From: Chiloscyllium plagiosum
Lineage: Eukaryota
Assembly (NCBI RefSeq): GCF_004010195.1
Contig: NC_057756.1
Location: 9,128,434 to 9,163,626 of the forward strand
DNA: 35,193 nucleotides
Reading direction: 5' to 3'
The first letter of the stretch is position 1, and every line of letters begins with the position of its first letter. The translations under genes and the position numbers were made by a program. The notes beneath the pieces were generated by a model that was not told the origin of the DNA, did no database searches, and saw nothing but the letters and a program-made list of their open reading frames with translations. Below are positions 1-35,193 of this stretch, piece after piece.

Positions 1-405
1 AGATAGGGAGGGGGTGTAGGGGCTGGAGGGGGTTACAGAGATAGGGAGGGGGTGTAGGGGCTGGAGGGGGTTACAGAGATAGGGAGGGGGTGTAGGGGCT
101 GGAGGGGGTTACAGAGATAGGGAGGGGGTGTAGGGGCTGGAGGGGGTTACAGAGATAGGGAGGGGGTGTAGGGGCTGGAGGGGGTTACAGAGATAGGGAG
201 GGGGTGTAGGGGCTGGAGGGGGTTACAGAGATAGGGAGGGGGTGTAGGGGCTGGAGGGGGTTACAGAGATAGGGAGGGGGTGTAGGGGCTGGAGGGGGTT
301 ACAGAGATAGGGAGGGGGTGTAGGGGCTGGAGGGGGTTACAGAGATAGGGAGGGGGTGTAGGGGCTGGAGGGGGTTACAGAGATAGGGAGGGGTGTAGGG
401 GCTGG
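1..405 (+). repeat. G-rich minisatellite, 38-bp unit (AGAGATAGGGAGGGGGTGTAGGGGCTGGAGGGGGTTAC), ~10 copies, runs off the window start
   Basis: Near-perfect tandem copies read directly; four G-tracts per unit. Confidence 0.97.
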
Positions 406-449
406 ATAAATGAGAGTTTAACAGCTGGTGAAGTGAACTGTTCTATAAA

Positions 450-591
450 GGCCGGTTTACACAGGCTCAGTCCGGTTTACACAGGCTCAGTCCGGTTTAC
501 ACAGGCTCAGGCCCGTTTACACAGGCTCAGGCCGGTTTACACAGGCTCAGTCCGGTTTACACAGGCTCAGTCCGGTTTACACAGGCTCAGG
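450..591 (+). repeat. 20-bp tandem repeat ([G/T]CCGGTTTACACAGGCTCAG) x7
   Basis: Read directly. Confidence 0.95.
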
Positions 592-769
592 CTCCCACGT
601 CAGTAATGAGTTTGCCGCATCAATTGGCAGTGTCGGTGGCTATCTTGTGCACAGCATGATCCCACGCACAACAAAGGCATTTAGTTGCAGGCGATTTGTT
701 TGTGGTGGTTGTCCGTTGTGGAGTGAAGTTGGTCAGGACCTCAGGAGGGTCATGTTGGAGTGGAGAGGG

Positions 770-1029
770 TCAGGGGAGAGAGTAGGGTTGGATGTGCTCA
801 CAGAGATCAGCACAGTACGTTCGGTCTCCCTCTGCCCGAGTCAGCCTGGCGGTCGGATCGATTGAGTGGGTGGGTCCTTGTGTCTGTCTGACTGTTTAGG
901 ATGCCTTCAGACCATCTCGGTCAGGGTGTCTGCTGTGGATGGACGTTGTGCATTAGCCTAGCACCTTACTCACCCTCCCGCCAATACCCAGAAGCCAGCT
1001 CACTGTTGTGGTGCGGAAGACGCAGCAGC
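770..1029 (-). pseudogene. Degenerate apolipoprotein-like mature-protein exons (exon 3/4 remnants)
   Basis: Acceptor ctgacag|GC TGC at 1029 completes the signal-peptide ...VLT-G-C. Fragments in shifting frames (FW at 993-988, YWRE, DTLTEM at 930-913, YCADLCEHIQPY at 817-782) resemble the ApoE/ApoA-IV FWxY motif and 22-mer 'QPY' repeats; stops or frameshifts in all frames. Confidence 0.45.
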
Positions 1030-1230
1030 CTGTCAGTGCACAGGAGGATCACAGGAACCGCTCCATGATGATCGCCCACTGAGACACAAACCCCGGCCTC
1101 AGAAACACAGCTCCCTCTACCTCCCCCCCCCCCCCAACTCCCACCGCCTGGGAGATCTCTCAGTGTTCCTCTTCCGAAATAACAGGCATGCAACTCGAGA
1201 GTGGGAAGGTGTGGTGATGTGGCAACTCAC

Positions 1231-1273
1231 CGGTCAGGACTGTCAATGCCAGGATAATGCTGATGGTCTTCAT
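1231..1273 (-). CDS. Signal-peptide coding exon MKTISIILALTVLT-G of an apolipoprotein-like gene (whole exon ~1314-1231)
   Basis: Acceptor gttgtttccgtgcag at 1315; Kozak-like GCAACATGA; exactly 43 coding nt then phase-1 donor G|GTGAGT, the same length and phase as the APOE/APOA1 signal exon. Confidence 0.7.
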
Positions 1274-1387
1274 GTTGCTGGGCACTTAGGGCCACGTGCA
1301 AAACTGCACAGGATCTGCACGGAAACAACGGGTTACTACTTTAACATTATTACTTGCAACAGTGGATTTAAACTTCAGATTGTGAGA

Positions 1388-1510
1388 ATGCAGCACTCCC
1401 TCAGCACTGGCCCTCTGACAGTGCGGCACTCCCTCAGCACTGACCCTCCGACAGTGCGGCACTCCCTCAGCACTGACCCTCCGACAGTGCGGCACTCCCT
1501 CAGCACTGAT
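1388..1510 (+). repeat. 33-bp tandem repeat (GTGCGGCACTCCCTCAGCACTGACCCTCCGACA) x~3.5, probably Deu-SINE-derived
   Basis: Tandem copies seen; origin inferred from similarity to the Deu domain motif cagcactccctcagtactg. Confidence 0.85.
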
Positions 1511-1569
1511 GTTCGGATGCTGTGTGCACTGGGTTACAGTAAGGTAAGACCTGCTTTTGCCTCACCTTT

Positions 1570-2395
1570 TCAGAGTTTTAGAGTCACCGAGTCGTACAGC
1601 ACGGGAACAGACCCTTCGGTCTAACTCGTCCTTGCCAACCCTAACCCCTAACCAAACTAGTCCCACCTGCCCGGTCCTGACCCATATTCCTCCAAACCTT
1701 CCCTGTTCATGTCCTTATCCAAATGTCTTGTAATGTCTTCAGCTGTACAAAACTCTGGTGCGGCCGCACTTGGAGTATTGCGAACAGTTCAGGTCACCGC
1801 ATTACAGGAAGGATGTGGAAGCTTTGGAAAGGGTGCAGAGGAGATTTACTGGGATGTTGCCTGGTATGGAGGGAAGGTCTTACGAGGAAAGGCTGAGGGC
1901 CTTGAGGCTGTTTTTGTTGGAGAGAAGAAGGTTGAGAGGTGACTTAATCGAGACATTTCAGATAATCAGAGGGTGGACAGGGTGAACCTTTTTCTTCAGA
2001 TGGTGAAGGTTAACACGAGGGGACATAGCTTTAAATTGAGAGGTGACCGATATAGGACAGATGTCAGAGGTAGTTTCTTTACTCAGAGAGTAGTAGGGGA
2101 GTGGAACCCACTGCCTGCAACAGACTCACCAACTTTAAGGACATTTCATGGTCTTTGGATAAACATATGGATAATAATGGAATGGTGTAGGTTAGCTGGG
2201 CTTCAGGTTAACTTCACAGGTCGGTGCTGTATCGAGGGCCGAAGGGCCTGGACTGCGCTGGAATATTCTATGTTCTAAACATTGTAACTGCCCCCACATC
2301 CACCACTTCCTCAGAAAGTTCATTCCAGACACGAACCACCCTCCTGTCCTTTTTAAGTCTCTCCCCTCTCACTTTAAAAACATGCTCCCTTGTCT
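1570..2395 (-). mobile_element. CR1 LINE 3' fragment, split by a nested plus-strand CR1
   Basis: Reverse complement of CR1 3'UTR at 1570-1733; continues at 2276-2395. Confidence 0.8.
1734..2275 (+). mobile_element. CR1 LINE 3' fragment (ORF2 C-terminus + 3'UTR)
   Basis: RPHLEYC..SPHYRKDVEALERVQRRFT..ERRRLRGDLIE; ends ATTCTATGTTCT. Confidence 0.95.
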
Positions 2396-2677
2396 CACAG
2401 CCCCGCCTGGCCTTGCCAGCATCTTTCGTGCCCCTCCTTTCATTTCAAACTGCTCATCCATGACCCTGATGCTAAAGACCATGAGGACGACTCCTGATCA
2501 CCCTTTGTCCAGGAGTGTCAGACTGGGTAAATATCAGTGTAGCTCCTCACGTGTGCTCTCAAGTCATTGTAAATGTTTGACAAACAAAGAACAAAGCCCT
2601 TGAGTCAAGTTGAAACCAGAATACGACCTAATCGGATCAAGTTAGAAACACTAGTGATTCGTTGTGAAAACACTTAC

Positions 2678-2710
2678 CTCTTTAGATTAGCAGGTCTGAA
2701 GAAGGCAGGA
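2678..2710 (-). other. Short non-coding first exon of the apolipoprotein-like gene
   Basis: Ends in consensus donor AAGAG|GTAAGT (2678/2677), ~50 nt downstream of the TATA box; TSS approximate. Confidence 0.6.
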
Positions 2711-2726
2711 GAGATTCTATGCGAAA

Positions 2727-2803
2727 CCTTTATATAGGCATGTCTCTAGCTCGATAAGATATGATGTTGTTCGATTGGAATCCTAAAGTCCAACCTGTTA
2801 TCT
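2727..2803 (-). promoter_or_regulatory. TATA promoter with liver/gut-type motifs
   Basis: TATATAAAGG 2736-2727; GATAAG 2753-2758; CCAAT 2778-2774; HNF4-like TAAAGTCCA 2784-2792; AGATAA 2803-2798. Confidence 0.65.
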
Positions 2804-3094
2804 CCTGTCTCACTCTCCATCACTATTTATGATCCTCCTGCCTTGTTGTAACTCAAAGGCTGAGGTGATTGGCAAAATGATTTAGTTTCACTTAATGAGA
2901 GAACTTTAAATTCTTGAAGAGAGTTCTCTGGTTATGAACAGGACTAGGGTCGTGTCAGCAGACCACCGAGTGGATGGTTTCAAGTTAGCTTTGAGATTGA
3001 GAGGAAAGATTCAGCCCTCATAATCTCAGTAACACATTTCTCTGCTATTTTCATGGGTGTTTCATTGTAAGAGAGTGTGCAACAGCGTGCCAAG

Positions 3095-3815
3095 GCATGG
3101 TTTTGGTGTCTTTGTAGAACAGAGAGACCTAGGGGTTCAGGGACATTATCCTTTGGAGTTTGTGTCACACACAGACAGGGGGGTTACGAAGGGGTTTAGC
3201 ACCTTCCCTTCATTGCTCAGCCCTTTGAGTGTCGGAGTTGGGAACGTCATGTTGAGGTTGTACAGGACATTCATGAGGTCCCTTCTGGAATACTGTGTCC
3301 AGTGCCAGGAAGGATGTTATTAAACTGGAGAGGGTTCCGGAGAGATTTCCCAGGATGTTGCCGGGAATGGGAGGGTTGGAGTTATAAAGAAAGGCTGGAT
3401 AGGCTGGGACTGTTTTCCCCGGAGCGTCGGAGGCTGAGGGGTGACCTTATAGAGGTTTATAAAATCATGAGGGGGACAGAGAGGGTGAATGGCTGGTGTC
3501 TTCTCTAGGATTGGGGCATTTCAAAACTAAAGGGGCACATTTTCAAGGTGAGAGGAGAGAGATTTAACAAAGACATGAGGGGCAACATTTTTCCCCAGAG
3601 GATGGTCCGTGTGTGGAATGACTTTCCTGAGGAAGTGGGGGGATGTGGGGACAGTTACAACGTTTAAAAGACATTTGGATAAGGACATGAACAGGAAAGG
3701 GTTGGAGAGAGATGGGCCAGGAGCAGGCAGCTGGGACTGGTTTAGTTTGGGATTCGGGTCGGTATGGACTGGGTGGGCCGAAGGGTCTGTTTACGTGCTG
3801 TGGGACTCGATGACT
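3095..3815 (+). mobile_element. CR1 LINE 3' fragment
   Basis: QRDLGV..MLRLYRT..LEYCVQ..ERRRLRGDLIEVYKIM..FKRHLD, plus 3'UTR. Confidence 0.95.
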
Positions 3816-4034
3816 CTGCCACAAAAATAGCATCTTGATACCAATTCCAGTGGCCATAGGGTGTTAGTTCTGTCTGGGTTTGAAACACTCTCAGAAGGTT
3901 CCGCACAGTCATTCCAATGGGCGAGAGAGTCCACTCCAACATCACAACCTGTTACTCAGAAGCTGGAGGTCAGGGGAATATCAGGAGTGGGGTTTGAACT
4001 AGAGATCCCCAGTTCAGTACTGACCACTGAGGCA

Positions 4035-4900
4035 AACACCAAACCATCAGTAAGCAGAAGAAAGGAACTGATCAGATATTGGAGCGGAATTAGACCCTTC
4101 AGTCCAAAGAGGGTCGTCCAATCCTGGCTGATGTGTTTCTTGACCCCAATCTCCTCCCTTCTCCCCATTACCTTTGGTTCCCTTATTAATCAGGAACCTC
4201 TCTATCTCTGTTTCAAATACACTCAGTCTCCCACAGCCCTCTGCAGCAATGATTCCCACAGATTCCCCACCCTCCGGTTGAAGAAATCCCTCCTCATCTC
4301 AGTTCCAAAGGGCTGTCCCTTCCCCCCTGAGGCTGTGCCCTCAGGCCCTGGTCTCTCCTACTGGTGCCCACTCTAGCCAGGCCCTCTCAGTGTTCTGTAA
4401 GGGTCAATCAGATTCCCCCCTCATCCTTCTCAACTCCATCGAGTACAGGCCCCGAGTCCTCGACCTCTCCCCATATGACAGGCCCTTCCTCCCCCAGGGA
4501 TTATTCCTATAAACCTCCTCTGGATCCCCTTCCAACATCCTTCCTCAGATACAGGGCCCGAAACTGCTCACAATGTTCCAAATGCAGTCTGACCAGAGCC
4601 TCAGTAGTACACTGCCCGGTTTGTAATTCTCACCCTTGCGAAATGTATGCTCACATTGCACTTGTCTCCCTAACTGAGCCTGTCTGCTAACCTAAAGAGA
4701 ATCCGGGACCAGGATTCCCAAGTCCCTTTCTTTCTCCATTTTGAAAACAGTCTACGCCCCTATTCGCCCACCAAACCTCATGGTAACCCGCACTGAACTC
4801 CACCTCTTTGCCCACTCCCCCAGCCTGTGCAAATCCTCCTGCGGTCTCTCAGCCGCCTTAACACTTACCTGTCCCTCCGCCTACCTTCTGCGTGTGAGCA
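4035..4900 (-). mobile_element. Degenerate CR1 LINE fragment (different subfamily)
   Basis: Minus-strand FETEIERFLINKG and CR1 ORF2-like DNA. Confidence 0.8.
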
Positions 4901-4944
4901 CAAGGCCAGGAACTTCATTGGTCACGTCTAAGACGCTCGGACAG

Positions 4945-5037
4945 AGATGAGAGCGTGTCGCTGGAAAAGCACAGCAGGTCAGGCAGCATCCAAGGAGCAG
5001 GAAAATCGATGTTTCAGGAAAAGCCCTTCATCAGGAC
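4945..5037 (-). mobile_element. Penelope-like element terminus with minimal hammerhead core
   Basis: Minus strand: TC CTGATGA AGG GCTTTT CCT GAAA CA TC G, followed by ctcctt..gatgctgcctgacctgctgtgcttttccagc. Confidence 0.75.
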
Positions 5038-5487
5038 TCTCAGGTGAAGGCTGTGGGATCTTGCTGTTCAGCATGGCTCCTATCTGTTGTACAAGCGGTG
5101 ATATTCTTATGGCTTACCAATGGATGAATCTTTCAATAGAGACTGAGGAATGGACAGTGTAGATATTATCCATCAACCGTTCAGAGCCACCTGGATCCTG
5201 AGAGTGTTATCCTAGAGGTTGGGACACTACCACTACTCCATGACTTCCTTTTCTTTGAGAAGGGCTATGTATCTGCTGCTGTTTCCTGCACCCCACTCCC
5301 CCCAACACAGGCCCCTCAGTAAAGTGTCGAGACAGGAATGGGTTGGGGGGGGTGGGGTGAGGCCAGCTGAGGTATTTTCTGATCAAACGCATCCACAGAC
5401 GTTCTGACTCACCTCTGGTGGTTATTGAACCTCAAAGTCCTGGTACAGAGGTATGGACACTACCACCATGCCACAAATGCCCTTAAA

Positions 5488-6293
5488 CAGTGGATTGCCA
5501 CAAGGATCGGTGCTGGGTCCACTACTTTTCATCATTTATATAAATGATTTGGATGTGAGCATAAGAGGTACGGTTAGTAAGTTTGCAGATGAGACCAAAA
5601 TTGGAGGTGTAGTGGACAGCGAAGAGGGTTACCTCAGATTACAACAGGATCTGGAGCAGATGGGCCAATGGGCTGAGAAGTGGCAGATGGAGTTTAATTC
5701 AGATAAATGCGAGGTGCTGCATTTTGGGAAAGCAAATCTTAGCAGGACTTATACACTTAATGGTAAGGTCCTAGGGAGTGTTGCTGAACAAAGGTTGTGA
5801 AACCTGAAAGGGTTCAGAAAAGTTTTACAAGATCCTCCAGGGTTGGAGGATCTGAGCTACAGGGAGAGGCTGAACAGGCTGGGGCTGTTTTCCCTGGAGC
5901 GTCGGAGGATGAAGGGTGACCTTATAGAGGTTTATAAAATCATGAGGGGCACGGATAGGGTAAATAAACAAGGTCTTTTCCCCCTGGGGTGGGGGAGTCC
6001 AGAACTAGAGTGCATACGTTTGGGTGAGATGGAAAAGATATAAAAGAGACCTAAGGGGCAACTTTTTCACCCAGAGGGTGGTACGTGTATGGAATGAGCT
6101 GCCAGAGGAAGTGGTGGAGGCTGGTACAATTGCAACATTTAAGAGGCATTTGGATGGGTATATGAATAGGAAGGGTTTGGAGGGATATGGGCCGGGTGCT
6201 GGCAGGTGGGACTAGATTGGGTTGGGATATCTGGTCGGCATGGATGGGTTGGGCCGCAGAGTCTGTTTCCGTGCTGTCCATCTCGATGACTCT
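5488..6293 (+). mobile_element. CR1 LINE RT domain + 3' end with an internal deletion near 5793
   Basis: GLPQGSVLGPLLFIIYINDLD..KFADETKIGG..WQMEFN; RRRMKGDLIEVYKIM; FFTQRVVRVWNELP. Confidence 0.97.
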
Positions 6294-6369
6294 AATATGC
6301 ACTGCGGTTTTACTCATGATCAATACAGTGTCACAAGGTGTTTTCATTCAGGGTCGGGGGGGGGGGGGG

Positions 6370-6662
6370 GCTGTCCTGTGGTACAGTGGTAGTGTCAGAG
6401 CCCCTGGACCAGGAGTCCCACCAGCTCCAGCAGTGTCTCAATGCCATCTCTGCGCAGATGGGGTTAGGAAAAATGGGTTAAAAAAAAAACAAGAGATGGC
6501 GTGGGGCCTCCCTGTGGTACAGTGTGTAAAAATAAAAACGTTAATCAGGGTAAGGAGGGTCCTGTTGTGGCACAGTGGTAGTGCCTCTACTTCTAGAATG
6601 GAGGCTTGGGTCCAAGCCCCACCTGCTGTACAAGTGCAATGACATCTCCAAACAGGTTGGTT
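6370..6662 (+). mobile_element. Three degenerate tRNA-derived SINE heads/fragments
   Basis: Repeated A-box-like GTGG(T/C)ACAGTG(G/T) at ~6378, ~6513 and ~6567; B-box-like GGTCCAAGCCC. Confidence 0.6.
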
Positions 6663-7424
6663 CGGGGAGAAAAATAGGTTAAAGAAATGAATGAGGGTCA
6701 GTGACAGGAGGAAATGCAGGTGAAATTATCTAATAAGTGAGCAGTTGACCTGATGTTCAGTCTATACCCTTGATTTACAAGAGAGTCTGTGGGGGGGGGA
6801 ACTCTACATTTCACCCCCTCCACGGCAGTAATAGTTGAGAAGAACGAATCTCTGCCACAGCCTGGTGTAAGTTCTAGGCTCTCTGCTTTAGAGAGGGTGT
6901 GTAACTCTGCTGAAGAAGAGATTCAGGCAAATAGTTTTGTCATGATCCATCAACACTAATTGTCAAAACGTGGCAGTGTGAGATTTGAACTGTGGACTGA
7001 GGTATCAAACTGGTCAGTCGCAGTGCAACGTATCAGAGAGAGAGACAGACAGAGTGTCAACCTTTGGACTGAGGGCAGTTACATGGTTGGGATTTTCCGG
7101 GAACTTTGCCGTGAGCCGTTACTCTGTTCCAAAGGTAATGCCAACAGTGTGCTGCCTGCGTCACCGAGTCAATGAGTGAGCCGGGGTGAATTGGCAGGCA
7201 CTCCCATCAGTGCCACTCAGTGCTCACTGGTCTCAGTTGTGCAATAACGGATTTGGCAGCAACGAAACACGCCATTCGGCCCATCCACAGAGCTTCCTCC
7301 CACGTCCCTCTTTATCGCACCCAATTGTCATCTCCTCCAATTGTCATCTCCTCCATCCCTTTCTCCCTCCCTGTGTTTATCCAGCTTGACCCCCCCTCAA
7401 TACATCAACATAATTCACCTCGGC

Positions 7425-7656
7425 TCCTCCCTCTGGGAACGAGTCCCCCATTCGCCACTCCCTGTGGGAGCGTGTCCCCCATTCCCCCCCACTCCCTGTG
7501 GGAGCGAGTCCCACATTGCCCCCCACTCCCTGTGGGAGCGGGTCCCCCGTTCCCCACTCCCTCTGGGAGCGGGTCCCCCGTTCCCCACTCCCTCTGGGAG
7601 CGAGTCCCCCGTTCCCCACTCCCTCTGGGAGCCAGTCCCCCGTTCCCCACTCCCTC
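7425..7656 (+). repeat. ~31-bp minisatellite (TTCCCCACTCCCTCTGGGAGCGGGTCCCCCG), CR1-derived
   Basis: Tandem copies; similar units sit inside the CR1 remnant at 13610-13725. Confidence 0.9.
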
Positions 7657-7675
7657 TGTTCGCATTTCACATCCG

Positions 7676-7780
7676 GTGACCCTTCCTCAGAACCGTTCTG
7701 AGGAAGGGTCACAGAATTTGAATGTTAACTCTGCTTTCTCTCCACGGCTGCTGCCAGACCAGCTGAGTCTTTCCAGCGGT
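7676..7780 (+). mobile_element. Penelope-like terminus with fold-back palindrome
   Basis: GTGACCCTTCCTCAGAAC-C-GTTCTGAGGAAGGGTCAC perfect 18-bp inverted repeat, then gttaactctgctttctctccac..gctgccagaccagctgag. Confidence 0.7.
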
Positions 7781-8319
7781 TCCTGGTTTGGATTTGTCTC
7801 CCTGTTCTGTGGAAAGGAACCTGAGAACGCTCCAAATTTGCAAAGAATGTAAGTTCCCGGTTTGGATCGTATCCCCATGGATCATATTAGTGCCTTCTCC
7901 TGGCTAATTAATGTTCAATTTCAGTCAAATATCGATCAGAAGCTGGGAATCACAGAGTTATCTCTGGGAACTGGACAGGATTCTCAGTTCCTCACTTGGC
8001 TAATTATCCAGAAAAGCATGCGAGGTTCTGTTGGCACTGACTCAACATTTACTACCGCAGGGGCTGTCATTAAATTTCCCCAACATGTCTTCCCAATTCC
8101 GCATAACTAAACACCCCCTCCCTATCTTTGTAACCCCCTCCAGCCCCTATCCCTGGAACGTCCGCCAATCCTGGCCTCTTGAGTATCCCACTCCTTCCCA
8201 TCGTCTCACCATTGGGGGATGAGCCCAGGGTATGGGTCCTGACCTCAGGAGTTCCCTCCCAGAACCTACTCACCCCCTCCCTCTCACTCTCTCTGCTGTT
8301 TTAACACATTCTTCAAGAT

Positions 8320-8332
8320 TGAACTTTGACCT
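8320..8332 (-). promoter_or_regulatory. HNF4/DR1 element AGGTCAAAGTTCA
   Basis: Plus strand TGAACTTTGACCT; function untested. Confidence 0.45.
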
Positions 8333-8769
8333 AAATTTTAGGGACCCCCTGCTAAAGAGGGGTGACGGGGTTTGGGGTGACAGTTTGCACTAGAGTGGAT
8401 AGGTCTTTGAAGGATTACAATGTCAGAGGCGCTATGGAAATGCAGACCCTTGCAATGACTGTGGCGGCAGCTCTCTGTGAGTGCTCCCAGTTGATGGTGG
8501 GAGGGCAGGGGTTAATGCTGAGCACTGTGTTATTCCCTTTCGCTGGCTATGGGCCTGTTTGTAACTTGCAGCCCAATGCTATCAGGAGGCAATGACTCAC
8601 TCCCAGGTGACTGTGGGGCACAGCGGCTGTGGTTTACTTCAGATCAATAACCAAGGAAGCAGTACAGCAGTGGTAAACACTCCCTGAGCCAAGGGGCCCT
8701 TTCACCCACTTCACAGTATTAACTCTTTCACCCTGGGTCCCCATTCACACAGCCAGAATATCATTCTAT

Positions 8770-10580
8770 ATCCCAGAGTGTTCCCGTCAGTCTGAATCCC
8801 AGTGTGTTCCCGTCAGTCTGAATTCCAGTGCATTCTCGTCAGTCTGAATCCCAGTGCGTTCCCGTCAGTCTGAATCCCAGAGTGTTTCCGTCAGTCTGAA
8901 TCCCAGTGCATTCTCGTCAGTCTGAATCCCAGTGGGTTCCCGTCAATCTGAATCCCAGAGTGTTCCTGTCAGTCTGACTCCCTGTGTTCCCATCAGTCTG
9001 AATCCCAGGGTGTTCCCATCAGCCTGACTCCCAGAGTGTTCCTGTCAGTCTGAATCCCAGTGTATTCCCGTCAGTCTGAATCCCAGTGTATTCCCATTAG
9101 TCAGACTCCCAGTGTGTTCCCGTCAGTCTGAATCCAAGTGTGTTCCCGTCAGTCTGACTCCCAGTGTGTTCCCGTCAGTCCGAATACCACTGTTCCAGTC
9201 AGTCTGAATCCCAGTGTGTTCCCATTAGACCGACTCCCAGTGTGTTCTCAGCCTATCCCTGTCAGTGTATCTCCCAGCCTGTCCCTGTCACTGTATCGCC
9301 CACTCTGTCCCTATCAGTGTAACCCCTGGCCTGTCCCTGTCAGTGTATCTCACGGCCTGTCCCTGTATCTCCCAGCCTGTCCCTGTCAGTGTATCTCCCA
9401 CCCTGTCCCTGTCAGTGTAACCCCTGGCCTGTCCCTGTCAGTGTATCTCCCGGCCTGTCCCTGTCACTGTATCTCCCGGCCTGTCCCTGTCAGTGTATCT
9501 CCCAGCCTGTCCCTGTCAGTGTAACCCCTGGCCTGTCCCTGTCACTGTATCTCCCACTCAGTCCCTATCAGTGTAACCCCCGGCCAGTCCCTGTCAGTGT
9601 AACCCCTGGCCTGTCCCTGTCAGTGTAACCCCGGGCCTGTCCCTGTCACTGTATCTCCCACTCAGTCCCTATCAGAGTAACCCCTGGCCTGTCCCTGTCA
9701 CTGTATCTCCCACTCAGTCCCTATCAGAGTAACCCCTGGCCTGTCCCTGTCACTGTATCTCCCACTCAGTCCCTATCAGAGTAACCCCTGGCCTGTCCCT
9801 GTCAGTGTATCTCCCACCCTGACCCTGTCAGTGTATCTCCCACCCTGACCCTGTCAGTGTATCTCCCACCCTGACCCTGTCAGTGTATCTCCCACCCTGA
9901 CCCTGTCAGTGTATCTCCCACCCTGACCCTGTCAGTGTATCTCCCACCCTGACCCTGTCAGTGTATCTCCCACCCTGACCCTGTCAGTGTATCTCCCACC
10001 CTGACCCTGTCAGTGTATCTCCCACCCTGACCCTGTCAGTGTATCTCCCACCCTGACCCTGTCAGTGTATCTCCCACCCTGACCCTGTCAGTGTATCTCC
10101 CACCCTGACCCTGTCAGTGTATCTCCCACCCTGACCCTGTCAGTGTATCTCCCACCCTGACCCTGTCAGTGTATCTCCCACCCTGACCCTGTCAGTGTAT
10201 CTCCCACCCTGACCCTGTCAGTGTATCTCCCACCCTGACCCTGTCAGTGTATCTCCCACCCTGACCCTGTCAGTGTATCTCCCACCCTGACCCTGTCAGT
10301 GTATCTCCCACCCTGACCCTGTCAGTGTATCTCCCACCCTGACCCTGTCAGTGTATCTCCCACCCTGACCCTGTCAGTGTATCTCCCACCCTGACCCTGT
10401 CAGTGTATCTCCCACCCTGACCCTGTCAGTGTATCTCCCACCCTGACCCTGTCAGTGTATCTCCCACCCTGACCCTGTCAGTGTATCTCCCACCCTGACC
10501 CTGTCAGTGTATCTCCCACCCTGACCCTGTCAGTGTATCTCCCACCCTGACCCTGTCAGTGTATCTCCCACCCTGACCCT
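8770..10580 (+). repeat. Compound 26-bp-period minisatellite (three sub-arrays)
   Basis: GTCAGTCTGAATCCCAGTGTGTTCCC (8770-9245); CCTGTCCCTGTCAGTGTATCTCCCAG-type mixed units (9250-9800); CCCTGACCCTGTCAGTGTATCTCCCA x~30, perfect (9800-10580). Confidence 0.97.
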
Positions 10581-10885
10581 CCTGTGGTAAAGATTCCTTG
10601 GAATCATTACCTCATCTCGAATTCCGCCTTGCAATGCCTAATTTTGAGATTATACCCTCTCATCCTCGGAATCTTGGATGTTTCAATGAGGTCTCTCAAT
10701 CTTTTCAACTCTAACGAGGCTAGGCCCAACCTCCTCAATCTCTCCTCATGACAAAGTCCCCTCCTTCCCCACATCCGCCCAGTGAACCCTCTCTGGACTG
10801 CCCCCAATCCCAGAATCCCTTTCCTCAGGTGAATGGCCCAAATCTGTTCACTGTATTCTAGCTGTGATCTGACCCCTGCCTTCTG
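10581..10885 (-). mobile_element. Degenerate CR1 fragment
   Basis: AVQRGFT..EERLRRLGL..LKRLRDLIETSKI. Confidence 0.85.
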
Positions 10886-10982
10886 TTGTTTGAGCAGACC
10901 ACTTTCCTCGGGGTGAGGGGCTAACCCACTGACCTGGATTTTTGAAGTAACCCGGATAATTTATTTTCTGTCGCCTTGTCAG

Positions 10983-11052
10983 ATTCCGCAAAATTAAGCT
11001 GAAGCAGAGGAAGCTCCGGGAGCAGGTCAGCGCCATGATGGACATCTCCAAG
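10983..11052 (+). CDS. KCNN4: KCNN4 (KCa3.1/IK1)-like penultimate coding exon, calmodulin-binding helix: x-FRKIKLKQRKLREQVSAMMDISK
   Basis: Acceptor ttttctgtcgccttgtcag, donor AAG|GTAACA, 70 nt. Closely matches human KCNN4 [23 protein letters not shown], better than KCNN2 [23 protein letters not shown]; SMG9 lies downstream as in human. Confidence 0.93.
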
Positions 11053-11082
11053 GTAACAGGCGCTATGGTCTAATCAGCTTCC

Positions 11083-11095
11083 AGGTCAAAGGTCA
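11083..11095 (+). promoter_or_regulatory. Perfect DR1 nuclear-receptor element AGGTCAAAGGTCA
   Basis: Exact consensus, 30 nt into the intron; function untested. Confidence 0.45.
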
Positions 11096-11134
11096 ATGGA
11101 CCCATCATCGCCCCCCCCCCCCACCTCCCTTACA

Positions 11135-11910
11135 TGGAACTGTGCAGAACGGAGTGAATGGGAAGGGCGTTTGATCCATTGGGATTCTGTAGAATGGGAG
11201 TGAATAGGAAAGGATTTTGGGGCTCCTCTGGATTTGTGTCCAATGGGAGTGAATGAAAAGGGAGTATGATTCATTGGGATTGCATACAACAGGAGTGAAT
11301 GGGAAGGGGTTTGGTCCATTGGGAGTGTGTCAAATGGGAATGAATGGGAAATGGTTTGAATCCACTGGGATTGTGTCCAATGAGGGTGAATGGGAAGGGG
11401 TTTGAGTCCATTGGGATTTGTACATCGGGAGCGAATGGGGAAGGGGTTTAGGTCCACTGGGATTGTGTGGAGTGGTTGTGATCAGAAAGACATTTAGGTC
11501 CATTAGGATTGTGTTGAGCGGCTGTGAACAGGAAAACGTTTCGCTCCATTGGGATTGTGTAGAGTGGGAGAGAATGGGCAAAGAATTTTGGGGTCCAATT
11601 GGGATTGTGTAGACTGGGAGTGAATGGGAAGGGGTTTGAGTCCATTAGGATTGTGTAGACTGAGATTGAATGGGAAGGGGTTTAGGTCCATTGGGATTGT
11701 GTAGAGTGGGAATGAATAGGGAAGTGTTTTGGGTCCTTTGGGATTGTGTAGAGTGGGAGTGAATGGGGAAGTGTTTTGGGTCCTTTGGAATTGTGTAGAC
11801 CGGGCGTGAATGGGAAGTGTTTTAGGTCCATTGGAATTGTGTAGAGCGGGAGTGAATGGGAAGACATTTGGGTCCATTGGGATTGTGTAGAGCGGGAATG
11901 AAGGGGGAAG
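11135..11910 (+). repeat. Diverged ~46-bp minisatellite (CCATTGGGATTGTGTAGAGTGGGAGTGAATGGGAAGGGGTTTGGGT) filling the last KCNN4 coding intron
   Basis: ~16 imperfect copies. Confidence 0.93.
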
Positions 11911-12057
11911 CGGTTCAAGGTATTCCCTGACATGACGATCCTCAGAGATGCTGGGAGGGGTGGGGGTGGGGATTGGCGAGGAACAACGTGTCATGAATAG
12001 GGGGGGTGAAGAGCGATGTCACTACAGAAGGTTAACATGTAACTCCTGACCTTGAAG

Positions 12058-12222
12058 ATGCAGCTGCTCCTGCAAGACATGAATGCCAGGATGATGGAGT
12101 CCTACGCCGAGATGGAGAACAACCTGGCAGCCTTGGTAACCAAGGTCGATAGACTCTCCGCGGCCTTTGACGAGCTGCCCAGGCTGATCTGTGACACTTT
12201 CAACGGGCAAAAGACTGGGTGA
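12058..12222 (+). CDS. KCNN4: KCNN4-like terminal coding exon (coiled-coil): MQLLLQDMNARMMESYAEMENNLAALVTKVDRLSAAFDELPRLICDTFNGQKTG*
   Basis: Acceptor cctgaccttgaag, phase 0 matching the previous exon. Aligns with KCNN4 MHMILYDLQQ..LEKQIDTLAGKLDAL and KCNN2 ..LPGLISQTI; TGA 12220-12222. Confidence 0.88.
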   Translation: MQLLLQDMNARMMESYAEMENNLAALVTKVDRLSAAFDELPRLICDTFNGQKTG

Positions 12223-12365
12223 GGGCGACCCCCTTGGCAATGACCTGCCATAAACACTGGCTGGTACCTGGGCACCCAATCAGGAGAGGGTAGGGGGGCC
12301 TAGATGGTTTAGAGTCACTGGCGAACTCCAGGTTTCCTGTCACCCATTCATTCTGAGGCTAATAC

Positions 12366-12383
12366 GAACCTTCCAGAACGTTC
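12366..12383. promoter_or_regulatory. Perfect 4-unit heat-shock element GAAccTTCcaGAAcgTTC
   Basis: Four contiguous inverted nGAAn pentamers. Confidence 0.55.
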
Positions 12384-12919
12384 TCAAAGGGGAAATGTCT
12401 GAGGCTCTTGGCCACCCTGAGGAGAAACGTTTATATCAGAGACCGCTCACCCACAGCTCAAAATGGTCGCCGTAGCGGCCGTGAAAATTCCTCTGAATTT
12501 CTGACCAAACCAGGGATCCCGGCCGGGAACACTAAGGCTCAACCTTGTCATTTGGAGGGATGTTCCTTTCGTTCATTCAGCTCTGCTTCCTGGATTTTAA
12601 TGGCACCCCATCCCCACCCTTTTCCCTCCCCCTCTCTCAAAAGCTTCGGTTCCTTGGTGGGGGAGGAGGCTGGTGGTGGGGGGAACGGAGGATTGCAATC
12701 CTCTAGCGCCCTACCCCACCCCAAGCACATGCCAGAACCACCTCTCTGTCCAACTTCCAATCGTGGTGTTTGTGCAACGCAAGCTCCCGCATGTCAGCAC
12801 CGTGACTGACCCACGTTCACCTGTAATGAGGGTTGGCGAATACTGGCCTCAAGCCATCAGGGACAACTTCCCCATCTCACTGCTCTTCATCCAAATAATC
12901 GAGTTTTATTCATTTGTGG

Positions 12920-13135
12920 GGGGCATTGCTGCCTGGGCCTACCATTTATTACCCCCGTCCCAAGTCTCCCCCTTGAGAAGGTGGGGGTGAGCTGCCATCT
13001 TGAACCACTGCAGGCCTCATGCAGTTGGTGGACCCACAATGCCCTTAGGGAGGGAATGCTGGGACTTTGACACTGAAGGAACGGTAGTACATTTCCAAGT
13101 CAGGATAGTGATTGGCTGAGAGAGTGACTTGAATC
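12920..13135 (-). mobile_element. 3' end of a CR1/L2-group LINE
   Basis: Same family as 22100-22400 (+) and 34850-35193 (-): gagaaggtgg..gagctgcc..cttgaac..ctgaaggaacgg..tccaagtc. Confidence 0.75.
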
Positions 13136-13419
13136 CACAATCCATTGGCTTTGAGTATCATCGTGCACCACATGGCCATTACTGGTCTCTGGCGGTGAAG
13201 AGGCTGTTCAACCTTGGGGTGCATCATCCCATTTGGCGTGGGACCAAGATGAACCGACTGATAAAGATTGATTCGTACTGTTAGCTGCTGACCCTGACCT
13301 CTGCTCCTAACTCTGACCCTATCCCTGGTCCCTGGCAAAACTATGTCCAAACCCACTGTGATGCAACACTGGGATAGAGACGTAATGCACTGTTTTGGCT
13401 GGTGTACATAGGAAGGCAG

Positions 13420-13990
13420 TTCAGCACAGACACAGGCCATTCAGCCCATCGCTCAGTGCTGGTGTTTCTGCTCCACCTTTCTCTTCACCTGCCCCCATTG
13501 CCATCTCCTTTCCTCCTTTTTGCCCTTGTGGTGTTTATCCATCGTTTCCACTTCACTTCCCATAATATCGACACAATTCACCTTGAGCAAGTCCCTCATT
13601 TCTCCTCTCCCCACTCCCTGTGGGAATGAGATCCACATTCTATTCCCCACCCCAAATCTGTGTGGGAGTGAGTCCCACATTCCCTCACCCCCCCCGACCC
13701 CCACACTCCCTGTGGGAGTGAGTCTCGCATTCACCACCATTGATTGGGTGAAGACATTTATCTTGAAAGCCCCATTGGATGTATTCGGGTCTGTCTTTTG
13801 TCGCTGCAGATGCCAAGCCCCTCACCCTCCCAAATTCTGGCCTCCCATCCCTCACAACGGGAAACATCCTCTCCATGACTGACCTATTAAACCCCCTGCA
13901 CCCCTCCCCCCCACCCCAGATTTATAAAGGCCTGGGACGCTCTCCCCTCAGCCTCCTCTCTCTGAGAAAAGGGAGGGAGAACGTCTGCCC
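13420..13990 (-). mobile_element. Highly degenerate CR1 fragment
   Basis: acaggccattcagcccatc end; MWDSLP motif; tctcccctcagcctcctc. Confidence 0.65.
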
Positions 13991-14159
13991 ATTCCCTCTT
14001 TCCTGTGATTCGTGACCTCTGACCTCTGTTGTCCTTGACTAACACCTTCCCATCGGCCTCTCTATCCTCTCTCTAACGCCACGTGTCACCGGAAAAAGTG
14101 AAAGATTGTTGTCTCTATACTTGACCTGATGGACTTGGATTGGCCATTTCTAAGAGTCA

Positions 14160-14345
14160 TCCACATAAGCTGTGGGTTTCTGGAGTCACGTGTAAATCAG
14201 ACCGGGTAAGGATGGCAGATTTCTCCGAAAGGACATTCGTGAACCAGAGTGTTCTTTCTGACAATCGAAAATAATAACAGTCGCCATCACAGAGACGAAC
14301 TTTATATCCCATTTGTTCACACTCATTGACTTTACAGGCCACCAT
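14160..14345 (-). mobile_element. SINE fragment
   Basis: ggagtcacgtgta..cagaccgggtaaggatggcagattt..aaggacatt.gtgaaccag pattern recalled from elasmobranch SINEs. Confidence 0.55.
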
Positions 14346-14619
14346 CTGCAGTGCTCTCCCTTGTGTTTATCATTGCATGTCTTGGCATAATCAAGACTTC
14401 ACTGTTATGTTACAATCTGGAGAGGATCCAATTCAGTCACGGCCCAGGATTTGTGATGACTTTATAGATTTTGGAAGCCTTCCCAACCCCACAACCAATC
14501 AGAATCACGGAACTGTTGCTGGGCCAATGGTTCTCTGAATGATCTTCTCACCGAGTGCTGTTCCCTGACCTTCTCCCTGTAACCTCCACACTTTCCAGGT
14601 ACCCCTGCTAATTCCCTAT

Positions 14620-14872
14620 GGAATTAAATTGGCCCAGAGTGTCCAGGGATGTGCAGGTTGGGGTGGATTGGCCGTGCTAAATTATGCATAGTGCCCAGGG
14701 ATGTGCAGGTTAGGGTGGATTGGCCATGCTAAATTACCCATGGTGCCCAGTGATGTATAGGTTGGATTAGCTCTGGGAAGGGTCGGGATTGGGTTTGGGT
14801 GTGATATGTTTCAGAGGGGCGGTGTGGACTTGATGGGCCGAATGACCTGCTCCCACCCTGGAGGGATTCTGT
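14620..14872 (+). mobile_element. HE1/V-SINE 3' portion with 53-bp internal repeats
   Basis: gatgtgcaggttagggtggattggccatgctaaatt units plus CR1-like tail. Confidence 0.85.
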
Positions 14873-15257
14873 GAAAACTGGTCTTGGGAATGCCCCTGAT
14901 GGGGAGATTCGGATTTCTGACCCAGCGAGAAGTTGCTGTTGTTGTAATATGGGACAACCTGCCTGAAAGGGCGTAGCTTCAAGAGAACTTTCACATCGAG
15001 GGGGTGAGTGAGGGGAAATACTGGAAGGCGATATATCCTCCAGGGCCGGGGGTGGAGGGGGTCTAATCAGAGAGATCTTACAGAGACAGACTGAATGCCC
15101 ACTCCCACTGTGCTGCAAGATGTTCCAACTCCATGGTAGTTACCTCTCTTGAGCCTGTTGTTGTTAATGACGATGTCTTTGTTGTTATTATTATAAATGC
15201 TTTGGGCGCACGTTCCTGATGTGCAATTCTTTCTGTCATAATGCCGCGATATTTTTA

Positions 15258-15263
15258 AATAAA
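15258..15263 (+). terminator. Candidate KCNN4 polyadenylation signal AATAAA
   Basis: First AATAAA noticed after the stop; AT-rich upstream, GT/T-rich downstream. Confidence 0.35.
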
Positions 15264-15557
15264 AGAACACAGAAAAGAAACATCCGAGTGGAAATGCTCT
15301 GTTCCTTATCATCTCAGTGTGTGCCCTCATCAAACATTTCTCCCAGGGTCCAGCAACCAGTCAGGAGGAAGCCATTCAAATCCTTGAGACTGCTCTTGTA
15401 TCCCTCTCCTCCTTCACCGCCATTCAATAGCTCCTCCAGCCCGATTCCACGTTCCCGAATTGTGAATTCCAACGATTGACCGCTCTGTGGTCAGGTGCTG
15501 AATGGCTACGAGCCTGGGTTAAGAGCTACAATGAAGCATGCTGGGAATTTCGGTCAA

Positions 15558-15915
15558 GCCTAAATCTATGCCCTTCAGTTCTGGACTCCTCCACCCCAGG
15601 GAATAGACCTTGTCTATTTATCCTATCCATGCCCCTCATGATTTTATAAATCTCTATAAGGTCACCCCTCAGCCTTCGACATTCTAGCCCCAGCCTGTTC
15701 AGCCTTTCCCTGTAGCTCAAACCCTCCAACCCTGGCAACGTCCTTGTAAATCATTTCTGAACTCTTCTGATAGGAGGGAGACCAGAATTGCACAGTTTTC
15801 CAAAAGTGGCCTAACCAGTGTCCTGTACAGCCGCAACATGACCTCCCAACTCCTGTACTCAATACTCTGACCAATAAAGGAAAGCATACCAAACACCTTC
15901 TTCACTATCCTATCT
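15558..15915 (-). mobile_element. CR1 fragment
   Basis: DRIVKKVFGMLSFIGQSIEYRSWEVMLRLYRTLVRP; RRLRGDLIEIYKIM. Confidence 0.95.
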
Positions 15916-16099
15916 GCAAGGAATGGAGGCATATGCACCAAGGGCAGGCAGAAGGGATTAGTTTAATTTGGCGTCATATTCGGCACAACATAGTGGGCCA
16001 AAGGGCCTGTTCCTGTGCTGTATTTTTCTATATTCTAAATAAACCAATGATTTCTCTGTGGGGAGTAGGTTCAGTTGAACAAGAGACGGATGAGGTGAT

Positions 16100-16570
16100 A
16101 TACTTGTACAAGTAAAGAAACAGTATGAATGGAACTATACTAGAGAGAGTACAGGATCCGAGTAAAGCAGGGTGGGTTTGTGCTTTGGATGTGGCAGGAC
16201 TGGCCCAGAGAGCTGTAAATAAAATATTACTGTATTCTCAGCTTCATTGAAGTATAGAGTACAGGAACACGGAGGTTATTGTGTATAGTCATGCGTGCCG
16301 CACTGGGCACAAAGCAGGAGGATTTTACTCGACTGGCTCCAGGAATGAGAAACTGCAGTAGGATAAGGATATAATGAAGAGATTGGCACTGTTCTCCCTG
16401 GAGAGGATAGGGCTCAGAGAAGATCTGTTAGAGGCTTTTGACATCATCAGAGGTCTGGGCTGAGTGGATAACGAGAAATTATTCTCATTCATAAAAGCCT
16501 CAGGAACCAGAGGACATGGGTTGAAAGCACAGTATTTTGCAAAAGAAGATGCCGCCTGGAAATGTGGTGG
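16100..16570 (+). mobile_element. Old CR1 fragment
   Basis: LALFSLERIGLREDLLEAFDII..GTRGHGLK. Confidence 0.75.
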
Positions 16571-16578
16571 ATGTAAGG

Positions 16579-16649
16579 CAACACACACACACATACAGAC
16601 ACTCTCTCTCACACACACACACACGCACACGCACAAACAGACACATACA

Positions 16650-16680
<31 letters not shown>

Positions 16681-16716
16681 TCTCTCACAGGCACACACGC
16701 ACACACACACACAGAT
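16579..16716 (+). repeat. Compound (CA)n/(CT)n microsatellite
   Basis: Read directly. Confidence 0.97.
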
Positions 16717-17290
16717 ACAAGCGTTTGGAGAGGGAGGTCCAGAGCAGTGGAACAGGAAATAGGGGTGGTGTGGTGAAGGGCTGTTCTAGATGATGGGGGG
16801 AGGAAAGGCACATTGTTCAAAATAGGTGGACATCTGGGATACTCGCGAGTGGAATGTCTCCTCGTCCGAGCAGATGCGGGGGTGGAATTGGGAGAATGGG
16901 ATGGATTTCTTGCAGGATGCTGGGTGGGGGGAGGTGTAGTCCAGGTAGTTATGAGAGTCTGTGGGTTTGTAGTAAACGTCCATCTGGAGACTGTTGCTGG
17001 AGATGGAAATGGAGAGTTGTAGTAAACATCCATCTGGAGACTGTCGCTGGAGATGGAAATGGTGAGGTCAAGAAAGAGGAGGGAGGTGTCCGAGACGGAC
17101 CAAGTGAATTTGAGGGCAGTGTGGAAGTTGTGGGCGAAGTCAACGATCTGCTCTGGGCAGCCTGGGTGCAGGACACTACGCCAATGCAGTCATCGATGCA
17201 ACAGCGGAAGAGTTGGGGCATAGCGATTATGTAGGTACTGAAGATAGACTGTTCGATATGGCCAACAAAGAGGCAGGCGTAGCTAGGACA
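16717..17290 (-). mobile_element. Penelope-like element RT fragment with a ~50-bp internal duplication (16965-17065)
   Basis: PQLFRCCIDDCIG (RT YxDD region); YYKPTDSHNYLDYTSPHPASCKKSIPFSQF..RICSDEETF (PLE thumb). Confidence 0.92.
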
Positions 17291-17291
17291 C

Positions 17292-17841
17292 CTGCAATTT
17301 ATTTTTGTCTCAAGCCCAACTCCATTGGCTGGGATTGAACATTGTCGTCGGGTTTGGTCAATTCATTGGCTGAGTGCCAGAGAAGGTTCTAGAAGGATGA
17401 GCACACTTTGGGATAAAAGTTAGCAGGAATGACCATTTGAGACCAACAGTTGAGAAGCACGTGCTCTGAAGTCTTTTTTTTTCCCGAGGAAAAAAACCAT
17501 GAGGCAAGATCTACAGCGTGAGCAAAATTGGCCACTTGACTCAATTCGGGGTCGTATTTGTTTCAAGCCAAACTAAAATAGTTATAGTTAGGGTTAAATG
17601 TGGATTAAGTTAAGGTGAGTTAAAGTGAAGTTAAATGAAGTGAGTTAAAGTTGGATGAAGTAAACATTAACTATTGTAACAATTGTATGTTTTAGACTGA
17701 GTGTTGATTCCCTAAGAGTTAAATAAAGAAGGGTTTGTTTGATTAAAGTCTGAGTCGACTCCACGTCTTTTGTCTGTCACACAAGGGAAGAATTCCTTGA
17801 TAAAAGGACTCCTTTCAGGCAACAATCTCTGAGTGACAACA
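17292..17841 (+). mobile_element. Possible solo/truncated LTR (Gypsy-like)
   Basis: Two ATTGGC boxes, 3-unit HSE 17382-17394, TATA-like GATAAAAG ~17412, AATAAA ~17722, ends ..ACAACA against a CR1 fragment; no TSD or partner LTR seen. Confidence 0.4.
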
Positions 17842-17984
17842 TGTCGCCTCATCTCCATCCAAAATGGCCGACTGCTTATCCTGAGACAGTGGCCTGGTCA
17901 TAGTTTAGACTCTCCCGCGAGGGGAGGGTGGACCCCTCAGGTGGGAATAGCCTCTCAGCTTTGACCCTGCAAGAATTTAGTTCA

Positions 17985-18410
17985 TTTCATAGATTCACAC
18001 AGTGCAGAAAGGGCCCTTCGGCCCATCGAGTTTGCACCGACATAGATGCCAGTAAAAGTGTGCTGATCCCATTTTGTCCCATACCCGTGAATGTTGTGAT
18101 ATTTGAAGTGCTCATCCAAATATTTTTACAGAGGTTGTAAAGTTTCTAGCCTCAATTACCTTCCCAGGCAATGCATTCCAGATTCTCAGGCTGAGTGAAA
18201 AATCATTTTCTCAAATCCCCTCTGAATCTCCTGCCCCTTTCCCAAATTGTGCCATTTTGTGATTGATCCCTCAAACAAGGGGAACAGCTTCTTCCTATTC
18301 ACCTTGTCCATATCCCTCATAATCGTCCACACCTCAACCATGTCACCCCTCAGTCTTCTCTGTTCTACGGTAAACAATCCAAGCCAGGTTAGTCTCTCCT
18401 TATAGCTCAT
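17985..18410 (-). mobile_element. CR1 3' fragment
   Basis: SYKERLTWLGLFTVEQRRLRGDMVEV. Confidence 0.92.
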
Positions 18411-18940
18411 CCCCCAACCTCCTAAACTCCAGGAAGTTGTATCCTATCTTACTTGGGGCAGCACGGGGACTCAGTGGTTAGCAGTGCTGCCTCAGAGTGT
18501 TCAATTCCAGCCTCGGTTGACTGTCTGTGTGGAGTTTTCACATTCTCCCCGTGTCTGTGCGGGCTTCCACTGGGTGCTCCAGTTTCCTCCCACACTCCGA
18601 AGATGTGCAGGTTAGGGTAGATTGGCCATGCTAAATTGTCCCATAGTGCCCAGGGATATGCAGGTTAGGGTGGATTGGCCATGCTAAATTGTCTCATAGT
18701 GCCCAGGGATGTGTCGGTTAGGGTGGATTGACCATGCTAAATTGTCCCATAGTGTTTAGGGATGTGTAGGTTAGGGTGGATTGGCCATGCTAAATTGTCC
18801 CATAGTGCCCAGGGATGTGCAGGTTAGGGTGGATTGGCCATGCTAAATTGTCCAATAGTGTCCACTGATGTGCAGGTCAGGGTGGATTGGCCATGCTAAA
18901 TTGTCCCATAGTGCCCAGGGATATGCAGGTTAGGGTGGAC

Positions 18941-19215
18941 TGTTGTGGTTGTGTTCGCCAAGCTGGGAATTTGTGTTGCAGACGTTTCGTCCCCTGTCTA
19001 GGTGACATCCTCATTGCTTGGGAGCCTCCTGTGAAGCGCTTCTGTGATGTTTCCTCCGGCATTTAAGGCGGTTGGCACAGGATTCCCATTTCCTGGCCGG
19101 AGGAAAGATCACAGAAGCACTTCACAGGAGGCTCCCAAGCACTGAGGATGTCACCTAGACAGGGGACGAAACGTCTGCAACACAAATTCCCAGCTTGGCG
19201 AATCTTCTCACAAAC
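18941..19215. mobile_element. Palindromic Penelope-derived mini-element with 107-bp inverted arms and TSD TTAGGGTGGA
   Basis: Arms 18954-19060 and 19096-19202; TSD 18930-18939 and 19216-19225. Confidence 0.85.
19139..19178 (+). ncRNA. Minimal type I hammerhead ribozyme motif
   Basis: GCA CUGAGGA U GUCACCU-AGAC-AGGGGAC GAAA CG UC^ UGC: intact core, stem II, palindromic ACGU stem III, GCA/UGC stem I. Confidence 0.7.
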
Positions 19216-20039
19216 TTAGGGTGGATTGGCCATGCTAAATTGTCCCATAGTGCCCAGGGATGTGCAGGTTAGGGTGGATTGGCCATGCTAAATTGTCCCA
19301 TTGTGCCCAGGGATGTGCAGGTTAGGGTGGATTGGCCATGCTAAATTGTCCCATAATGTCTAGGGTTGTGTAGGTTAGGGTGAATTGGCCATGCTAAATT
19401 GTTCCATAGTGCTCTGGGATGTCTGGGTGAGGTACATTAGTCAGGGGCAAATATAGGGTAGGGGGAATGGGTCTGGGTGGGTTACTCTTCAGAAGGTTGG
19501 GCTGATGGCCTTTTTCCACACTCTAGGGATTCTATGATTCTCAGTTGCTCTCCAGAGGAGAATCCTCTCAAGTTTGGAGTCCATTCCCCATCAGCCTGCA
19601 AGGTAACCCTTCATGAGATAAAGAGACCAAACAATGCTTCACTTGAGGTTCGATCTTCCCAAAGCCCTATGTAAATGCAGCAAAACGTCCTCACTCGCAC
19701 CCCTTCACAGTCAGGCCCTCTGCATTGCCTGCCAAATCTGCAGTTGCCACGGAGATCCCTCCAAGTTTCCCGCTTGTTCATGACCAATTAAGATCGAGAG
19801 GCTGTCAAATTAAGTTAAGATACCAGCTTGGAAAGGGGCGTCAAAATTTAGACCCAGGAGGTTGAGTTAATGGATGTTGTCTGTGAAAGTTCAGACACCG
19901 CGCCGTCTGGGTGGAATTCGTGCACTCTCTTGTCACGTGCTGGGGGAAAGGTAGGTAGTCAGCCAATTGCTTTACACCCCTCCAATGTCCATCAGTAGAC
20001 AACACAGAGCGTCTCCTGCATTTCGCTGCTCTGCGTTGG

Positions 20040-20212
20040 ATGGCTAGACTTCAGCGATGTGTGACCAAGGTGAAGGAATTGACAACAACTGCAACATGCT
20101 AATGCCAGGTGATGACCATCTCCAACAGGAGTGAATCTAACCACCGTCCTATCCCTGAATTCTCCACTATCAACATCCTGGGGGTTACCATTGGCTAGAA
20201 ACTCAACTGGAC
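20040..20212 (+). mobile_element. CR1/L2-group LINE fragment
   Basis: gccagg.gatgaccatctccaac..atcaacatcctgggggttaccattg..agaaactcaactgg (ILGVTI..KLNW). Confidence 0.75.
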
Positions 20213-20258
20213 ATCCCCTATCCTCCTAAACTCCAGGAAATTGTACCCCATCTTACTT

Positions 20259-20590
20259 GGGAAGGCACGGTGGCTCAGTGGTTAGCACTGCTGCTTCACA
20301 GCACCAGGGATCCAGGTTCGATCCCAGCCTCGGGTGACTGTCTGGGTGGAGCTTGCACATTCTGCCTGTGGGTTTCCTCCGGGTGCTCTGGCCAGTCCAA
20401 AGATGTGCAGTTTAGGGTGAACTGGCCAGAGCTAAATTGCCCATAGTGATCAGGGATGTATAGGGTAGGTGCATTAGTCAGGGGGTAAATGTACAGCAAT
20501 AGGGGAATGGGTCTGGGTGGGATACTTACCAGAGGGTTGGTGTGGACGTTTTGGGCCGAATGGCCTGTTTCCGCACTGTTGGGATTCTAA
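20259..20590 (+). mobile_element. HE1/V-SINE, near full length
   Basis: A box TGGCTCAGTGG, B box GGTTCGATCCC, V-domain, tail. Confidence 0.93.
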
Positions 20591-20595
20591 TAACA

Positions 20596-21200
20596 TTCTA
20601 TTTGATTTATTGTTGTCACATGTACCTCGGTACAGTGAAACGTTTTGTTTAGCGTGCAATACTGGCAGCTCACACCCTACAAAGATCACAGAGTGATAGA
20701 ACAGACGAGGAACACAATATCACAGCTACAGAGAAGGTACACAGAGAGCGAGATCAACACTTGAGAGGTCCATTCAGAATGCTAATGACGCGGGGAGGAA
20801 GCTGTTCCTGAAACAGTTGGTACGTGTGTCTAAGCTTCCGTACCTTCTGACCGATGGAAGAGGTTGGAAGAGATTGGAACTGGGTTGGAGTCTTTGGTGA
20901 TATTGGCTGTCTTCCCGAGGCTGTGTAGATGGAGTCAGTGGGTGGAAGGTTGGTTCACAAACTCTCTGTGGTTTCTTACAATCCTGGGAAAAGCAGTTGC
21001 TTTTCACAATGCATCGATTAAAAATTAGTAAGAGCCTATACAGACACCCCGAATTTCCTTAGCCTCCTGAGGAAGTAGAGGCGGTGTTTTGCTTTCTTGA
21101 CTGTTGCCTCACTGTGGGTGGACCGGGATAAATTGTTGGTGATCATCACTCCCAGGAACTTGATGCACCCGACCCTCTCCACCTCAGCTCCATTGAAACA
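20596..21200 (-). mobile_element. Rex1/Babar-like LINE 3' fragment
   Basis: LFQPLPSVRRYGSLDTRTNCFRNSF; upstream KFLGV and LYFLRRLRKF. Confidence 0.85.
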
Positions 21201-21244
21201 GTCGAACTTCCTTGCTTTTTGAAGTCAATGACCAATGATCAGAA

Positions 21245-22405
21245 ACACAGCAACTATAAGAGCAGGTCAGAGGCTAGGAATACTTTGGCAAGGAACTCAC
21301 CTCCTGACCCCCCCCCAAAGCCTGTCCCACCATCTGCAATGCACAAGTCAGGAGGGTGAGGGAATACTCCCCACTTGCCCCTGGATGGGGAACAGCAGTG
21401 TGTACCATCCCCTCCCCACGCCCAACGACCCTCAGTAACAGCAGTGTGTACCATCCCCTCCCCACGCCCAACGACCCTCAGTAACAGCAGTGTGTACCAT
21501 CCCCTCCCCACGCCCAACGACCCTCAGTAACAGCAGTGTGTACCATCCCCTCCCCACGCCCAACGACCCTCAGTAACAGCAGTGTGTACCATCCCCTCCC
21601 CACGCCCAACGACCCTCAGTAACAGCAGTGTGTACCATCCCCTCCCCACGCCCAACGACCCTCAGTAACAGCAGTGTGTACCATCCCCTCCCCACGCCCA
21701 ACGACCCTCAGTAACAGCAGTGTGTACCATCCCCTCCCCACGCCCAACGACCCTCAGTAACAGCAGTGTGTACCATCCCCTCCCCACGCCCAACGACCCT
21801 CAGTAACAGCAGTGTGTACCATCCCCTCCCCACGCCCAACGACCCTCAGTAACAGCAGTGTGTACCATCCCCTCCCCACGCCCAACGACCCTCAGTAACA
21901 GCAGTGTGTACCATCCCCTCCCCACGCCCAACGACCCTCAGTAACAGCAGTGTGTACCATCCCCTCCCCACGCCCAACGACCCTCAGTAACAGCAGTGTG
22001 TACCATCCCCTCCCCACGCCCAACGACCCTCAGTAACAGCAGTGTGTACCATCCCCTCCCCACGCCCAACGACCCTCAGTAACAGCAGTGTGTACCATCC
22101 CCTGCCTCCCCCCATCGACGCTCAGTAACAGCAGTGTGTACCAGCTACAAGACCCACTGCAGAAACTCACCAAAGATCCTCAGGCAGCACCTTCCAAACT
22201 CACGGCCACTTCCATCTAGAAGGACAAGGGGCAGCAGATGCATGGGAACAACACCCCTCTGCAAGTTCCCCTCCGAGCCCCTCACCATCCCGACTTGGAA
22301 TTTTGCCAATTCCTTAGCTGTCACTGGGTCAAGATCTGTCCCAAACAGCACTGCAGGTGCAACGACACCCCCAGGGTCTGCAGTAGTTCAGGGAGGTGGG
22401 TCATA
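21245..22405 (+). mobile_element. CR1/L2-group LINE 3' fragment interrupted by an internal minisatellite
   Basis: ATIRAGQRLGIL..; HCRNSPKILRQHLPNSRPLPSRRTR. Confidence 0.85.
21391..22141 (+). repeat. 46-bp minisatellite (AACAGCAGTGTGTACCATCCCCTCCCCACGCCCAACGACCCTCAGT) x~16
   Basis: Perfect tandem copies. Confidence 0.98.
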
Positions 22406-22687
22406 ATCTCTCCCACAAGGGCCAGTAAGAGATTGCCCGCGATTATGACAAACTTAATGAAACAAAACCCTTACCGATGTTCTGGTGAGAGTTAAGGAGA
22501 TACAATGCTGTCGGTGGGCCTGGCTGGATTTAAAATGACCAGCCTGGTCTCTGCCCGGTGACTAGTTAGCCTCTTGCTGCAGGGGTTAGAACATGTTTCC
22601 TCTCTTCTCAACTCCACTGGTGTGTCCAGATTGCAGGTAAGCTTGGGAGTGTGGTAGAGGCAGCTTTACTCGAGGCATTGAATAATT

Positions 22688-22975
22688 CATAGAATCATCA
22701 GAGAATCCCTACAGTGGGGAAGCAGGCCATTCTGCCCATCGAGTCCACACCAACCCTCTGAACGGCATCTCACCCAGACCCACCCCCGGCTAACCTATCC
22801 CTATAAACCTGCACCTCCCATGGCCAATCCACCCTGACCTGCACATCTTTGGACTGTAGGAAGAAACCGTAGCACCCGGTGGAAACCCACACAGACACGG
22901 GGAGAATGTGCAAACTCCACACAGACAGTCGCCCCAGGGTAGCATCGAACCCGGGTCCCTGGCGCTGTGAGGCCT
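22688..22975 (-). mobile_element. HE1/V-SINE
   Basis: Reverse complement of B box GGTTCGATGC, V-domain and tail. Confidence 0.92.
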
Positions 22976-23419
22976 GATTATTTGGATAGGAACAGGTGTG
23001 GAGGAAATTTCTGGTGATTGGCAGTTGGCAATGATACTCACCTGAAGAGTTAGGGCAGGCATGATGGGATGAACAGCCTCAGTCTGCCCTGTAACAATGC
23101 GCTGTATTGCCTATCACGGAGTAACACTGTTGCCTAACTCCTTAAATTTTGCTTTGAGGATGATGTTATTTTCTGCAGATTAAAAGGAACCCTCTGGGTG
23201 TTGGGGAGGAGATGGGGGCAACGTGAGTTTTCCCCAATCCCCTCTCATCAAGATAACCGTCTCCCCCATTTATTTCAAAGAGCGGGGAGCTTTTGTCTTT
23301 CATTTGGGAAGGAAAGTAAGTGTGTTGCCATGAGGTGGGGAGCCTAGTGAGCACTGTCTGTCCCTGGGTCAGGAGGAGAGTGTGGGACTGGACAGTGAAG
23401 AAGGAGTTGGGGGAAACAA

Positions 23420-23554
23420 TCTGATTGAGGCGGAACTATAGTTTCCAGCCTCGGCGCTCCAGCCGGACGGCTCAGAGGCAGGCGCTGTTTGCCCGGGGCG
23501 GGTCCGCCGCTCTCAGTCCTCCGGGCGGCCGGTGGCGGAAGAGGCTGAGAGCAG
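23420..23554 (+). promoter_or_regulatory. SMG9: CpG-rich housekeeping promoter and non-coding exon 1, probably SMG9
   Basis: Densest CpG cluster in the window; ZNF143/SBS-like AACTATAGTTTCCAGC 23434-23449, GC box 23495-23503, ETS GCGGAAG 23535-23541, donor CAG|GTGAGA at 23554/23555. Assignment inferred from the downstream SMG9 exon. Confidence 0.7.
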
Positions 23555-23594
23555 GTGAGAGGGAGGTTTGCATTGACCTCAGGACCCAGCGCTG

Positions 23595-24137
23595 CTAGTT
23601 ATACTAGTTACTGGAACTAGTTATAGTTATATGGAACAACTCGTTAATGGGGACGGCCAGTTATGGTTATACTGGGCCAAATGCACCTTACTAATAGTTA
23701 AAATGTATATAACCAGCACCACTAGTTATACTAGTTATGGGGAACACCTAGTTAGAGGGAAAGATTGGTTACTTGAACTGACTAGTTATACTAGTCAGAG
23801 TGTACTGTCCCCCTAATTAAAATGTATATAACTAGCACTCTAGTTATACTAGTTATGGGGAACACCTAGTTAGAAGGAAAGATTGGTTACTTGAACTGAC
23901 TAGTTATACTAGTCAGAGTGTACTGTCCCCCTAATTAAAATGTATATACCAGCACTGCTAGTTATACTAGTTATGGGGAACACCTAGTTAGAGGGAAATA
24001 TTGGTTACTTGAACTGACTAGTTATACTAGTCAGAGTGTACTGTCCCCCTAGTTAAAATGTATATACCAGCACTGCTAGTTATAGTGAATAGCTGTTTAT
24101 AGAGATCAACTAATTATATGGAACTGCTGGTTGTACT
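23595..24137 (+). repeat. AT-rich ACTAGT-based array with a ~118-bp higher-order repeat x3 (degenerate continuation 24680-25030 and 25590-25700)
   Basis: AATGTATA at 23702, 23821, 23939, 24057; hairpin CTGACTAGT-TAT-ACTAGTCAG in each unit. Confidence 0.9.
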
Positions 24138-24680
24138 AGAGTTCATAGAGATGTACAGCACGGAAACAGACCCTTCGGCCCAACCTGTCCATGCTGACCC
24201 AGATATCCCAACCCAATCTAGTCCCACCTGCCAGCACCCGGCCCATTTCCCTCCAAACCCTTCCTATTCATATACCCATCCAAATGCCTCTTAAATGTTG
24301 TAATTGTACCAGCTTCCACCACTTCCTCTGGCAGCTCATTCCATACACGTACCACCCTCTGGGTGAAAAAGTTGCCCCTTAGGTCTCTTTTATATCTTTC
24401 CCCTCTCACCCTAAACCTATGTCCCTCTAGTTCTGAACTCCCGACCCCAGGGAAAATACTTGGCCTATTTATCCTATCCATGCCCCTCACAATTTTGTAA
24501 ACCTCTATAAGGTCACCCCTCAGCCTCCGACGCTCCAGAGAAAACAGCCCCAGCCTGTTCAGCCACTCCCTGTTGCTCAGATCCTCCAACCCTGGCAATA
24601 TCCTTGTAAATCTTTTCTGAACCCTTTCAAGTTTCACAACATCTTTCTGATAGGAAGGAGACCAGAATTGCATGCAATTT
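24138..24680 (-). mobile_element. Young CR1 3' fragment
   Basis: Open 151-aa ORF2 C-terminus plus 3'UTR. Confidence 0.97.
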
Positions 24681-25054
24681 TGACTGTACTGTGCTGTTAA
24701 TTAAAATGTATACATCACTGTTAGTTATACTGTTTATAGGGATTTGCTAGTTACAATAGCTTACTGCCTCCCTATTTAAAATGTATACACTAATTACTGC
24801 TAGTTGTATTAATTAGTGAGTAGTACTCCTAGTTAAAATGTATACAACGCCACTGCTGGTTAAAGATAGCAGCTTTCTTAGACGGGTTCCAAGGTATTGT
24901 GTTCCTGATTATAATAGAACCAGGATACAGCATTCCTCTGGTTATACATGTTGAATAACACTACAGTTCTGTTCAATTATCCTTATGATACTATGGCTCT
25001 GTTAATTATACTAGTTGTAGGGTATTGCATTCAGTTGGTCCTCTTAGTGCTAGG

Positions 25055-25590
25055 CTGTATACACTTAATGGTAAGGACCTGGGGACAGTTGCTGAACAAA
25101 GAGACCTTGGAGTCCAGGTTCATAGCTCCTTGAAAGTGGAGTGGAAGGTAGATAGGATAGTGAAGAAGGCGTTTGGTATGCTTTCCTTTATTGCTCAGAG
25201 CGTTGAGTATTGGAGTTGGTGAGGTCAGTTTTGGAATACTGCATGCAATTGTGGTTTACCTGCTGTAAGAAGGACATTGTGAAACTTGGGAAAAAAAATG
25301 AGGACTGCAGATGCTGGAGATCAGAGTCGAGTGTGTGGTGCTGGAAAAGCTCAGCAGGTCAGGCAGCTTGAACCAGGTTCAGAAAAGACTTACAAGGATA
25401 TTGCCAAGGTTGGAGGGTTTAAGGTACAGGCCCTTTAAAAGGCATCTGGATGGGTATATGAATAGGAAGGGTTCAGAGTGATATGGACCAAGTGCTGACA
25501 AAAGGGATTACGTTACTTAAGGATATGGTTGGCATGGACAAGTCAGACCGAAGGGTCTGTTTCTGTGCTGTACAAATCTATGACTCTATC
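25055..25590 (+). mobile_element. CR1 fragment with an ~80-bp Penelope-terminus insertion (25290-25368)
   Basis: YTLNGKDLGTVAEQRDLGVQVHSSLKV; insertion ctgcagatgctgg..gctggaaaagctcagcaggtcaggcagc. Confidence 0.9.
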
Positions 25591-26497
25591 TAGCACTCTG
25601 TCCAGTTCCTGGTGTAGTTCTCCTAGTTAAACTAGTTTTAGGACCCCCTGCCTCAGTCAAACTAGTTACTCCTTATCTGTATATTAATCCTGTGCTAACA
25701 GGCTCTTGATTTGTTAGATTAATTTTAAGACACTGTTCTTGCCAGTTATTCTTGTTCAGCGATAATGCACAATTGGTGGTTGTACTGCGATCGTGCTCAT
25801 TAGACTAGTTGCAGGATGCTGCATTTGAAATGGTTGTAAATATCGGAGAGAATGCATTCCTTGTGCATGTTGCTGTTCAGTGCAATGGACTGACACAGCA
25901 CAGGAACAGGCCAGTGCTTGTCACTTTTAAAGATTAATTCAAATAGTATCAGTTCCTCATCTCTACCCCGGTCGTTTCCCAATCCTCACGCCAGTCATTT
26001 CCCCCCATGGCTCTGCACATCTTTCCCCTTCATGTATTTCTTCAGTTCCCCTTTTGCAAGTACCTGCTGCATCTGTTTCCCTCCCCAGATCACAACAACT
26101 TGCTGCGTCAAACGTGAATTCGCCCTGAACTCCCGTTTAAAGCTCCCCCTTAACTTTCTCTGCTCTTAGGAGAATGACTCCCAGCCGCTCCCAGCCTTTC
26201 TGCGTGAACTGAAGACCCTCATCCCTGAGACAGTTCTAATAAAATCTCCTTCTTGCCCCTCTTCAAGGCCTCAATGTCCATCCGGAAGTGAGTGGCAGAA
26301 CGGAATGGGTCACAGGAATCCAACTAGTGCCTAAGAACAAACAAGATGCCTCTCTAAACTAAAGAACATTTACCAGGCATCTATCTGACTTTATGAAGAA
26401 GGATGAGGATCTTCAGTTCATGCAAACTGTATCCCCACTATTCCCTGCCTATTCTTGAGAGAGTGGGAGCCTGGCACGGGGAGAGGAAGAGAGAGAG

Positions 26498-26732
26498 AAT
26501 TGAATTTGCCATGTGTACCGAGGCACAGTGAAAAGCTTTGTCTTGCAAGCGATACAGGCAGATCACACCGAGTTAAGTAGCATAGACAGGTAAATAATAG
26601 TAAAACAACACCAAAAACACACACACAGGTACAGGCAAATGGTAGAGTTTGAGAGTCCATTCAGTATTCTAACTACAGGAGGGTAGAAACTGTTTCGAAA
26701 CCGGCTGGTGTGTGTGTTCAGGCTTATGAAGG
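26498..26732 (-). mobile_element. Rex1/Babar-like LINE 3' end
   Basis: SLNTHTSRFRNSFYPPVVRILN plus 3'UTR similar to 20596-20780. Confidence 0.8.
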
Positions 26733-26841
26733 GAGGGTGAGAGAAGAAGTCCAGTGTTGGGGGGAGGGAGGAGAGAAGGGGCACCCAGCACTGGTGAGGT
26801 TGGGGGGGGGTGGGCGGGTGGAGACAGAGAGAGAACTGTTG

Positions 26842-26975
26842 CACATAGTGTTGAGGTTAGGTGCATTAATCAGGGGTAAATGTAGAGTAATAGGGAAGGG
26901 GATAGGTTACTCTTTGGAGGGTAGGTGGGGATTTGTTGGGCCAAATGGCCTGTCCCCGTACTGTCGGGATTCTGT
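26842..26975 (+). mobile_element. HE1 SINE 3' fragment
   Basis: Matches 20440-20590. Confidence 0.8.
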
Positions 26976-27779
26976 GTTTGTCCCTGGGCAGCTCGTAGCT
27001 CAGGTGGTGACATTGTAAACTTGTCACTGTCACCCTGTACCTCAGTACATTTTGCAATGAAACCTAATTCTAGTATCTGACAGGCTGCCTCTTAAACATT
27101 GCAATTGTACCCAGCACCATCACCCTCAGCACGAAATATCTCGTTTATAAACTAACCCTCGCCCCATGCTAAAGTAAACATCCCTCGCTGACGGAATTTC
27201 CCAACGTGGGGTTGTGCACTGAAGTTTTGAAATCCTGATGGGAATGGGCAATTGTGGAACTGCAACCTGTGTCACAACAGGCTGTTCTGCTTTAAGAGCC
27301 CTTGCTTTATACTGAAAACTTCCTTTGAGAAGTGTTGGGTCTCGTTCCTTTCGATTTGAATTATTCTTGAGAATCAACACGGTTTCGCCTCTTACTTCCC
27401 ATCTCCTTTGATTCCCCGAATTCCGTCTCTCTTCCCTTCTCTTTTTGCAGACTGAATTAAATAATTTGATATTTACAGTTTGCGTGCCTTGGTGAGGGTG
27501 GATGTCGTGTCCAGATTTGGAGCGATGCTCTGGTAGTGGGTCTAACCAGTGAGTCATACGTGTTTATCGAGATTTACCAGCTTAATGGCCATTCAGATTG
27601 ACAGATGAGTTATTCATTTTGGGATCGATTTCATTGTTTTAACTGTCTCTTGATCCTCTGATTCCAACCTCTTGAGAATTCCCCAGTTCCCTTCGCTCCC
27701 TCGCCCTGTGCCTTCAACTGCCTGGGACCCTGAACTCATTAGCTCCCTCCCCAGATGTCTCCATCTCTCTCCGGCAGGG

Positions 27780-28960
27780 CCATAAGAAACATGTACAGGT
27801 GCAGGCCATTTGCCTCTTGCTCCCCCATTCCACAGGATTGTGGCTGATCCGACGTTCCTCATGTCCCCTTTTCCGTGATTCCCCGACTGATCGGGAATCT
27901 CTCTCGGCCTTCAATATACGCAAGGACCCTGCCCCCCCCCCACGGCTCTCTGTGGTAAGGGTGTTCCAAACACCCACCACCCTCTCCCTCCCCATCTCCA
28001 GCTGAAATTGGTGCCCCTTTATTCAGAGACAGTGCCCCTGGGGAGGGGGGTAACACCCTCTCAGCATTGACCCTGACCAGTCCCCTGTTTGTTTCAGTCA
28101 GATCCCCTCTCATTCTTTCTAAACCCCCAGGGAGTAGAGTCATAGAGGTCCAACCTGTCCCATGCCGACCAGATATCCCAACCCAATCTAGTTCCACCTG
28201 CCAGCACCCGGCCCATATCCCTCCAAACCCTTCCTATTCATATACCCATCCAAATGCCTCTTAAATGTTGTAATTGTACCAGCCTTCACCACTTCCTCTG
28301 GCAGCTCATTCCATACCACCCTCTGTGTGAAAAGGTTGCCCCTTAGGTCTCTTTTATATCTTTCCCCTCTTACCCTAAACCTATGCCCCTCTAGTTCTGG
28401 ACTCCCCGACCCCAGGGAAAAGACTTTGTCTATTTATCCTATCCATGCCCCTCATAATTTTATAAACCTCTATAAGGTCACCCCTCAGCCTCCGACGCTC
28501 CAGGGAAAACAGCCCCAGCCTGTTCAGCCTCTCCCTGTAGCTCAGACCCTCCAACCCTGGCAACATCCTTGTAAATCTTTTCTGAACCCTTTCAAGTTTC
28601 CCAACATCTTTCCGATAGGAAGGAGACCAGAATTGCACGCAATATTCCAACAGTGGCCTAACCAATGCCCTGTACAGCCGCAACATGACCTCCCAACTCC
28701 TGTACTCAGTACTCTGACCGATAAAGGAAAGCATACCAAACTTGTTCAGCCTTTGCTCATGAGACTATCTCTCCCTCCCTCCCAGGGACCCCCCCCTCTC
28801 TGAGCTGCCTCCAATGAAATAATATCTTTCCTTAAATAATGGGACCAAATCCGCTCCCAGTATTCCGGGTGTGGTCTCCCCAGCACCTTGTACAGTTTGA
28901 ATGAGACTTCCTGACTTTTACACTCCAACCCTCTTGAAACTAGGGCCAACATTCCATTAA
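27780..28960 (-). mobile_element. Older CR1 fragment hosting a younger CR1 (28134-28741, -)
   Basis: Host ORF2 pieces on both sides; inner copy has an open 117-aa ORF2 segment and a 3'UTR ending at gagtagagtcatagag. Confidence 0.92.
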
Positions 28961-29689
28961 CCTTAAGCTGAAAAACAAAGAAGCTGGAGATGAGAAAAGC
29001 AAACAGAACCCTTCCTGATTCCCTGCTGCCCCGTGTGGGGCCAGCTTGCTGTGTTATGTGCATGGGGTCCCACGGTCCCTTTCTGCAGTTTCTCTCGGTT
29101 AAAATAACACTTTGCTCCCCCTTCGAAAATGAATGACTTTGCATTTTCTCTCACGTTGTGGAACTGCAACGGTGTCACAACAGGCTTTGCTTCTGCTTTA
29201 AGAGCCCTTGCCTTTTACTGAAAACTTCCCTCGAGAAATATTGGGTCACGTTCCTTTTGAATTGAATTATCTTTGGAGATTTGAGAATCGACATGGTTTC
29301 CCCTCTTGCTTCCCATCTCCTTTCATTCCCCAAGTCCCATCTCTTTTTGCAGACTAAAGTGAATAATTCGGTCTTTGAATCTTCACTTCCTGCTTTACGG
29401 TTTGCGTGTCTCACATTATACTCTATTTGCTCAGGTTTGTGCCCACCCACCTGACCCATCGATATGTCCATCAACCGTTTGTATTCCTCTCACCTCTTCC
29501 ACCTACTTTTCGTGTCGTCTGCAAATTCTATTAGTCCATTCACTTCCTCCCTCTAAGCCGTTAATATATGTTGGAAGCATTTGTGGATCTTTCACTGATC
29601 CCTGTGGAATTCCACTAGTCACTGATCGCCAATCTGCCAAGAAAATGCCGAATGGGTTTCCTCATTTCTCCTGTCCCCACCTTAGCCCA

Positions 29690-29970
29690 ATTCCAACCCT
29701 CCAGCTCAGCACCGTCCCCATGACCTGTCCCACCTGTCACCCCAATCCCAACCCTCCAGCTCAGCACCGTCCCCATGACCTGTCTCACCTGTCATCCCAA
29801 TCCCAACCCTCCAGCTCAGCACCGTCCCCATGACCTGTCTCACCTGTCACCCCAATCCCAACCCTCCAGCTCAGCACCGTCCCCATGACCTGTCTCACCT
29901 GTCACCCCAATCCCAACCCTCCAGCTCAGCACCGTCCCCATGACCTGTCTCACCTGTCACCCCAATCCCA
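29690..29970 (+). repeat. 55-bp minisatellite derived from Penelope-like sequence, running into the gap
   Basis: CCAACCCTCCAGCTCAGCACCGTCCCCATGACCTGTCTCACCTGTCACCCCAATC x5. Confidence 0.93.
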
Positions 29971-30658
29971 NNNNNNNNNNNNNNNNNNNNNNNNNNNNNN
30001 NNNNNNNNNNNNNNNNNNNNNNNNNNNNNNNNNNNNNNNNNNNNNNNNNNNNNNNNNNNNNNNNNNNNNNNNNNNNNNNNNNNNNNNNNNNNNNNNNNNN
30101 NNNNNNNNNNNNNNNNNNNNNNNNNNNNNNNNNNNNNNNNNNNNNNNNNNNNNNNNNNNNNNNNNNNNNNNNNNNNNNNNNNNNNNNNNNNNNNNNNNNN
30201 NNNNNNNNNNNNNNNNNNNNNNNNNNNNNNNNNNNNNNNNNNNNNNNNNNNNNNNNNNNNNNNNNNNNNNNNNNNNNNNNNNNNNNNNNNNNNNNNNNNN
30301 NNNNNNNNNNNNNNNNNNNNNNNNNNNNNNNNNNNNNNNNNNNNNNNNNNNNNNNNNNNNNNNNNNNNNNNNNNNNNNNNNNNNNNNNNNNNNNNNNNNN
30401 NNNNNNNNNNNNNNNNNNNNNNNNNNNNNNNNNNNNNNNNNNNNNNNNNNNNNNNNNNNNNNNNNNNNNNNNNNNNNNNNNNNNNNNNNNNNNNNNNNNN
30501 NNNNNNNNNNNNNNNNNNNNNNNNNNNNNNNNNNNNNNNNNNNNNNNNNNNNNNNNNNNNNNNNNNNNNNNNNNNNNNNNNNNNNNNNNNNNNNNNNNNN
30601 NNNNNNNNNNNNNNNNNNNNNNNNNNNNNNNNNNNNNNNNNNNNNNNNNNNNNNNNNN
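29971..30658. other. Assembly gap (N)
   Basis: Run of n. Confidence 1.
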
Positions 30659-30930
30659 TCAATCTTCCTTCCCACCTATTCGCTCCACCCTCCCCTCTGA
30701 CCTATCACCTTTACCCGCACCTCCATCCACCTATTGCACTCTCAGCTACCTTTCCCCCAGCCCCCACCCCTCCCCTTCCATTTATCTCCCACCTCCCTGC
30801 CTCATTCCTGCTGAAGAGCTTTTGCCCAAAACATTGATTCTCCTGCTCCTCGGATGCTGCCTGACCTGCTGTGCTTTTCCAGCACCGCTCTAATCTTGAC
30901 TCTAATCTCCAGCATCTGCAGTACCCACTT
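30659..30930 (+). mobile_element. Penelope-like 3' terminus with a decayed hammerhead
   Basis: cctgctgaagagcttttgcccaaaacattg (core mutated), then ctcctgctcctcggatgctgcctgacctgctgtgcttttccagc. Confidence 0.8.
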
Positions 30931-31049
30931 CAACTGGGTTGGAGACAGTCAGGGCCTGAATGTTGTCAGCCTGTAGATGGCAGTCATGTTTCACTTGAAG
31001 TCCGTCTCTGAGCCTTCCAAATATTGATCACTATGAAAGAATCGAGAGG

Positions 31050-31590
31050 TGAACATCAATAAGATTGTACAGGACGTTGGTGAAGCCGCTTCTGAAGTAC
31101 TGTGTCCAGTTCTGGACGCCCTGTTTATAGGAAGGGTATTATTAAGCTGGAGAGGGGTTCAGAAGAGATTTCCCAGGCTGTTGCTAGCAATGGAGAGTTT
31201 GAGTTAGAAAGAAAAACTGGGATTTTATTTTTCCCCCCTGGAGCGTCGGAGGCTGAGGTGTGACCTTATAGAGGTTTATAAAATCACAAGGGGCATGGAC
31301 AGGGTAAATGGCAGGTGTCTGGGGTGGGGGATCTCCAGACTCGGGGGCATATTTTCAGGGTGAGAGGGGAAAGATTTTAAAAATGAGGTGCAATTTTTTG
31401 TTTTGCTCAGAGGGTGGTTTGTGTGTGAAATGAAGTGGTGAATGGGAGTATAGTTAGAACATTTTAAAAGATATTTGGGGTAGGTCTGTGAATAAGCAGG
31501 GATATGGGCCAGGAGCAGGCAGGTGGGACTAGTATAGTTTGGGATTAGGGTCAGTATGGACTGGAAGAGTCTGTTTCCATGCTGTTTGAC
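31050..31590 (+). mobile_element. CR1 3' fragment
   Basis: RLYRTLVKPLLKYCVQFW..ERRRLRCDLIEVYKI. Confidence 0.9.
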
Positions 31591-31999
31591 TCGATAAGAT
31601 AATGTACCAGGAAGTACTGATGCTAATGTCCTCTTTGTGAATTATTCCAGTAGGCACCCAGTGAGCTGCTGTTCCCAAATCTGGAAGATTTGCCACGTAT
31701 GCAGGTAATATAGTGAGTCGGCAGATGTCAATGAACTGAAACTTGCTTATTCTGCTTGCTTTCAATTTTTATCTCTCGCCTTTGCTTGTCGCTTAATTCA
31801 GATTATTGAACCATTCTGTAGTAACTGATGTAAATCTAGCTTTGAATCATTGAGTATAATCTCTACAAAAGCCCATATTAGGATATCTCAACACTTCACT
31901 GTCCTCAATCACAGGATGAATGTTGAGTATATGACTCTGCTAATGCGATCCACTCGATTGTAAAGGAAACAAATCATTGGTTGTGATTTAAAATATGCA

Positions 32000-32400
32000 G
32001 AAGGGTAAGGGGCAGGAGTTGACGGGGTGCTCCGCCCCCATTCTCCTCAGGGAAGGTTAAGGGGGAAATCGAATTGAGGTGTACCTGATTAGTGAGGGCC
32101 TGTCGATGGGGTGGGGTGGGGGAAGTTACCAGAGGGGCATGGATTGTGGAGAATCTTGGGGGTGGGGGGTGCGGTGAGAGGAGGCAAACTTTGTTTTTGT
32201 TTTGCTGTGAGAATGTGTGGGATCGGCTGCCTGAGAGTGTGGTGTGAACAGAATCTTTCCAAAGTGAGTGACAGCAGCTCTGAAAGGGAGGGAAAGAGTT
32301 TGCTTGACTCTGTCTGTGGGAAGGAATGGTGGGACTAATTGGAGAGAACTTTCAAAAAGTTAGAATGGTCATGATGGGCTGACTGGCCTCCGTGAATGCT
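32000..32400 (+). mobile_element. Very old CR1 fragment
   Basis: aggttaagggggaaat..accagaggggcatgg..atgatgggctgactggcctcc. Confidence 0.6.
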
Positions 32401-32462
32401 GGAGAGCGCTAGAGTTGATGTATGTTTTGTTCCACAAATCCGGACATCCAGTACACGGTAGA

Positions 32463-32962
32463 TAATAGACAATAGACAATAGGTGCAGGAGTAGGCCATT
32501 CTGCCCTTCGAGCCTGCACTACCATTCATTATAATCATGGCTGATCATCCTTAATCAGTATCCTGTTCCTGCCTTATCTCCATAACTCTTGATTCCACTA
32601 TCTTTGAAAGCTCTATCCAACTCTTTCTTAAATGAATCCAGAGACTTGGCCTCTATAGCCTTCTGGGGCAGAGCATTCCACACACCCACCACTCTCTGGG
32701 TGAAGACGTTTCTCCTCAACTCTGGTCTAAGTGGCCTACCCCTTATTTTTAAACTGTGTCCTCTGGTTCGGGACTCACTCATCAGCGGAAACATGCTTCC
32801 TGTCCAATCCTTTAATAATCTTATGCGTCTCAATCAGATCCCCTCTCAGTCTTCTAAACTCAGGGGTATACAAGCCCAGCCGCTCCAGTCTTTCAGCGTA
32901 AGATAGTCCTGCCATTGCAGGAATTGACCTCGTGAACCTACACTGCACTCCCTCAATAGCCA
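32463..32962 (-). mobile_element. Young CR1 3' fragment with (TTGTCTA)n tail
   Basis: SRTRGHSLKIRGRP..FTQRVVGVWNALP. Confidence 0.95.
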
Positions 32963-33034
32963 GATGCTTTGCTATCGGACAGCTGGCGAGAGATTCTCAA
33001 TATCCCCAAAAGTAGTCGTGTGGCAACTTACACA

Positions 33035-33657
33035 GAACATAGAACATTCCAGCACAGTACAGGCCCTTCGGCCCTCGATGTTGTGCTGACCTGTGAAACC
33101 AATCTGAAGCCCATCTAACCTACACTATTCCATTCTCATCCATATGTCTATCCAATGACCATTTAAACGCCCTTAAAGTTGGTGAGTCTATTACTGTTGC
33201 AGGCAGGGCATTCCATGCCCCTACTACTCTCTGAGTAAAGAAACTACCTCTGACATCTGTCCTATATCTATCACCCTTCAATTTAAAGCTATGCCCCCTC
33301 GTGCTCGCCATCACCATCCTGAGGAAAAAGGCTCTCACTGTCCACCCTATCTAACCCTCTGATTAACTTATATGCCTCTATTAAGTCACCTCTCAATCAT
33401 CTTCTCTCTAATGAAAACAGCCTCAAGTCCCTCAGCCTTTCCTCGTAAGACCTTCCCTCCATACCAGGCAACATCCTGGTAAATCTCTCTGAACCCTTTC
33501 CAAAGCTTCCACATCCTTCCTGTAATGTGGTGACCAGAACTGTGCGCAATACTCCAAGTGCGGCCGCACTAATGTTTTGTACAGCTGCAGCATGACCCCA
33601 TGGTTCCAAAACTTAATCCCTTTCCTAATAAAAGCTAACATACCATGTATCTTCTTA
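33035..33657 (-). mobile_element. CR1 3' fragment (same subfamily as 1734-2275)
   Basis: MLQLYKTLVRPHLEYCAQFWSPHYRKDV; TRGHSFKLKGDRYRTDVRG. Confidence 0.96.
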
Positions 33658-34474
33658 ATTTCACACTTTCATTTTAACAAGGAAATTAGTGGTGACACAC
33701 ACCCCACCCCTCGAATCTCTGCCCTACATACAAAGGCGTAAGTTTTTACAGGAAAAGGTCTATAAATCACATGGTTGATCATCATGACATTGTTTAAGAT
33801 GGGCCATTATAATTTTACGAGGCCCGGTGAATGTTGATGTCCTGTGATAACGCGGGAATGGATTACTAGGACTGACTATTGCGTTGTTCATGATCATGTG
33901 TTAATGGGAAGAGATTCAACCAGAAGCGCTTTGCCTGCTCTAAATGGGGGATTCACATCTGAATGTTAATACGGAGGGGAAGTAAGACCATGGGAGCAGG
34001 AGGCAGTTTAACAGGCTTGAGGCCAAGGCTTGTCTGGGGAGGACAAATACCTCTGTCTCAGGCTACAGGGGAATCCACAAGTGGCTCCAATGGATTCATT
34101 CTCTAGGATTCGGTCAGCCTCCCCCCTACTGAGATGTTCTGTCTATTCTCTAAGAGGACAGACATGCAATTGAGACTGCAGTGCGTCCCTTTGGCAGTGG
34201 AATGTTTAACCCTCGAGTCCCCAGTGTGCCTTGAAAGAGAAGTAAAACATGGAAGTGATCCCCTTTGTGGCTTGCTGACTTCCTCACTTGGCTTTGAGCT
34301 GGGTTGCCAATGAGATGGTGTGGATGGTGGTCTGTTGCTTCCTTTGAGCTGTCAGTCTCACATTGAGAGGGGATGGGGGGGGAGGGGAGCGAGGTGGGCA
34401 GCGTTCTCTCAGCAAGTCTCGAACCCATGCTTGTTTCCACAGGATGAGCGTGGAGGACTGGTAGACGGGGAAAC

Positions 34475-34519
34475 ATGCAGAAAACGCCAATCATTCTGGC
34501 CAAGCCTCCTGCGGAGAGG
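34475..34519 (+). CDS. SMG9: SMG9 (NMD factor) exon, coding part MQKTPIILAKPPAER (exon 34443-34519)
   Basis: 14/15 match to recalled human SMG9 MQKTPIILSKPPAER; acceptor cttgtttccacag, donor AGG|GTAAGT; downstream of KCNN4 on the same strand as in human 19q13. Confidence 0.88.
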
Positions 34520-34847
34520 GTAAGTGGAGAGGACAGCAGCTGGGTGCAGGCAGAGCGGCCTCGCTCTGTTCCCATTGGGACCCGCTGGGCAGGCAGGGAA
34601 GGGCATGTGGTTAACTTCAGCACAGTGCCCACCCTTCAGTCACCTGTCTGTCTGGACACCGCACCTCCGAAAGGCCAACAGAGCACTTTCATCTTTCACC
34701 AGCCAGCGCAGAGTGTCACACAGTACGGAACGGGGATGCGCAGCAAGATCCCGTACCTGATAACAACCCGAATCGCTCTTTTTCCCTTTTACCCCTTCGT
34801 CCATCGTTCCTGTTCTTTCATGGAGTTGCTGGGGAGAGTGACGTTCG

Positions 34848-35193
34848 TTAATCGCCTCCTTGAGAAGGTGGGGCAGAGCTGCCTTCCTGAACTCCTGCAG
34901 TCCATGTGCTGTGGGTAGATTCCAGATGCCCGTTAGGGAGGGAATTCTGGGATTGTGACCCAGCTACACTGAAGGAACGGCCGATATATCTCCAAGTCGG
35001 GTTGGTGAGGGGCTCGGAGGGGAACTTGCATGGGGTTGGGGTTCCCATGTATCTGCTGCCCTTGTCTTTCTGGCTGGTAGAGGGTTTGGAAGGTGCTGCC
35101 TGAGGTGAATTTTGCAGTGCATCTCGTAGTCGGTACACTGCTACTGAGTGTCGGTGGGGGGAGAGAGGGGATGGTACGCACTGCTGGTACTGA
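34848..35193 (-). mobile_element. CR1/L2-group LINE 3' fragment
   Basis: GSRYMGTPTPCKFPSEPLT, same as the 22134-22406 copy. Confidence 0.88.

What the first reader, a model, noticed from the sequence alone, without database searches (positions are those of the whole stretch)
770..2803. Apolipoprotein-like gene nested antisense inside a KCNN4 intron
Seen on the minus strand: TATA box, short non-coding exon with GTAAGT donor (2678), a 43-nt phase-1 signal exon MKTISIILALTVLT-G (1273-1231), and an acceptor giving G-C (1029). Known: non-coding exon 1 plus a 43-nt signal exon is the APOE/APOA1 architecture, and APOE and KCNN4 share human 19q13. Inference: I found no earlier KCNN4 exon (the AAxVLxExW..HQRK exon) between 1 and 10982, so this unit likely sits in a KCNN4 intron of more than 11 kb. 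It could mark the edge of a nested apolipoprotein cluster that the ORF track does not show.
Basis: partly seen in the sequence, partly recalled or inferred. Interest (0 to 1): 0.8.

Follow-up and report, generated by a model that had tools for sequence, protein, structure and literature searches.

The report
Apolipoprotein-type gene start inside KCNN4
On the opposite strand of a shark potassium-channel gene (KCNN4-like) sits what looks like the promoter and signal-peptide exon of a blood-lipid carrier (apolipoprotein) gene, but the rest of that gene is hidden by an assembly gap, so it is a plausible, fairly ordinary and still unproven extra family member.

Summary
The minus-strand features are real: TATATAAA (2736-2729), GAG|GTAAGT donor (exon 1 ends 2678), acceptor at 1314, ATG at 1273, 43 coding nt (MKTISIILALTVLT+G) and a GTGAGT donor after 1231. 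The peptide fits a profile of 55 apolipoprotein A-I/A-IV/E N-termini at 22.6 bits. The best of 11,343 candidates in 20 Mb of simulated strands reached 13.6. Two apolipoprotein genes of this genome have the same 43-nt, phase-1 signal exon. The unit lies between KCNN4-like exons at -10505..-10104 and 10983-11052 on the + strand, so "antisense inside KCNN4" holds. No exon-3 or exon-4 apolipoprotein sequence exists in the visible 85 kb. A 5,038-N gap starts right at window position 0. It is not the ApoE-like gene, whose own signal exon is on contig C75311. The best candidate body is the ApoA-IV-like last exon on the 1.2-kb unplaced contig C23267, by elimination only. No spliced reads were obtained. 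Verdict: probably the 5' end of a known-family gene; nesting plausible, cluster unproven.

The parts
2866..2873 (-). GCCAATCA, a CCAAT-box-like motif about 135 nt upstream of the TATA box
   Evidence: Sequence only; function inferred, not tested
2729..2736 (-). TATATAAA, the putative TATA box
   Evidence: unique, non-repetitive DNA (zero depth of repeat-derived reads in bins 2382-3000)
2678..2706 (-). Putative non-coding exon 1. The 3' end at 2678 is fixed by GAG|GTAAGT; the 5' end (about 30 nt after the TATA box) is inferred.
   Evidence: no transcript evidence
1315..2677 (-). Intron 1 (1,363 nt), mostly interspersed repeats (about 1330-2400, including a 33-mer tandem array at 1389-1509)
   Evidence: tandem repeat; very high depth from all runs only in bins 1329-2381
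1231..1314 (-). Exon 2: 41-nt leader, ATG at 1273, 43 coding nt (MKTISIILALTVLT + first base of a Gly codon), phase-1 donor GTGAGT
   Evidence: DNA unique in the genome
1..1230 (-). Start of intron 2. It runs through two minisatellites (452-590 and 1-406) into a 5,038-N gap that begins at window position 0.
   Evidence: no family exon found here
973..1029 (-).
10983..11052 (+). KCNN4-like exon (RFRKIKLKQRKLREQVSAMMDISK), the first host-gene exon downstream of the unit
12058..12222 (+). KCNN4-like last coding exon (MQLLLQDMNARMM...GQKTG, stop)

Best explanation
Positions 1231-2736 (minus strand) are the promoter, the short non-coding first exon and the signal-peptide exon of a gene of the exchangeable apolipoprotein family (ApoA-I/A-IV/E type). 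The gene would be transcribed from its own TATA promoter, antisense to and inside a KCNN4-like potassium-channel gene. Its product would be a secreted amphipathic-helix lipid carrier, with the signal peptide cut a few residues after the exon-2/3 junction. Exons 3 and 4, which encode the whole mature protein, are not in the window. They most likely lie in the 5-kb assembly gap that abuts window position 1. The best candidate for exon 4 is the ApoA-IV-like last exon on the 1,195-base unplaced contig C23267. Shown: the sequence signals, the family-like signal peptide and the position between KCNN4-like exons. Inferred: transcription, splicing, the missing exons, the pairing with C23267 and liver/gut expression.
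For: (1) All signals are present at the stated places, and no upstream ATG occurs in the leader. (2) The peptide scores 22.6 bits against a 55-sequence family N-terminal matrix. None of 11,343 simulated candidates reaches this (maximum 13.6). The next best of 139 real candidates scores 8.1. The score is within the family's leave-one-out range, and 0.38% of shuffles reach it. (3) The design recurs in the same genome. The ApoA-I gene on C35 has MKVTAIILALFVIT+G, 43 nt, GT donor, and shares 10 of 15 residues with the window peptide; its exons 3 and 4 lie downstream and match whale-shark ApoA-I. The ApoE-like gene has a TATAAAA box about 210 nt before MKSFTAVLTVLLIV+G, 43 nt, GTAAGT donor. (4) Host gene: KCNN4-like exons, 94% identical to an epaulette-shark protein, flank the unit on the + strand, with none between 1 and 10982. 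(5) Linkage elsewhere. ApoE(b)-like and KCNN4-like proteins lie on contigs of identical length in Stegostoma (19,005,769), Carcharodon (16,521,807) and Hemiscyllium (40,247,764). In Stegostoma the RefSeq numbers are 10 apart (XP_048379910 versus XP_048379920). A kcnn gene next to apolipoprotein genes from lamprey to zebrafish is in print (PMC7431520, passages read). (6) Elimination. Among unplaced contigs with family exons, C100491 holds exons 2(?), 3 and 4. C75311 plus C96031 together hold the ApoE-like exons 2, 3 and 4. Only C23267 (exon 4 plus 3'UTR with AATAAA) lacks a 5' end, and its exon 3 is nowhere in the assembly.
Against: No part of a mature apolipoprotein is linked to these exons. 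No PF01442 hit lies on contig C47, though only 150 of 555 candidates were scored. No Pfam family was found in 58 minus-strand open frames over the next 20 kb. No exon-3 profile hit appeared in 85 kb. A 15-residue signal peptide is weak evidence for a family, because many secreted-protein genes have phase-1 signal exons. The matrix was not tested against unrelated signal peptides. The word search of the 5.8-billion-protein collection for this N-terminus listed nothing (7 candidates, none at E<=10). This is weak, since a perfect 15-residue match could barely reach that threshold. The same gap, or other gaps, must also hold three missing KCNN4 exons (aa 178-299), which crowds it. The pairing with C23267 rests on elimination alone. 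The accession-number argument assumes that RefSeq numbers follow gene order.
Confidence: 0.55

Rival explanations
1. It is a relic: the 5' end of a former apolipoprotein gene whose body was lost or moved. The promoter and signal exon are still intact by chance or youth, and it makes no protein.
For: No family body appears anywhere in the visible 85 kb. Intron 1 is swollen by repeat insertions and intron 2 runs into minisatellites. An 84-nt exon can stay intact for a long time without selection.
Against: Every signal is intact: TATA box, both donors at consensus, acceptor, ATG context and no upstream ATG. A 5-kb gap directly downstream is a simpler reason for the missing body. An orphan family exon 4 exists on C23267.
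Confidence: 0.17
2. It is the first two exons of an unrelated secreted or membrane protein gene (for example Ly6/uPAR-type or immunoglobulin-superfamily, which also use short phase-1 signal exons). The likeness to apolipoprotein signals would then be generic.
For: Much of the matrix score comes from M1, K2 and hydrophobic positions. Phase-1 signal exons are common in secreted-protein genes (general knowledge, recalled). No apolipoprotein body is linked.
Against: The length is exactly 43 nt and the peptide ends in T-G, as in the family. It shares 10 of 15 residues with this genome's ApoA-I signal, and residue order matters (0.38% of shuffles reach the score). No other domain was found on the minus strand in 58 downstream frames. 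Family genes are linked to KCNN4-like in other sharks.
Confidence: 0.13
3. It is a chance juxtaposition of motifs in intronic DNA, and no gene is there.
For: No reads of the single-cell RNA run lie on either exon, which is not a real test. No gene model with this N-terminus was retrieved.
Against: None of 11,343 simulated candidates reaches the score. The nearest real background candidate is 14 bits lower. A TATA box, a consensus donor and a good acceptor lie in the right order and spacing.
Confidence: 0.1
4. One reading: exon 3 starts at 1029 and the gene continues within the window as an ApoE-like gene.
For: An AG precedes 1029, and a GTGAGT donor follows 57 nt later.
Against: The encoded GCCVFRTTTVSWLLGIGGR matches no family exon 3. 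The ApoE-like gene's own signal exon is on C75311, and its exon 3 starts 70 nt into C96031. No AATAAA occurs on the minus strand of 1-3200.
Confidence: 0.03

Closest known systems
ApoA-I gene of the same genome (G000:C35, about 9,073,082-9,077,489, minus strand; orthologue of 'apolipoprotein A-I [Rhincodon typus]' XP_048471554.1)
   Same: The signal exon has exactly 43 coding nt and ends in T-G plus a GT donor (phase 1). It shares 10 of 15 residues (MKVTAIILALFVITG versus MKTISIILALTVLTG).
   Different: That gene has its exons 3 and 4 in place. Its leader in exon 2 is 20 nt, not 41. It lies on another chromosome-sized contig.
ApoE-like gene of sharks ('apolipoprotein E-like [Hemiscyllium ocellatum]' XP_060708692.1; 'apolipoprotein Eb-like' of Stegostoma, Carcharodon, Scyliorhinus); here split over unplaced contigs C75311 and C96031
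   Same: It has a TATA box and a 43-nt phase-1 signal exon. It is on the same chromosome as KCNN4-like in three sharks.
   Different: Its signal exon reads MKSFTAVLTVLLIVG, 4 of 15 identical to the window's. The window exon is therefore not this gene's first coding exon.
Short 'apolipoprotein A-IV-like' gene (Narcine bancroftii XP_069796127.1, 245 aa); here exon 4 only, on unplaced contig C23267
   Same: It is the only family body in the assembly's unplaced contigs without a 5' end. The contig is 1.2 kb and would fit the gap. The contig ends in repeats on both sides.
   Different: No physical or transcript link to the window was found. The ray protein's signal (MKLIALLVTLTLALS) shares only 5 of 15 residues, though it comes from a distant species with only 53% identity in exon 4.
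Ancient kcnn-apolipoprotein linkage (lamprey LAL2 next to kcnn, zebrafish apo clusters: PMC7431520; human APOE and KCNN4 both on 19q13, recalled)
   Same: An apolipoprotein-family gene lies beside a KCNN gene.
   Different: The published cases are neighbours, not a gene inside a KCNN intron. The passages read do not name KCNN4 or sharks.

Membership tests
Exchangeable apolipoproteins (ApoA-I/A-IV/E, Pfam PF01442) | A last exon encoding tandem 11/22-residue amphipathic helices that match PF01442 | tested here: inconclusive
   Nothing in the window, on contig C47 among scored hits, or in 58 downstream frames. However, a 5,038-N gap abuts the unit, and an orphan matching exon exists on C23267.
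Exchangeable apolipoproteins (ApoA-I/A-IV/E, Pfam PF01442) | Exon 3 (about 150-190 nt, phase 1 in, phase 2 out) with the conserved N-terminal W..FW.Y-type segment | tested here: inconclusive
   A profile from 54 family proteins finds the ApoA-I and ApoE-like exon 3 of this genome (E 4e-13 and 2e-10). It finds nothing in 2,938 frames of the 85-kb region (best E 2.3). The gap is not testable.
Exchangeable apolipoproteins (ApoA-I/A-IV/E, Pfam PF01442) | A signal-peptide exon with about 43 coding nt, interrupted in phase 1 within a Gly codon a few residues before the cleavage site | tested here: met
   Window 1273-1231. The same is seen in this genome's ApoA-I and ApoE-like genes.
Exchangeable apolipoproteins (ApoA-I/A-IV/E, Pfam PF01442) | An N-terminal sequence like that of family members | tested here: met
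   22.6 bits against a 55-sequence matrix, inside the family range and far above background. Specificity against unrelated signal peptides was not tested.
Exchangeable apolipoproteins (ApoA-I/A-IV/E, Pfam PF01442) | A short non-coding exon 1 behind a TATA box, with intron 1 in the leader | tested here: inconclusive
   The motifs are present at 2736-2729 and 2678. No transcript shows that they are used. That this is the APOA1/APOE design is recalled, not tested.
Exchangeable apolipoproteins (ApoA-I/A-IV/E, Pfam PF01442) | Transcribed and spliced, classically in liver, gut or yolk sac | tested here: inconclusive
   No suitable run was available. The limits of one low-depth contig of a related organism over the exon-2 bins cannot be read.
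Nested (intronic, antisense) gene in KCNN4 | Host-gene exons on the opposite strand on both sides | tested here: met
   KCNN4-like exons at -10505..-10104 and 10983-11052 on the + strand.
Nested (intronic, antisense) gene in KCNN4 | The whole inner gene lies within one host intron | not testable with these tools
   The inner gene's 3' part and the three host exons for aa 178-299 are all missing from the assembly.

The most novel reading that the evidence does not exclude
Hemiscylliid sharks carry an intact, so far unannotated exchangeable-apolipoprotein gene (ApoA-IV-like) wholly inside an intron of KCNN4, on the opposite strand, with the ApoE-like gene close by. The vertebrate KCNN-apolipoprotein linkage (human 19q13, lamprey LAL2-kcnn) would then go back to a nested or interleaved arrangement, and this locus would mark the ancestral site of the APOE/APOA4-type cluster.
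Probability: 0.3. Interest if true: 0.45.

Novelty: new member of a known kind. Interest (0 to 1): 0.3.

Why it matters
If the gene is whole, it adds a family member to the small apolipoprotein set of cartilaginous fish. It would also place that member inside KCNN4, giving a fixed landmark for tracing how the APOE/APOA4-type clusters and the KCNN genes stayed linked from lamprey to human. [quoted passage not shown] This genome has at least ApoA-I, a long and a short ApoA-IV-like gene, an ApoE-like gene and one more divergent exon. On its own, though, an extra paralogue's first two exons are ordinary, and the assembly here is too broken to carry a strong claim.

Tried and rejected
RNA evidence. 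The look-up of sequencing runs listed no RNA holder (24 runs; the 14 small-share rows are only guessed to be RNA).

Read laying on 600-3000 with four runs:
- Single-cell RNA run X19 (about 2% of it read): 632 reads, all in the repeat bins 1329-2381 and none on either exon.
- X20: 0 reads laid, so no test.
- X7 (same species, RNA only guessed): nothing outside the repeats.
- X1 (related organism A, RNA only guessed): depth 1.34 in bin 1167-1247 and 5.12 in bin 1248-1328. This fits either a contig of depth about 6 covering just exon 2, or an unspliced contig of depth 5.12 from about 1227 onward. The bins cannot tell these apart. No joint at 1231, 1314 or 2678 appeared among the rows shown; 12 joints and 455 loose ends were not shown.
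None of this counts for or against expression.

Repeated with a 41-residue frame, it listed nothing.

The ApoE-like gene as owner of the exon was rejected by its orthologue's N-terminus and by finding its own exon on C75311.

C97237, C101562, C21:50683005 and C101290 'apolipoprotein' hits are tandem-repeat translations, not genes.

Pfam scans of 58 downstream minus-strand frames and of 150 of the 271 frames of 50 aa or more in 2800-35193 gave only a reverse-transcriptase fragment (5429-5797). No further neighbour gene could therefore be used for synteny.

The scan's notebook had nothing on this place or these sequences.

Literature searches for shark apolipoprotein synteny or a gene nested in KCNN4 found no such paper (0, 2 and 0 papers; one search was uninformative).
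Full report
**What is there.** Read on the minus strand, the window holds the following signals:
- a CCAAT-like motif at 2873-2866;
- TATATAAA at 2736-2729;
- about 30 nt further on, a stretch that ends in GAG|GTAAGT, so exon 1 ends at 2678;
- a 1,363-nt intron;
- an acceptor ccgtgcag|ATCC, so exon 2 starts at 1314;
- 41 nt of leader without any ATG;
- ATG at 1273 (AACATGA context);
- 43 coding nt, MKTISIILALTVLT plus the first G of a codon;
- a GTGAGT donor from 1230.

Intron 1 is mostly interspersed repeat. All four laid runs pile up only in bins 1329-2381, and a 33-mer array lies at 1389-1509. The exon-2 DNA is unique in the 3.56-Gb genome.

**Is it more than chance?** I collected 109 ApoA-I/A-IV/E-family proteins with two searches. 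I kept the 55 whose first 15 residues start with M and are signal-like; the other 54 were dropped as partial models or models with long N-terminal extensions. From these I built a position matrix.
- The window peptide scores 22.6 bits.
- Among 139 'ATG + 43 nt + GT, no stop' candidates in 114 kb of real DNA (the 85-kb region plus KCNN paralogue loci), the next best scores 8.1.
- Among 11,343 candidates in 10 Mb x 2 strands of Markov-simulated sequence, the maximum is 13.6.
- Leave-one-out scores of the family have a median of 24.8 and quartiles of 19.0 and 29.3; 35 of 55 score at least 22.6.
- Shuffling residues 3-15 of the window peptide reaches 22.6 in 0.38% of 20,000 trials.

The exon is therefore a real signal-peptide-type exon with the family's positional pattern. 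I did not test the matrix against unrelated signal peptides, so family specificity is only partly shown.

**The same design in this genome.** A Pfam PF01442 search of the whole genome (150 of 555 candidates scored) gave four genuine last exons:
- C35:9,073,082-9,073,639;
- C100491 (ApoA-IV-like, long);
- C96031 (ApoE-like);
- C23267 (short ApoA-IV-like).

A fifth, divergent one lies at C35:368,460-369,338. Several other hits are translated tandem repeats.

About 3.8 kb upstream of the first C35 exon lies MKVTAIILALFVIT+G. It has 43 nt and a GT donor, shares 10 of 15 residues with the window peptide, and is followed by an exon 3 (...YEFGKQLK). The gene matches whale-shark 'apolipoprotein A-I'.

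The ApoE-like gene has a TATAAAA box about 210 nt before MKSFTAVLTVLLIV+G, again 43 nt and a GTAAGT donor, on contig C75311. Its exon 3 starts 70 nt into contig C96031, in phase 1.

**What it is not.** The epaulette-shark orthologue of the C96031 gene (96% identical in the shared part) starts MKGFTAVLTVLLIVG, and the matching exon of this genome is on C75311. The window exon is therefore not the ApoE-like gene's.

Three checks found no family exon 3 in the visible sequence:
- An exon-3 profile from 54 family proteins recovers both positive controls (E 4.4e-13 and 2.1e-10) but gives best E 2.3 over 2,938 frames of the 85-kb region.
- tblastn with 109 family proteins finds only the signal exon: P0118 residues 1-15 on 1273-1229.
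- Fifty-eight minus-strand frames over the next 20 kb have no Pfam family. The single E 0.023 hit is below its cut-off and irrelevant.

No AATAAA lies on the minus strand of 1-3200.

**Where the rest may be.** The window is G000:C47:9,128,434-9,163,626. Directly before position 1 the scaffold reads 5,038 N. The window's first 406 bases are a 38-mer minisatellite that runs into that gap.

Among the unplaced contigs with family exons, the picture is as follows:
- C100491 holds its own exons 3 and 4 and a likely signal exon.
- C75311 plus C96031 make up the ApoE-like gene.
- C23267 (1,195 b) holds only an exon 4 with stop and AATAAA, and is flanked by repeats.
- C23267's exon 3 is found nowhere in the assembly.

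By elimination, the window's orphan 5' end and C23267's orphan 3' end may be one gene. The closest named relative is 'apolipoprotein A-IV-like' of an electric ray, at 53% identity. Nothing physical or transcriptional links them, so I rate this pairing at about even odds, given that the unit is a family gene.

**The host gene.** A KCNN4-like gene runs on the + strand:
- residues 44-177 at window -10505..-10104, 94% identical to an epaulette-shark model; a Chiloscyllium 'KCNN4' is in the same 90% cluster;
- the exon RFRKIKLKQRKLREQVSAMMDISK at 10983-11052;
- the last coding exon at 12058-12222.

The three exons for residues 178-299 (pore, S6, calmodulin-binding start) are not in the visible interval. 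They are found elsewhere in the assembly only at paralogue level (63% or less), so they too must lie in gaps. Whether the whole inner gene fits one intron cannot be told.

**Linkage in other species.** ApoE(b)-like and KCNN4-like proteins are recorded on contigs of identical length in Stegostoma, Carcharodon and Hemiscyllium. In Stegostoma their RefSeq numbers are ten apart. Reading closeness from accession numbers is my inference. PMC7431520 (passages read) reports kcnn among the genes next to lamprey LAL2 and zebrafish apolipoprotein genes. That APOE and KCNN4 share human 19q13 is recalled, not tested. [quoted passage not shown]

**Expression.** This could not be tested properly (details under Tried and rejected).

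**Verdict.** The most likely reading (0.55) is the 5' end of an exchangeable-apolipoprotein gene, antisense within KCNN4-like, whose body is lost in an assembly gap. The rivals are a relic 5' end (0.17), another secreted-protein gene (0.13) and chance (0.10). It is at most a new member of a known family in a known neighbourhood, so interest is modest until a gap-free relative or liver RNA shows the full gene.

Noticed in passing
G000:C75311:2793-2835 (L032/L040) and G000:C96031:71-221, about 1895-2552 (L029): The ApoE-like gene of this genome is split over two unplaced contigs: TATA box and signal exon on C75311, exons 3 and 4 on C96031. It carries LRKYRKRLNRDQ, a basic stretch that recalls (from memory) the ApoE receptor-binding region. 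A 2019 paper states ApoE is absent from cartilaginous fish (PMC6854765, passages read).
   Followed up: partly
window -10104..10982 (scaffold C47:9,118,330-9,139,415): The three KCNN4-like exons for residues 178-299 (pore, S6, start of the calmodulin-binding domain) are missing from the assembly. Gaps of 541 and 5,038 N lie in the interval.
   Followed up: partly
G000:C35:368460-369338 (+) (L044): A fifth, divergent apolipoprotein-like last exon of 293 codons (46 bits to PF01442, below the cut-off). No signal exon is visible in the 2.7 kb upstream, and a 3.3-kb gap lies beyond that.
   Followed up: partly
window 11053-11124 (+): The C-terminus of a Stegostoma KCNN4-like isoform X2 aligns to read-through of the donor at 11052 (VTGAMV*SASRS...), here with a stop. 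This may be a conserved alternative 3' end by intron retention, or a model artefact.
   Followed up: no
window 1-406, 8770-10580, 11151-11915, 21391-22143, 29686-29970: Long, very regular minisatellites: a 38-mer x 10.7 at 99%, 26-mers x about 70, a 46-mer x 16 at 99%, and a 55-mer x 5 that abuts the 688-N gap at 29971-30658. Arrays touch at least two of the gaps.
   Followed up: no
window 5429-5797 (+): A reverse-transcriptase fragment (RVT_1, E 1.3e-14) of a LINE-type element in the KCNN4-like intron. It was the only Pfam hit among the 150 frames scanned in 2800-35193.
   Followed up: no
window about 1227-1328: One run of a related organism (X1, RNA only guessed) has a low-depth contig over exactly the exon-2 bins, the only unique DNA of 600-3000 covered by any run. 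Its limits could not be read.
   Followed up: partly
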